A stretch of DNA of 64,000 nucleotides from positions 1-64,000 of the IMG/VR virus record IMGVR_UViG_3300050151_000071, one strand, 5' to 3'. Shown in pieces: positions 1-64,000 of this stretch; the first letter of the stretch is position 1, and the number at the start of each line of letters is the position of its first letter. Under the pieces are notes generated by a model. That model worked only from the letters and a program-made list of their open reading frames with translations. It had not been told where the DNA came from and did not search any database. The stretch comes from a virus. Lineage: Duplodnaviria > Caudoviricetes. Both the position numbers and the translations under genes were made by a program.

Positions 1-155
1 TTCCTCTTGGTTCGCAACTTCGAACAGAACAAGATTAGAAACAGGAGTGCCCGGTGTGAGCTTTCCGATCTCTTGCGTGGCGTGAGCTAACTGAATCGCT
101 CTCACGACAGAAGGAAGATCCTTCCTTAGAAAACAATACGTGTATGTTTCAGCCA

Positions 156-428
156 TTACGCCGCTCCTTCCAGAATCTTAGCCTTTTCGGTAGCTGCCTT
201 TTCCTTGGCATCCTTGCGGAGTTCAAGCATAGAGGTAGCTTCGGCTTGTTCGCTCCGCAGATAGTTTTGCAGAGAGCCAACATAAGTTCCGGCCCGAGCT
301 TCGTTCTTGATCTGTATCTTAGTTTGCAGAATGTCTGTGGCGAGATCTTTGTAGATACTCTTCCACTTGGTCCGCCAAGCAATGTACTGCTCGCGGCTGA
401 TGAGTTGGTCGATGTTGTAGATAGACAT
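156..428 (-). CDS. hypothetical protein (90 aa, helical/basic)
   Basis: ORF on the coding strand with AAAGGA RBS; no motif recognised. Confidence 0.7.
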   Translation of the reverse strand: MSIYNIDQLISREQYIAWRTKWKSIYKDLATDILQTKIQIKNEARAGTYVGSLQNYLRSEQAEATSMLELRKDAKEKAATEKAKILEGAA

Positions 429-471
429 GTTCGTAATTTCCTTTTGATTAGTTGAATGTTAGTTCGCGTTA

Positions 472-714
472 TCAAAAGAACCTTACGGAGGTTTCATGTC
501 AATCTAAGCGGTAAAATTACTCATATCGTTCTCCATCTGAATGCCATTGACCATTTCTATTCTCGGTCGATCAAGGACTTAGACCTCACTGCCTCTCGCA
601 TTAACACCAAATATTAGGCCTCTACCTTTGCAGAAAGTAGCAACCACACCCTCCATTAAGCTTTGTTGGTCGAGGGTCCGTCCCAACATAAGCACAGCCT
701 TTTATTGACTGATT
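472..714 (-). ncRNA. candidate ~240-nt structured ncRNA
   Basis: No long ORF; begins at a predicted TSS; terminal helix TCAGTCAAT(712-704)/ATTGACATGA(503-494); internal hairpins; AACCT-CCGTA-AGGTT-CTTTT terminator. Confidence 0.45.
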
Positions 715-718
715 CTGT

Positions 719-747
719 ATAATCTACAATATTGATCCGAAAATCAA
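719..747 (-). promoter_or_regulatory. sigma70-type early promoter
   Basis: TTGATT-N17-GATTAT; the same motif recurs throughout the window. Confidence 0.55.
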
Positions 748-1082
748 CGGTGTAAATTCAAAACTTTTACAGTTTGTTGTTGCATGACACCTTGAGGAGA
801 AATCGTATGGAAATTTCCTTTACCATCATGGTAAACAACTTGGAGCTTACTCACTCCACCATTATTTATATCTGTTAGATGTCTTTGTGCATCGTTCCAG
901 TGTCGGAACTCACCATGTCTAACAGCCACACGGTTAATAACCGTATTGTAAATGTGATAACCTTTGCCTAGTGTCTTAGGCGGCTTTGGTGTAGCATAAC
1001 CAACGAATGGATTAGTGTCCAACCCAACAAAGTTCGACTTAACTCTTAACTCCGTTAGGAACTGCTTGAATGACTTGATCAT
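744..1082 (-). CDS. putative internal head protein with CTS-like leader
   Basis: N-terminus MIKSFKQFLTE resembles the T4 capsid-targeting sequence MKTYQEFIAE; coupled to the upstream gene by TAATG. Confidence 0.65.
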   Translation of the reverse strand: MIKSFKQFLTELRVKSNFVGLDTNPFVGYATPKPPKTLGKGYHIYNTVINRVAVRHGEFRHWNDAQRHLTDINNGGVSKLQVVYHDGKGNFHTISPQGVMQQQTVKVLNLHR

Positions 1083-1519
1083 TAGCTGCTCTTTGGCTCG
1101 TAGCTGATATCGTATCCATCTCTACGATTACCACCATTACTAGAGAAACCGTGTTTCCCATACCAAGACTTTAACTGGCTGCTGTCGGCAATCTTACCAG
1201 AACGGTTATCCATATAAGCTTTAGCAACACCACTAATTGATACGCCGTGCTTATCAGCTAAAGAAGTAAGGTGCTTTAAGGCAGCTGTACCAGCGCCACT
1301 TTTAGGTTCGAATGAGTGAATATCGTGGAGGTGAATTCCGTCTCCATGTGGTGATACATGCACTGATGCATTACCAATCAACTTCTCATTGTGGTTAAAT
1401 GGATGTTGGTGAGATGTCTTACCGAGCTCATCCATGAACCCAGCAACACCTGGATGCGTTAACCTGGAGCCCAACTTAATTACAGTGTTTTCTTTGATGA
1501 ATCGTTTGAATGTTTTCAT
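1082..1519 (-). CDS. GNAT-fold acetyltransferase-like protein with CTS-like leader
   Basis: MKTFKRFIKE leader; acetyl-CoA-binding-like motif PKSGAGTAALKHL..LADKHG and C-terminal LKSWYGKHGF. Confidence 0.6.
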   Translation of the reverse strand: MKTFKRFIKENTVIKLGSRLTHPGVAGFMDELGKTSHQHPFNHNEKLIGNASVHVSPHGDGIHLHDIHSFEPKSGAGTAALKHLTSLADKHGVSISGVAKAYMDNRSGKIADSSQLKSWYGKHGFSSNGGNRRDGYDISYEPKSS

Positions 1520-1523
1520 ACGC

Positions 1524-1832
1524 CTATTTAGGCGTTTTCATTCTCAGGAATACAGTATGGGCAGGGAAGTAAAGTGACTTGACCCGGTATTCCATTTGAG
1601 GTAGCAAATATTCTAACTCTACGATCTTCCCGTGATCGATGCAATGCTGAATTGCATCGTTAGTGACAGCTAAGGTATCGTTGGCTGTGATTGCGTAATC
1701 CCCATGAATACCTTGATGAATCTCACCTGAGATCTCAGTATAGATTTTCATTGCTGTAACCGGACCTTGAGTATTAACTTTCTCAACGATCAGTTCGATC
1801 AGCTTTTGCAGCAGGTCTTCGCGAGTTTGCAT
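1524..1832 (-). CDS. hypothetical protein
   Basis: 102-aa ORF coupled to the upstream gene by TAATG; ends in TAG. Confidence 0.7.
   Translation of the reverse strand: MQTREDLLQKLIELIVEKVNTQGPVTAMKIYTEISGEIHQGIHGDYAITANDTLAVTNDAIQHCIDHGKIVELEYLLPQMEYRVKSLYFPAHTVFLRMKTPK
1525..1531 (-). promoter_or_regulatory. late promoter CTAAATA
   Basis: CTAAATA 5 nt before the ATG at 1519; T4-like late element recurring before late-type genes. Confidence 0.6.
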
Positions 1833-2377
1833 TATCGGTTTCTCAAATGTTGACGAGTTGCAGTCAGAACTTGACCAAGCCAGTTCTTACCTTTCCAATT
1901 CTCACGATCTTCAATAGCTGGATCATCGTAAGCAAGCTTTACGCCCCACACAGAATCGTATGAAGCACCTTCTACCAGAATTCGATCGTCGGTCTCTAAA
2001 AGGTATTGTTTGAGATCTTCATTCTGACCAAACTTGGCGACGTTTCCACGGAACACCAATTCTCGAGCACAAAGGTCCCAAAGAGCTTCATCAAAGTTGC
2101 GAACTTGACGACCCAGTGCTTTGTGCTCTTTAGGGTTAGTTTCACGGAGGATTGCAGTGTACACATCCACGTCATGAAAAAGCAGAGCTTTACTCGCCAT
2201 CATGAACTGTTCACAACACGAGAACTTTCCAGCTTCGTAGCCTGGGAAAGGTGATGCGATGAATTCAGACGTGTACCATTGGCTGAATGGCCCACCAACG
2301 AAATAGACGTGAGTATCGGTTCTACGCTCTTTATATGACGGACCGTTTACATAATCGTATTTCATCGTATGTTCCAT
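1832..2377 (-). CDS. NADAR family protein (YbiA/T4 gp30.3-like)
   Basis: FSQWY, EQFMMASKA, K.LGRQV, KFGQN..LK..LL.T, LVE.ASYD..WG and NWLGQVL motifs. Confidence 0.9.
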   Translation of the reverse strand: MEHTMKYDYVNGPSYKERRTDTHVYFVGGPFSQWYTSEFIASPFPGYEAGKFSCCEQFMMASKALLFHDVDVYTAILRETNPKEHKALGRQVRNFDEALWDLCARELVFRGNVAKFGQNEDLKQYLLETDDRILVEGASYDSVWGVKLAYDDPAIEDRENWKGKNWLGQVLTATRQHLRNR

Positions 2378-2384
2378 TCTAAGT

Positions 2385-2460
2385 TGGCTGTCCTACCTGG
2401 ACTCGAACCAGGATCCCGACGCTTTAGAGACGAGTGCAATAACCATTATACCATAGGACA
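2385..2460 (-). tRNA. tRNA with CUA anticodon (putative amber suppressor; Trp/Gln-like body, U1-A72, G73)
   Basis: TGTCCTA/TAGGACA acceptor, G+CCA end, T-arm CCTGG-TTCGAGT-CCAGG, loop CT-CTA-AA; anticodon stem has only 3 of 5 pairs. Confidence 0.7.
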
Positions 2461-2589
2461 TAAAATATGCGCTGCTCTTCACCTTGACGTATTAGAGCAC
2501 TCCACTCCGCTAAGAGCGTCTTCCGATCAGTGTTCCAACCAACTGGAATCAAGGACAGTCGGTGCTTGTTTCACTTCTACGCATATATT

Positions 2590-2706
2590 TGGTGGACCCA
2601 GGTGGATTTTTACCACCAATCCCCTTTAGCAACCCGAAGGGTGTTTTGTCGCCTAACTAAGCCCTCACGATCGCAAGGAGTTAGCAGAAGTTGAAACTAT
2701 GGGTCC
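2590..2706 (-). ncRNA. tRNA-like RNA with ~45-nt hairpin inserted in the D-loop
   Basis: GGACCCA/TGGGTCC+ACCA acceptor, GTTT/AAAC D-stem, CCCTT/AAGGG arm with 10-nt loop, T-arm GGTGG-TAAAAAT-CCACC. Confidence 0.7.
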
Positions 2707-2711
2707 GTCTT

Positions 2712-2789
2712 TGGTGCGCCGTGCGGGACTCGAACCCGCAACCAAATCTTTTAGAGGGATCTGCTCTAACCAAATTGAGCTAACAGCGC
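2712..2789 (-). tRNA. second tRNA with CUA anticodon (putative amber suppressor, A73)
   Basis: GCGCTGT/ACGGCGC acceptor, GCTC/GAGC D-stem, GATCC-CTCTAAA-AGATT arm, canonical T-arm, encoded CCA. Confidence 0.8.
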
Positions 2790-2798
2790 ATTATTTCG

Positions 2799-2961
2799 TG
2801 GAACCGAGAAAAGGACTCTGATCCTAGTCTCACAGGCTTTACGATCGATTACCTTCTATTGATTCTCGGGCACAGTAGGGCTCATACAATAAACAGGGCA
2901 TATGACCTCCCTGCCGCCTCTAACTAGATCCGCTAAACCAGTTAATCCCTATCTCAGTTCC
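2799..2961 (-). ncRNA. candidate ~163-nt structured ncRNA
   Basis: 10-bp closing helix GGAACTGAGA/TCTCGGTTCC; internal hairpins TAACTGG/CTAGTTA, CAGGG/CCCTG, AGGA/TCCT; no ORF; lies in the tRNA array. Confidence 0.55.
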
Positions 2962-3007
2962 TAAGGATGAATATAGAGGATTCGGAATTTTGGATCAACA
3001 GAAAAAT

Positions 3008-3247
3008 TCAGTAACTTTTGAGGATTCTACCATCAGGTCCAACACACATCTTGCTGATGTTGGAGTGGCTCATATCAATCACTTGTCCATTTGCTTTGAC
3101 ACAGTCGATCACAAACTGTTTACGGAAAGCTTGAACTTCTGCAACTTGCTTAGGCCCACCAGTAGCGATGAAAAAGATATGGAATGCTACTACTGCAATC
3201 AAGATTATGAGAAGGAACGGTAAACGTTCCCTCATTTCTTGACCCAC
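3008..3247 (-). CDS. small membrane-anchored hypothetical protein
   Basis: N-terminal hydrophobic helix, two Cys. Confidence 0.65.
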   Translation of the reverse strand: MGQEMRERLPFLLIILIAVVAFHIFFIATGGPKQVAEVQAFRKQFVIDCVKANGQVIDMSHSNISKMCVGPDGRILKSY

Positions 3248-3801
3248 TTACCGTCGATCTGCACCTCAAGGATTTCTCCGGTATCTTTATCGTGTATCTG
3301 AGCTTGAGCTTTACCGTCAACATCCGCAATTACGTAGTTATGAGGAAGATCTCGGACCGCTTGTGCTACTCGTTCACCAGCTTCATTAGCTAGTTGTTGA
3401 GCCTGACGATACACGATCTTATCATCATTTGACATATCAGCTTCTTCAATCCACTGGAAGGAAGAGACTGTGGTGCCCCTAGCAAATTGCTCTTGATGAT
3501 CAGATCCGAAGTCTTCGATCAGCTTGCGATCTAATCCTTCGTATAGTTCGTCCGTAGCGTCGGCCGAACGGAAGAATTGACCGAATGCTTTCTTCAAGCA
3601 GTGTTGGCATACGTCAAGTTGGTGACGATCCATATCACCAAACACAGAACCGTATCCACCTACGAAGTCGATGTAAACGAACTCTTGGAGTTCCAAAACA
3701 TCGTTAGGATCTTGTTGTTTGTTGTAAGAAGTCTTGCACACGTCACACGTGGCTCCGACAACTTCTTGCTTTTCGTAACAAACAAGTTCTGAGATTCTCA
3801 T
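3232..3801 (-). CDS. hypothetical protein with CxxC...CxxC
   Basis: CDVC and CQHC motifs; overlaps its neighbours. Confidence 0.7.
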   Translation of the reverse strand: MRISELVCYEKQEVVGATCDVCKTSYNKQQDPNDVLELQEFVYIDFVGGYGSVFGDMDRHQLDVCQHCLKKAFGQFFRSADATDELYEGLDRKLIEDFGSDHQEQFARGTTVSSFQWIEEADMSNDDKIVYRQAQQLANEAGERVAQAVRDLPHNYVIADVDGKAQAQIHDKDTGEILEVQIDGKWVKK

Positions 3802-4283
3802 ATGATTCCCAATGCTTTCAGTTCTGCAATGGATTGCTTAGCAGACGTATGGAGAATCCAGTGTCCGCTATTGCTCGTCCATGCGTCAATGTGTTTGGGC
3901 CAGTCATCTACGATAACATCGCCAGGCCTGCAATATATCGACTTCTCTTTCGAAAGACAAGTGATCAAATGCAGTTTAGGGAAATATTTGTCACGCCATT
4001 CTAATTTCTGTCGAGTGGCCCATCCACCACGAGGGCATCCGGTGAGGATGATGGGGTTGAGGTGTTCAACAGCTTCTACGAGCTCATATGCATCCGGCAT
4101 TGGCTCAAGATCGGTGAAGAAATTTGGTGTGGAGTAAAGCTTATTCCAGAAAGCTTCTGAACCATGTAGTTCTTCATACTCTCTTGAAAACATACCGAAG
4201 ATTTCATGAGCCCGTTTATCAAAATCCGCCAACACCCCGTCGCAGTCCAAGAAAATAGTTCTGTTTCTAGCCGTCAAAGTCAT
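3798..4283 (-). CDS. HAD-family 5'(3')-deoxyribonucleotidase (NT5C-like)
   Basis: IFLDCDGVLADF motif I, ILTG, KEK and IVDD motifs. Confidence 0.85.
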   Translation of the reverse strand: MTLTARNRTIFLDCDGVLADFDKRAHEIFGMFSREYEELHGSEAFWNKLYSTPNFFTDLEPMPDAYELVEAVEHLNPIILTGCPRGGWATRQKLEWRDKYFPKLHLITCLSKEKSIYCRPGDVIVDDWPKHIDAWTSNSGHWILHTSAKQSIAELKALGII

Positions 4284-4292
4284 TGAATACTC

Positions 4293-4320
4293 CTAAATAG
4301 CTCATACAATTTTGGAGCTA
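4293..4320 (+). promoter_or_regulatory. late promoter plus RBS-sequestering hairpin
   Basis: CTAAATA at 4293-4299; TAGCTC/GAGCTA hairpin overlaps the GGAG RBS of the endonuclease gene. Confidence 0.6.
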
Positions 4321-4322
4321 TT

Positions 4323-5252
4323 ATGTCAACAAATAAATTTTATGTTTATATCTACTACCATCCCACGACAATGGTTCCATTCTATGTGGGAAAAGGTTAC
4401 TCTGATCGTAGCTTAGTTCACTTGAAGGAAGCTAAAAACTGGAATGGTAAAATGCGCAAGGGTAAAAATGCTCATAAGCTTAATACTATTAAGTCAATCA
4501 TCGATCAAGGGTTAGAACCGTTGATTGTTAGAACATTTCATACAAATGATGAAACGCAAGCGTTCGCTGAAGAAGTACGTTTGATCAAACTATTCGGTAG
4601 AGCTGATTTGTTTCAAGGATCACTAACCAACTTAACAGATGGAGGAGAAGGTTTAGCGGGATATAAACACTCAAAGGAACAAAAGGATCGTATGAGTGCT
4701 TCTCGTACAGGTCCAGCTAACGGTATGTTTGGTAAAACCCATACTCCTGAAGTTAGAGAACGCATGTCTAAACTTCGGAAGGGTAAACCAGGAACTCCTC
4801 ACACAGAAGAACTTAAACAATCGCGTATTGGTAACGACAACAACGCTAAGAGGCGCAAGACTATCTATAAGATGGACTTGGATGGAACCATCGTTGAAAG
4901 CTATCCATCATTCTTAAACGCTGTAAAGATGACTTCGATACCTAAAGCAACTCTACATAAAAATGTGAAATATGGTGGATTACCTATAGATGGCTTTTTC
5001 TATCAATATGAACCCGTTATACACGACAGACAGGAACTTATTGCTCGTCGAACGTTGAGTAATAGTAACCAAACTAATGTTCGTAAAGTCGAACAAGTAC
5101 TAAATGGTGAAATTATTACCACCTTCGACTCAATCAAACAAGCTGCTATTACAGTTGGAAAGTTAGGTGGAAATTATGCTAACCTATGGTATAAGATTAG
5201 AGATGAAAAACCATACGTAGGATACGTTTGGAGGTATTCAAATCCTATCTAA
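4323..5252 (+). CDS. free-standing GIY-YIG homing endonuclease with NUMOD3/NUMOD1-like repeats
   Basis: YVYIY..P...PFYVGKG..R...H; HSKEQKDRMS and HTPEVRERMS repeats; FDSIKQAA; antisense to its neighbours. Confidence 0.85.
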   Translation: MSTNKFYVYIYYHPTTMVPFYVGKGYSDRSLVHLKEAKNWNGKMRKGKNAHKLNTIKSIIDQGLEPLIVRTFHTNDETQAFAEEVRLIKLFGRADLFQGSLTNLTDGGEGLAGYKHSKEQKDRMSASRTGPANGMFGKTHTPEVRERMSKLRKGKPGTPHTEELKQSRIGNDNNAKRRKTIYKMDLDGTIVESYPSFLNAVKMTSIPKATLHKNVKYGGLPIDGFFYQYEPVIHDRQELIARRTLSNSNQTNVRKVEQVLNGEIITTFDSIKQAAITVGKLGGNYANLWYKIRDEKPYVGYVWRYSNPI

Positions 5253-5444
5253 CGGACAAGCAGAACGAGGAACAACTTTAATGTATTTGTTACCATACTC
5301 GTTCATTGTTGGAATTTCATATGTGGCATCAGGATCTCCACAAACTAAATCGTGAACACTAATGCACCGTGCTTCACAGTGAGTACAAACCCACTGAGGA
5401 CGCTTGAATAAGCTCGTAAACCATTTAAACATGAATTGGAACAT
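5238..5444 (-). CDS. hypothetical protein (Cys-containing)
   Basis: 68-aa ORF; its start overlaps the 3' end of the tRNA-Glu gene. Confidence 0.5.
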   Translation of the reverse strand: MFQFMFKWFTSLFKRPQWVCTHCEARCISVHDLVCGDPDATYEIPTMNEYGNKYIKVVPRSACPLDRI

Positions 5445-5512
5445 CCAACGGGATTCGAACCCGCATCACCTGATTGAAAGTCAAGTATCCTAGACCGTTA
5501 GACGATGGATGC
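5437..5512 (-). tRNA. trnE: tRNA-Glu(UUC)
   Basis: Cloverleaf with CTTGA-CT TTC AA-TCAGG arm and encoded CCA. Confidence 0.95.
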
Positions 5513-5524
5513 ACATATTGTGAT

Positions 5525-5600
5525 TGGTACACCCAAGGGAACTCGAATCCCTATTTCCGCAGTGAAAGTGCGACGACTTAACCAGTTAGTCGATGGATGC
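5525..5600 (-). tRNA. trnE: tRNA-Glu(UUC), second copy
   Basis: Cloverleaf with TCGCA-CT TTC AC-TGCGG arm and encoded CCA. Confidence 0.95.
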
Positions 5601-5691
5601 ATAACGATACGATCGCCTGAACCCATTAACTGAATTCAGGCGGTGGTCTCTGACATCTCTCGAACTGTGGTAGTCATGGTCTTAGTCCTTG

Positions 5692-5961
5692 TTAAATTAC
5701 ATGGTCGTATGTTTGACCATCGATCCTATTTGTATAGAGATCAACATTTATTTTCTTAGTAGCAGCGAGTTCTTTAGCTCTCCAGACCATTTGTTCTTGG
5801 TCTTTTAAGCCTTCAAACGTTCGCCTTGTTTCTTCTACTTCTCTATCGAAGAGATCAAACAGTCGCTGCTTAGCGCCTTGTTTGTTCTGTGCCGCAACTT
5901 GGTAATATTCGTAATGATGAAGCCTGGGCTCCACGATAGCATAAAACATTACCATCTGCAT
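5692..5961 (-). CDS. hypothetical protein
   Basis: 89-aa ORF between tRNA genes. Confidence 0.65.
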   Translation of the reverse strand: MQMVMFYAIVEPRLHHYEYYQVAAQNKQGAKQRLFDLFDREVEETRRTFEGLKDQEQMVWRAKELAATKKINVDLYTNRIDGQTYDHVI

Positions 5962-6031
5962 ACTCTAAATTGTAGTTAGAGTCTGAGAGAAGCTCCCGCC
6001 GGTCTCAGACTCTGCCATTGCGGCAAATATT

Positions 6032-6106
6032 TGGCACCACCAACGGAATTCGAATCCGTGCTACAACCGTGACAGGGTTGCGTGCTGGCCACTACACTAT
6101 GGTGGT
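6032..6106 (-). tRNA. trnD: tRNA-Asp(GUC)
   Basis: ACCACCA/TGGTGGT acceptor, CAACC-CT GTC AC-GGTTG arm, GCCA end. Confidence 0.93.
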
Positions 6107-6523
6107 ATTGTTTGTTATCTCAAACCTTCCGGCATGAAACTTCTTATGACAGTTCGAGCAAAGACAAACACATTTGCTTATCTCTAGCATAAGCTTATCC
6201 CACTTTAATTGAACCATACTAGCAATACCATACTCCTTTTGAGATGGATCTAAGTGGTGGAACTCTAAGCAAGCTGGATCAGCTTCATTGCATTTTAAAC
6301 ACTTCAAAGAACTTTTCAACGCAGAAAGTTTTGCTGCGCATTCTTTTCTGCGTTTATTGTGCTGTTCTTTATATCGATCTCCGTAGGTCTCTTTCCACTT
6401 TGATCTATGGTCTTCTTTAGCGCACTGCTTACAATATGATTGTAATCCGTCCGCCCTACTTTTATCTTTCCTGAAATCTGACGTATTCTTATCTACGTCA
6501 CACCTACAGCATTTCTTAATCAT
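6092..6523 (-). CDS. free-standing HNH endonuclease
   Basis: N-terminal CCRC..CKQC zinc finger; CLKC...LEFHHLDP...KCVCLCSNCHKKFH; 3' end overlaps tRNA-Asp. Confidence 0.85.
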   Translation of the reverse strand: MIKKCCRCDVDKNTSDFRKDKSRADGLQSYCKQCAKEDHRSKWKETYGDRYKEQHNKRRKECAAKLSALKSSLKCLKCNEADPACLEFHHLDPSQKEYGIASMVQLKWDKLMLEISKCVCLCSNCHKKFHAGRFEITNNTTIV

Positions 6524-6551
6524 AATACCTCCACTCTTTGAAGGTATTTAG
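6524..6551 (-). promoter_or_regulatory. late promoter plus RBS-sequestering hairpin
   Basis: CTAAATA at 6551-6545; AATACCT/AGGTATT stem overlaps the GGAGG RBS. Confidence 0.7.
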
Positions 6552-6601
6552 GGTTCAACCATGAACAGTTTTGAACCCAATATGGTCATTCGACCGAAAC
6601 T

Positions 6602-6678
6602 TGGTACCCGAGGAGGGATTCGAACCCCCGCATGCCAGGATGTAAACCTGGAGCCTTAAACCACTTGGCGACTCGGGC
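6602..6678 (-). tRNA. trnV: tRNA-Val(UAC)
   Basis: Cloverleaf with CCAGG-TT TAC AT-CCTGG arm and ACCA end. Confidence 0.95.
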
Positions 6679-6806
6679 AGAAACTCCTCTGGTGCGCATC
6701 GTAGAGAGGCGTGAGGAGTGTTGTTACATTTGTAGAAGAATAAGCCAAGGTAACTAGTGTTGTCTTGCGCCCTTATTCTTAATCACTGTTTCCAGCAATT
6801 GGTAGT

Positions 6807-6835
6807 ATTATATATGATCTAAAATGAAAGATCAA
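6807..6835 (-). promoter_or_regulatory. early promoter driving the tRNA cluster
   Basis: TTGATC-N17-TATAAT. Confidence 0.7.
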
Positions 6836-6847
6836 CGATAATTTTGC

Positions 6848-7288
6848 TTAGATTTTATCGTTAGTCCAATGTGGTGTTCTGATGTCGTCTGGATGCTCCA
6901 TAACATGAGCATTGCCACGGAATGATGACATTATAGTGTGACGTTGGTATCCACCAATTTGGTCAGTCTTTTTATTCACTCGAATATGAACATCACCGTC
7001 ACTGTAGTGATCTGCACCTCGACCTTCAGTATGCGTTAATCCAGCATCAAGCAAGTTCTTTTTAACTTGGTCTTTATCGTTGTAATGGACCTCTAAGACA
7101 TGTCGGTGAGTCTTGTGGAGTATATCTTGACCATCGGAAGGCTTAACGTTCAGGCCTTCGGTAGCTTTAGTAACAACACCTACAGCACGAGCAAATGCTT
7201 CATGCTTTTCAGGCAATGACAATGACTCAGTTAGAGTCTTATTGATTGCCGCAAAGAGACCTTTGTTGTTACCGATGTTATCAACCAT
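6848..7288 (-). CDS. leader-family protein 7 (putative internal protein)
   Basis: MVDNIGNNKGLFAAINKTLTE leader; His-rich body. Confidence 0.8.
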   Translation of the reverse strand: MVDNIGNNKGLFAAINKTLTESLSLPEKHEAFARAVGVVTKATEGLNVKPSDGQDILHKTHRHVLEVHYNDKDQVKKNLLDAGLTHTEGRGADHYSDGDVHIRVNKKTDQIGGYQRHTIMSSFRGNAHVMEHPDDIRTPHWTNDKI

Positions 7289-7291
7289 TGA

Positions 7292-7759
7292 TTAATCTCT
7301 ACCATACACGTGACTATTGTCGGTATCGTCTTGAGATTCATCATCCACAGCTTGCTCGTGACGCTTCACAGACGCAGCTTTATGCTTAGCAAAGTCTTTA
7401 CCATGATCATAGAGTGAATCTGTTTCAGATACCTTTCTGCTTAGCTTCATAGCTTCGTTGTGGTGCTCTGTAGCTCTTGCGTAGCTCTCATCGGCTCCAT
7501 CATAGTGTTTGTTATTTTCTTGGTTATGGCCCACATCATTATGATAGTGATACTGATCAAGGTGATATCGAATTTCACTATGTTCTGGAGATTCGTTACG
7601 ACGGCGGGCAGCGGCTTCGCTTCTGTCAGCTGGGGGCGCGTTGGGGCCTTCTGCTGAGTAATGCTTTTCACCGAATGCTTCACCAGAATTGTATGTTTCG
7701 CTGATTGTTTTACCAATAGCTGCAAACAAGCCTTTGTTATTGCCGATGTTATTAATCAT
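7292..7759 (-). CDS. leader-family protein 6
   Basis: MINNIGNNKGLFAAIGKTISE leader. Confidence 0.8.
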   Translation of the reverse strand: MINNIGNNKGLFAAIGKTISETYNSGEAFGEKHYSAEGPNAPPADRSEAAARRRNESPEHSEIRYHLDQYHYHNDVGHNQENNKHYDGADESYARATEHHNEAMKLSRKVSETDSLYDHGKDFAKHKAASVKRHEQAVDDESQDDTDNSHVYGRD

Positions 7760-8130
7760 TAGTAACTCTTCGCTTGGTTAATATACTCTTGAATATGAGC
7801 GTGAATCTGCTCTCTGGATGACTTCACCATTCCCTTAAAATCGCGGTCGTGGTTATACGTTGGATTTGCAGCTTCATGAGCTTTACTATGTTCTTGAGCT
7901 TTTCTCAAGTGGTGTAAGGCTGTGTCATTTGCTAGATCAGCGGCGACTTCGTTTTTAGCTGCTTGATGGCCAACCATGTCCATTGTATGAATGTGGTAGT
8001 TGTGCAATGCGGTATTCATTAGCTCATGGGCTAATCCCAAGCTTTCAGATACTACTTCAATTGTCTCGGTAACTAAAGTTTTACCAATAGCTGCAAACAA
8101 GCCTTTGTTATTGCCGATGTTATTAATCAT
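7759..8130 (-). CDS. leader-family protein 5
   Basis: MINNIGNNKGLFAAIGKTLVTE leader; TAATG coupling. Confidence 0.8.
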   Translation of the reverse strand: MINNIGNNKGLFAAIGKTLVTETIEVVSESLGLAHELMNTALHNYHIHTMDMVGHQAAKNEVAADLANDTALHHLRKAQEHSKAHEAANPTYNHDRDFKGMVKSSREQIHAHIQEYINQAKSY

Positions 8131-8735
8131 TACCAGCGCTCCTGCTTCATGTGATCTTCTAGTTCCGACTTAAAGACACTATGTGAATGCTCATCAAATG
8201 CTTTACGGTCGGCAAATTCGTGATCCGGATTTTGCTTCGCGAAGGTAGCATGTGCTGTGTCTAAATGTGAGCTCAATTTAGCTACATGGTCCTTCATTTG
8301 CTTACCCAAGCTATACGAATGTAGTGGTGCAGCATCATTGATTGCACTAGCATGCTTCCATTGGTGAACACTGTGCGCTAAGTCCAACAGAGAATCTGTT
8401 GTGGGGTGAGCTACTGTATCTTTATGAGGATTACGGTTATAATGATCAGCAGCAGCTAGAGCAGCTCCACCACTAACAGCAACGTTACGTGCAACTACAC
8501 GACCACTTTCACGATGCTTAACGTTGTAATAACCATGCTCAGAATCATAGTCAGCATGATAAGGAGCAGCAGACCTTGCAGCAGCTTCGCTCTTATCTGC
8601 CGGAGGCGGAATACCAGCCGCTGAATCATCATGGCTGTAGTGTGAGCCGAATGCTTCGCCAGATTTATAGGTTTCGGTTAGAGTCTTACCAATGGCTCCG
8701 AAGAGACCTTTGTTATTGCCGATGTTATCGATCAT
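8130..8735 (-). CDS. leader-family protein 4
   Basis: MIDNIGNNKGLFGAIGKTLTE leader. Confidence 0.8.
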   Translation of the reverse strand: MIDNIGNNKGLFGAIGKTLTETYKSGEAFGSHYSHDDSAAGIPPPADKSEAAARSAAPYHADYDSEHGYYNVKHRESGRVVARNVAVSGGAALAAADHYNRNPHKDTVAHPTTDSLLDLAHSVHQWKHASAINDAAPLHSYSLGKQMKDHVAKLSSHLDTAHATFAKQNPDHEFADRKAFDEHSHSVFKSELEDHMKQERW

Positions 8736-9543
8736 TGTAATGTTCCTTAGGATCTACGTGGCTAATCTTCCAGCCGTCTACAGCATGATCTTCAAGCTTA
8801 CCTTCATGGGGACTTCTCCAACCATGACCTGCAACTGTGCCTGCTAGTTGAGTCTTACCATCTCTTTTGAATTCATGTACAGACGCTGTACAGCAAGGGG
8901 AAATAGCAATACGTCCCGTAGCTTCATGAGCTTCGAACGGTGCTTCTTTTGTCCGATAGAAGTGAGGATCGTTTACACTAGTCTTCAGATCGTTACCACG
9001 ATCTATACGTTGACCATTGTTATATTGATGTGCATCTTGCAAAGCACCCCAACGTTCTCGGGTTCCCATTGACATGACGCGACCAGAAGAATGAACAACG
9101 TGATGATAGCCAGATTTGTGATCTGTCTGAACGTCATAGTGTTTGCCACCATTTTGAGCAGGGTCAAATGGTTTTGGTTCAAACTGTTCTACAATAGGGG
9201 AGATTGTCTTATTAATTGCAGTAAATAACCCTCTATCACGCTTAGATTCATTTACTGGTTTTTTAACCCTTAGACCTGGACCATTCTCAGTATATGCCTT
9301 CGCAGTATCGTGAGCATCTTCTGCATCATCGGTATGGTAATCAGCTTTTGTTTGATGCTCACCTTTTTCGTTGTAGAACTTCACACGATGTTCGCCCCAT
9401 TCGGTGTCTTTGTAGACCTTTGCTGAGCGACCACTTTCGTGGGTATGCGTTTTTAAGAGACGCAGAGAAGAACGTTCTTCGGTGAGTGTTTTTGTAATAG
9501 CAGCCAACAGGCTCGCATCGAATTCAGGAATGTTGCTTTTCAT
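8725..9543 (-). CDS. leader-family protein with two leader-like segments
   Basis: Start reassigned to 9543 (TAATG overlap); SLLAAITKTLTEE at the N-terminus and internal RGLFTAINKTISPIVE. Confidence 0.75.
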   Translation of the reverse strand: MKSNIPEFDASLLAAITKTLTEERSSLRLLKTHTHESGRSAKVYKDTEWGEHRVKFYNEKGEHQTKADYHTDDAEDAHDTAKAYTENGPGLRVKKPVNESKRDRGLFTAINKTISPIVEQFEPKPFDPAQNGGKHYDVQTDHKSGYHHVVHSSGRVMSMGTRERWGALQDAHQYNNGQRIDRGNDLKTSVNDPHFYRTKEAPFEAHEATGRIAISPCCTASVHEFKRDGKTQLAGTVAGHGWRSPHEGKLEDHAVDGWKISHVDPKEHYNDR

Positions 9544-9956
9544 TAGTTGAAGCTCTTTGTCTGATAACGCTTGTGCCAATCTTCAAGATCATTGTGGTGG
9601 CCATCATCAGCAATATCAGCATGCGATTCGAGGCCGTAGTTACACTTTCCACTAGCTACGATTTCGGCAGCTTGTTTCATGTGGTGTTCTTTTGCTTTGG
9701 TCAATGCATCAACTATAGCACTATGGTGTTCATCAGCTGTTCCTGTATTGTCAATAAGCGACAAAGCGGCATGATACCCCTTAGCACTATGTAAATGTCC
9801 AACGACATTCATATCATGATCATTTGGATCAAGGTCTTCTGGGTGTGAGGTTGCATCTGATTCAGATACTACCTTCACCTCAAGCTTTGCCGTAGGAGTT
9901 AGAGTCTTATTGATGGCCCCAAAGAGACCTTTATTATTACCAATGCTGTCGATCAT
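9543..9956 (-). CDS. leader-family protein 1
   Basis: MIDSIGNNKGLFGAINKTLT leader; first gene after the ATAAATA late-like element at 9995-9989. Confidence 0.8.
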   Translation of the reverse strand: MIDSIGNNKGLFGAINKTLTPTAKLEVKVVSESDATSHPEDLDPNDHDMNVVGHLHSAKGYHAALSLIDNTGTADEHHSAIVDALTKAKEHHMKQAAEIVASGKCNYGLESHADIADDGHHNDLEDWHKRYQTKSFN

Positions 9957-10007
9957 GTTAGTCCCTTATCGAAGGTTGCTTTATACCTTATTTATCAATA
10001 AGGAAGT

Positions 10008-10082
10008 TGGTAGTCCCTAGTGGGCTCGAACCACTGTCCTCTTCCGTGTCGAGGAAGCGCTCTACCGCTGAGCTAAGGGACT
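10008..10082 (-). tRNA. trnV: tRNA-Val(GAC)
   Basis: AGTCCCT/AGGGACT acceptor, CTTCC-TC GAC AC-GGAAG arm (C33), ACCA end. Confidence 0.9.
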
Positions 10083-10166
10083 CTGTTGTATTATGTATCC
10101 GGAAACAGCAAAACTGCGAGAACGAATCCTCGCAGTTTTCCTTTATTCTTATCCGAAGATCAACGG

Positions 10167-10718
10167 TTAGATGATATCTTCAACACGAATCGAGATCGGT
10201 TGATACACAACCTTCTTCGGGCCCAGAATCAAGAAGGCATTGGTAGGAGACTTACGAGCCAGCTCGGTTGCGTGAGCTTCTGCGTCAGCCAGAGTTTCCT
10301 TAGCTCCAACAAAACTACCATGAGTCTTGTTCCAAACGACGAAGATGTTCTTATCTTTTAGATCGGACATTTTAATAGTTCCTTGTTCATAATCTGCGAG
10401 GTTACCAGGATCTTGCCCAGCGGCTAATAAGCCAACGATAGTGTTGTATTGTACGCCCGTTAACAAGTGTACCTCAAGGTTCTTGTAGTATTGAGTGTAC
10501 TGATATTCGCTTTTAAAATCCTTCTTGCGGAACTCAACGTTGTCCGGAGAAGGTTCATTGTTGCTGAAACGAACAGCAACAAATTGTCGAGCCTTAACAT
10601 CAGAAGTATGACGTCGATAGGCATCAACATAACTTTGACCAGTAATCAGAAAGGCAACTTTATAGGTTGTAGTTTTTAGCGTATTCACAGTACGCCAGAT
10701 ACCTTCACGGTACTTCAT
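10167..10718 (-). CDS. hypothetical protein
   Basis: 183-aa ORF with AAAGGA RBS. Confidence 0.75.
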   Translation of the reverse strand: MKYREGIWRTVNTLKTTTYKVAFLITGQSYVDAYRRHTSDVKARQFVAVRFSNNEPSPDNVEFRKKDFKSEYQYTQYYKNLEVHLLTGVQYNTIVGLLAAGQDPGNLADYEQGTIKMSDLKDKNIFVVWNKTHGSFVGAKETLADAEAHATELARKSPTNAFLILGPKKVVYQPISIRVEDII

Positions 10719-10735
10719 AATATATCCTTTAAGAT

Positions 10736-10800
10736 TGGTAGGGGTTCCTGACTTGAACAGGATCTAGTGTCGACTAACTAGATGTATTCCATTACCCCCA
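10736..10800 (-). ncRNA. 65-nt D-armless tRNA-like RNA
   Basis: TGGGGGT/ACCCCTA+CCA, T-arm TCCTG-TTCAAGT-CAGGA, one TCTAGT/ACTAGA hairpin with an 8-nt loop, no D-stem. Confidence 0.6.
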
Positions 10801-10812
10801 TCAGGGAAAGAA

Positions 10813-10897
10813 TGGTGAGCGCCGTCGGATTCGAACCGACTCACCCGCAGGATCAGATTTACAGTCTGACGTGCCTCTCCAACTGCACCGCGCGCTC
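10813..10897 (-). tRNA. trnY: tRNA-Tyr(GUA)
   Basis: TCAGA-CT GTA AA-TCTGA arm, long variable arm, ACCA end. Confidence 0.93.
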
Positions 10898-10912
10898 ATT
10901 TGTAGAATATAT

Positions 10913-11128
10913 TTATGGTATGATAATAGATTTATTACCCACCAAGCGCGGTATTCCATCCGCACATTCAGATAATTGTTTTCTCAATTGTTCACGGTCT
11001 TGGCGTTGTTCAGAAGTAACAAAACCACCAGCTCTTGCGATATCCTGATTGAGGATCTGCAATTGTAGATTTGCATCTTCCAGACTTCTTAGAGAGTCTG
11101 TCAACGAGAATTTTGCTTCTTCTGTCAT
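10913..11128 (-). CDS. hypothetical coiled-coil protein
   Basis: 71-aa ORF with ATGA overlap. Confidence 0.65.
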   Translation of the reverse strand: MTEEAKFSLTDSLRSLEDANLQLQILNQDIARAGGFVTSEQRQDREQLRKQLSECADGIPRLVGNKSIIIP

Positions 11129-11310
11129 TTAAGTATGCTTAGGTGATCGATAAAGAAACAATCGTGTATTGGTGGTACTACTCTAGAGTAAGTACCTTTG
11201 AGAGGAGGAAGCTGAGTTGCCGTATGAACAACGATGTTGTACTTCATTGCAATACGTCGTAGTTCTTTAACAACTTCCGAAAGTTCGGAATACTTAGTCT
11301 CCGCCGCCAC
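11125..11310 (-). CDS. short ORF resembling a DnaB/gp41 helicase fragment (start uncertain)
   Basis: VVKELRRIAMKYNIVVHTATQL followed by FFIDHLSIL. Confidence 0.4.
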   Translation of the reverse strand: MAAETKYSELSEVVKELRRIAMKYNIVVHTATQLPPLKGTYSRVVPPIHDCFFIDHLSILK

Positions 11311-11752
11311 AGCTTCCACCGCCAGAATCTGAAGAAGAGCTGCTGGAATCCGACGAGCAACTGCTAGAGTAGCTTGAAGTCGAACTAGAGTCGTTGCTGC
11401 TATAGTCATAAGCAGGAGTGTAATCATACACTGGAGATGAAGAACGACTTGAGTATGAGTCGGATGAATCAGTAGTGCGCTTAGCTGGAGTCGAACGAGC
11501 GGGAGACTTCTTTGCTGTAGACACTGTTGAAGCTTTCCTAGTCGCAGGCTTAGCCTCTTGTACGGTTGAAGTTGCTACTCGCGGTGTTTGACGTACCGGA
11601 ACTTCTTTAATGGAAAATCCAGTCGGGATTTCACCAGATGTGAATTGTAACGGCTTCTGGTCGAGTTTAGCATTTTCACCATCTCGAGCAACTACAAATG
11701 CGATGGCTATGATAATAACGGCAACAATGCCGACAAATGTCCAAAAGAACAA
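11294..11752 (-). CDS. membrane-anchored Ser-rich low-complexity protein
   Basis: N-terminal TM helix; C-terminal SSSSDSGGGSCGGGD. Confidence 0.75.
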   Translation of the reverse strand: MFFWTFVGIVAVIIIAIAFVVARDGENAKLDQKPLQFTSGEIPTGFSIKEVPVRQTPRVATSTVQEAKPATRKASTVSTAKKSPARSTPAKRTTDSSDSYSSRSSSPVYDYTPAYDYSSNDSSSTSSYSSSCSSDSSSSSSDSGGGSCGGGD

Positions 11753-11786
11753 AATGTTTTCCTATTGATTAAAACGTAGGATTAAT

Positions 11787-11871
11787 TGGTGCGGGTGAGA
11801 GGACTCGAACCTCCACGCCTCTCGGCGCTAGAACCTAAATCTAGTGCGTCTACCAGTTCCGCCACACCCGC
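11787..11871 (-). tRNA. trnL: tRNA-Leu(UAG)
   Basis: GCGGGTG acceptor, CTAGA-TT TAG GT-TCTAG arm, long variable arm, ACCA end. Confidence 0.96.
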
Positions 11872-11893
11872 ACGGTGTGTCCATTATATATGT

Positions 11894-12265
11894 CTATCGA
11901 CGCGAAGAACTGGACGAGCGATAGCTGCTCGAAGATCTAAACGAAGAAGATGAACTCGGCTTGTAAGTCGAGGGCTTGTAGCTGGACGTAGAAGGCTTCG
12001 ACAGATTGAACGAAGACGTCTGACGAGGAGCTGGTTTCGGTGCAGCCTGAACGATCACCGTACGCTTGTGAATCACAGTCGTCGGTTGAACCTGGGGTTG
12101 CACATAGTTCGGACTACCATAACCATATGGAGAGTACGGATAGGGAGGACCAAGACCAACTGGACGAGGCGCCGGAGCGGTATAAACCACCGTCTGAGGC
12201 CTGGGTTGTTCGCAGCCGGCGAGCATCACTGCAACAGCAACGGCTCCTAGAGCAATATACTTCAT
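11894..12265 (-). CDS. putative lipoprotein with Ser/Arg-rich tail
   Basis: Start reassigned to MKYIALGAVAVAVMLAGC (lipobox LAGC); AAAGGA RBS. Confidence 0.75.
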   Translation of the reverse strand: MKYIALGAVAVAVMLAGCEQPRPQTVVYTAPAPRPVGLGPPYPYSPYGYGSPNYVQPQVQPTTVIHKRTVIVQAAPKPAPRQTSSFNLSKPSTSSYKPSTYKPSSSSSFRSSSSYRSSSSSRR

Positions 12266-12288
12266 GGTATTTCCTTTGTAAACCATTT

Positions 12289-12365
12289 TGGTGCCTCCAG
12301 TAGGACTTTCACCTACATCTCCCTCTGTCGCTAGGGCAGTACTACTTCCCATGTGTCCGAGGTTT
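12289..12365 (-). ncRNA. degenerate tRNA-like element
   Basis: T-arm GTAGG-TGAAAGT-CCTAC, TGGAGGC+ACCA 3' end, CCCT/AGGG arm with an 8-nt loop, imperfect acceptor. Confidence 0.45.
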
Positions 12366-12419
12366 TTATATTAACCCCGCTAAGGGCTTTTTAAACTACA
12401 GAGGCAAACATATATTAGA

Positions 12420-12824
12420 TCAAGTCGAAGAAAAGATCAACGATCTTTTTTGTGGAATGTTGAACTTAAAGGCAGGATGGTTGTACATTCCACCGTATCC
12501 TCGGCTACCCTGAAGGTCATTCATGTTACTCCACACTCGACTATAAGCACTCTTCCGGTCCCTCTCGGACACTTCATCCTTAAAGTTACCGTATTGAATG
12601 CTCTCAGCTTGTCCAGCAATTGCTTTGACAACAACGTTGCGAGGAATCAGCGCCCTGAAAGCGTAATCTCTTTGGGGCGTAAAGGAGACTGAGGCATCCG
12701 GAAACACCTTCTCAATATCTCCTTTTACACGGCCCCGGACCATCAACAGGTCATCTTTAGCGGCCGATGTATTGGGAGTTGGTGCTACAATACTCAGGAA
12801 CGAGTTGGGTAGAAAGATCCACAT
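12420..12824 (-). CDS. hypothetical protein
   Basis: 134-aa ORF, packed with neighbours. Confidence 0.75.
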   Translation of the reverse strand: MWIFLPNSFLSIVAPTPNTSAAKDDLLMVRGRVKGDIEKVFPDASVSFTPQRDYAFRALIPRNVVVKAIAGQAESIQYGNFKDEVSERDRKSAYSRVWSNMNDLQGSRGYGGMYNHPAFKFNIPQKRSLIFSST

Positions 12825-13085
12825 TTACTCTATAAGCCTCTCTACTTCTTTACGTCGTTCTTGGTCTTGTATGAACAACTCTCCGACTGCTGTAGCAGCC
12901 TTCTTTGTTGGGTGGTTGCTTCGTGCTGTGAAACCCTGAACTCGCCAGGGCTTCTTATCATTGAAGGGATCTTTCCACACTTCTCCCAGCTTTCTGGGAG
13001 TTGCGTCATCTTCCTCTCGCCAACGACGTTCGAAGCTATTCAACGTCGTTGATTGATATCTTGGTAGCGATACCACTCCATCCAC
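12825..13085 (-). CDS. hypothetical protein (true start probably near 13040)
   Basis: ORF abuts the downstream gene. Confidence 0.55.
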   Translation of the reverse strand: MDGVVSLPRYQSTTLNSFERRWREEDDATPRKLGEVWKDPFNDKKPWRVQGFTARSNHPTKKAATAVGELFIQDQERRKEVERLIE

Positions 13086-13281
13086 CTGGATTGGATTCGC
13101 ATTGGCTAGCCAAATCAGGATCCCAGAGATTTACGTAAGCAATATAGTTGTTGCCAAACGCAACAATTCTGGCCCGGAGCATACCCTTGTATGTTACAGT
13201 TTCGCCAATCGAATAGCCATAAGCTGATTCGACGCCATCGTAGTCTTGGGACTCATCGTCATCGTCAATTTGACTCATCAT
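13036..13281 (-). CDS. hypothetical protein
   Basis: GGAG RBS; follows an early promoter; ends in TAG. Confidence 0.7.
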   Translation of the reverse strand: MMSQIDDDDESQDYDGVESAYGYSIGETVTYKGMLRARIVAFGNNYIAYVNLWDPDLASQCESNPGGWSGIATKISINDVE

Positions 13282-13305
13282 ACTCTTACTCCATTCACAA
13301 AGTGT

Positions 13306-13334
13306 ATAATAGAAGAATTTTAGATGGAAATCAA
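13306..13334 (-). promoter_or_regulatory. early promoter
   Basis: TTGATT-N17-TATTAT. Confidence 0.6.
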
Positions 13335-13341
13335 CAGTTTT

Positions 13342-14217
13342 TTACGAGACGAACATTCCACACGAGGCTTTAACATCGAAGCCTACTCGGGGTACAATTC
13401 GGCTATTTGGGTTCTGAAAGGCTTTGTTCAAGTAGTCAAACGCTTCTTGAAGTACTTCTTCAGATGGTTCACAACCTTGAGCTGGAGAATATGGATTATA
13501 CCGTACTAGATTGAACTTAACGTTAAGTCCTCGACTAGTAACAGCATCCACGATTTCATCGAGTGTACCAAAATCATCATTCTGGTCTTCTATGAACGAC
13601 CAGTGTAGTGCAATCTCATTACCAGTTATTACTTGATATTCAGCTAGCTTATCCAAAGCTTTTGCAGGATCCATTGCCTTAGGTAGCCAACGCTTTCTGA
13701 ACTCTGGATCCAGACTGTACAAGCTGTAATACAGTTGTGTGTCTTTTTCGTGCCCAATGATTTTATGAAGCTTTCTGTGCTCCATCTCGTGTGGCATAAT
13801 AGTGCTGATATTGAACTTCTGCTCATGCACACCATATATTATGGCTATGTTACGGAGATAACTCTTTAGAGAGAACCAAGGGCGAGTCTTGTATATCACT
13901 TCGTTCGCTAGCGGTTCGCCGCGAGCCATGAAGTTAAAGTTAACTCGTTTAGCAGGGTTACCCAGCTGATGGTAATGTTTAAACACCAGATTAGCTTGTT
14001 CAGCGTATTCATCGATGGATGCTGGCTTCATGGTTGTTTGCTTGGTCTGTGTTAAGTGACAGAATCTACAAGCCTTATTACAACCGGTGTGACTACTCAG
14101 ATAGCAAATGAAGTAGTCTTCTTCCCTGCGAACGTATCTCGATTCAAATGCACCACCATCTGGTGTACGTTTGACAAAGTTTACGCTCGCGTCTTCTTTA
14201 GAATATAATGTTTCCAT
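13342..14217 (-). CDS. RlmN/Cfr-like radical SAM RNA methyltransferase
   Basis: SSHTGCNKACRFC (CxxxCxxC), FMARGEPLAN, SLYS and C-terminal ASCG. Confidence 0.85.
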   Translation of the reverse strand: METLYSKEDASVNFVKRTPDGGAFESRYVRREEDYFICYLSSHTGCNKACRFCHLTQTKQTTMKPASIDEYAEQANLVFKHYHQLGNPAKRVNFNFMARGEPLANEVIYKTRPWFSLKSYLRNIAIIYGVHEQKFNISTIMPHEMEHRKLHKIIGHEKDTQLYYSLYSLDPEFRKRWLPKAMDPAKALDKLAEYQVITGNEIALHWSFIEDQNDDFGTLDEIVDAVTSRGLNVKFNLVRYNPYSPAQGCEPSEEVLQEAFDYLNKAFQNPNSRIVPRVGFDVKASCGMFVS

Positions 14218-14227
14218 AACGAAACCT

Positions 14228-14264
14228 AAAAAGAAAAAGAGGGTTAGGTAAACCTAAACCCTCT
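14228..14264 (-). terminator. intrinsic terminator
   Basis: AGAGGGTT(T)AGGT/ACCT-AACCCTCT stem followed by TTTTCTTTTT. Confidence 0.75.
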
Positions 14265-14267
14265 TAA

Positions 14268-14336
14268 TTAAGCACGCTGCGGAATTAGCGTGCAGAACAA
14301 AGCTGCGAAATACGCAACCACTGCTGCAATAAGCAT
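14268..14336 (-). CDS. 22-aa hydrophobic peptide MLIAAVVAYFAALFCTLIPQRA
   Basis: AAGGAGG RBS, own promoter and terminator; below the ORF-track cutoff. Confidence 0.7.
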   Translation of the reverse strand: MLIAAVVAYFAALFCTLIPQRA

Positions 14337-14370
14337 TAATAGCCTCCTTTGCTTGATTAACAATGACGCT

Positions 14371-14399
14371 ATTATCTATCTTAATGGGCGTTAGATCAA
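14371..14399 (-). promoter_or_regulatory. early promoter overlapping a GGGCGTT/AACGCCC hairpin
   Basis: TTGATC-N17-GATAAT. Confidence 0.6.
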
Positions 14400-14444
14400 C
14401 GCCCCTACGGCAGAAAAATGCCGTGGCACGGCAGAAATTTCTTA

Positions 14445-14804
14445 TTACTTACTTGTAAACTTCTTCAAACCTTCATACAGAGCAGAGAGATTGAGTTGTC
14501 TCTTCTGGTACTCTGTATAGTTCCCGTAATATTCCCAACAACTATCGGTGCTGTAGCTGTACAAACCTTCACGTTGAAGTTTACGATATTCCATAAAGGT
14601 ACAATCAGGGTGTACAATTTCTAGGATTTGATCTAACGAGTCGTCTTCAGGTTCAGGTTCCGCTGAAACAGGTTGGTCAGCATTATTGCCCCAGCAATCT
14701 CCGCCTTCCATTCCACCTATACGCCAAGTGCGCTCAAGGTACACATCAAGCTTATTCACTAAATCTTCAAACTCTTCGTATGTATCAGGCAACTTCATTT
14801 GCAA
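14445..14804 (-). CDS. hypothetical acidic protein
   Basis: 119-aa ORF. Confidence 0.7.
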   Translation of the reverse strand: MQMKLPDTYEEFEDLVNKLDVYLERTWRIGGMEGGDCWGNNADQPVSAEPEPEDDSLDQILEIVHPDCTFMEYRKLQREGLYSYSTDSCWEYYGNYTEYQKRQLNLSALYEGLKKFTSK

Positions 14805-15021
14805 TATCCTGCAATAGTGCTGGGTTTAAATCATTGACTATAATGAGACGACTTGGGTATACTAATGGGACTTTAGATGTGCCCAAGTATACAGCACCAT
14901 TCTTAATTTCCCGTACCGCAATTAACTCAACAAAGCAAGACATGCCTGACTTGTAAGCTCTTGCTACAACTTGGCCAGGTTCAAGCTCACGCTGGTATTT
15001 GTCTACGGGAATCGTCGTCAT
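14785..15021 (-). CDS. hypothetical protein
   Basis: Start reassigned to MTTIPVDK, 1 nt after the upstream stop. Confidence 0.65.
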   Translation of the reverse strand: MTTIPVDKYQRELEPGQVVARAYKSGMSCFVELIAVREIKNGAVYLGTSKVPLVYPSRLIIVNDLNPALLQDIANEVA

Positions 15022-15022
15022 G

Positions 15023-15181
15023 TTAGCTAATGTATTGTGTAAAGATATATGCTGCAGCAACTACGATAGCTAGTACTTGGATCAAACGCTTTGGTACTTC
15101 AGGGAATGGTAGTAGATCACAAGCCCAGACGATCAGGGCGAGAACTACAAGGATTAAAACGACGGCAAAAATGGTAGTCAT
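15023..15181 (-). CDS. 52-aa two-TM membrane protein
   Basis: AAGGAG RBS; MTTIFAVVLILVVLALIVWACDLLPFPEVPKRLIQVLAIVVAAAYIFTQYIS; missing from the ORF track. Confidence 0.75.
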   Translation of the reverse strand: MTTIFAVVLILVVLALIVWACDLLPFPEVPKRLIQVLAIVVAAAYIFTQYIS

Positions 15182-15214
15182 TGACTACTCCTTAAAAATT
15201 GCATTTTATAATAA

Positions 15215-24144: not shown

Positions 24145-24536
24145 GAATTAAACAAATCATCAAGAGAGGGGGAAGTAGTAGCTTCCCCCTTTTCTAATTC
24201 CCGAACTTCCACTAACCCCGACTCATTGAGCCATTGAGCTACCAACTGTCTGTGACAGAAATCTGTTGGCTTCTCATAGCACAACAAAACATCTCCATCT
24301 TTTAGATCAGCTACAACTTTAGCAGAATCCAACGTAGATAGATGCTCTTTGAAGATCTTCGTATATCCTTGAACATCCACATCTCCAGCTTTATAAGCCT
24401 TAACTAAATCCCACGTGGGAGCTAGTGGAGGATAATGACCAATGTTGGGATAGAATCTGGGACGTTGGACACTAATAGAAACGGCTTGCACATGCTTGCC
24501 GTTTCTTCCGTAGTATGATGTGTAGAGCTTCTTCAT
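24141..24536 (-). CDS. DUF488-like protein
   Basis: LYTSYY, LAPTWDLV and LLCYEKP.DFCHR.LVA.WL. Confidence 0.8.
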   Translation of the reverse strand: MKKLYTSYYGRNGKHVQAVSISVQRPRFYPNIGHYPPLAPTWDLVKAYKAGDVDVQGYTKIFKEHLSTLDSAKVVADLKDGDVLLCYEKPTDFCHRQLVAQWLNESGLVEVRELEKGEATTSPSLDDLFNS

Positions 24537-24697
24537 TTGAGCTCCTCAGCCAACTCTTCCAGGATACTCAATTCGTGCTTCAACTTGGAAATCCGTTGCT
24601 TTATGTCTCTGCGAGCTGAAAACTTGTATTCTTCTGGGCGTTTAGCGTAGTGAAAGGCCAAAGAATCCCAATATCGGGCTCGTACCTCATTCTTCAT
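24533..24697 (-). CDS. 54-aa hypothetical protein
   Basis: MKNEVRARYW...; overlaps both neighbours (ATGA); not in the ORF track. Confidence 0.6.
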   Translation of the reverse strand: MKNEVRARYWDSLAFHYAKRPEEYKFSARRDIKQRISKLKHELSILEELAEELK

Positions 24698-24899
24698 CGC
24701 TATAAAGTTCTTCCACGTCTAAAACCTCAAAAGAGGCCCCAATAGCTTTAGCTGTTCTTTCGAAGACTGAAGCTGCAGCTTCCATTCCGGAGGAAGCATG
24801 TTCGTCGTAGTTGGTCGAACCAACATCTACGCCATTAACAAAATAGCGTTCGCCATTTTCACGGTCGAACGCTCGTTTAATTAGAAATACGTGTGTCAT
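24687..24899 (-). CDS. hypothetical protein
   Basis: AAAGGA RBS, 70 aa. Confidence 0.7.
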   Translation of the reverse strand: MTHVFLIKRAFDRENGERYFVNGVDVGSTNYDEHASSGMEAAASVFERTAKAIGASFEVLDVEELYSDEE

Positions 24900-24919
24900 T
24901 GTATTATCCTTTAATTAAC

Positions 24920-25021
24920 CTCAGCAGTGAGACTTACACTCACATCGCGTCTTCGTAGGAACGCATCTTAAATCTACTCGCGTTTGCAATCATGAAGCAG
25001 ATCTAATTAGAAGATACTGAG
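24920..25021 (-). ncRNA. tRNA-shaped RNA motif, copy B
   Basis: CTCAGTA/TGCTGAG stem, TGC-9nt-GCA hairpin, CGCG..GTAG/CTAC..CGCG arm, GTGAG-TGTAAGT-CTCAC arm. Confidence 0.6.
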
Positions 25022-25055
25022 TTAAAACAGAGCCTAGGAACCTCTGCTTCGAAAT

Positions 25056-25171
25056 TGGAGCCGGCTCTGGGACTCGAACCCAGATCTGTTCCACCAAAGG
25101 AACCGTTTTGCGTTCATCCGAAGTGGTGCACCACTTTAATGGACTAGGCTTTCGTCTTAAACTAAACCGAC
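25056..25171 (-). ncRNA. tRNA-like RNA with ~50-nt D-loop insertion and 6-nt anticodon loop
   Basis: GTCGGTT/AGCCGGC+T+CCA, GTTT/AAAC D-stem, GTTCC-TTTGGT-GGAAC arm, canonical T-arm CTGGG-TTCGAGT-CCCAG. Confidence 0.7.
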
Positions 25172-25176
25172 ATAGT

Positions 25177-25274
25177 ACCAGCGGTGAGACTTTACTCACA
25201 TTCCCGATCAAGGATCTTATCTAACACTTGAGGGGTTGCGAAACCAAAGCATCAGATTATTAGAAGACACTAGT
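25177..25274 (-). ncRNA. tRNA-shaped RNA motif, copy A
   Basis: ACTAGTG/CGCTGGT stem, TGC-9nt-GCA hairpin, CCC..TCAAG/CTTGA..GGG arm, GTGAG-TAAAGT-CTCAC arm. Confidence 0.6.
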
Positions 25275-25278
25275 AGAT

Positions 25279-25354
25279 TGGAGTCAAGGGTAGGATTTGA
25301 ACCTACGTTTCCCGATGGGGGCAAAGGGTGTCCTAAACACTAGACGACCTCGAC
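25279..25354 (-). tRNA. Gly-like tRNA (U73) with aberrant C-rich anticodon arm
   Basis: GTCGAGG/CCTTGAC acceptor, canonical D and T arms, CCC-TTTGCCCCCATC-GGG arm. Confidence 0.6.
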
Positions 25355-25403
25355 AAACTGTTGATTCTTTATCCTATGTTCAGGATTTTTAATCAACAAG
25401 AAT

Positions 25404-27653
25404 TTACGGGTGGAATCCGATTTTATTTCGCTCAATCCCAGCAAGCTTATCTGTAGCTTCATCTTCGAGTTGTTGGAGCCATTCATCTGGGGTCAACTTC
25501 TTGTCTAAGATGTTGGCTTGACGCTTGACTGTAGCAAAGTCCCCAGGAGCGAGATACTTAATTTTTTCCAGTTTGTTCCGGATACGATCAAGTTCTTCTT
25601 GAGGAAGACCTTCACCCTCAAGCATTTGGCTTTCGTTGCACAGCATTTCCCAGCGTTGATCATCTTTGAGAGCTAGGAATTCAAGCTTGAAGGTGAACCG
25701 CCGAAGGGCAGCAGCATCAATATCTCTGAACAAGTTGGTTGCGCAGATAAAGATACCGTTGAACGATTCGATCTGTTGAAGCAACTCGTTAACTTGAGTC
25801 ACGTTCCATTCAGCTCGAGCCATCTGACGATCTCGTAGGAATGAATCAGCTTCATCGAGGAACAGAATAGCTCCCTCAGCTTTGGCTTCTTGGAACATCG
25901 CAGCGATGTTCTTTTCATTCTCACCAACGTACTTACCAAGAATATCCGATGCACGCTTCTTTAGCAGAGGCATGTCCAGTTCTTTGGCCATGTATTCGAC
26001 GAGCTGGGTTTTACCAGCTCCCGGAATACCATACAAGCACATTGTACCAGCTGGGCGCTTCTTGAGAGCTTTGATGATCTCGTCAGGCGTTAGAGCTCCA
26101 CGAACGTTAACGTAATCCAGAGAATACTTTGTGACACTATCACGAAGTTCTTCCATCGCTTCACGACCAAGGACACGTTGACTTTGAAGAACGACGTGTT
26201 TGAGGACATCCTGGGATTCAACTCGATCGTCTGTGATCAATGCTGTAATCGCTACACCCGACTTAACCTGACGTTCAGTTAACAGATGATACTTAGAGAG
26301 ATGCTCTTCTACGTCAGGATCCAAGTCGAGAGTAGACAAGACGTTCTTGACTTGCTCCAAGCGAGTCGCTCTCGATGCTGGCTTTACTTCCGCATGAAAG
26401 AGGAACCGACCAACGGTATCTTCTTTGATATATCTCGGATTGTTGGTGATCCAGAATGTTGGAACACCGTTCTCAGACAGCAGAATTTCATCTGCCTCAA
26501 TATCATCGCCAGTATTTTCATTTGCCTCAGCAAATCCGAACATGCTGGCAAACGATCTAGCCACACTAGAAAGCACATCGTCAGCCTGCTCAACAATCAG
26601 AATTGGAGACTTGGTATCTGTCTGATTGTACACTTCTTGAAGGAACCGTTGAGCAAGGAATGCTCGAGGGCCGAGATCACTGCGATTGACGCGCTTCGTC
26701 CTCAAGACGAAGATGTTCGCTTCATCTTTGAACGAAGAATAAATCGTACCCTTCTTGTCAACCGCTGAGTCGCCGTAGAACAGAACATTGACACCTGTTA
26801 TAGTGTCTTCGTCTTCTTGATTTTTGACATCAACAGCTGCCATAAGCCGCTTAATGATCGACAAATCTGTGGTAGCAATTGTACCAATTGAACCAGAACC
26901 ACTCATCTTCGGCTTCATTGGCTTTACGATCTGTGGGAACATAGACTGTTCGCCTTGAGGTACAGCAAAGAACAACGATGCAATATCCCTTGACATCGGT
27001 GGGAAAATACCGTGGTTGTAGTTGATCTTGACTAGACCAGACTTAACCAGAACCGAATCACTCGAAAGCTCGTCACCGTTGAAGAGAATGGTGAGAATAC
27101 GTTTCGTGGTTTCTTTCCACATCGCTACTCGAGCGAACAAACGATCATAGAAGATTTGGAAATCGGGACAGGCTGAGCGAAGGACTTGGAACTCAAGAAC
27201 GTCGATTTCAACTTCCGTCAGTCCTAGTAGAGCTGATACACTATCGATGTTATATTCGATAGTGTTCATACCCTTAGTATATTCATCCAGGGCATCTTTT
27301 TCTACTGTGCTCAGGAACTTCTTCCATTCATCCCAACCTTTTGCAGCATAATCAGCGTGCATTGAAGTTCCGGTATGGATGTTCATGATCAGTTGGGCAG
27401 TGACTTTGTCTTCGCCGTACAATCTCGTTAAGTTCTTTTGAACCTCACGGAGCTCTGTGCGCAACTCATGACTAGATGGAATATCCTTAGTTGGGATTTG
27501 CTCCCGGAAGAAAGGAGCTAACGCTGCGTAAGCCATCCCAAACAAGACTTCATCAGTTGTAACGACTGATCCGATTACATTATCTTGAAGAAGCCTTATA
27601 GTGTGCTTCGCAAGCTTCGCTCCTGGGTTTACTTGTTCCAGTGCCGGGTTCAT
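25404..27653 (-). CDS. AAA+ ATPase (one degenerate and one intact module)
   Basis: LYGIPGAGKT, LFLDEADSFL, ICATN and AALRRF; N-terminal module has a degenerate Walker A (YGDSAVDK). Confidence 0.88.
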   Translation of the reverse strand: MNPALEQVNPGAKLAKHTIRLLQDNVIGSVVTTDEVLFGMAYAALAPFFREQIPTKDIPSSHELRTELREVQKNLTRLYGEDKVTAQLIMNIHTGTSMHADYAAKGWDEWKKFLSTVEKDALDEYTKGMNTIEYNIDSVSALLGLTEVEIDVLEFQVLRSACPDFQIFYDRLFARVAMWKETTKRILTILFNGDELSSDSVLVKSGLVKINYNHGIFPPMSRDIASLFFAVPQGEQSMFPQIVKPMKPKMSGSGSIGTIATTDLSIIKRLMAAVDVKNQEDEDTITGVNVLFYGDSAVDKKGTIYSSFKDEANIFVLRTKRVNRSDLGPRAFLAQRFLQEVYNQTDTKSPILIVEQADDVLSSVARSFASMFGFAEANENTGDDIEADEILLSENGVPTFWITNNPRYIKEDTVGRFLFHAEVKPASRATRLEQVKNVLSTLDLDPDVEEHLSKYHLLTERQVKSGVAITALITDDRVESQDVLKHVVLQSQRVLGREAMEELRDSVTKYSLDYVNVRGALTPDEIIKALKKRPAGTMCLYGIPGAGKTQLVEYMAKELDMPLLKKRASDILGKYVGENEKNIAAMFQEAKAEGAILFLDEADSFLRDRQMARAEWNVTQVNELLQQIESFNGIFICATNLFRDIDAAALRRFTFKLEFLALKDDQRWEMLCNESQMLEGEGLPQEELDRIRNKLEKIKYLAPGDFATVKRQANILDKKLTPDEWLQQLEDEATDKLAGIERNKIGFHP

Positions 27654-27676
27654 GAAGGTCCTATCATAATGAAAAT

Positions 27677-27754
27677 TGGAAGTGGGAGAGGGAGTCGAAC
27701 CCGTCAGTCTCGCAGTTATGAGCCGCGCGCTTTCACCAATTAAGCTATCCCACC
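27677..27754 (-). tRNA. tRNA(CAU): elongator Met or Ile2
   Basis: GGTGGGA/TCCCACT acceptor, CGCGG-CT CAT AA-CTGCG arm, U73, CCA. Confidence 0.85.
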
Positions 27755-27835
27755 ACTAAGTGTGCTGATTTTGTATTTAGCCACATCTGGCCGCAACAAA
27801 CGAATTATCCGCATTAATGGAAAAGAAAGCAACAG

Positions 27836-28282
27836 TTAAAAATGGTGAAGATCAACTTTTCCATCAGGCCAAAACGTGTAAATCTTTTTGTGCTTCTTTC
27901 TCGCATAACGAGTAGCAGCCCAGGTTCCGCTTCTTAGTTCTTCGTGCATCTCTTTAGGACACGAGAACAAAATTGGAGCAGCGTCGACTAAATGACGGTT
28001 TCTTGTTAGATAGTCGTATTCGGCGTGAATTATGTCTGCATCTTTACATAACGCCCTGTATTTATTGAGGATTGGAGGATGAATTTCGACATGCCATCCA
28101 AGCTCTTTTGCGATATCATGCATCTCTGCATCGGCTCCAATACAATCACCGTGGTGTAAAGACATCCGACTGTTGGGACAGAGCTTGGTGATAGCTACGG
28201 AAGCGCGGAAAAGGCTGCCTCTCTGAGGAGAGGTCAGCCCTTCTTTAGTTCCGGTTACTGCTATTGGTTGCAAAAGTAACAT
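27836..28282 (-). CDS. SLOG/DprA-like family protein
   Basis: AVTGT, LHHGDCIGAD, RNRHLVD and SGTWAATRYAR; start reassigned to just after tRNA-His. Confidence 0.7.
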   Translation of the reverse strand: MLLLQPIAVTGTKEGLTSPQRGSLFRASVAITKLCPNSRMSLHHGDCIGADAEMHDIAKELGWHVEIHPPILNKYRALCKDADIIHAEYDYLTRNRHLVDAAPILFSCPKEMHEELRSGTWAATRYARKKHKKIYTFWPDGKVDLHHF

Positions 28283-28287
28283 GTATT

Positions 28288-28363
28288 TGGTCCTAATTCT
28301 TGGACTCGAACCAAGCCTAGCTGCTCCACAAACAGCCGTGCTAACCGCTAACACTAAATTAGG
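28288..28363 (-). tRNA. trnH: tRNA-His(GUG) with A73 and no G-1
   Basis: CCTAATT/AATTAGG acceptor, GCTGT-TT GTG GA-GCAGC arm, A+CCA; the -1 base is A. Confidence 0.9.
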
Positions 28364-28419
28364 TTATAGGGGCCGTATTGCCCCTTAATTCGCGACCCTA
28401 CATTAGACTAGTATATAGG

Positions 28420-28665
28420 TCAACCATTATTTATTTGACGCAAGATTGTGTCCATTGGAGTCGTTGTTCTAATCCTTTCAATGAAGGGGTTGTATCCGTC
28501 ACTACCTTCTAAAGTAACTTCAGATATCCTGGCTTTGAAGCTGGTACCATCAGCAGCAGTTACAACAGCAAAGTCTTCCGTCTCTGCAATGTTACGGAGG
28601 CTATAAGCTGGAACAGCAGTGCGTGTTCCATTTTCTTTTAGTAGTGATATAAATCGTTCAGCCAT
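28420..28665 (-). CDS. hypothetical protein
   Basis: Tightly packed ORF. Confidence 0.7.
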   Translation of the reverse strand: MAERFISLLKENGTRTAVPAYSLRNIAETEDFAVVTAADGTSFKARISEVTLEGSDGYNPFIERIRTTTPMDTILRQINNG

Positions 28666-28666
28666 A

Positions 28667-28969
28667 TTAGGTTCCTTGAAATTGTTCGTTAGTATAATCT
28701 ACGCTGTCTGCTAAAATAATCCAGTCAGCTAACGTGGTTTTAAATTTATCGTCCCACGATAAAATAAGGGGACCGGTTTGATATACAGAGGATACGTAGT
28801 CTAGTTGATATAAGTCGTCTGTTGGTGTGTGGTGGAACAACCAATATGTTCCACCTTCTTCGTAAGAAGACCACCCTTGAACATCAACTAAATCCCAATC
28901 GGTAAAATCCACTTCTGGTAACTCCTTTCGGAGTTCTTCCATCTCGCGGAACTTGGTTAGTGAGTTCAT
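28667..28969 (-). CDS. hypothetical protein
   Basis: TAATG coupling. Confidence 0.7.
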   Translation of the reverse strand: MNSLTKFREMEELRKELPEVDFTDWDLVDVQGWSSYEEGGTYWLFHHTPTDDLYQLDYVSSVYQTGPLILSWDDKFKTTLADWIILADSVDYTNEQFQGT

Positions 28970-29166
28970 TATGAGGGATATACTTTGACAGCATATTCAA
29001 CACCATCGTCATGATGAATCATTCCCTTTGCTACGTCTGCGTTTATTGTAGCTTCACAGAAGATTTCAATACCTTCACATTGTTCACCTTGACCCTCAAA
29101 CCAATCCAAGAAATTTTCAGCCATTTCTTTGGTAGGAAAACCTGATAGAATTGCTTTATACGTCAT
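28969..29166 (-). CDS. hypothetical protein
   Basis: 65-aa ORF, packed with neighbours. Confidence 0.7.
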   Translation of the reverse strand: MTYKAILSGFPTKEMAENFLDWFEGQGEQCEGIEIFCEATINADVAKGMIHHDDGVEYAVKVYPS

Positions 29167-29187
29167 TTTGTTCCAGTGGGTTAAAAC

Positions 29188-29592
29188 TTAATATAAACTA
29201 GTATTGGTGGGTAAAGACTTCTGGACAGCATCTTGAAGCTCTTTTAGATATACAAGCTGCTCTTGTTGATCTGCTGACGGATGGCCGCCCAAACCTTCAA
29301 TATTTTTGATTCGATTTTCTAGGTTTACGATATCCTCACACGCTCTTGTAAGGGCAGCTCGCTTATCGTTTTCACGATGCGTCACATACTCATGAAGAGC
29401 CCACAAAATATCTTTTTTATCAACATCTTGCTTGTTGTGAAGCTTGAAGATGATACTACCCATACGACACTTATCAGCAGCTAACTGGTTAGCTCGCTCT
29501 TTAAAGTTTACAGGTCTAGCAATGGGCGACTCAGTGGGTGATGGAAAACGACCGTATTGACGGCCATCATCATCGTAATCTCGACAAGGCAT
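29188..29592 (-). CDS. hypothetical protein
   Basis: Start at MPCRDYDD; coiled-coil C-terminus. Confidence 0.7.
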   Translation of the reverse strand: MPCRDYDDDGRQYGRFPSPTESPIARPVNFKERANQLAADKCRMGSIIFKLHNKQDVDKKDILWALHEYVTHRENDKRAALTRACEDIVNLENRIKNIEGLGGHPSADQQEQLVYLKELQDAVQKSLPTNTSLY

Positions 29593-30733
29593 GGTGGGCT
29601 CTTCCAATCAAATCAATTTTAGTTAAAGTGTAACGGCTTTCTTTCCACTGCTGGCGCAGATCAGCCAAAGCTTGGCCCACAATAGGACCAGCCATAATTT
29701 TATATTCATCCATGATGTCCTGACCCCGAATAGGGAAGACAGGAACATAATAGCCTTCTACAAACACCGCGATGTCGGGACGCAGAGTCATAGCGCACAG
29801 ACTGATGATATATTCAGTTGAAACACCATCAACCAACCAATCCATAACTCGATCCAGAGTCAGGTTGACGTAGTACTTGTCGGCCAGCCAAACGATTTTG
29901 TTCGTTTCAGCTCGAGACATCTTCCAGCTGTTACAGAACTCGCGAGCTTCTACAGGACGGCCAGTGAAGAACTGAGCGACCACTGAACAAGCATCATCAC
30001 TCCGATTCAACTCTTTGGCTAAGCCATCCAGCGGTAGGCCAATAGCTTTAGCCACGCCGTAATTATCCATCAAATGATACACGGATGCACGATCAGGATA
30101 AATAAAGAGCTTTTGCATCTCTAGCCAAACACGCTCACGGCTGATTTGTTTCAGTCCTTCAAGTGAGGCGTGTTGAGATATGATGTCACAATCGTTCCAA
30201 TCCATATCAGCGGAGAAACGTGCAGCAAAACGGAAGTAGCGCAGAATCCGCAGATAGTCTTCTTGGATTCGAGTTTTGGTGTCACCCACGAACCGAACGA
30301 TGTTATTCTTCAGATCATCGATGCCACCAAAGTAGTCATAGACTGTACCATCAAAGTCCATGCTCATTGCGTTCATTGTCAGATCCCGACGTGCAGCATC
30401 TTGTTCAAACGACGTGGTGTATTCGACTTCTGCGTGCCGACCATCAGTATCATTATCGATACGCAGGGTGGTGATTTCGAACGGCTCGTGATCTACAACG
30501 AACGTCACAGTGCCATGCTGCAGACCAGTCGGAACTACTGTGAAACCAGCTTCCTTACCGATCTCAACCAGTTTCTCGGGCAGAGCATCCGTACACATAT
30601 CGCAATCTTTAGGCTTCTCGCCTAAGATCAAATCTCGGACAAAGCCACCGACAGGGCGTAGTGAAAATCCACGAGACGTAATAGCGTCGTGGATTTTCAG
30701 CATCTGAGGATTTGTGATCGGATCTAGTTTCAT
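29570..30733 (-). CDS. cca: tRNA nucleotidyltransferase (CCA-adding / poly(A) polymerase class II)
   Basis: VGGFVRDLILG..KDCD, HGTV, EITTLR, DAARRDLTMNAM and EDYLRILRYFRF; no HD domain. Confidence 0.9.
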   Translation of the reverse strand: MKLDPITNPQMLKIHDAITSRGFSLRPVGGFVRDLILGEKPKDCDMCTDALPEKLVEIGKEAGFTVVPTGLQHGTVTFVVDHEPFEITTLRIDNDTDGRHAEVEYTTSFEQDAARRDLTMNAMSMDFDGTVYDYFGGIDDLKNNIVRFVGDTKTRIQEDYLRILRYFRFAARFSADMDWNDCDIISQHASLEGLKQISRERVWLEMQKLFIYPDRASVYHLMDNYGVAKAIGLPLDGLAKELNRSDDACSVVAQFFTGRPVEAREFCNSWKMSRAETNKIVWLADKYYVNLTLDRVMDWLVDGVSTEYIISLCAMTLRPDIAVFVEGYYVPVFPIRGQDIMDEYKIMAGPIVGQALADLRQQWKESRYTLTKIDLIGRAHHALSRLR

Positions 30734-30769
30734 AGATCCTTTATAGAGCATTCGATCTTAAATGTCAAC

Positions 30770-31036
30770 TCAAAATCCCATCTTTTGTCTGCCACGAGGC
30801 GGTGCCCCAATCTTAGCTTGTTGCCAGATGGTCAAACAAGAACCATAATCGAGAGGTGGAAAGAACACTCTACCTTGACAAGACATCGCTACTCTTGGCG
30901 ACATCTCATTTTCTGATTCTCTATCGTGATAAATCGCTCCTACTTCCAAAAGGTCAACGACGTAAACCGAATCATCATCTTCTTTCCAAGACAAGAACGA
31001 ATCTTCAATCTTGTACGAATCGATGGTCAATCCCAT
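30770..31036 (-). CDS. hypothetical protein
   Basis: AAGGG RBS; early promoter TTGATC-N17-TAATCT at 31076-31104. Confidence 0.7.
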   Translation of the reverse strand: MGLTIDSYKIEDSFLSWKEDDDSVYVVDLLEVGAIYHDRESENEMSPRVAMSCQGRVFFPPLDYGSCLTIWQQAKIGAPPRGRQKMGF

Positions 31037-31139
31037 TTGAATACCCTTATTCTCGAGGTTGTTTCTTATGAGATAAGATTAGTCAAAATTGAATTTGAGA
31101 TCAACAGAAAATTTTCACGAAAGGGTCTACTCGGGCACT

Positions 31140-31607
31140 TTAGTCCTTTAGATCGGTTACGAACTCATCTGCCAGGACTATAGGGAAAGTAGGGAGTGGA
31201 TACTTCGACACATCAGGAGCCTCGGGTAGAATTCCCGTTAAGGTGATGTGCGGAAGATAGTCATCAAAGTCGTACGTTGCACCCAGCTTTTGGGATTCTG
31301 CAAAGCGTTTATGGAGCTCAGGGCTTTCAACGCGCAGTACCAGGAGGCAACTTTTGCTTTTTTGTGTGTTGAACACTTGATATGAAACAGGCTCAACAAC
31401 GATGTTACGACCCACGTCCGGCGTATAATCAACCGGTGCTCTTGAATACATTGTAGTAATGTGGTAGTCGTTCGGCAGAACTGGATTAGGAATACCAAGT
31501 TCTTTAACAAAAGTCATTAGTTGTTGTGCACTATGGTCTGTTAAATGGTATGCTGAATACGTGCCATTTGTATTAGCTTCTTCTATGAATGTTTTAAACG
31601 GTGTCAT
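31140..31607 (-). CDS. Acb1 / T4 gp57B-like 2H phosphoesterase
   Basis: YHITTMYSR and GATYDFDDYLPHITL (two HxT motifs); probable start MTPFKTFIEE. Confidence 0.82.
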   Translation of the reverse strand: MTPFKTFIEEANTNGTYSAYHLTDHSAQQLMTFVKELGIPNPVLPNDYHITTMYSRAPVDYTPDVGRNIVVEPVSYQVFNTQKSKSCLLVLRVESPELHKRFAESQKLGATYDFDDYLPHITLTGILPEAPDVSKYPLPTFPIVLADEFVTDLKD

Positions 31608-32139
31608 CTTCCGGCTTTTGTTCTTCCTCCGGTTGTAGTTCTTGTTGTAAAAACTCACCGATTAAATTGGCTAATTGAATTCGTTGCATTCCGGTAAGAG
31701 GGAGACATTCTTGAAGTGCATCAACCAGCTCATCTTCTTCTGGAACGTCTTCGAAATATCCACACATATCCATAATAAGTTCGAACATCTGTTCGTCGTC
31801 AATCGTGTTCCATTGTAAGATATCTTTTACATCGAACCGACCCTGGTGTTCACCCATATCAGGATGCGTACCCACGATCACATCAAGTTCTTCGTTTTCG
31901 GGTTGATACACCAAGAACATATCAGAAATTTCAGGATGCTGAAATGCTAGGTCGTGCGGTAGAGTGTTATTGTCCACAATGTATTGAACAGCCTCTTCAG
32001 CATCACCTCGAATGATGAAGTTCTTGTTGGCTAAAATTCCAACAATAGCTGCTTGGTTATGGAGCTTTAAGCTAAACTCTTCAGCATTTATAAGTCCAAT
32101 CGGTTCCAGCAAACATGCTGGATCGTACGCATATATCAC
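31594..32139 (-). CDS. hypothetical acidic protein
   Basis: 181-aa ORF. Confidence 0.7.
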   Translation of the reverse strand: MIYAYDPACLLEPIGLINAEEFSLKLHNQAAIVGILANKNFIIRGDAEEAVQYIVDNNTLPHDLAFQHPEISDMFLVYQPENEELDVIVGTHPDMGEHQGRFDVKDILQWNTIDDEQMFELIMDMCGYFEDVPEEDELVDALQECLPLTGMQRIQLANLIGEFLQQELQPEEEQKPEDDTV

Positions 32140-32158
32140 TAATTACTCTTTTCAACTC

Positions 32159-32476
32159 TTACTTGTTTAGATGACTATCATACCAGTCGTGAATCGTATC
32201 TTGTGTATCGATAAGCAACAACGCAAACATCACGACTAGAAAAATGAAATTGAATATGTTGTGAGGTCCAATCATAGCGACCACAAATAACATTGGGCCT
32301 ACTATGATTGGACTCAGCAGAAATAACAGCGTGGTTCCTAAACTGGGGCGCTTAAGTCTACAATTTTCCATGATACGTCTCTGTTCTCGCCGGGATAGCC
32401 CATTGGATTGCAAAACAACTTTGTTCCACAAGGATGAGGTTTGTTGTACTGTGAATGGGTGTGTCCAAAGAACCAC
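32159..32476 (-). CDS. hypothetical membrane protein (start uncertain)
   Basis: Two C-terminal hydrophobic helices. Confidence 0.55.
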   Translation of the reverse strand: MVLWTHPFTVQQTSSLWNKVVLQSNGLSRREQRRIMENCRLKRPSLGTTLLFLLSPIIVGPMLFVVAMIGPHNIFNFIFLVVMFALLLIDTQDTIHDWYDSHLNK

Positions 32477-33132
32477 GCTTCAACGTTATAATCCATCATC
32501 AGATCATCCATATCAACCGTGAAGTAGGGGTTGAGGGGACTGTTATGATAAATTGGATCAATCGCAAGTTGTGTAGGAACGAAGTGAGTCATCACAACGC
32601 ACCGGCGATCAGCGTGAGCTTCAAGTTGCTTCTGAATAAAAGTGCGTTCGAGAAGGTGCATTTTGATATGATCTTGAACTGACCAATATCCCTCTAAACC
32701 GTTATCGAAATTGACTCGAATCACCCCAAAGTCGGCAATACTACCTGCAAAGTATGCATCAGTGATGCGGGGATCCGTATAGCCACGAAGAGTCAAGGAG
32801 GACCATAAGGTAGCTCCTATCAAAACAAACTCACCCAGATCCACTGATCCTGGGTTCAGGATCGTTAGACGGTCAGCGTGGTCTTCTGCGAATTGCTCAA
32901 AGTCTGTTTGCAGAAGTGAGTAATTTTGCCTGTAATACTCGTGGTTGCCTGGCAACGTATAGACGTGCTTATCTTCAGGGAAGGTCTTGAGTATCCATTC
33001 GAGGCCAGCCATGCCGAGACCAATGTCTCCAGGCAGGAAAACAACATCGTACGTATCAGGGTTCGGAAGCGCAGGAATACGTTCCAATCGCTTGAACTCT
33101 GTGTGAATATCACTTGCGTACAAGATTCTCAT
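32338..33132 (-). CDS. calcineurin-like metallophosphoesterase
   Basis: SDIHTE, PGDI, PGNHEYY, THF.P and FGHTH; start MRILYAS with GAGGT RBS. Confidence 0.88.
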   Translation of the reverse strand: MRILYASDIHTEFKRLERIPALPNPDTYDVVFLPGDIGLGMAGLEWILKTFPEDKHVYTLPGNHEYYRQNYSLLQTDFEQFAEDHADRLTILNPGSVDLGEFVLIGATLWSSLTLRGYTDPRITDAYFAGSIADFGVIRVNFDNGLEGYWSVQDHIKMHLLERTFIQKQLEAHADRRCVVMTHFVPTQLAIDPIYHNSPLNPYFTVDMDDLMMDYNVEAWFFGHTHSQYNKPHPCGTKLFCNPMGYPGENRDVSWKIVDLSAPV

Positions 33133-33248
33133 AATGACCTCATGTGGTTTGAATATTGCCCCCGCCTCGGCAATAGACGCTCTGGTCTCGCACAACCAGC
33201 TTCCCTATTCATCACGACTTATCGGGAACACCGCGCGCAATTGACCTT

Positions 33249-33277
33249 ATTATAGATTATCTTTGAGAAAAGATCAA
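33249..33277 (-). promoter_or_regulatory. early promoter
   Basis: TTGATC-N17-TATAAT. Confidence 0.7.
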
Positions 33278-33546
33278 CTTTTCTTTTTCTCGGGTCTAAG
33301 TTGGTCGTCAACTTTACCCTTTATCGCGTCCAACATTCTTTCATCTTCTTTGACAAAATTGTTGTAACGTTCTAGTATCTTCGTTTGAGCACGCTTGACA
33401 TCTTTTTCTTCATGGACACCCTGAATGAAATCTTTCAACTCAGTCAGCATGTCCAATCTTCGGACTGCCAGGACAATCATAGGACTAGTCACCTCTATCG
33501 TTGTTAAACGGAGATTGTGAAAGTATTCGTCCCAAGTCATATCCAT
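33274..33546 (-). CDS. hypothetical protein
   Basis: 90-aa ORF. Confidence 0.7.
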   Translation of the reverse strand: MDMTWDEYFHNLRLTTIEVTSPMIVLAVRRLDMLTELKDFIQGVHEEKDVKRAQTKILERYNNFVKEDERMLDAIKGKVDDQLRPEKKKS

Positions 33547-33566
33547 ATGCGTACTCTTACTTAAAA

Positions 33567-33658
33567 TGGCGGCTAGACAGGGATTCGAACCCTGGGGACC
33601 CCTTTCGGGGTCCGGGCGTTTAGCAAACGCCTGCCATAGACCTCTCGGCCACCTAGCC
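33567..33658 (-). tRNA. trnS: tRNA-Ser(GCU)
   Basis: GGCGT-TT GCT AA-ACGCC arm, long variable arm GGACCCC-GAAA-GGGGTCC, GCCA end. Confidence 0.96.
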
Positions 33659-34222
33659 TTATTGTACTTCCGGCATGAACGAGTATTTCAACACAAGGAA
33701 CTTGTCCTCGCCTTGCTCTACTAGCTCACCAATATATAGCGGACGCTCTGTTGCATAACGTCCAAACTCTGCAGCTTCATCTAAATCAGAGAAGCTCTTT
33801 AACACGTCATTTAATTTTCTGCCGTGTTCGGTTAGCTGAGAATCTAAATCAGATTGACGGACAGCAACAAACTTCCCGGTGAATCTGATTGGCTCAACTT
33901 GTTCTTCGATTGAAGAGATATCTTCATCTAAAATTAGATCAGAATCAATGGTTGTTTCTTCAGAAACTTCAGTTTCTTCTGGGTAGCTATCGCCTTGATG
34001 TCCTATTTCAAATTCATGATTAGGAACATTTGAGTGGCTCAACATTCCAACAAGTTCGAGAGTGCGTAGAAGCACGTGGCTCCCATCTTCACCCTCGATC
34101 AAGTTGTTTAGATACTTCTTAGCTAGTTGAAGTAGCTCCGCCGCATAAACCATTGTTTCTTGCGGAGTCAATGGTTCATGTGTTTTGATTTCGTCTAAGA
34201 TTCCATCAACAGAAGTTGACAT
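33659..34222 (-). CDS. hypothetical acidic late protein
   Basis: GGAG RBS before MSTSVDG; CTAAATA late promoter at 34254-34248 with an 8-bp RBS hairpin. Confidence 0.7.
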   Translation of the reverse strand: MSTSVDGILDEIKTHEPLTPQETMVYAAELLQLAKKYLNNLIEGEDGSHVLLRTLELVGMLSHSNVPNHEFEIGHQGDSYPEETEVSEETTIDSDLILDEDISSIEEQVEPIRFTGKFVAVRQSDLDSQLTEHGRKLNDVLKSFSDLDEAAEFGRYATERPLYIGELVEQGEDKFLVLKYSFMPEVQ

Positions 34223-34250
34223 AACATACTCCAAGTGTCTTTTGAAGTAT

Positions 34251-34500
34251 TTAGGACTTCGACATGTATTCTTGGGCTAGATTTTGCATTTCTAATCCAA
34301 CATCCACTTTAGTGGTAGAAGTTTTCATTAATCTAACAGGCTCTGAAAGAACCATATTGGTCGGAACACTTGGACCCAATGTACGACCGTTAATCGAAAC
34401 GGTAATATATTGCCGGCCAGCAACGTAGTTGATTTGTTCCGGCGACATGTTGAAATTAGTTTTCTTGGTGTAATCCATCTCAATCATACTTTGCTGCGTC
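34251..34500 (-). CDS. hypothetical protein (start probably MTQQSMIE or MIEMDY)
   Basis: 3' part of tracked ORF 34251-34634. Confidence 0.55.
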
Positions 34501-34806
34501 ATACGTCTTGGAACAATGCTCATTAACGATGTCGTTAGTTGCAGCAGGACAACCTTGAACACCATAGGTACTAAGTGTTCTAATAGCTGTAGCAGCAACT
34601 TGAACGATTTCGGATAAAGCTGACTGTCTACCAACCCGAGGGCCTTTAGTCCAACCTTCTTCAGCTTCCGCTAGCTCGTTCTTCATTACGAGAATCATAC
34701 CTGGGAGAGACTGTTCTTTGTCTACTCCCCACTTACGATTTTGATATTCCATTTCAGTTTCAATCGCATCGATTACAAACTGCGGAATAATGCTTATTGT
34801 GTTCAT
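34480..34806 (-). CDS. hypothetical protein, possibly MazG-like all-alpha
   Basis: ELAEA...SEIVQVAATAIR. Confidence 0.6.
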   Translation of the reverse strand: MNTISIIPQFVIDAIETEMEYQNRKWGVDKEQSLPGMILVMKNELAEAEEGWTKGPRVGRQSALSEIVQVAATAIRTLSTYGVQGCPAATNDIVNEHCSKTYDAAKYD

Positions 34807-35054
34807 GGAATATCCCCAATAGCTGCAAGATACAGATCAACAATAGCTTGCTCTTGTTCGATCTCTGCCTTGTTCTTCTTGCGTAGTTTGATGATCTTAC
34901 GCACGGCCTTGGAATCGAAGCCTTCACCCTTTAGTTCTGAGTAGATTTCTTTCTTGTCGGTGCGTAGATCTTCTTCGTCTTGTTCAACCTTTTCGATGCG
35001 CTCAATGAAACCTTTTAGGCGTTCACGTGTTGCTTTGTTAATCGAATCGGGCAC
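34803..35054 (-). CDS. gapR: GapR / DUF2312 nucleoid-associated protein
   Basis: RLKGFIERIEKVE....D.KEIYSELKGEGFDSKAVRKIIKLRK. Confidence 0.9.
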   Translation of the reverse strand: MPDSINKATRERLKGFIERIEKVEQDEEDLRTDKKEIYSELKGEGFDSKAVRKIIKLRKKNKAEIEQEQAIVDLYLAAIGDIP

Positions 35055-35058
35055 TTCG

Positions 35059-35466
35059 TCAGTCTTTGGTATTCCTATAAATGTAATCGTTTAAATTTGG
35101 TGCCCACGTTATAAGGATTTGCTTATCGAGGAAAAAACGACCCTCGAACAAGTAATAGCCATATCCGTGATCTAATAGAACTTCTAAAACGTGATGGAGT
35201 TGAGAGTTAGCTCTTTGATCAAAGAAGTCACAAACGGCCACTTCTCCAACTATAGATTTTAAACCTATTTGTTTAGAATTATAATGTTCTGATACTTCTG
35301 CTGTACAAGCGTCTGTTATTAGCTTAACTGTATCAGGAACACTAAGTCTTTTAAGATCTTCTGCAAGAACACATAAATCCTTAGCTGTTATCACTCGCGG
35401 TTCCATCCCAAATGTTCCATACTGGTAAGCTGTCATTGAAGATGCCTTTACGGCACAGCTTGTCAA
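35059..35466 (-). CDS. hypothetical protein (start uncertain)
   Basis: ORF overlapping the 3' end of the RNA ligase gene. Confidence 0.55.
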   Translation of the reverse strand: MTSCAVKASSMTAYQYGTFGMEPRVITAKDLCVLAEDLKRLSVPDTVKLITDACTAEVSEHYNSKQIGLKSIVGEVAVCDFFDQRANSQLHHVLEVLLDHGYGYYLFEGRFFLDKQILITWAPNLNDYIYRNTKD

Positions 35467-36625
35467 AATCTGTGTCTGACTTATCGCACATCTTCAAGAT
35501 GATCTCTTTGAAAGAGTCAGCAATCATTAGGTGCGGATGGAACGGATAATCGTTCCGTCTGTCAAACAGTTTAAAGCCAATTGTCCGAGTAATGTGATCA
35601 GAATCAATTGTGCTGATCGCGAAGTCCTTCTTCGTCTCAAAAGTACGAAGAGCCTCGTATAGAGACAACGCAATACCTTCTAAACGTTCTTCATACTGCA
35701 TAACGAATTGCTTAGCGTAAGCCTCAAGCTTCGGACGTACGTGGTCTGGAACCAGACCCAAAGCATCATCGATCCGTTCGTTGAGGATAAGACCCACAAC
35801 GTACTTCTCTTTGGCGATAGCTTCACGGTTCTTGTGGAGGTCCATGTACCAAAGGCTTTTTACCTTCAGACGATCTCCGTTACGCAGTTCTACAACTACA
35901 CCTTCGGTTCCCTCAAGCTCTCGTACTTGATCGACCAATGAAGCATTATCCGATACTTCCCAGCGTTTTACAACAGGGATATTGAAGCAAGATGCGAGGC
36001 TAGCCATCTTATCATACGACATGTATTCACCAGTATTGATGTCACGAACCGCAAGAAGAGACATTGTTTCTTCAGGGTGGTTTACAACGATCCGATGCTT
36101 CGGCGCCATGTATTCAAAGATGGGAGTCATGTTCCGCTGAGAGATGAGAATACCAGCAAAGTCGTGATATTTCTTCATCATTTTACCGGAGGTCAGGGTG
36201 CTTTCCATAGTGGAACGCTGAACGAAGGATCGCAAGTCGTCAGTCATATGGGTGAGGCCCATCTTGGTACCCCAAACCAGATCACCGTTCAGAAAGAACG
36301 GAGCAACCATAGACCCATCAAGCTTGTCATACACAGCCACGATCTCGTTGAGATCGATGTCGCGAGACTCCATGCGCTCTCCGAAGTTGAAGAACTTATG
36401 CAGGGGACGTCGTAGAATCTTACCAGTCTTCGCACAGAAAATCATACCGCGACATTCACGAAGAATGGCAGCTTCATGTCCCACTGATAGGTCCGGGAAC
36501 ACTGACATGATCGATCGATAGTTGACTACAAGATAGTCACCTTTATCAGCAATGTAGAATGCTTCATCAGGTTGCGCCTCAACATAGAGACGCACATCAT
36601 CGATGTGTTCAATTTTAGGAAACAT
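35381..36625 (-). CDS. rnlA: RNA ligase 1 (T4 Rnl1-like)
   Basis: ECRGMIF, RPLHKFFN, KLDGS, FEY, EGVVV and KVKSLWY..H. Confidence 0.9.
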   Translation of the reverse strand: MFPKIEHIDDVRLYVEAQPDEAFYIADKGDYLVVNYRSIMSVFPDLSVGHEAAILRECRGMIFCAKTGKILRRPLHKFFNFGERMESRDIDLNEIVAVYDKLDGSMVAPFFLNGDLVWGTKMGLTHMTDDLRSFVQRSTMESTLTSGKMMKKYHDFAGILISQRNMTPIFEYMAPKHRIVVNHPEETMSLLAVRDINTGEYMSYDKMASLASCFNIPVVKRWEVSDNASLVDQVRELEGTEGVVVELRNGDRLKVKSLWYMDLHKNREAIAKEKYVVGLILNERIDDALGLVPDHVRPKLEAYAKQFVMQYEERLEGIALSLYEALRTFETKKDFAISTIDSDHITRTIGFKLFDRRNDYPFHPHLMIADSFKEIILKMCDKSDTDFDKLCRKGIFNDSLPVWNIWDGTASDNS

Positions 36626-36652
36626 AGATCACCTCTTTTGCATCTTTATGCT

Positions 36653-36681
36653 AAGATACAAGATCTTGCATAAAATGTCAA
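36653..36681 (-). promoter_or_regulatory. early promoter for the RNA ligase operon
   Basis: TTGACA-N17-TATCTT. Confidence 0.65.
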
Positions 36682-36682
36682 G

Positions 36683-36847
36683 CTAATTCCAGTGGTGAAT
36701 TGCGTTTGCGATAATAAAACCGCAAGTGATTAAGTTTATGATTATCCACAAACTTCTAAAGATCGCAGCACAATCTGCCTCACAATCACTATCAGATATT
36801 TTATATCCTATAGTCTTGGCCCATATACGCCAATACTTTTTAATCAT
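36683..36847 (-). CDS. 54-aa small membrane protein
   Basis: MIKKYWRIWAKTIG...EAD...IITCGFIIANAIHHWN; not in the ORF track. Confidence 0.65.
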   Translation of the reverse strand: MIKKYWRIWAKTIGYKISDSDCEADCAAIFRSLWIIINLITCGFIIANAIHHWN

Positions 36848-36850
36848 TGA

Positions 36851-37150
36851 TTACATATTACGTTCGTAATTATCCCAATCAAAGTCATCTCTTTGATCGT
36901 CGTCTTCATCTTCCTCATCATCTTCACCAATAGCTTCTGCTATAGCGTCATCCGTTGGTGGAGTCCAGTTAAGGATTTGTCCAGTGTCGAGATCGATTTC
37001 CATCTCGATGTCATCGCCCCCACCAATGCCTAAACCGCAAGGAGGATAGCCTTCAATTTCGTATTGTTTGCCATCAATGTTTAACGTGGCACTGAACAAG
37101 TCAGAGCACTTCGCATAGAACGAAATAGTTCTTATCATAATATATCTCAA
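36851..37150 (-). CDS. hypothetical acidic protein
   Basis: 99-aa ORF. Confidence 0.7.
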   Translation of the reverse strand: MRYIMIRTISFYAKCSDLFSATLNIDGKQYEIEGYPPCGLGIGGGDDIEMEIDLDTGQILNWTPPTDDAIAEAIGEDDEEDEDDDQRDDFDWDNYERNM

Positions 37151-37200
37151 AGTGGAAGAGAGAAGGTTTGTTTAAAGGTTGCGTGTACCTAAATAGATGT

Positions 37201-37665
37201 ATGAAACATAGATACACAGAAGAACAACTGAGAGCTGTAATTGAAACGTCGTATTCTGTACGACATGTGTTACAACAACTAGGAATTGCTGCTCAAGGCG
37301 GCAACTATAAAGTGATCTACAAATTTGCTAAAGAATACAACATAAGTTTGGATCACTTCACTGGTAAAGTGTGGAGTAAAGGAAAAACTCTTACTCCACG
37401 TAGAGACATTCAAGATTACCTCTCGAACAAATTTCCATGCAACTCCGGTAGACTCAAAAAACGATTAATATCTGAAGGGTTCTTTACTGATCAATGTAGT
37501 AGCTGTCAGTTGAGTAAATGGCTCGGGAATCCAATTCCATTAGAGTTGGATCATGTTGATGGGAACAGTGATGATAACAGTTTGAGTAACCTGAGATTAC
37601 TATGTCCCAATTGTCACGCTCTAACTCCAACCTATAGAGGTAAGAATCAGAAGCGTTGTAAATAA
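37201..37665 (+). CDS. free-standing HNH endonuclease
   Basis: CSSC...LELDHVDG....N.LSNLRLLCPNCH; CTAAATA 5 nt before ATG 37201; stop abuts the tRNA-Leu CCA. Confidence 0.88.
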   Translation: MKHRYTEEQLRAVIETSYSVRHVLQQLGIAAQGGNYKVIYKFAKEYNISLDHFTGKVWSKGKTLTPRRDIQDYLSNKFPCNSGRLKKRLISEGFFTDQCSSCQLSKWLGNPIPLELDHVDGNSDDNSLSNLRLLCPNCHALTPTYRGKNQKRCK

Positions 37666-37955
37666 TGGTATCCCCGGCCGGAATCGAACCGGCACCCTTT
37701 CGGAACGGATTTTCGTACCACTACAACTTTCGTTGCCGCTCGTCGAGCGTTTGTAGTCTGGACTATACCTTGACCATTGCCGAAGCTTTAGGCCCTGCCC
37801 GTCTAGTCTCTACACCTTCCTCTTTTCGAGGCTTGGTTCGGGATTGCCATGTGAAAGGTTTCCCCGAATTTGAGCAGTTCTACTCCAAGAGTTTCCTCAA
37901 GGGCACTCAGTTTCCTATCAAAGTCCGTCGCGTCTACCAATTCCGCCACGGGGAC
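37666..37955 (-). tRNA. trnL: tRNA-Leu(UAA) interrupted by a group I intron (exons 37955-37921 and 37713-37666)
   Basis: GTCCCCG/CGGGGAT acceptor; the spliced arm reads ACGGA-CT T|AA AA-TCCGT. Confidence 0.92.
37714..37920 (-). mobile_element. ORF-less group I intron (207 nt, IC3-like)
   Basis: P AAATTCGGGGAA, Q AATCCCGAAC, R GTAGAGACTAGA, S AAGGTATAGTCC; P1 ACTT/GAGT with U-G; terminal G. Confidence 0.92.
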
Positions 37956-37987
37956 ACATAATTCAAATCTTTCGATCTGATTTGTCT

Positions 37988-38016
37988 AATATATATTCTA
38001 TTGATCAATAATTCAA
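37988..38016 (-). promoter_or_regulatory. early promoter for the intron-containing tRNA
   Basis: TTGAAT-N17-TATATT. Confidence 0.55.
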
Positions 38017-38024
38017 CAGAGAAA

Positions 38025-38687
38025 TCAAAGGTTCTTATAAAACTCCGCCACTACATCTTTCAGAGGTTGAACCCAAGGTTTAACGTTCTCAACGAAAACT
38101 GTAGCACCTTCGTTCTCAACTGTCATTAGAATGACTATTTGTCGTGGACACGTTTCTTCATCTTGTGTACGTTCGTACCACATGTATGCATAACCAGCAC
38201 ACTGCATGAAGTAGTTTGAAATCATGTCTTTAGTTCTAGGACGTCTAGCGTTCTTAAAGTCAATGATTGCTGGACGGCCTTTGTATTCAGCAATCAAGTC
38301 AGCTCGTCCAGCTAACTTCAAAGTATCTGAATATAACGCAGTTTCTAATCCGAAGACTCTTCCAACATCTTTATCGATGATTGGTTTCAAATCATTAAAT
38401 CGATCGAGCGCAAGGTAACCGGTCTTTGGATAAGGGATACCTCTAATGTGTGCTTCTGCAATTTCGTGCATCTCTGTTCCGAGAGCAGCAGAGCGGTCAC
38501 GAATCTTTTCAGCTTCCTTCTCGCCTACTTTAGCGATCCATTTGAGAAGCTGCTCGGGTTTCTCTTGAGCACTTAGTACAGTAGTCATTGAGGGATAAGT
38601 TGCCCCCTCGGGAGTCACGTAATGTCGTTTACCGTTTACCTCTGTAGTGTTGAGTTGGACGTCGTATCGTAGGTCTAGTATTGCCAC
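38025..38687 (-). CDS. PD-(D/E)xK exonuclease (Cas4/YqaJ-like)
   Basis: YPSMTTVL, GTEMH, GRADL, IIDFKN and YFMQ..GYA. Confidence 0.85.
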   Translation of the reverse strand: MAILDLRYDVQLNTTEVNGKRHYVTPEGATYPSMTTVLSAQEKPEQLLKWIAKVGEKEAEKIRDRSAALGTEMHEIAEAHIRGIPYPKTGYLALDRFNDLKPIIDKDVGRVFGLETALYSDTLKLAGRADLIAEYKGRPAIIDFKNARRPRTKDMISNYFMQCAGYAYMWYERTQDEETCPRQIVILMTVENEGATVFVENVKPWVQPLKDVVAEFYKNL

Positions 38688-39034
38688 TGTTGCATGGTTG
38701 TGCGCATCTTCTTACGGATTGATCGCACAGTCCCTTCTTGTTCTAAATGCGATAGTATGTTTAGCGTACGTTGTGTTTCTATATTTGGACCGCCATCGAC
38801 GTCATAATCACCGGACGATGAAAGAGGGAGTTCGCTGTAGTGCCAAATTTCACTATTGTCTTCCAAGATTATTAGAGTTTCAAACTCAACAAAATAATCT
38901 ACGTTCGGATTTGGTGGTAGGGGAAGATCGAACCCGGGCTTTTCATACCCGGGTTCATTGAGTGGAGATCTTCCCTCCGTATCATTTTCTCTTAGCAGTG
39001 GTCGTGGGTTTCGCATTCCGCAGCTCATATTCAT
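38675..39034 (-). CDS. hypothetical protein (start uncertain)
   Basis: ORF between phoH and the exonuclease gene. Confidence 0.5.
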   Translation of the reverse strand: MNMSCGMRNPRPLLRENDTEGRSPLNEPGYEKPGFDLPLPPNPNVDYFVEFETLIILEDNSEIWHYSELPLSSSGDYDVDGGPNIETQRTLNILSHLEQEGTVRSIRKKMRTTMQQWQY

Positions 39035-39767
39035 AGGTTACAAATTCTTTCACGAAGCCACTACGAACAATATCTGCAGGTAGAAACTCAACGAATTCAA
39101 CACGATCTTCCATCTTGCGAAGGATTTCCAAGGTCTTCCATAGACCTTCCTTATCCTCGGCGTCCGACAAATCTGACTGGTCGTAGTCACCGGATAAGAT
39201 TACTTGGCAGTTTTCACCAAAGCGAGTTAGGATACTCTTCTGTTCGTGGTACGACATGTTCTGTACTTCATCTAGGATAACAATGCTGTTATCCAGAGTG
39301 ATACCACGAACATATGATGTCGATACAAACTTAACAATCTCTAGACCCTTTAGGATCTTATATGCGTCATTACGACCGAACAACTCAGCACAAATCAGTT
39401 GATATGGCTCCTCATAAACAGCCATCTTATCTTCTAACTTACCAGGCAAGTGTCCAACTTCTCTTGAAGGAACAGCTGAACGATAGATGATAATTTGTTT
39501 GTACTTTTTGTGATACAACACGGCTTCTAAAGCCATATACATCGCAACGAATGTTTTACCTGTACCAGGGCAGCCGTGCAGCACTACACTCTTATTAGCA
39601 CGGAAAGCTTTAAGAGTCTTTCCTTGTGCGTGTGTTTTTGCTTTTACAGATCCAAGTGATAGTTGCTGTGAAGGAGCTGGTCTACTACTTCGTCCCTCAT
39701 ACCGATTATCACCTCGAGATTGCGCCGTATCTCGTTCACGTTGTTCTTGGCGCTTGTTTTTACGCAT
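38982..39767 (-). CDS. phoH: PhoH family ATPase
   Basis: GCPGTGKT, RSAV, G.LPG.L.DK, RG.TLD, ILDEVQN and GDYDQSD. Confidence 0.93.
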   Translation of the reverse strand: MRKNKRQEQRERDTAQSRGDNRYEGRSSRPAPSQQLSLGSVKAKTHAQGKTLKAFRANKSVVLHGCPGTGKTFVAMYMALEAVLYHKKYKQIIIYRSAVPSREVGHLPGKLEDKMAVYEEPYQLICAELFGRNDAYKILKGLEIVKFVSTSYVRGITLDNSIVILDEVQNMSYHEQKSILTRFGENCQVILSGDYDQSDLSDAEDKEGLWKTLEILRKMEDRVEFVEFLPADIVRSGFVKEFVTYEYELRNAKPTTTAKRK

Positions 39768-39798
39768 ATGTACTCCTTGTGGTTAGCCCACAATTATA

Positions 39799-40056
39799 TT
39801 ATCGGATATTCATATTGTTCCGTGGTGATCCTTTTGCAACTTTGTTGAGGACATCACGGAAGCCGTTATCAATTTTACCCATACCTAACATTGTTACAAG
39901 CGCAGGCGCTTGACCATTTGTGGTAGGCAGAGAGGTGCATATTAAAGTAGGGTTGTCTTTTAGATAAGCTTCCAATGCATCTGTTGATAATAGTTGCTTA
40001 GTTACTTCTTTGGTTTCTTCGTTCAAGAACTCGAAGAACTTATAGGTGGTCTTCAT
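39799..40056 (-). CDS. conserved T4-like-phage hypothetical protein
   Basis: TY.F.N.ET.EV...S....YLK.NP...D.GFRDVL.K. Confidence 0.7.
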   Translation of the reverse strand: MKTTYKFFEFLNEETKEVTKQLLSTDALEAYLKDNPTLICTSLPTTNGQAPALVTMLGMGKIDNGFRDVLNKVAKGSPRNNMNIR

Positions 40057-40223
40057 TAGTGTCTCGGTTTGTTGGGACGTGGTGTAGAATCGTTGTCGTC
40101 CTTACCTTCGAAGGAAGAGGAGCGGCCTTTTTCTTTCTTACGACGAGCATTACGTTCACGCTGTAGTCGTTGAGCCTTGTAGTATTCCGCGTCGTCACTA
40201 TTGTTGCGGAAAGTCTTACCCAT
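40056..40223 (-). CDS. 55-aa basic protein
   Basis: MGKTFRNNSDD...; overlaps both neighbours; not in the ORF track. Confidence 0.65.
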   Translation of the reverse strand: MGKTFRNNSDDAEYYKAQRLQRERNARRKKEKGRSSSFEGKDDNDSTPRPNKPRH

Positions 40224-40665
40224 GGATTCTGTTTCCGTTAGGAAGAACCTTCATGTTAAGCAGACCAGGGAAAACCTTCTCAACAAACTCAGCGCTGATG
40301 TTATCATAAGGCCACTTGCGGTCTTTCATCAGTAACACAATCTCAGCATCTTTTGGGTGAATAAATTCAAGAACCATGATGAATTGTGTTTGCATTTTTG
40401 CGTCGTTCAGATTTGGACCACCCTCTACAAAGAGATACATTCGACGTACTTCACCCCAGAAAAATCCATGGGTAGTTACATCTTCCGCTGCCTTGTAAGG
40501 AGGATTACCGGGTGGTAATCTAAACGTAACGTTGGGTGATATTCCATAATACAGAACATCAAACACTCGTTGATTTTGAGCAGCTTGTCCTAAAGCGTGT
40601 GCTCTTTGTTCTTCGTCCTCGATGGCGTTGATACGGTCGAGGAATTCGAATACAGACTCTTTCAT
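40216..40665 (-). CDS. conserved T4-like-phage hypothetical protein
   Basis: F.LPPGNPPY, EVRRMYLF..GG and FI..LE.IHP.DAE. Confidence 0.75.
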   Translation of the reverse strand: MKESVFEFLDRINAIEDEEQRAHALGQAAQNQRVFDVLYYGISPNVTFRLPPGNPPYKAAEDVTTHGFFWGEVRRMYLFVEGGPNLNDAKMQTQFIMVLEFIHPKDAEIVLLMKDRKWPYDNISAEFVEKVFPGLLNMKVLPNGNRIHG

Positions 40666-40666
40666 G

Positions 40667-41518
40667 TTAGAATTGGTCTACTACGTCTAGGAGCGTTGAT
40701 AGTCTGTACTTCACAAAGTAGTCAAACAATCGATGTCCTTTACGGCCTTTCTGATCTTCATATTGGGTTAAAATTTGAGTAGTGATTTCTTCTGGTATCG
40801 AGCGCAGGTCAATCATAGTCCTGTTCCTAAACCAGTTCCTTCTATGTATTTCATTCGGCCATGTTTCAACAGAGGTTGAGAGGAAAGCTTTTAGTCTTTC
40901 TTCAGTCATTTTTGACTGACGCTTTTCCTTAACCGTCAACACATCATCGTCTGAAAGTATGTTTGGAACACCATCATTACGGTCGCCCCTGATGATATGT
41001 TCCTCCAAATAAGCTACAGGATCTGAAGGAGTTAGCATACGCTCTTCGATGTGATCGTACTGAACTACGTCCCCATATGCTTGAAGCTGTTGGAAGTCTC
41101 TATCTCGGCTAACAATAGCATGAGGGCCTTCAGTATTCAATACCATCGTTGCAATGATGTCATCACCTTCAGCTCCCTTAATTTCAAGAACTGGGTAGTG
41201 AGTATATTCAACCAACTCTTTTTTGATGGAGTCGAACAGGTCATATACCTTTGGCCACTCAATGTGAGTCAGCTTTTCTCTATCGGTCTTTCGATGAGAC
41301 TTATAGTATTCAAAAGCGTCCTTACGCCACGTTCTCGGGGAGTCGGCACAGATAATAACTCGACCATACCTAGACCCAAACTTAACGTTGATCATCCTAA
41401 TGTAGTTGATAACGAGAAGACGAACCTTATTTGGGTTGAAGTCATCTACCTTTGGTTTCTTCGGGAAGGAAGCATGTAGGCTCGTCATCAATATGTTATT
41501 GAAGTCTATAAGTATCAT
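40667..41518 (-). CDS. rnh: RNase H / 5'-3' exonuclease (T4 Rnh)
   Basis: LIDFN, WRK..F..YK..RK, EGDDII, SRDRDFQQL and GDRNDGVPN. Confidence 0.93.
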   Translation of the reverse strand: MILIDFNNILMTSLHASFPKKPKVDDFNPNKVRLLVINYIRMINVKFGSRYGRVIICADSPRTWRKDAFEYYKSHRKTDREKLTHIEWPKVYDLFDSIKKELVEYTHYPVLEIKGAEGDDIIATMVLNTEGPHAIVSRDRDFQQLQAYGDVVQYDHIEERMLTPSDPVAYLEEHIIRGDRNDGVPNILSDDDVLTVKEKRQSKMTEERLKAFLSTSVETWPNEIHRRNWFRNRTMIDLRSIPEEITTQILTQYEDQKGRKGHRLFDYFVKYRLSTLLDVVDQF

Positions 41519-41541
41519 AATATCTCAAATGGTTTAGAGAA

Positions 41542-41955
41542 CTATTCAAAGTCCTCAGAGCTCTCTAGTAGCTCATCAATATCAATTAGTTGTAATTGGG
41601 AAGCAAGTATCTTATCAATCTCTTCACCGTTCTCATGCACAAAACTCACGAGAGGGTGTTGTAGTCCTAAGTTTCTATACATTGCAGCTCTAACGCTAGC
41701 AACAATCAAAAAACTCAATCGATCAGAGGGAATCTTAAACCCTGCTGTGTACAAATCTCTGAAGAAGGTATCCATCACAAAAGCCAATGCTTGTTCAGCA
41801 GAAGCTACCTTCATTTCTAATAGGTTCGATACAATCTCAACTGGATCAGCTTCAGGCTCATCGTGAGGTTTGTACTCTTTTGGAAACTGAATTATTTGCG
41901 CCGAATATTGTTCTTTTGGGTGGTCTTCTTGTTGAGGCGCAGTGTTTGCTGTCAT
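41542..41955 (-). CDS. hypothetical protein
   Basis: 137-aa ORF; ends in TAG. Confidence 0.7.
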   Translation of the reverse strand: MTANTAPQQEDHPKEQYSAQIIQFPKEYKPHDEPEADPVEIVSNLLEMKVASAEQALAFVMDTFFRDLYTAGFKIPSDRLSFLIVASVRAAMYRNLGLQHPLVSFVHENGEEIDKILASQLQLIDIDELLESSEDFE

Positions 41956-43061
41956 TTAATAACTCTTACTATGACCACATCGTCCGAAGTTCTTGTACGC
42001 ACGTCGATGGGGGTACTCTTGATGGATTGGAAAAGTTTGGTAATCTTAGTCTTCGGTGCAGATACCATTTCTTTAATGATGCTGAGGTGACGTCCGGCCC
42101 GCTTGGCTTCAGACGTTTCTTCATCAACGTTGAGAATGGTAGTGCCTTTCACTGATAGGCCCTCTGGTTTGGAGGCTCGAAGAATCGCCAACTGACTATA
42201 TTTAGCGTTGTACAGTACAACAATTTGCGCTCCCAAGATATGTTTTGGGTCCACAGATGTCAGTTTTGTTTCTTCGTCAGTCTTCTTGTACTTGAGGCTT
42301 CGTGCAGTTGCTGCAGGGCGAGCCACCTTAGGCTTGCGACCCCTCTTAACAGCTCCTTTGACCTTTACTTTCTCGTCAGCAACAGTACCGCTCCAAGCAA
42401 CGAGCGATTCAACTAAGCTCTTAACGAAAGCAAGAAGACGTTGGTGCACAGCACGCTTTCCATGATCGATCGTCTTGTCGTTCATGTCATCAAGTTGCAT
42501 CTTGTAGTGATTGGTAATGATTCCAGCCTGCGAAGGCTTCATACCTAAAGTCTTGAAGAACTCAAAGAACTTCACGTCTTCTAGCTTAGTTTGGTTCAAC
42601 CAAACTTGGTCCATCAACTCATCGATATCTCCGATGAAGTTCAACGCCTTGCGTCTGTTGTGGACAGCTGGCGACGCTCGATCAGGACTCGAAACGATTT
42701 CCTCGCGGCGAATCTTACCGATGATCAGATATTCTTTGATGCGAGCTTCCCAACGCTTAACGGTACGCTCAGGAAGCGTACAATCTCTGCTAAGCATACG
42801 CGCGATGTAGAAGTCCGAAGGCATCAACCTCCCGCATCTCATAACGGCGGAAATATCCTTGGGGGAATACTTGCGGTTCTTCAGTTCATCGGCGAGCCAA
42901 TCAGAGTGGCTCCGTTGGTCGAAGAACACATTGTACCAGTTGAAGGCTGCATGCAACCTCCAATCTTCTGGAACGTATGATGTTTCAATGTCCGGCTCAG
43001 CGCCATAGAAGCGCAGCTCGAGTAATTCTTGGACACCAGTTTTTTGAGCTTTGTAAGCCAT
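41952..43061 (-). CDS. conserved hypothetical protein
   Basis: 369 aa; AFNWYN motif; AGGAG RBS; early promoter TTGATT-N17-GATTAT at 43085-43113. Confidence 0.75.
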   Translation of the reverse strand: MAYKAQKTGVQELLELRFYGAEPDIETSYVPEDWRLHAAFNWYNVFFDQRSHSDWLADELKNRKYSPKDISAVMRCGRLMPSDFYIARMLSRDCTLPERTVKRWEARIKEYLIIGKIRREEIVSSPDRASPAVHNRRKALNFIGDIDELMDQVWLNQTKLEDVKFFEFFKTLGMKPSQAGIITNHYKMQLDDMNDKTIDHGKRAVHQRLLAFVKSLVESLVAWSGTVADEKVKVKGAVKRGRKPKVARPAATARSLKYKKTDEETKLTSVDPKHILGAQIVVLYNAKYSQLAILRASKPEGLSVKGTTILNVDEETSEAKRAGRHLSIIKEMVSAPKTKITKLFQSIKSTPIDVRTRTSDDVVIVRVIK

Positions 43062-43105
43062 GAGTGCTCCTACTTAATAATAGGATAATCGCATATTATG
43101 CCAAG

Positions 43106-44101
43106 TTAATCAACAGTGTTTTTGATCGAATCTAATAATTTAATCCATTGATTTATAAAGGATTCTTCACTGTGTATTTCATTAGTGCGATCAAGATTTA
43201 GTGCAATGCGCGTAGGATCAAAACGATCGTTTGCAATCTGTTCTGTAACTTCTTTCAGCTTGTAGTAAAACAGTGTGGCGTGTTCATCTTTATAAGCTAT
43301 CGTAGAATAGGAATCAGTTAACCCACCTGAAGTCTCAGGCAAGGCTCCATAGTTGGAGTGAACCACTCGACAACCAGCAGACATTGCTTCTATCATTGCA
43401 ATGCATGATGTCTCGGGCCAAATAGAAGGATAAGCAAACACGTGAGCGTTGATCAGCGCTTCTCTAACTGTATCGTTATCTACAGCACCGTGATAGTTAA
43501 TACCTGGATGTTCTCTGCATTGTTCAAACAAGGCCTCATAAGGAGCATCTCGTTCGCTCCACCCGTAGATACTGAAACTACTGTACACGTCAAGGATGAT
43601 ATGTACACCCTCTTCTTTCATATCGTTATACAATTCAATGAAAGCAGGGACAAGTATTTCTAGTCCCCGATGTGGTGTAGTATGATAAATGAATCGAATT
43701 GGTTCTGATTGATCACCACTTCCTATCTTGTACCACTTTATGAATGCTTCATTTCTTGGTAGTGGTTCAATGGCGTTAGCGATAACGATTGAATTCTCGC
43801 CCGTCAACCCATAGTGAGCGTTGTATTGCTGCTGTTGCCAATTAGAAACAAACACAAGATGGTCAAAGCGAACTCCCTTATCATCCATAAGATGATTTGA
43901 GGCTGGATCGCCTGGCAAGTCGTGAAGGTAATAAATGCTTTGACGGTTAGGATCAAACCCTTGAACGCGCGACGGATAAATGTCGAAGTGTTCTAATAAG
44001 TCTTCTCGGCCGCGCTCTGTTAGCCCTCTAACAAGTCGCTCACACATCATCTCGGTTCCGCCCTTAGCTTTAGAGGCGAAGTCCACATTCTTAATTGGCA
44101 T
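43106..44101 (-). CDS. GT-B glycosyltransferase (GT4-like)
   Basis: GGTE, TTPHRGL and YPSIWPETSCIAMIEAM.AG. Confidence 0.88.
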   Translation of the reverse strand: MPIKNVDFASKAKGGTEMMCERLVRGLTERGREDLLEHFDIYPSRVQGFDPNRQSIYYLHDLPGDPASNHLMDDKGVRFDHLVFVSNWQQQQYNAHYGLTGENSIVIANAIEPLPRNEAFIKWYKIGSGDQSEPIRFIYHTTPHRGLEILVPAFIELYNDMKEEGVHIILDVYSSFSIYGWSERDAPYEALFEQCREHPGINYHGAVDNDTVREALINAHVFAYPSIWPETSCIAMIEAMSAGCRVVHSNYGALPETSGGLTDSYSTIAYKDEHATLFYYKLKEVTEQIANDRFDPTRIALNLDRTNEIHSEESFINQWIKLLDSIKNTVD

Positions 44102-44110
44102 TACTGTTCT

Positions 44111-44332
44111 TTACGAAAGACGGTCGATGAGTTGGTCGGCGCCACCAATGTGTACGCCATCAATTACAACTACTGGGAATGTTCTAGCTGTTGGAAATTG
44201 TTCTATTAGTTCTTCACGCGTGAAGTTTACGTTCAGTTTTAATGCTGTGTAATCAATCTTCTTGGCAGTGAGGAAGTTTGCTGCCCGAACACAATGTGAG
44301 CATTCGGGCTTAGAATATACTATAATGTTCAT
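44111..44332 (-). CDS. nrdC: glutaredoxin
   Basis: CSHC, TFPVV and HIGGAD. Confidence 0.93.
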   Translation of the reverse strand: MNIIVYSKPECSHCVRAANFLTAKKIDYTALKLNVNFTREELIEQFPTARTFPVVVIDGVHIGGADQLIDRLS

Positions 44333-44721
44333 GAATACTTAATGTTGCCGTGTTCAATAATCTTGTGAACTCGCCCAGTACGATCAATGACTGTAAACGA
44401 TACTTCACTTGGTGAAAATTCTTTGACCATCTCAAGGAAGTCTTCCACTTGGAAGTCCTTGCAAGAGTATAGGTCAAATTTTGCGTATGGTTCTGGTACT
44501 TCGCTCCAGACGTGAACTGAAGCATGTGATGTAGTGATTACAACTGTACCTGTGACTCCTGCATTGAGAGGATCATCACAGTACTTTGCTTGTGGCTCCA
44601 TGAAGATTTCCATGTCCACATTCTTTACCAAGCGACGGAGCCAGTCTTCAACTACAGCAGCGTCGCGCGGTGGGTTCTTCAATATAGCATCAACCAGAAG
44701 ATGCTTGTGCAAGTCGGGCAT
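44329..44721 (-). CDS. speD: S-adenosylmethionine decarboxylase proenzyme
   Basis: GVTG.V.ITTSH.S.H.W.E and FDLYSC. Confidence 0.85.
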   Translation of the reverse strand: MPDLHKHLLVDAILKNPPRDAAVVEDWLRRLVKNVDMEIFMEPQAKYCDDPLNAGVTGTVVITTSHASVHVWSEVPEPYAKFDLYSCKDFQVEDFLEMVKEFSPSEVSFTVIDRTGRVHKIIEHGNIKYS

Positions 44722-44806
44722 TGTAGCTCCTAACGTATCATTAAAGGTGGGTCTTGTCTCGCCCTTAATGTTGATTAGGGACCCGGTTACAAAAAGATGT
44801 TTTGAT

Positions 44807-45040
44807 TTAGTCCTTTAGATGCGCGTTTGCATCTTTGTTTAGTTGCTCAATGTCTTCTGGATCAAACCCATTCGGACGTCTATCCGATTTGTGGTGGATC
44901 GTTGCAAAAAGAGCAGGAAGTTGTGCAACGTCTGTATCGGTTGCAGGGATTTCTGGATTACCAGCATCAACGTCTGTGGCGTTACCTGGATCGCCTTCTT
45001 CTTCTTTAACGAAGGCGGTAAAAGGTTTGATCTTGGTCAT
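44807..45040 (-). CDS. small late protein with CTS-like leader
   Basis: MTKIKPFTAFVKEE; CTAAATA at 45071-45065. Confidence 0.65.
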   Translation of the reverse strand: MTKIKPFTAFVKEEEGDPGNATDVDAGNPEIPATDTDVAQLPALFATIHHKSDRRPNGFDPEDIEQLNKDANAHLKD

Positions 45041-45119
45041 GTGTTAATCCTTATTCTAATACTTTATTTAGTCGTATCAGATTCTTAATGATATCTGATC
45101 TCGGGCCAAAATGCAACAG

Positions 45120-45521
45120 TTATTTTAGATGCTTTTTGTTTATTCGAACCTGAATGATACCATTTAGATACGAATCATCTAATAGAACACCTAAGTCAAA
45201 TTGCATTTTAGCTTCCATGTAAGAAAGCATACCTTTGGAATAACAAATTTCAAGGATTTCTCGTTTGAACTTATCGACACCCTTATCAGCAATTTGTTTC
45301 TTTACTTCTTCAGAAGAAGAAACATACGCCTGCCAATCAGATTGGACCTTCTCTCTGCGTTTACGCTTCTGTCCTTTGAGTGGTGGACGAACGATAACAC
45401 GATAGAAGTTTTTCTTACCGATGTATTTCTTACCCTCGGGGTTAGTTATACAATACACAAATCCAATAGCATCTTCTGGAACATTATCAGAGGTGAACTC
45501 GTCACCCTTATACAGCCACAT
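45120..45521 (-). CDS. GIY-YIG nuclease (endonuclease II/DenA-like)
   Basis: GFVYCITN...KKYIGKK, W..Y.SSS and FKREIL..C. Confidence 0.8.
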   Translation of the reverse strand: MWLYKGDEFTSDNVPEDAIGFVYCITNPEGKKYIGKKNFYRVIVRPPLKGQKRKRREKVQSDWQAYVSSSEEVKKQIADKGVDKFKREILEICYSKGMLSYMEAKMQFDLGVLLDDSYLNGIIQVRINKKHLK

Positions 45522-45685
45522 TATTCTTCAAACAACCCCAACGTTTCTTCATCACTATCGTTCTGAAGATTATCAGAACCACAGTACGGACAGAACTTAG
45601 CTTCGTTAACAGTTGTGTCAATACCAGTTAGGTAAAAACTTGAACTACAGTCATCACATTCGTGTAGTTGTCTAAGTTGAGCCAT
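45521..45685 (-). CDS. 54-aa zinc-ribbon protein
   Basis: CDDC...CPYCG; AGGAG RBS within a 9-bp hairpin; CTAAATA at 45719-45713; not in the ORF track. Confidence 0.7.
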   Translation of the reverse strand: MAQLRQLHECDDCSSSFYLTGIDTTVNEAKFCPYCGSDNLQNDSDEETLGLFEE

Positions 45686-45729
45686 ATGAAAATACTCCTT
45701 TGTTACTAGGAGTATTTAGAGATATCCAT

Positions 45730-48657
45730 CTAGATCGTGTCGTCTGAGTGTTTTAGTTTTTCAAGAGCATTTGTGTGGTTTGCTTTTCTTACTAAAGTAT
45801 CTGAGTGTGCTCTTAACTTATCTCGGTTAGATGGTACGTGTGGCTCTACGCTCCAGATATGAACTTTACTTTTAATGTTGTTTGTTCTAATACTACCATC
45901 TTCATCGCGCAAAACGTGATGGTCACTTCTAGTTACAACCTTATGTCCAGTCATCTTCCAATGTTGACCTTTATCCATTAGGTATTCGTGTTCACCATCA
46001 CACTTAGAGATGTTGTCAACGTATGTGCCCTTATCGTATCCCTTTGGTAGATGGAAATGCAACACATGATGTTCTGTAATATGTTGTGGACGGCCAGCAG
46101 TTGTTGCAGTTCTTTGTTCTTTTTCTTCTCTAGCGAATACCGCACCTTGTCTTGGGTTTAAACTAGTAGACGTAAAGGCTGGCATGTGAATAACGCCACC
46201 GTTCTTTTTAAAATGTTCTCCTGGGTGGAAGCCACCAATACCACTATACACGTGTGCTTCGTGGTCTAACGGTTTTGCAAAATGAGCTATGGCTTCAGAT
46301 AATGCGTTAACCTTTTCATGATCAAATTTGTTGGGCGAACCATGAATTAAAGCGGTGTTTATTCTACCAGACATCTCTCCAGTATATTGTTTTAATGCAT
46401 GGGCGTGATCGTGTGTTTTAGGAGATGTGGGATCAACCCACAAGTGTTCTTTAGATGGTCCAAACGCAGACATCTTTTGATGATGATCATTTGAGTGGTC
46501 AACATTAAACTCATTTTTAGTAGCGTTTAGATGTTCAACTTTACTACTTCTAGCGTGTGGTAGGTCTACAGTTCTAAGACTTGTATCATTAAACCCACGG
46601 ACCTTATAGCTTGAATCTCTAAACATCTTTGGATCGTGGAAGTACGCTTCGGTTAGTTTTTGATACGGTCGCATAGACCATATGTGTCTATTTCCAATTT
46701 TCTGATGTCCAACGTGTTCAAATGTTTGGTTCTTATCAATAACCATTTCATGCTCGTGCTCAATGTGCGAAGCTGGAGCGATGTATCTACATTTGTTGTA
46801 TCCCTTAGGTAGTTCAAAGTGTAGGATATGAGTCTCTTTGTGAGCGTTGCTTGCACCAGGGTTAGCGTGCATACCAGCAACTTCAGGATTAAGAGATGCA
46901 CAGATATACGTTGCTGTTTTGAAATGATTCTTGTGGTGTATTAACGACCCAGGACTTACTTCTCCGAAGCTCGAATAAACGTGGTGCGTATGCTCAAGTG
47001 GCTTTGCTGTACTCATCAAATGATCCATATGATTTGTTACAGCTTGAAAGTCAGGATGCATTGGAAGGTTGTTAATCAAATGGTGAGTTATTGTTGCGCT
47101 TGATTCACTCCATGTTCCAATGTGAGTATGATGATCCGGATGATCACAGTGATGCAAAGCTGCCAAATGGTTATGCTCAGCTTCATGGTGCTCGGATGAA
47201 TCAGGGGCATCCCAATCTAGACCTAACGGATCTTTCTCTGTATTAAAGTGGGGGTTATTAGGATCGTGAGAGTGTGCCATTTCTTTTAATGTATCTTCAT
47301 GAGGTACTACAGACCAAATATGCACATGGTGCTCAACGTTTGTACCATCAGTTTTCTTTTGATTCTCTTTAACAACTGTATGTTGCTTCAACTTCCAAGA
47401 TTGTCCTCTGTCGAGCAAATATTCTTTCTCATATCCAACATGACTTGCTCCATGCACATACGCTCCCTTGTTGAAACCTTCTGGGAGATGAAAATGAAGT
47501 ACATGTCGATGAGTTTGCTTGTTATCACCAGGAGTAAAGTGGTGTTGTGAAAACCCTTTAGCTATACTAGGATCTATAGAAGTGGATGTAAAAGCTGGTA
47601 AATGAATTTTACCACCTTCTCGTTTGAAGTGATCCGTAGGATCAAAGTGTCCTAAGCCACTGTAAACATGCGCCTCATGATCAAGTGGTTTTGAGTAATG
47701 TTGAATCGCTCTGGAAATTCTATCAGTTTGTTTAGTAACGAATGATGAATCATGGCTTCCGTTATGGCCACTAATCAAAACCATATTAATAGGGTACGAT
47801 TCGTCTGTATATTCATTTAAAGTTTTAGCATGATGGTGGTGTTGTGAGTTTATATTTCTGAAATCATTACCAACTTCTTTAAACGCTGCATGCATACGGT
47901 CGTGGTGTGATTCTGCTCGTATAGCTGTTGATGCAGCAGATACGGATGTCAAGTCCTCTACATCATGGTTGAATAACTCGTTCAACTTAGCATCGTGTGG
48001 CTTAACATGCCATATCGTACGCTTAGTTGTAGGAGTCATTTGGTGTTCTGTTTTACCAGTCACCTTCCACTTACTGTTTGGACGCAATAAGAACTCACGT
48101 TCTTCAGGGAACTTTGAGGTTCCTCCGATGTACAAACCGTGTTGTGATCCTGCTGGAAGCTCAAAGTGGATTATGTGGTGGTCGTGTTTAGCAGAATCAG
48201 ACGTAGCGTTTGCGTGCATAGCAGCGATACCTGGATGTAAGCTAGCACTTGTGTGAGCTGGAGTATGGAACACACCATGCTCACCAACTGCAGAACTAGG
48301 ATCAAAATGACCTGTTGATGAATAAACATGGTGAGTCTTTTGTAAAGGTGCAGCCGAATCATACATCGTATGCAGATTCTTATGCAAGGACTGTTGCATA
48401 ATCGTAGGAGATTCACCTCTAACTAGACGACTGTTTAAATCTCCCGACTCAACTCCAGTGTATCTTAGAATTGATAGTGGATGCTTTCCAACAGCATCTT
48501 TGTGTAGCTGTCTTAGTTCTCCATGCTCTTGAGCAATTTCGTGAGGTTGTTTCACGTGTTGAAAGAATGCAGTCTCTGTATCTTGCAGATGATCCTTCAT
48601 AGCGGCATTATGCTGATAAGCTTCGTGCAAATGGTCTAAGAAGGGTTTGATTGGCAT
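45730..48657 (-). CDS. Alt-like ADP-ribosyltransferase with four tandem VIP2-type domains
   Basis: Four repeats of YT..S..IN..L / HVYS / (F)TSTS / HFxLP.G / ExE; late promoter at 48690-48684; His-rich. Confidence 0.85.
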   Translation of the reverse strand: MPIKPFLDHLHEAYQHNAAMKDHLQDTETAFFQHVKQPHEIAQEHGELRQLHKDAVGKHPLSILRYTGVESGDLNSRLVRGESPTIMQQSLHKNLHTMYDSAAPLQKTHHVYSSTGHFDPSSAVGEHGVFHTPAHTSASLHPGIAAMHANATSDSAKHDHHIIHFELPAGSQHGLYIGGTSKFPEEREFLLRPNSKWKVTGKTEHQMTPTTKRTIWHVKPHDAKLNELFNHDVEDLTSVSAASTAIRAESHHDRMHAAFKEVGNDFRNINSQHHHHAKTLNEYTDESYPINMVLISGHNGSHDSSFVTKQTDRISRAIQHYSKPLDHEAHVYSGLGHFDPTDHFKREGGKIHLPAFTSTSIDPSIAKGFSQHHFTPGDNKQTHRHVLHFHLPEGFNKGAYVHGASHVGYEKEYLLDRGQSWKLKQHTVVKENQKKTDGTNVEHHVHIWSVVPHEDTLKEMAHSHDPNNPHFNTEKDPLGLDWDAPDSSEHHEAEHNHLAALHHCDHPDHHTHIGTWSESSATITHHLINNLPMHPDFQAVTNHMDHLMSTAKPLEHTHHVYSSFGEVSPGSLIHHKNHFKTATYICASLNPEVAGMHANPGASNAHKETHILHFELPKGYNKCRYIAPASHIEHEHEMVIDKNQTFEHVGHQKIGNRHIWSMRPYQKLTEAYFHDPKMFRDSSYKVRGFNDTSLRTVDLPHARSSKVEHLNATKNEFNVDHSNDHHQKMSAFGPSKEHLWVDPTSPKTHDHAHALKQYTGEMSGRINTALIHGSPNKFDHEKVNALSEAIAHFAKPLDHEAHVYSGIGGFHPGEHFKKNGGVIHMPAFTSTSLNPRQGAVFAREEKEQRTATTAGRPQHITEHHVLHFHLPKGYDKGTYVDNISKCDGEHEYLMDKGQHWKMTGHKVVTRSDHHVLRDEDGSIRTNNIKSKVHIWSVEPHVPSNRDKLRAHSDTLVRKANHTNALEKLKHSDDTI

Positions 48658-48698
48658 GATACACTCACAGTTTTGTTATCAGGTATTTAGATATGAAA

Positions 48699-48735
48699 AC
48701 AGGCCCGTACACTCTTTACGAGTGCAGAGGGGCCT
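48699..48735 (-). terminator. intrinsic terminator after nrdB
   Basis: CAGGCCC..TGCACTC/GAGTGTA..GGGCCTG followed by TTTT. Confidence 0.7.
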
Positions 48736-48757
48736 GCCGTGTTGATTTTATTTAGAC

Positions 48758-49867
48758 CTAGAGAGATAAACCCCTCATGGAGTCCATACTCAAGTCTCTC
48801 TTAATATCCTGTGAGGTATACATCGTTAGCTCTTGCTCTTGAGGAGCCACTTGAACATCACCACCAGCAATCCACTTCTCTGTCCATGGTAATGGATTTG
48901 AAGCCACCTTATACGGACTTTCATACTTTAGAGTACTCATACGTTTTGAAGTAATCCAATGGACGTATTGCGTGAGTAGATGTTCATTGAGTCCAAGCAT
49001 CGATCCATCTTTGAACAAATACTTGGCCCAAGATACTTCTTGCTCCGCAGCTTCGATGAAGATTTGTCGTGTTTCTTCAAGGCATTCTTCTCTAATAGAG
49101 ATGTAGTCTGGATCATCCTTAGGCAACATCTTAATCGTTTGTTGAACAAAGCCTAAGTGCAAGTTCTCATCACGACAGATCAACTTAATGATCTTAGCAT
49201 TGCCCTTCATTCGTTCAGTTTCCGCGAACGCCCATGAGCATGCAAATGAAACATAGAAGCGAATACCTTCAAGAGCATTCAAAGCATGTAAGGCCAGCCA
49301 CAAAGCCTTTTTATGTTCGTAAGCATCGTAGCTTAGATCATACGTCTCGTGTACAGCCTTTAGGTTATTCAGATGAATAAGCTTATCGTAGTATGAACTA
49401 ATAGACTTAGCACAATCCACAATTGGCTCAATTTCTAACAGCGTATCGAAGATCTTTGATGGATCAGGAACACCATTACGAACTATGTGTGTATAGCTTT
49501 CGTTGTGAATTTGTTCAATAGCACCTTGCCAAATCCACCATGCTTCAAGTTCTGGTAGAGTTGTAATAGCTCCGAACGCTAGCATTGGAGCTCGGCCTTG
49601 TACAGAGTCCAGTAACGACTGTCTAAGCAAGTTAGACACAAAAATATGTTGCTCGTGCTTGTTTAGTTCTTTGTACTCTTTGGAGTCTACAGTTAGATCA
49701 ATCTCTTCAGGAGCCCACATGAAGCCTTTTTGCTTCTTGAGGAATCCTGTTAAGGCTGGATACTTTACCTTTTCATAGCGGGCGACGTTCACGCCACCCG
49801 CTTCGTCCAAGAACATCTTTGCTTTTAAATGGTTCTGCTCATGCAGAGGGAATACTGAATAACTCAT
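48758..49867 (-). CDS. nrdB: ribonucleotide reductase class Ia beta subunit
   Basis: W.PEEIDL..D, E.IH.ESY, LEGIRFYVSF and DENLH. Confidence 0.97.
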   Translation of the reverse strand: MSYSVFPLHEQNHLKAKMFLDEAGGVNVARYEKVKYPALTGFLKKQKGFMWAPEEIDLTVDSKEYKELNKHEQHIFVSNLLRQSLLDSVQGRAPMLAFGAITTLPELEAWWIWQGAIEQIHNESYTHIVRNGVPDPSKIFDTLLEIEPIVDCAKSISSYYDKLIHLNNLKAVHETYDLSYDAYEHKKALWLALHALNALEGIRFYVSFACSWAFAETERMKGNAKIIKLICRDENLHLGFVQQTIKMLPKDDPDYISIREECLEETRQIFIEAAEQEVSWAKYLFKDGSMLGLNEHLLTQYVHWITSKRMSTLKYESPYKVASNPLPWTEKWIAGGDVQVAPQEQELTMYTSQDIKRDLSMDSMRGLSL

Positions 49868-52158
49868 TAAATCTTACAGGTATCGCAATCTGCGTCTTCA
49901 AACTCACCTTCTGGTAACTCAACATCTTCATGTTTAGTTTCACCAGCACCATCATATGTATTGAAATAATACAGAGTAGGCAGACCATACTTGTAACAGA
50001 AGATGAGATGGGTAATCAATTCCGACATTGGAATCTGGTGACGACCTTCTTCATCCTTAGGATAGTTTTCTGGATTGTAAGATGTGTTTGTACTGATTGC
50101 TTGGTCAATAAATTTGGTGATGACAGCCATGATCTTCAAGTAGCCGATAGGCGACTTTTGGTTCCATAGCAAATCGTACTTGTTCTTTAGACGACGGATC
50201 TCTGGAACAACTTGTCTGGAAACGCCCTTGATTGTTACGAGAGCACGAACAGGCTCAATGCCATTCGTTGAGTTAGAGATTTGTGAACTCGTTTCTGATG
50301 GCATTAGAGCCATCAGAGTCGAGTGCCGGATACCATCTCTCCTTAGATCGACCCGCAATTCATCCCAAGGCATATAATAGATCGGAGGCGTAAGTTGGTC
50401 AACATCTTTCTTATAGGTGTCGATTGGCAAGATGCCCTTACTATACTTCGTATCTTCGACAGCACTACAAGGACCACGCTCTCTAGCCAGATCACAAGAA
50501 GCTCTGATCAACCAATATGACCATGCTTCTGTCCAACGGTGAATCTCAGCTAGAGCTTCTGGTGTAACGTCATCGTATGTGAAACCATGCTTTGCCATCC
50601 AGTATGCGAAGTTGATAACACCAACACCCAACTGTCTACGCTTCTTCGTTGTAAGCTCGGCAGCAAGCACCGGATAGTCTTGATACGTTAGAAGATTGTC
50701 TAACGCTCTTGTAATAACGTATGCCGGCTTCTTGAACTCATCTGTACTTTTCAACTCACCCCAGTTGTTGGCAGCAAGTGTACAAGTTCCAATTTCACCA
50801 TCTTCATCGAACAGATGCTTCATTGGCTTTGTGGGGTGTAGAATTTCTGTACAGAGGTTGCTCATATAGATCGTTGCACGATCCTTAATATAAGCTCCGT
50901 GATCGTTTGCGTGGTCCACATTCATGATGTAGACTCGACCAGTGTCCTTACGTTCCTGCATCAAGCTAGAGAACAGCTCGTTAGCAGAGATTCTCTTTTG
51001 CTGAAGCATAGGGTTCTTTTCAGCAGCTTCATATAGCTCACGGAACTTGTCCACGTCACTGAAGTAGGCTTCATACAAACCAGGAACAGCGTTAGGAGAG
51101 AACAATGAAATGTCTCCACCCTGTAGTAGGCGTTCGTACATCACTTTGTTGAGCTGGACACAATAGTCTACTTGACGAGCACGAGTTTCTTCAGTTCCCT
51201 TATTGTTCTTTAGAACAAGTAGGTTTTCAATTTCGTGGTGCCAGAATATGTAATAAAGTGTAGCGGATCCTTTTCGGATGCCTCCCTGCGAACATGTAGC
51301 ATTATCAGCTTGGAAGCCTTTGATGTAGGGAATGAGGCCGGTGTGACGAGTGCGTCCTCCACGAACAGGTCTATCTAGACCTCTATTGCGACCAACGTTT
51401 AGTCCAATACCAGCACGATTACTAACGTAGAGTTTAATAGCACCTGATGCTGCAATGATTGAATGGAGGTCATCTTCAGCGTCAATTAGAACGCATGAAG
51501 AAAATTGCTTATCAGGAGAACGGACGCCCGCCATAATAGGCGTTGGTAAAGAGATTACAAACTTGGACGATAGGTCATAGAAGTCTTTGATCCACTTAAA
51601 GCGATCAACTTCTTTATGGAATAGCACTGCACCAATTAGTGCAAAGGCTACTTGAGGAGTTTCTTGGAATGCTCCAGTCACTCGATTCTTGATGAGATAC
51701 TTTTCACGCCACTGCTGCATTGCAGCATATGTAAAGTCATCATCTCGACCGTAATCGATTAGCGACTCAATACGGTCGATTTCTTCTTCCGTGTACCAAT
51801 CGAGAAGCTCTGGTGTATACCAACCTTGCTCAACGTTGGTCTTGATTAGATTATAAAGTCTAACGGGTTCGTACTGATTATAGACTTGCTTACGTAAATG
51901 ATAGTTAATAAACCTACCAGCAACATACTGGTACCCAGGATTTTCTTCACTGATTAAGTCCGCTGTTGCTTTGATGAGGGTTTCTTGAATATCACTCGTC
52001 TTCATTCCATCTTGGAATTGAATTTGTGACTTTAGTTCGATTTCAGAAGGTGATACGCCAGCGATATCTTCACATGCCCACTGAACTACTTTGTGAATTT
52101 TGTCGAGGTCTAATTCCTCTTTACGTCCGTCTCGCTTAGTTACGTAGATCTTCTGCAT
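49867..52158 (-). CDS. nrdA: ribonucleotide reductase class Ia alpha subunit
   Basis: ATP cone VTKRDG, FSSC, SNLCTEI, MPSETSSQ and C-terminal CDTC; start MQKIY. Confidence 0.97.
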   Translation of the reverse strand: MQKIYVTKRDGRKEELDLDKIHKVVQWACEDIAGVSPSEIELKSQIQFQDGMKTSDIQETLIKATADLISEENPGYQYVAGRFINYHLRKQVYNQYEPVRLYNLIKTNVEQGWYTPELLDWYTEEEIDRIESLIDYGRDDDFTYAAMQQWREKYLIKNRVTGAFQETPQVAFALIGAVLFHKEVDRFKWIKDFYDLSSKFVISLPTPIMAGVRSPDKQFSSCVLIDAEDDLHSIIAASGAIKLYVSNRAGIGLNVGRNRGLDRPVRGGRTRHTGLIPYIKGFQADNATCSQGGIRKGSATLYYIFWHHEIENLLVLKNNKGTEETRARQVDYCVQLNKVMYERLLQGGDISLFSPNAVPGLYEAYFSDVDKFRELYEAAEKNPMLQQKRISANELFSSLMQERKDTGRVYIMNVDHANDHGAYIKDRATIYMSNLCTEILHPTKPMKHLFDEDGEIGTCTLAANNWGELKSTDEFKKPAYVITRALDNLLTYQDYPVLAAELTTKKRRQLGVGVINFAYWMAKHGFTYDDVTPEALAEIHRWTEAWSYWLIRASCDLARERGPCSAVEDTKYSKGILPIDTYKKDVDQLTPPIYYMPWDELRVDLRRDGIRHSTLMALMPSETSSQISNSTNGIEPVRALVTIKGVSRQVVPEIRRLKNKYDLLWNQKSPIGYLKIMAVITKFIDQAISTNTSYNPENYPKDEEGRHQIPMSELITHLIFCYKYGLPTLYYFNTYDGAGETKHEDVELPEGEFEDADCDTCKI

Positions 52159-52684
52159 TAATGTTCTTTTTCTTATAGTGTTTAATGGTAACACGATTAG
52201 GATCAAATAGAACTTCTGTATCCCAGGTGGTTATCAGAGTCTCTATGTCCCAATCTTGTTCGTTGAATGTAGGAAAGTATGTATCACCGTCAAATGTGGC
52301 ATGGATGTCAGTCAAGTACATTTCATCAGCAATATCTATTAGCATATCATAGATCTGTCCACCGCCGATTACAAATACAGTTTTGCTGTTTGTTTCTTCA
52401 GCAGTGTTGAATGCATCATCTAGAACATCACCCATTGATGAATATCCTACACCACCTTCATAACCCACCGTCTTGGGGTCAGAAGTTAATACAATGCATT
52501 TGCGTTTGGGTAGTGGCTTACGCGGTAAACTATCCCACGTCTTTCTTCCCATGATCACTACTGATTCTTTTGTAGTCATTCGGAAGTGTTGCATGTCTGC
52601 TTCAATATGATCCCACGGCATCTTACCGTCAAGACCTATTACGTTGTTAGCAGACATTGCTGCTATTAGACACAGTGAAACCAT
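52136..52684 (-). CDS. frd: dihydrofolate reductase
   Basis: IAAMSAN.VIG..GKMPW, MGRKTW.SL, IGG.QIY and GDTYFP. Confidence 0.95.
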   Translation of the reverse strand: MVSLCLIAAMSANNVIGLDGKMPWDHIEADMQHFRMTTKESVVIMGRKTWDSLPRKPLPKRKCIVLTSDPKTVGYEGGVGYSSMGDVLDDAFNTAEETNSKTVFVIGGGQIYDMLIDIADEMYLTDIHATFDGDTYFPTFNEQDWDIETLITTWDTEVLFDPNRVTIKHYKKKNINAEDLRN

Positions 52685-53550
52685 TATACAGCAACAGCCA
52701 TCGGAATATGTGGATGAGATTGATAACCTTCAATCTTCATATCAACAATTTTAAAATCTTCTAGGTTCTTAATATCGGGGTTTAGTATAAGCTTAGGTGG
52801 ATCAAAAGATTGTCTCATGATCTGCATAGCAATCGCATCTCTATGATTATCATAGACGTGAGCGTCACCAGATGTGTGGATAAATTCACCGACTTCATAT
52901 CCGCATACTTGTGCGATCAAATGAGTCAAGAGAGCATAACTGGCTATATTAAACGGCAATCCAAGTCCAATGTCAACAGACCTCTGGTATAGTTGACAAG
53001 ATAATTTCTTGTCACTAGACACAAACATTTGGAACATCATATGACACGGTGGTAGAGCCATCTCATCAATTTCTCCTGGGTTCCAAGCTGTAACAATATG
53101 TCGACGGCTATATGGATTGTTCTTTAACCCATCAATTAACTTTGCAATCTGATCGATTGGACGATTAACAAAACCTCTGTCATTGGAATAAGCATCTTCC
53201 CACCAGTCCATCTTTTCCCAACGGCGCCACTGCTTACCATAGACGGGACCAAGTTCTCCCTTATCATCAGCCCATTCGTCCCAAATGGTGACCCCACGAT
53301 CTTGCAGCCACTTAACGTTTGTACTACCAGCTAGGAACCACAAAAGCTCAATGAAGATAGACTTAGTATGAAGCTTCTTTGTTGTTAGGAGAGGAAAACC
53401 TTCTTGTAGATTGAATCTCATCTGGTGTCCAAATATAGCACTGGCCCCCGTACCAGTCCTTTCCATCCTATGGTCACCACAATCAAGAACTAATCCAGCA
53501 AGCTTAGCATATTCATTATCAAAGGTATTCATTACGATGTGTGTATCCAA
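52684..53550 (-). CDS. td: thymidylate synthase ThyA
   Basis: RTGTG, ELLWFL.G, LPPCH, YQRS.D..LGLPFN and DAHVY.NH; uninterrupted. Confidence 0.97.
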   Translation of the reverse strand: MDTHIVMNTFDNEYAKLAGLVLDCGDHRMERTGTGASAIFGHQMRFNLQEGFPLLTTKKLHTKSIFIELLWFLAGSTNVKWLQDRGVTIWDEWADDKGELGPVYGKQWRRWEKMDWWEDAYSNDRGFVNRPIDQIAKLIDGLKNNPYSRRHIVTAWNPGEIDEMALPPCHMMFQMFVSSDKKLSCQLYQRSVDIGLGLPFNIASYALLTHLIAQVCGYEVGEFIHTSGDAHVYDNHRDAIAMQIMRQSFDPPKLILNPDIKNLEDFKIVDMKIEGYQSHPHIPMAVAV

Positions 53551-54569
53551 CTGGCTAATTGTAACTGGCCTGCTATGCCTGTAAATGTATTGTTATCGAT
53601 GGTGAGTGCAATGTCAGCAGCAGAAGCCCCATTAAGGACCATCTGGTTAACATCTTTACCGTCTGTCTTCTTTGGCCATATACAAACGTTATAGCCATCT
53701 TTCATCAGACGCTCCATTCGATCAGTGATATGCTTACCTCTTCGTTCATTATCGAAGACGTACACTAACCGATCTTTTGTTGTGCCTGTGTATTCTAAAA
53801 TCAGATCTGGTGAACAATCCGCTCCAGCTAGAGCAATTGCATTGGGTATGAATAAAGAATCGATCGGACCCTCCAGGATATAAATCTTCCTGTTCGGGTC
53901 TACTTTATCTAGTCCAAAGAGCTTGGGAGTTGAATCGGATTCATCGAACCGAATCGTAATATATCTTTGGGTTTGCTTTGATGTTAGAGCTCGACCTTGA
54001 ACGCCGAATAAACGTCCCTTTCGATCGATTAATGGAATGACGAGCCTTGGATCGATTTCAGGAGTAAACTCTATTTTATCAGGGATTAACTCATTGATCC
54101 ACTTGATGAAATTTAGATGGAAGTATAATCTCGAATGGACATTTGGCGGAATTAAACGAGACTCAACGTACGTCTTAGCTTTATGTGTGTGGGGTAGTTG
54201 GGAGATACGTTTGACGTTCTTCAGTATTCCTGATGTTTCATACTTGGGTTTTGTGTACTCCAAGATAGGATCTGATTGGCGCTCAAGTTTCTTTTCACCA
54301 AACTCATCCATGCAGTAGTCATTGTATAGATCGGGGTGATGGTCTTTAAGAAAGAAGAAAAGCTTCCCTCCCTTGCCACACTTATGACACTTGTACTTTA
54401 ACGACCCTTTATCTTCGTAGATGTAGAACCTAGTCTTGCGTTTGTTAGTTGCAGAGTCACCACACAGAGGACATCTACTTTTGAAGAGGTTTCTTTTAAC
54501 CGTCTTGAATCTCTCCAGACGGAACGCCAGCATGTTAGCATATTTGATATCGAGCTGTAAATTACTCAT
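53532..54569 (-). CDS. gp61: DNA primase (T4 gp61-like)
   Basis: RCPLCGDS, CHKC, QGRAL, EGPIDSLF and DNE.R. Confidence 0.95.
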   Translation of the reverse strand: MSNLQLDIKYANMLAFRLERFKTVKRNLFKSRCPLCGDSATNKRKTRFYIYEDKGSLKYKCHKCGKGGKLFFFLKDHHPDLYNDYCMDEFGEKKLERQSDPILEYTKPKYETSGILKNVKRISQLPHTHKAKTYVESRLIPPNVHSRLYFHLNFIKWINELIPDKIEFTPEIDPRLVIPLIDRKGRLFGVQGRALTSKQTQRYITIRFDESDSTPKLFGLDKVDPNRKIYILEGPIDSLFIPNAIALAGADCSPDLILEYTGTTKDRLVYVFDNERRGKHITDRMERLMKDGYNVCIWPKKTDGKDVNQMVLNGASAADIALTIDNNTFTGIAGQLQLASWIHTS

Positions 54570-54633
54570 TATTAATCAATGGCGCGGGTGAAGCGCCTCA
54601 CTTAAGTTACAATGTCATGGAATCAACAGACGA

Positions 54634-54662
54634 ATTATCCGACAAAGCGAATAAAAGGTCAA
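54634..54662 (-). promoter_or_regulatory. early promoter upstream of primase
   Basis: TTGACC-N17-GATAAT. Confidence 0.6.
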
Positions 54663-54668
54663 CAAATT

Positions 54669-55031
54669 TTAGAAAATCTTTTCTAAACCAACACTTAGCA
54701 GAATTGATGCAATAGCCCAAATGCCACCGATGATCCAAGTAGCGCCCTGACGGAAGCCTTTTTGCTCTCCCAACTCTACTTTTAGATCTTCTAAGTTATC
54801 AGATAGCTCTTCGACATCTGTTTCTACAGATTCAATTTTCTTCTCAACACGACTGATCTCTTTGTCAACGTCGATAGTTTCGAGTGCAGTGACTCGACCC
54901 ATTAAGTCGAAGAACTTTTGGTATATTTCCATCGTGCGGTCGTCTAATCTCTTTAGAGTATCGACGACGAGTTTGCGGTATGAACTCCAATCTTCTGAGT
55001 AAGAAGAGGCGTCAACTGGTGTGTTGGTCAT
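54669..55031 (-). CDS. coiled-coil protein with a C-terminal TM helix
   Basis: Heptad region followed by WIIGGIWAIASILLSVG. Confidence 0.7.
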   Translation of the reverse strand: MTNTPVDASSYSEDWSSYRKLVVDTLKRLDDRTMEIYQKFFDLMGRVTALETIDVDKEISRVEKKIESVETDVEELSDNLEDLKVELGEQKGFRQGATWIIGGIWAIASILLSVGLEKIF

Positions 55032-55197
55032 CTGTTAGCGTCTTTCGTTTCTGGAGTCTATCTTCAATCGGACTTTGAACTTTCCAAAACACAAAACATT
55101 CACTAACAGTCGGAGCATCCAAATCATTTGGTATATTTAGCGATTTGGAGAGTTGCTCAATCTCTGATATAGCGCGGGATATAGATGGTGAGCGCAT
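55012..55197 (-). CDS. hypothetical protein
   Basis: Start directly follows the upstream stop. Confidence 0.5.
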   Translation of the reverse strand: MRSPSISRAISEIEQLSKSLNIPNDLDAPTVSECFVFWKVQSPIEDRLQKRKTLTDDQHTS

Positions 55198-55362
55198 TTA
55201 TTTCACCATCTTCTTACGAGTTAAGACGTCAGCCATAACAACAGCTAACTTATTCTTTTTGTTTACGCCGGGTTCGCCGTTAGGACCAACGCCAATTCCT
55301 GCAACAGCGCCGGAGCCAGCCGTGCACATGTCTTCTTTTAGATCTTGTTTTTTCTCAGCCAT
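55198..55362 (-). CDS. 54-aa Gly-rich protein
   Basis: MAEKKQDLKED...AGIG.GPNGEPGVNKK; not in the ORF track. Confidence 0.6.
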   Translation of the reverse strand: MAEKKQDLKEDMCTAGSGAVAGIGVGPNGEPGVNKKNKLAVVMADVLTRKKMVK

Positions 55363-55709
55363 AGCACAACATCCGAGTCCAAAGTTATTGTTGAAGTGAA
55401 CACAGTGTTCACTCTTTCAGGTAATCTATTCAACGCAATTAAGAAAGGGGCCAACTGAGGCAAGTACTCTCTCAACTCATGGAACAACAACGCGGGAGCC
55501 ACGGAACCAAACATGTTGTATATTACTATGATGTGGTTGAAGATTAAACGCTCTTTCAACTCACCGGTACGCAAATAAGAATTAAAGAGTCTCTTTATCA
55601 GTGAGAACCGACGAAGATCATCTTGGAACTCTTGGTCGGTAGCAGCAATATCATCATAATACTTTGCTGCTACCAACGTAAAATTTTCACTCGTTACAAT
55701 ACTAACCAT
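55338..55709 (-). CDS. conserved T4-like-phage hypothetical protein
   Basis: NF.L.A.KYYD, F.DDLRRF..IKRL and GELKERLI.NH. Confidence 0.8.
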   Translation of the reverse strand: MVSIVTSENFTLVAAKYYDDIAATDQEFQDDLRRFSLIKRLFNSYLRTGELKERLIFNHIIVIYNMFGSVAPALLFHELREYLPQLAPFLIALNRLPERVNTVFTSTITLDSDVVLWLRKNKI

Positions 55710-55730
55710 TATATAAAGCTTATTTTAACC

Positions 55731-56357
55731 TTACTGTTTTGTATGTAGATTAGCATTGGTCAAATGTGTTGTAGCTTCTCCCAATGTCTTAGAAACTTCA
55801 CATAAGGCTCCATGAGCTTTTGCAATGTGTGCTTTATAAACTGGGTCATCCGATGAACTGTGTAGGTGCTCTAAAACTGAACGAGCATGTTCTACACTGT
55901 CGTGGGAATGTTGAATTGATTTATTTGCAAACGTATGATGCAATTCAACAGAAGGTGTTATTAAACCTTTAACAAAAGCACCGATTGTAGATTCTTCCGT
56001 AATCGGTGCTAATTCATCAACTACAACCGGCGCCGTAGGAACTGGTGCAACTGGAACCGGACTTGCGCTCTCAAGAACGGACACGACTTTGGCCCCATTC
56101 TCTGCAGCAATTCGCTGTAGCATAGAACCAAACCCGTTTGTCTTAACTGGGCCAGCCGTACTAGCTGGGATTCGAGTTGAGATTGCTGCGTTTGTTCTTG
56201 ATTCGTTAATAGCATTAGTAACCTGTACAGGATCGCTAGATTGTGCTGAAGCTATAGCACTTAGAAATCCTGGGGCCATAGACGCACCGGAAGGTGCAGC
56301 TTGTGTTGGCTGCACCTTCGCTAAGATATCTTTAAAAGATGAGACTGTGTTTGACAT
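55731..56357 (-). CDS. hypothetical late protein (Ala/Pro-rich, His-rich tail)
   Basis: 208-aa ORF in a late operon. Confidence 0.7.
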   Translation of the reverse strand: MSNTVSSFKDILAKVQPTQAAPSGASMAPGFLSAIASAQSSDPVQVTNAINESRTNAAISTRIPASTAGPVKTNGFGSMLQRIAAENGAKVVSVLESASPVPVAPVPTAPVVVDELAPITEESTIGAFVKGLITPSVELHHTFANKSIQHSHDSVEHARSVLEHLHSSSDDPVYKAHIAKAHGALCEVSKTLGEATTHLTNANLHTKQ

Positions 56358-56371
56358 TATGAAACTATCGC

Positions 56372-56914
56372 TTAGGCTACAGCAACGTTAGCTGATGCAC
56401 CTGGTGCATCTCGTACGCCCGTCACCACAGCTGTCGTAAAGCTTAGAGTTGCTGCAACGGTTTCAGCATCAACGATACTACCACCAGCTAATGCAACTGA
56501 TTGGTTACCAATTGAAAGCGTTTGTGTTACGGAAGGAACAGTGAACTTGAAGTTCAACTTGTTGGTACCTGAACCAGAGTTGTACGTTGCAACAGCGTTA
56601 CCGCTAGCACCGTTACCTGTTACAGCAAGAGTAGGACTTCCTGTTACGGTAACCTTTTCGTTAAATGCTACTGTAACGAAAGCGTTCGCATTTGCTTGCA
56701 CATAAGATGCAGCTGTGTTAGCAAAGAAGACAGCTGTAATATTTGAGTTTGCAAGAGCAGCAGCTAAACCACCAATTGATACAAGCAATTCTTCTGTACC
56801 ATCGTCTCTCTTTTGAACCCAACCTAAAGATGTAGCAAACGTATTGGTCTTTTCAGGCCCGCTTAGATACTTTGGCTTAGATTCATCTGAAGTAGTTGTA
56901 CCCCAAAGTGGCAT
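56372..56914 (-). CDS. putative virion/head decoration protein (MPLWG N-domain + Ig-like)
   Basis: MPLWG..DESKPKYL, GWV and EELLVSIGGL; CTAAATA at 56957-56951. Confidence 0.75.
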   Translation of the reverse strand: MPLWGTTTSDESKPKYLSGPEKTNTFATSLGWVQKRDDGTEELLVSIGGLAAALANSNITAVFFANTAASYVQANANAFVTVAFNEKVTVTGSPTLAVTGNGASGNAVATYNSGSGTNKLNFKFTVPSVTQTLSIGNQSVALAGGSIVDAETVAATLSFTTAVVTGVRDAPGASANVAVA

Positions 56915-56974
56915 ATATTGATCTCCCAGATAGGATTGTTTTTCTAATCCTATTTAGTGTCAAAGTGATTGCCA

Positions 56975-57391
56975 TTACGTCTCAGTATGATTTTTATATG
57001 CTTGAACAGCGTCAGCATGTCTTTTAGAGATTTGAAGCAACCCATGTTGAGAGGTATGATCGTTCATTCGAGGATCTTTAGCTGCTTGCTGTATAGCGTG
57101 AGTTACCGCTTGTAGTGCCGCGCCAACTCCATGCATCGGATGAGGGGGTGGAGTGTCCTTATGTCGCTCGTGAGTTTCAATTGAATGATGAGCGGCAGCC
57201 TTGACTGTTTTAAACGGCTCAGGACTAACTCCAACTTGATTTTTCACATGGTAGTCGGTTCTGTACTTAACACCAAGCAAACTTCGAATTGGTTTAGAGA
57301 TTGGTTCAATTACAGCTACAACAACTTTTGTAGGCTTGTGAATAACATGAAAGTTATCGAACTGAGTTTTTTCTACTCTATAATTAGACAT
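56975..57391 (-). CDS. hypothetical His-rich protein
   Basis: 138-aa ORF. Confidence 0.7.
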   Translation of the reverse strand: MSNYRVEKTQFDNFHVIHKPTKVVVAVIEPISKPIRSLLGVKYRTDYHVKNQVGVSPEPFKTVKAAAHHSIETHERHKDTPPPHPMHGVGAALQAVTHAIQQAAKDPRMNDHTSQHGLLQISKRHADAVQAYKNHTET

Positions 57392-58250
57392 TACGGTTAC
57401 GATACTCTACAATACTTTGTAATACTTTGGTTTCGATAGTAGTTGATTCTGATACAAGAAGATTTTGCAAGGTCATGCTGTAGCGCAATTGCTCAAACAC
57501 TTCTTGTGCTGGTAGGTTAGCTGGTAAGCCTTCTTTGAATGATTCAAAATTACCGTCTTGTGCATACTCACGCATCTTGGTAGCTGAGATGTTTTCAGAT
57601 AGAACTTCCGATTTAGCGTTGCGTTCTAAGACTACAACCTCTGCATCTTCAAATACAAACTCTGAACCATTATACACTGAAAGCATTCTCAGGTAATCAG
57701 CTTCGTGCTCTTCACCTGTTACGACAACAATGTTATCATAGTGTTCTGCAATGTGAGCAAACAGACTGATCGGATCTTTGATTGAAGCTTCATCGATCGT
57801 GTAGATCTTATCACCAAAAGCTTCTTCAACTAAAACCATACGTTCAGAAAGAGTTAATGGATTCTTTGCGTTCACCGTGTTTGATAAGCATAGTAGAGGT
57901 ACGCCACCAACTTCTTCGGCAATTGATGCTACTGCATCAACAAGAGCTTCGTGTCCAACTGTAGGGGGATTCATACGTCCCCATGCGACAACAGCCGTCT
58001 TAAGCTCTTCGTGTATGCCCTTCAAGCGTGGACGTACAACAATAAGAGCTGCCTTCTGTCCAGAGTGCGTCTTGCCCTTCTTTGGGCGTACAGCTTCTGG
58101 TGGAGTATTCAGAGTACTAGCGGGAGCCTTCGACTTCCGTTTAATGGGAGGCTTAGTGCCTGGCTTCTTAGGAGCAGCGTTTGTGGTACGCTGCTTAAGC
58201 GGATCCTTTTTCTTAGGCGCTTTGTTGACGATAGACTTTGCTGCAGGCAT
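57384..58250 (-). CDS. cytidylyltransferase-like HIGH-family nucleotidyltransferase
   Basis: WGRMNPPTVGH, NPL, SATKMR; CTAAATA at 58277-58271. Confidence 0.8.
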   Translation of the reverse strand: MPAAKSIVNKAPKKKDPLKQRTTNAAPKKPGTKPPIKRKSKAPASTLNTPPEAVRPKKGKTHSGQKAALIVVRPRLKGIHEELKTAVVAWGRMNPPTVGHEALVDAVASIAEEVGGVPLLCLSNTVNAKNPLTLSERMVLVEEAFGDKIYTIDEASIKDPISLFAHIAEHYDNIVVVTGEEHEADYLRMLSVYNGSEFVFEDAEVVVLERNAKSEVLSENISATKMREYAQDGNFESFKEGLPANLPAQEVFEQLRYSMTLQNLLVSESTTIETKVLQSIVEYRNRNV

Positions 58251-58269
58251 GAGTGTTTCCCTTTTACAC

Positions 58270-59064
58270 TTATTTAGGAATTGTCCAGCCGCGTTTTACG
58301 TTTGGATCTTTATTTGCTTTGGTGAAGTGGTCTTTATCTACTAGTTTGACAAACAGAGGTCCACTCTGGATTACAAATCCTTCGTGCCCCGGAACCACCG
58401 TTCTGCTAGTGAACTCTGTTGCCTCGTAAGTGATAAAAGCTGAAACCCGATCCATTGCGATCTCGTTAAGAGCTTTGATCATATCAGCTTTCCACGCCAT
58501 TACATCGTCCAATGATGCATTGTGTGTACCTCGAAGAAGGGGTAGAACTTTCTCTTCAATGTCCACGTTAGGTTGCCAAATCATAGAACAGGTATATGGA
58601 GCCGTTCCTTGAAGTTGCGTGTGGACAGCTAAGCCCATTACGAATGGAGTGTTGTGTCTTCTGTAGAAGTCCTTCAAGATATAAGATACGATGTTTGGTT
58701 GGAACGGTTTTGTTGCTGCCATCACCCCATCGAACATAACATCTGCAAAATAGATGTTTCCGTGCTCAGGTGGGAAATATGAGATGACATTAAACAGCTT
58801 AACCATAATGTCAATCAATTGTTGATTGCGACCAGCTAAGGTTGTTTGGATATCTTCAACGCTGTAGAACAACTGAGGAGTCTTGTTGAAGTATCCCTTA
58901 GTAGCAACAAAGATACCATTATCGTTATGGCCGAAGACAACAGCAGGGGATCCATCATATTTGATAGAGATCTTTGCTGTCCCTGACAGAATGTCTTCCA
59001 TCAAAATTTGAATAGGTCGAATGCCATGTTTGTGGTACAGGTCTTCTATGTGAACAATGCCCAT
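58270..59064 (-). CDS. conserved protein with ligase-like KxDG and EG motifs
   Basis: KYDGSPAVVFG, FVATKG.FNK, HEGFV and KLVDK..F. Confidence 0.7.
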   Translation of the reverse strand: MGIVHIEDLYHKHGIRPIQILMEDILSGTAKISIKYDGSPAVVFGHNDNGIFVATKGYFNKTPQLFYSVEDIQTTLAGRNQQLIDIMVKLFNVISYFPPEHGNIYFADVMFDGVMAATKPFQPNIVSYILKDFYRRHNTPFVMGLAVHTQLQGTAPYTCSMIWQPNVDIEEKVLPLLRGTHNASLDDVMAWKADMIKALNEIAMDRVSAFITYEATEFTSRTVVPGHEGFVIQSGPLFVKLVDKDHFTKANKDPNVKRGWTIPK

Positions 59065-59717
59065 TAGATTTTCACCTTCATTCTAGGATTGGCTCTAGCG
59101 TCCGCTACCATTTCAGACTTATGTGGATCGTTGTGTAAGTAGTCCAGAATAGCTGGAACCGTTTTAATGTCCATAGGACGAGCATCAGGACCTAATAGAG
59201 CTTTAGCCACACCAGCGGTATCAATAGCAACGACTGACAAATCTTCCCTGTCGATGAGCTTACCAGCAAATGGATCAAACTTCAACCCCTTATACTTCGC
59301 AATGGATGCGTACAGTATAAAGAGATCGGAACTAGAAAAAGAAGGATCGTTGTATGCATTCCCATGTTGATGAAACTGCGCCACCCTGTTAGCATCTTCT
59401 AATACAAAGATGTCGACTTGGACCCACTCAGAACCATTAGGCATTAGTGCGTGGACTATCCGTCCGCTCTGTTTGCATTCTATTAGCTGATGTTCCAAAA
59501 GCTTTCTGATATATTGTCTTGCTAACTGTTCGTTATCGAACCGGTTAGCGTTTACAAAAACATCGATATCGTTTGCTGTAGCTTTATAATGGGAACTTCC
59601 AATTCCTGTTATAAGACGTATCCCCTCACTCGCTAAGATCTCTGCAAGTCGTTTCTCAACATCCATAACGTCCCTTATTTTAATGGGAGACGCTTGAGGA
59701 AACATATTACCGCTCAT
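59064..59717 (-). CDS. Pol-beta-type nucleotidyltransferase-like protein
   Basis: GIGS......DIDV and WVQVDI. Confidence 0.6.
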   Translation of the reverse strand: MSGNMFPQASPIKIRDVMDVEKRLAEILASEGIRLITGIGSSHYKATANDIDVFVNANRFDNEQLARQYIRKLLEHQLIECKQSGRIVHALMPNGSEWVQVDIFVLEDANRVAQFHQHGNAYNDPSFSSSDLFILYASIAKYKGLKFDPFAGKLIDREDLSVVAIDTAGVAKALLGPDARPMDIKTVPAILDYLHNDPHKSEMVADARANPRMKVKI

Positions 59718-59735
59718 AGCAGCACCTTAAAAAAT

Positions 59736-59765
59736 CACCCGGATGCCCGTTAAGACATCCGGGTG
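59736..59765 (-). terminator. GC-rich hairpin terminator
   Basis: CACCCGGATG/CATCCGGGTG 10-bp stem followed by ATTTTTT. Confidence 0.65.
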
Positions 59766-59800
59766 AGGGCATAGCCTAAGTTTAATGGAGACAGCTGAAA

Positions 59801-60052
59801 TCAGCCGACTTTAATAGTATCTTCGATATCGTCCCTAAAATCAACAAGTTTCTTAAAGTGGTCAAGATTAGAAACAAAGAAGGACGGCATAAGGGTATTG
59901 AAGCCTCGTCCGTTATTAAGTCCATGCGCAATTGATTGAGCTCGGACGAATTCACTATAGCTCTTAACTATAGTATTGCTGGGTTCTTCTACTATGTTAT
60001 ACACAAGTTTATTGCCAGAGTCATAATCGCGTTTAACATTATACTTGACCAT
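59801..60052 (-). CDS. hypothetical protein
   Basis: 83-aa ORF after gp41. Confidence 0.7.
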   Translation of the reverse strand: MVKYNVKRDYDSGNKLVYNIVEEPSNTIVKSYSEFVRAQSIAHGLNNGRGFNTLMPSFFVSNLDHFKKLVDFRDDIEDTIKVG

Positions 60053-60054
60053 TA

Positions 60055-61434
60055 CTAACTAAAATCTCCAAACATATCAGCTTTTGCTGAGGTACTAGAC
60101 ACATTACGCTTACCAGGAACAGTTACCTCTTCCTTCGACTGTTGCGGTGGCTGGGCAGAGTCTTCCAGATCATACCAACGCATCTTTGGTTTATCGCAAC
60201 CAATTAAGAAGCTCTTTCTATAGTTTAAGTCTCTATAGCGATTCTTCTGTTGCTTTACCTTCAGTTGACCCATCCGATCCAAGTCATCCGATCCAATGAT
60301 TATGATGGCCAAGTCAGCAGTCATGGGAACACCAAAACTGTCTGACACGTCACCCATATCAGGATCAGAGTCTTTGAAACCTTCACGGTTAAGTTGTGTT
60401 GCAGTCCATAGACCTGCGTCAGTTTCTTTTGCGAAACCACGCAGCTCTTCTGCAATCGCTTTGTTATATGTGTATAAGCTGTCAGCGTTCTTGAATCGAT
60501 CGCTGGCGCAGATGTTCAAGTAATCGACGAAGATTATATCTGGAACAAAATTCTCCTTGATCTTTAATTCATTGACAAGGAACCTAAAGTTTGCAACACT
60601 TGCACCCGAAGTTGGATATTCCTTAATGCGGAGTTTACCAACTGTTCGAGAACGAATATGTTCTACTTTGTTCAGATAAGCAGTTTTGGACATCTTTGGA
60701 ATTTGATCCAAAGACTGTCCCATCAAGTTGCCGTCGATACGGAGGCGGATTTTCTCTTCCGCTTCTTCCATCGTGATGTAGAGTACGTTATACCCCATTG
60801 TCATATAGCCAGCAGCTAAGTGACACATACCCAAAGTCTTACCGGAGTGTGTACCTCCGATGATTAGGTTTAGAGTCTTTCTAGTGATACCACCACTTGT
60901 GATGTCATTTAGTACATCAATATCGAATGGTATCTTGGTTTGAGGACTTGTGTAGTAGTCGTACTGATGTTCAGCATCCATGAAGTAGTCGTGACCCAAT
61001 CGAGTGTCAAAACTAACTGATAGAGCCTCACGCATTATTTCAGGAATCGATGTCTTGGTTAGGTGTTTTTCATTACCTTTCATGATCTCGATCGACTTCA
61101 TCATACTGTTGTGCAATGCACGTTCTTGACAGAACTGTTCAGTTTGATCTACAAGCCATTGGAGGTCCCCTCCAACTTCTACGTTGGAGAGGCCTTTTAC
61201 TTCTTCGACAATCGATTCGTATAGTTTCTCATTAATGTTCTGGAGTTTAGAAGATTCTATCTCCAGAACATCTAACGTGGCACACTTATTGTATTTTCTA
61301 AAGTATTCGTCTGCAATCAGATAGATGGCTTGCTGAGCCTTATCTGCAAAATATTCCTTCCTTAGAAACGGTACTACTTTACGAGCGTATTCTTCGTTGC
61401 TCGTAATACTTTTCAATACTAGATTGTCTAACAT
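60055..61434 (-). CDS. gp41: replicative DNA helicase (T4 gp41-like)
   Basis: GGTHSGKT, YITMEE, KEYPT, IFVDYLNI, ELRGFA and TATQLNR.G. Confidence 0.95.
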   Translation of the reverse strand: MLDNLVLKSITSNEEYARKVVPFLRKEYFADKAQQAIYLIADEYFRKYNKCATLDVLEIESSKLQNINEKLYESIVEEVKGLSNVEVGGDLQWLVDQTEQFCQERALHNSMMKSIEIMKGNEKHLTKTSIPEIMREALSVSFDTRLGHDYFMDAEHQYDYYTSPQTKIPFDIDVLNDITSGGITRKTLNLIIGGTHSGKTLGMCHLAAGYMTMGYNVLYITMEEAEEKIRLRIDGNLMGQSLDQIPKMSKTAYLNKVEHIRSRTVGKLRIKEYPTSGASVANFRFLVNELKIKENFVPDIIFVDYLNICASDRFKNADSLYTYNKAIAEELRGFAKETDAGLWTATQLNREGFKDSDPDMGDVSDSFGVPMTADLAIIIIGSDDLDRMGQLKVKQQKNRYRDLNYRKSFLIGCDKPKMRWYDLEDSAQPPQQSKEEVTVPGKRNVSSTSAKADMFGDFS

Positions 61435-61440
61435 CTATTA

Positions 61441-62511
61441 CTATTCGTCGTCTTCAACCTCTGTATCAAGTGACAGAGATGTGGGTGATAACTTAAACTT
61501 CTTCTCAACGAATGCTTTGAATCCTGGGCGCTTCAAAATTACTCCCAAGAAGTCTTCGTTTTCCGTTCCTGATTCCTTCACTGGCTTATCGATTAGAATC
61601 TCACCGGTATCTGGATCTACTAGATCGTAGTAACCCTTCTTTGGATTCGTTGCATCTCCTGATTCGAGGGCAAGATCTAAGATTGATGACCACTTGTTCA
61701 CGCCCGTCTCGAACGATACGTTGAAGGACAACTTTTCCTTTTCACGGACGAAGCGAGACTTCTCGATGTTGATCGTGAAGTTGAATCCGTGTAGGACCTT
61801 TGTAGCACCTTGTCCAGTCGCATCCTGAGCCTTCGTGATAATGAAGATCTGGTTTGCAAAGTACACAGGAGCACTACCACCACCAACAACATTCTTAGAG
61901 AACATTTCCATGGTCTTGTAGATGTGGTTGATTGCAATACACGGAATATTCTTCGTGGTTAATTGTGGAGTTATAATACGCAAGAAGCTACGAAGAGCTT
62001 TTGCGCGAGTCATATCAGCAACAGACTTTTCGTCTAGTGCATCTTCCACTTCCTTCTTGGAACCAAGGCCCAATGAGTCAATCATGATGAATACTTTGTC
62101 ACCACGCTCGATATCATTCAAACGTTGGACCATATCAAACTTCAATTGTTCAATGTGTTCGATTGGAATGTGCAGTACACGTGAAGTATCAATATTGTAA
62201 GCCATTAGATACTCAGGAGTGATACCAAACTCCGAGTCATATACGATAGCAATAGCTTCTGGATATTTGTTGAGATAAGCTCTCATACAATAAAGACCAA
62301 GCAATGTCTTGAACGACTTCGATTCCCCAGCAAATAGTGTTAGTCCAGGGACTAAACCACCATCTAGTGATCCGGAGAATGCGAGGTTAAGAATTGGAAG
62401 GTCTGTTTGAATTACGTCTTTGTTATTAAAGAATGCTGATTCGGACAGCACAGACGCGAAGGCCGAAGATGCTCCACTCTTGAGCATCTTAGCCATTAGG
62501 CTACTAGTCAT
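61441..62511 (-). CDS. uvsX: RecA-like recombinase UvsX
   Basis: LNLAFSG...GG, GESKSFKT, YDSEFG, IDSLG and DMTRAK. Confidence 0.95.
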   Translation of the reverse strand: MTSSLMAKMLKSGASSAFASVLSESAFFNNKDVIQTDLPILNLAFSGSLDGGLVPGLTLFAGESKSFKTLLGLYCMRAYLNKYPEAIAIVYDSEFGITPEYLMAYNIDTSRVLHIPIEHIEQLKFDMVQRLNDIERGDKVFIMIDSLGLGSKKEVEDALDEKSVADMTRAKALRSFLRIITPQLTTKNIPCIAINHIYKTMEMFSKNVVGGGSAPVYFANQIFIITKAQDATGQGATKVLHGFNFTINIEKSRFVREKEKLSFNVSFETGVNKWSSILDLALESGDATNPKKGYYDLVDPDTGEILIDKPVKESGTENEDFLGVILKRPGFKAFVEKKFKLSPTSLSLDTEVEDDE

Positions 62512-62573
62512 ATGTTTTCTTTCTATATCTGGATTGATTGTTTTAAAGTGGGGAATTACCCCACTGCACATAT

Positions 62574-63518
62574 TTATTCGTCAGAGGTGCTTGCTAACTC
62601 AATCAAGCTGACATTATTTGCATCAGGTTGAGCTTTACGAATAGCTCTTACGTTAGAGAGCCATTGTGCTTCTGTCTCCTCTGGAATTACTTCCTCCGGA
62701 ACGTCAGCCACTTCTTCCGCTATGTTTTCTTCTAAAATAGGTTCTGGTATAATAGGTTGAATATCTGGTAAAGGAGCCAGCTTAGCTGGTCTCTTTCGTT
62801 CTATTTCAAATCCCGATTGTGCTGCAATTAGCAGCGAGATTGCTAGTGGATCAAATACAACCACTAGCAAAATTATCATCCAGCGAACAGCTTTATCATA
62901 CGATGCAGCGTCAGCTTGGGTTCCATATATTAGTTCTGCAACATACTTGATAGGCCCGATTTCAGCTTCAGCGCCTGCCACGTTTGTTCGTAGTTTGTCT
63001 CGGGCAGCCGCTGCTGTATCACGCTCACTATACAGTCCAGCTCGACGCTCACTGATCTGAGCTCTTTCATTGCGCTGTCTGTTTCTGACAGCGGAAGCTC
63101 GTTCCGGATCTGCTCCAGTAACGAGAACATCAAGAGAAGTTGTTTGTGCATCGAGTCTGCTAAGTTCTGATTCGATGCGTTTAATAGTTTCATCATACTG
63201 CTTTACTTGTTGAATGGCAACAGTTGTTCCGCTTGTGTTTTGCAAATGAGCTTTGGATAAGAAACCAAACGTTCCCATTGAGGTAATTGCCATTAACAAA
63301 ACTACCGCTGTACACAGGTACACTTTAAGTGCTTTGTTAGCAAGATGCCAATATTTGTGTAACCAAGCTGCTGCTGCAACCTTACCAGCTTCTAACACAG
63401 CTCCCATAATAATGACAGCTATTGTGGCTCCAGTAAAAATAGCAGCAAGACCAGTTACCGAATAGAATGCAGCAACAACCGATATCAAAAGCGCTACAGC
63501 CAGAATTACCCTGTTCAT
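62574..63518 (-). CDS. membrane protein with a coiled coil
   Basis: Three N-terminal TM helices; GFLSKAH, E.GPIKY.AE and VFDPLA. Confidence 0.75.
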   Translation of the reverse strand: MNRVILAVALLISVVAAFYSVTGLAAIFTGATIAVIIMGAVLEAGKVAAAAWLHKYWHLANKALKVYLCTAVVLLMAITSMGTFGFLSKAHLQNTSGTTVAIQQVKQYDETIKRIESELSRLDAQTTSLDVLVTGADPERASAVRNRQRNERAQISERRAGLYSERDTAAAARDKLRTNVAGAEAEIGPIKYVAELIYGTQADAASYDKAVRWMIILLVVVFDPLAISLLIAAQSGFEIERKRPAKLAPLPDIQPIIPEPILEENIAEEVADVPEEVIPEETEAQWLSNVRAIRKAQPDANNVSLIELASTSDE

Positions 63519-63799
63519 TACACTAAATCATCTTCTGATGGTGTCAGGTCAATCACTTCAAACATTTTCGTTATGAACTTGTTAATTGCTTCGCCGCGAT
63601 TTGGCCACTTAATATATTCGCGCTCCGGATCCTTTGCTAGATTATGCAACAACGGAAGGATCATGTCCTTTAGTTTCATTGCACGTTCTAACCACTCAAC
63701 AGTGTTTTGGTCACCAATTAAAGCAATCTCTTTAGTGATATCATCTTCCGAATGGAAGCTGAACCCAAAGTCTCCGTATTCTGTTTGTACTTTAGTCAA
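63518..63799 (-). CDS. hypothetical protein
   Basis: 93-aa ORF, TAATG coupling. Confidence 0.7.
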   Translation of the reverse strand: MTKVQTEYGDFGFSFHSEDDITKEIALIGDQNTVEWLERAMKLKDMILPLLHNLAKDPEREYIKWPNRGEAINKFITKMFEVIDLTPSEDDLV

Positions 63800-64000
63800 A
63801 GAACAAGTCCTCCAAGGTTGGTACTTTCTCTACAGCCCATCCGATAGCAGTTGCAATTGCCTTAATAGGTTCAACTACTGCCTTGTCAAATTGCAAGCGA
63901 TAGTTGATGAATCGTTGTAGATCCAACTCCTTAGGAATCTCTCCTGTAGTTGAGACTATGTTTTCGTGTACAGGATTAGGCACAATCAAGTGACAGAACT
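63792..64000 (-). CDS. gp43: family B DNA polymerase, C-terminal end (truncated by the window)
   Basis: FCHLIVPNPVHENIVS, INY..QFDKA.VEP and the LEDLFF clamp-binding tail; frame open to the window edge. Confidence 0.9.
   Translation of the reverse strand, partial: FCHLIVPNPVHENIVSTTGEIPKELDLQRFINYRLQFDKAVVEPIKAIATAIGWAVEKVPTLEDLFFD

Follow-up and report, generated by a model that had tools for sequence, protein, structure and literature searches.

A tRNA-Leu(UAA) gene in a phage from leaf litter carries an ORF-less group I intron at the classical bacterial position and directly meets, end to end, a convergent gene for a free-standing HNH endonuclease whose relatives sit almost without exception at trnL(UAA) genes. 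With moderate confidence, we propose that this locus is a two-part selfish element in trnL(UAA), in which the group I intron and a trnL-specific nuclease would spread together by collaborative homing. Our data support the existence of a homing endonuclease that is specific for trnL and linked to an intron that moves, and the HNH gene and the intron probably form a mobile selfish pair. The preliminary description of this DNA had named the locus as a candidate for collaborative homing; the structurally intact intron, the trnL-tied HNH family, and the recurrence of the convergent layout in an independent clade speak for that idea, but the same HNH type is found with and without an intron, which weakens it.

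The tRNA-Leu(UAA) intron is the textbook "ancient" intron of bacteria and plastids and is regarded as ORF-less, and its patchy distribution has been the subject of a long debate between vertical descent and lateral movement. The intron described here resembles the classical bacterial trnL(UAA) intron in its insertion site, its lack of an ORF, its length of about 200 nt, and its core helices, but it differs in that it resides in a phage genome and is physically paired with an HNH gene.

RESULTS

An intron-bearing tRNA gene and an HNH gene meet end to end

The window (the whole stretch of 64,000 nucleotides that was analyzed) is part of a 75.9-kb viral contig from leaf litter. The trnL(UAA) locus comprises the following features:

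37666..37955, minus strand: tRNA-Leu(UAA) gene including its intron (direct reading; split tRNA in ARAGORN -i)
37921..37955, minus strand: 5' exon of 35 nt, with the 3' end CUU, the last base being U34 (direct reading, ARAGORN -i)
37714..37920, minus strand: ORF-less group I intron of 207 nt with P1 to P9 and the omega-G at 37714 (Rfam RF00028)
37666..37713, minus strand: 3' exon of 48 nt from A35 on, starting with AAAA and containing the long variable arm, the T arm, and the ACCA end (direct reading, ARAGORN -i)
37201..37665, plus strand: free-standing HNH endonuclease gene of 154 aa, convergent with the tRNA gene (Pfam and PHROG)

The spliced product is an 83-nt class II tRNA-Leu with a long variable arm, an encoded CCA, and the anticodon UAA, and it is the only UUA-reading tRNA on the contig. 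The split gene is absent both from the default ARAGORN output and from an Rfam run at the gathering threshold, and the trnL intron is the only RF00028 match on the contig. With introns allowed, ARAGORN reports a 207-nt intron at position 34/35. The boundary preferred by ARAGORN -i, one base to the left, which would turn the gene into a tRNA-Phe(GAA), was rejected, and the splice site U34/G37714 was chosen, because the intron would otherwise end in C and not in omega-G. Read with the U(-1)/omega-G rule, the insertion site (CUU/...g/AAAA) lies between U34 and A35; we based its assignment to the classical bacterial trnL(UAA) intron site (Leu.3Ug) on the definition of Williams (2020). The earlier observation of a 207-nt ORF-less intron after U34, at the classical site, is exact to the base. 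The 5' exon is identical at all 35 positions to that of an unannotated trnL(UAA) gene in Agrobacterium phage Atu_ph07. The HNH ORF extends from an ATG at 37201 to a TAA at 37663-37665, and the complement of the tRNA CCA begins at 37666, leaving a gap of 0 nt, so that the convergent abutment of stop codon and CCA noted in the preliminary description is borne out by the sequence.

The intron retains a covarying ribozyme core

The window intron matches RF00028 (Intron_gpI) at 37930..37721 with 49.7 bits and an E value of 1.9e-11 over the full length of the model (positions 1-253), the gathering score being 50, and its identity to bacterial trnL(UAA) introns, measured on segments, is 68-82%. Three short elements of the ribozyme can be placed as follows:

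37905..37908, minus strand: internal guide GAGU, which pairs with the exon ACUU to form P1, with a U.G wobble at the 5' splice site (sequence)
37804..37808, minus strand: 5' strand of P7, GACUA, the guanosine-binding helix, which pairs with 37761-37765
37761..37765, minus strand: 3' strand of P7, UAGUC (pair counts in 32 sequences)

Our alignment comprises 32 tRNA(UAA) genes with ORF-less introns, mutually less than 90% identical, namely, those of the window, the Agrobacterium jumbo phage Atu_ph07, the 735-kb uncultured phage LR756501, and 29 IMG/VR contigs. From this alignment, RNAalifold recovered all four stems of the tRNA, including an anticodon stem that spans the intron, together with P2, P3, P4, P5, P6, P8, and a three-way P9, and the acceptor, D, anticodon, and T stems all show covariation across the 32 relatives. 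After addition of the P7 pseudoknot, 97.3% of the cells are paired, and compensatory changes are seen in 51 of the 72 pairs. The alignment reaches a covariation score of 0.622, compared to 0.187 for shuffled alignments (none of 500 reached 0.622) and 0.07-0.12 when the pairing partners were slid. The U.G wobble of P1 is present in all 32 aligned relatives and the last intron base, G (37714), is invariant, while P7 consists of four invariant pairs and one compensatory pair (AU in 19 and UA in 13 sequences). The window intron keeps 69 of the 72 consensus pairs, the exceptions being two U.U oppositions in P2 and one position in P9a, which is a possible alignment artifact.

Judged by these pairs, the window intron is a structurally intact group I intron of the trnL(UAA) type, and we infer from its intact, covarying ribozyme structure that it would splice itself; among the public runs listed as containing this stretch, none is an RNA run. 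An Rfam E-value search of loci L001 and L002 together gave no match, though an intron is present in both by eye and by BLAST.

The HNH gene encodes a full set of conserved residues

The HNH protein matches Pfam HNH (PF01844) with 22.4 bits (cutoff, 21.4) and PHROG 10822, "HNH endonuclease," with an E value of 2.4e-41, and its nearest relatives are 63-65% identical to it. All of the residues that are invariant in an alignment of 36 relatives are present, namely, the CxxC at 99/102, H118, N130, and the C-P-N-C-H at 135-139, as expected of a beta-beta-alpha-metal HNH motif with its catalytic His/Asn/His and zinc cysteines. An AlphaFold (AF2) model with a pLDDT of 87 predicts an HNH fold at the C terminus, preceded by an N-terminal domain of three helices, and PDB sequence and fold searches returned weak HNH and helix-turn-helix-like matches only, the structure matches (Z < 5) pairing residues 67-154 with HNH domains and residues 1-60 with helix-turn-helix-like domains. 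A possible TTG start at 37168 was rejected: MKHRY marks the start of the relatives, and only 1 nt separates the Shine-Dalgarno-like GAGAAGG from the TTG. No Shine-Dalgarno sequence was found upstream of the ATG at 37201.

Two promoter-like elements flank the pair of genes:

37189..37195, plus strand: CTAAATA, late-promoter-like motif, 5 nt before the HNH ATG (motif counts, strand bias)
37988..38016, minus strand: sigma-70-like TTGAAT-17-TATATT, located 33 nt upstream of where the tRNA gene starts (consensus scan)

CTAAATA is found at 13 places on the coding (minus) strand and at 3 on the plus strand, and an arrangement of CCTAAATA, 5 nt, and ATG like that of the HNH gene is found again at 1531. 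A late promoter for the HNH gene, as had been suggested earlier, is a plausible reading of these data: the motif is in place, it is strand biased, and its spacing recurs, but its role as a promoter is read from the motif itself. Sigma-70-like sites are no more frequent than in shuffled sequence, and it is by its position that the site at 37988..38016 becomes a candidate promoter.

The HNH family is tied to trnL(UAA) genes in viruses and bacteria

The HNH family is large, comprising 2,631 protein clusters at an E value of ≤1e-10 in a large protein collection, and 314 relatives of the window HNH were confirmed in IMG/VR. We classified the layouts of the best 80 of these 314 viral loci, which represent 46 clusters at 90% identity:

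27 further loci and one truncated locus: ORF-less intron in tRNA(UAA) with a convergent HNH gene at a gap of -1 to +2 nt, the layout of the window
10-11 loci: HNH within the intron, antisense, in the P6 loop
6-8 loci: HNH within the intron, sense, in the P1 or P6 loop
8 loci: HNH against an intronless tRNA(UAA) gene, convergent
16 loci: HNH against an intronless tRNA(UAA) gene, HNH upstream on the same strand
4 loci: HNH against an intronless tRNA(UAA) gene, tRNA upstream
1 locus: HNH against an intronless tRNA(UAA) gene, divergent

The HNH gene thus lies within or against a tRNA(UAA) gene, with the intron present or not, in 76 of the 80 best viral loci; counting all orientations, it occupies the P6 or P1 loop of the intron in 16-19 of the 80 and lies against an intronless trnL(UAA) gene in 29 of the 80. 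Even in long tRNA arrays, the neighbor of the HNH gene is still the UAA species, and in several independent lineages the HNH gene is placed exactly at the end of the tRNA. The four leftover loci belong to three HNH clusters and include L013, where the HNH gene adjoins a trnL(UAA) gene with an insert of just ~32 nt at the intron site, and L080/81, where it comes after a degenerate trnL-like gene.

A similar picture emerged for bacteria, where the layouts of the best 80 of at least 484 loci were classified:

37 loci: HNH within the trnL(UAA) intron, antisense
7 loci: HNH within the trnL(UAA) intron, sense
4 loci: HNH beside an intron-bearing trnL gene
18 loci: HNH beside an intronless trnL(UAA) gene
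14 loci: unclassified

At least 66 of these 80 bacterial members are therefore located at trnL(UAA), with 44 within the intron and 22 adjacent to the gene, and intron segments are still present in several of the 14 unclassified loci. The bacterial set includes isolates, e.g., of Salinisphaera, Mycobacterium, and Hymenobacter. Across both sets, trnL(UAA) genes are nearly the exclusive location of the HNH family, whose patchy occurrence at one conserved gene, within introns or free-standing, is typical of homing endonucleases.

The intron often occurs alone, and its association with the nuclease changes repeatedly

When the locus was approached from the intron, the picture was different. Our intron-core sample lists 120 viral loci, with split tRNAs called in 98, and the tally of HNH genes covers 73 intron-bearing viral loci, "far" cases not counted and short-flank loci left out. 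Among these 73 loci listed, 39 lack an HNH gene of the family, 20 have it inside the intron, and 14 have it at a distance of ≤300 nt; in 3 further loci of the sample it lies farther away. No HNH gene of the family was found within 2.5 kb of the introns nearest to that of the window, those of Atu_ph07 and LR756501. Since the HNH gene is nearly always at trnL(UAA), while 39 of the 73 introns listed come without it, the link between the two is asymmetric: the nuclease is specialized on trnL(UAA), and the intron is often alone. Co-occurrence in relatives, which the preliminary description had named as a check, shows this asymmetry.

A quick IQ-TREE of 46 HNH sequences divides by strand relative to the tRNA. 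The same-strand clade contains the upstream free-standing copies and the sense copies within introns, and the opposite-strand clade contains the window's layout, the convergent copies beside intronless genes, and the antisense copies within introns. In both clades, the presence of the intron and the position of the HNH gene inside or outside it flip repeatedly, with 19 changes over eight states, and the starred branches force at least four changes involving the window's layout. The window HNH falls into a starred (96) group with L004 and L006, which are antisense copies in the P6 loop, and with L013. Because it groups with intron-encoded antisense copies in this tree, its position outside the intron arose independently of the main outside clade, that of the type-A loci, which have the layout of the window.

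One near-isogenic comparison captures a difference in the intron itself. Loci L016 and L025/L026 share HNH proteins of ≥90% identity, syntenic flanks, and the same tRNA gene, and a precise 197-nt intron at U34/A35 is present in one and absent in the other, with the exon differences concentrated in the anticodon stem (AGGCA/UGCCU versus ACGGA/UCCGU). This contrast fits an intron gain at the DNA level with co-conversion of a few flanking bases, and it shows that an HNH of this type tolerates an intronless neighbor. Among type-A loci, the p-distance of the introns (0.098) is lower than that of the tRNA exons (0.217), and the exons include both short-arm tRNAs (73-77 nt) and long-arm tRNAs; low intron divergence combined with high exon divergence is what movement of the intron from one tRNA(UAA) gene to another would produce. 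The correlation between HNH and intron distances among type-A loci is weak (rho, 0.30).

The phage in leaf litter samples

The same phage is present, in fragmented form, in four further leaf litter runs, whose contigs contain no intronless or HNH-less variant of it; apparent "joints" across the intron in these runs were rejected, as they come from intronless tRNA-Leu genes of other organisms. A search by the flanking exonuclease in IMG/VR and JGI metagenomes found no close relatives, the best matches being 39-40% identical. Because neither variants nor close relatives were found, mobility in this lineage is inferred from other lineages. The phage has 15 tRNA genes and, nearby, an Rnl1-type RNA ligase, and TTA accounts for 15.5% of its Leu codons. 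The same leaf litter runs also contain bacterial contigs whose trnL(UAA) gene is intronless and matches in its 5' half and in the anticodon stem.

DISCUSSION

A model for joint movement of intron and nuclease

In the model that we favor, the first part of the element is an IC3-type group I intron at U34/A35 that would remove itself from the precursor, so that the tRNA remains usable, and the second part is a small endonuclease from a family specialized on trnL(UAA), which combines a zinc-HNH domain with a helical domain for DNA binding. The HNH gene would be read from the opposite strand, probably late, via CTAAATA and on a nearly leaderless mRNA. Upon coinfection with a related phage without the HNH gene, the enzyme would nick or cut the intronless trnL(UAA) gene, most likely in or near the anticodon region, and with the HNH-bearing genome as the repair template, the HNH gene would be copied together with the intron 48 nt away, which is collaborative homing. 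By homology with the many family members that the intron itself encodes, and from what is established for homing endonucleases, the HNH most likely targets the intronless trnL(UAA) allele close to the insertion site, and the distance of 48 nt would presumably let the intron ride along with the nuclease gene.

The weakest step of this proposal is the immunity that the intron would confer on the resident allele. We found no mapped cleavage site for any enzyme of the HNH family. The exon pairs 30-40 and 31-39 were examined as a test of immunity, and G30-C40/A31-U39 are kept in 21 of 22 intron-bearing alleles versus 7 of 19 intronless HNH-adjacent ones. The test failed, however: the same pairs are kept in intron-bearing alleles that lack any HNH, and since the pattern tracks the intron with or without the nuclease, it cannot be read as escape from the nuclease and belongs to the intron itself, through P1 and co-conversion. 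Moreover, some of the intronless trnL(UAA) genes that adjoin an HNH gene share this anticodon arm, so the neighboring gene evidently survives without an intron.

Other readings of the locus

These observations bear directly on a possible, though on the whole rather unlikely, reading in which the trnL(UAA) neighborhood has a free-standing homing endonuclease, the HNH, to which the intron is unrelated, being just a passenger. Cutting would then take place at or beside the tRNA gene, e.g., near its ends, where the HNH gene lies, and the intron would be co-converted merely by proximity. Sequence differences would make the resident copy immune, or else the enzyme would act as a nickase that is tolerated. 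Such an enzyme would account for the HNH genes against intronless trnL(UAA) genes in 29 of the 80 viral and 18 of the 80 bacterial loci classified, for the occurrence of the same HNH with and without the intron, for the half of the introns listed that have no HNH, and for the placement of the gene exactly at the tRNA end in several independent lineages. It is harder to reconcile with the at least 16 viral and the 44 bacterial members inside the intron, where the established target is the intronless insertion site, and with the window HNH being nearest to intron-encoded copies.

We regard it as improbable that the phage has co-opted the HNH to cut the trnL(UAA) gene of the host or of a rival, or other DNA, with the intron shielding the phage copy, an extension that the preliminary description had raised for the host gene. 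The evidence is circumstantial: the TTA content, the 15 tRNA genes and nearby Rnl1-type RNA ligase, and, weakly, the intronless bacterial contigs with matching 5' half and anticodon stem from the same leaf litter runs would suit a phage that gains from its own tRNA, but family members coexist with single, adjacent intronless trnL(UAA) genes in bacterial chromosomes. It would be similarly surprising if, in addition to its homing role, the HNH also cut the intronless trnL(UAA) of the host or of rival phages, making the pair a weapon and UUA decoding dependent on the phage tRNA. Least probable of all, in our judgment, is that the locus is a relic, with an intron that no longer splices (leaving a tRNA pseudogene), an inactive HNH, or both. 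The Rfam score 0.3 bits below the gathering cutoff, the two U.U oppositions in P2, and an HNH gene without a Shine-Dalgarno sequence may hint at decay, yet 69 of 72 pairs are kept, the P1 U.G, P7, and omega-G are intact, the ORF is of full length with all invariant HNH residues present, and the gene is the sole source of a UUA-reading tRNA on the contig.

Relation to known systems

Collaborative homing is known from pairs such as the DNA polymerase intron of the T7-like phage PhiI with the gene 5.3 HNH and the psbA intron of cyanophage S-PM2 with F-CphI. The locus described here resembles these pairs in that an ORF-less group I intron occupies the presumed target gene and a free-standing endonuclease gene lies directly beside it. 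In contrast to them, the target here is a tRNA gene, the nuclease gene is convergent and touches the 3' end of that gene, and relatives of the nuclease are also found inside the intron and beside intronless alleles. Both the term collaborative homing and F-CphI appear in PMC3984707 and PMC6083498.

Two other systems invite comparison. The endonuclease of the cyanobacterial tRNA-fMet intron is likewise a homing endonuclease tied to a group I intron in a tRNA anticodon loop, but that system is bacterial and concerns another tRNA, and the nuclease gene of the window is located outside the intron. The tRNA-fMet intron endonuclease is not known to have an HNH fold. T4 SegB, a GIY-YIG nuclease, is also the product of a free-standing homing-type gene among phage tRNA genes, but unlike the HNH family it is not known to be bound to one tRNA species or to have an intron partner. 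As Bonocora and Shub (2001) are summarized in PMC3984707, the tRNA-fMet intron encodes an endonuclease that is specific for the anticodon region, and PMC13096335 and PMC2988022 concern free-standing endonucleases in phage tRNA gene clusters.

According to a 2014 review (PMC3984707), all phage introns then known resided in protein genes, despite the many tRNA genes of phages, and the same review mentions no endonuclease with the trnL(UAA) intron. The catalogue of bacterial tRNA introns by Williams (2020) includes Leu.3Ug and leaves phages and endonucleases unmentioned, and our full-text literature search turned up neither an account of introns in phage tRNA genes nor one of an HNH partner for the trnL(UAA) intron. 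Relative to the published work that we found, the combination of a homing endonuclease with a group I intron in a phage tRNA gene, at the classical trnL(UAA) intron, is new.

Group I introns are hereby placed in phage tRNA genes, from which the 2014 review reported them absent, and an HNH family is found to be dedicated to a single tRNA gene, beside intronless copies, beside intron-bearing copies, and inside the intron itself, where it occupies two loops in both orientations. If our proposal is true, the family would provide a concrete DNA-level mobility engine for the trnL(UAA) intron and would form a natural series that illustrates how introns are proposed to gain endonuclease genes, a route of which several stages are visible within this one family. 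Finally, split tRNAs of this kind are missed by default finders and have gone unannotated in the cultured jumbo phage Atu_ph07, and the tRNA repertoires of phages are therefore undercounted.

Relatives of the split tRNA and their identities

The arrangement of a trnL(UAA) gene interrupted in its anticodon loop extends to other phages, and the following genes are points of comparison.

L001:2505-2867 (MF403008, about 112,890-113,250): intron-bearing trnL(UAA) of Agrobacterium phage Atu_ph07, unannotated in the record
L002:2494-2785: intron-bearing trnL(UAA) of the 735-kb uncultured phage LR756501
L013:3470-3590, minus strand of the locus: tRNA-Leu(UAA) adjoined by an HNH gene

The 5' exons of the Atu_ph07 gene and that of the window are identical (35/35), and in MF403008 the 3' exon of the former is overlain by an annotated "hypothetical protein" CDS. 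No HNH gene was found within 2.5 kb of this intron-bearing tRNA. Atu_ph07 is a cultured jumbo phage.

Among the best 80 of 314 viral relatives, the HNH protein closest to that of the window (58% identity) is encoded at L013, where the adjoining tRNA carries only an insert of about 32 nt in the anticodon loop, at the exact intron site. Because this insert is too short to be a group I intron, it may be either a deletion remnant or an insert of a different kind.

Many of the phage tRNAs with a UAA anticodon measure 73 to 77 nt and have the class I shape, in which the variable loop is short, in contrast to the long-arm canonical tRNA-Leu. Among the viral matches listed, the intron core is also present in split tRNAs to which ARAGORN assigns Arg(UCU), Leu(CAA), and other identities.

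Short-loop UAA tRNA adjoining an HNH gene: L015, L019, L020, L025, L055, L061, L065
Short-loop UAA tRNA, intronless: L016, L041, L049, L056, L062
Split tRNA called Arg tct (intron-core search): e.g., L144, L149, L152, L179, L186, L190, L195, L204
Split tRNA called Leu caa (same search): e.g., L105, L112, L153

Arg(UCU) and Leu(CAA) may be real further insertion targets of the intron core. Some other calls, namely Tyr ata, Phe gaa/aaa, and Stop tta, are UAA tRNAs with the boundary shifted by one base.

Putative expression signals of the HNH genes

In the HNH clade read on the strand of the tRNA, the 70 nt preceding the HNH start were inspected at six loci (L035, L040, L048, L049, L062, L064). 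An extended -10 element (TGnTATAAT-like) lies there 6 to 7 nt ahead of the ATG, a spacing which suggests that these mRNAs would be leaderless. The P6 loop of L064 contains a full TTGACA-17-TATAAT.

Counted over the whole window, CTAAATA, often within CCTAAATA, has 13 copies on the minus (coding) strand against 3 on the plus, while TATAAATA, by contrast, is found once; judged from these motif counts, CTAAATA is probably the late-type promoter core of this phage. The antisense HNH transcript of the window could end inside the intron, at the following site, 72 nt 3' of the HNH stop codon.

37737-37749, plus: site scored as terminator-like, made up of the complement of the intron P9a hairpin and then a T-rich stretch

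Genome neighborhood and other structured RNAs

35381-36625, minus: Rnl1-type RNA ligase
38025-38687, minus: PD-(D/E)XK exonuclease (PHROG 298)
38982-39767, minus: PhoH
2385-2460 and 2712-2789, minus: two different amber-reading CUA-anticodon tRNAs, labeled "Pyl" by ARAGORN
15219-15355, minus: skipping-rope RNA (Rfam gathering-level match, 45.3 bits)
6683-6718, minus: abiF RNA motif (Rfam gathering-level match, 38.9 bits)

The ligase, exonuclease, and PhoH genes are the neighbors of the split-tRNA locus. Taken with the 15 tRNA genes, the presence of an Rnl1-type ligase suggests a region of tRNA supply and repair. The phage carries both CUA-anticodon tRNAs, and its genes are otherwise open under the standard code. 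An abiF motif (49.9 bits) is likewise present at L080, a viral locus with an HNH relative.
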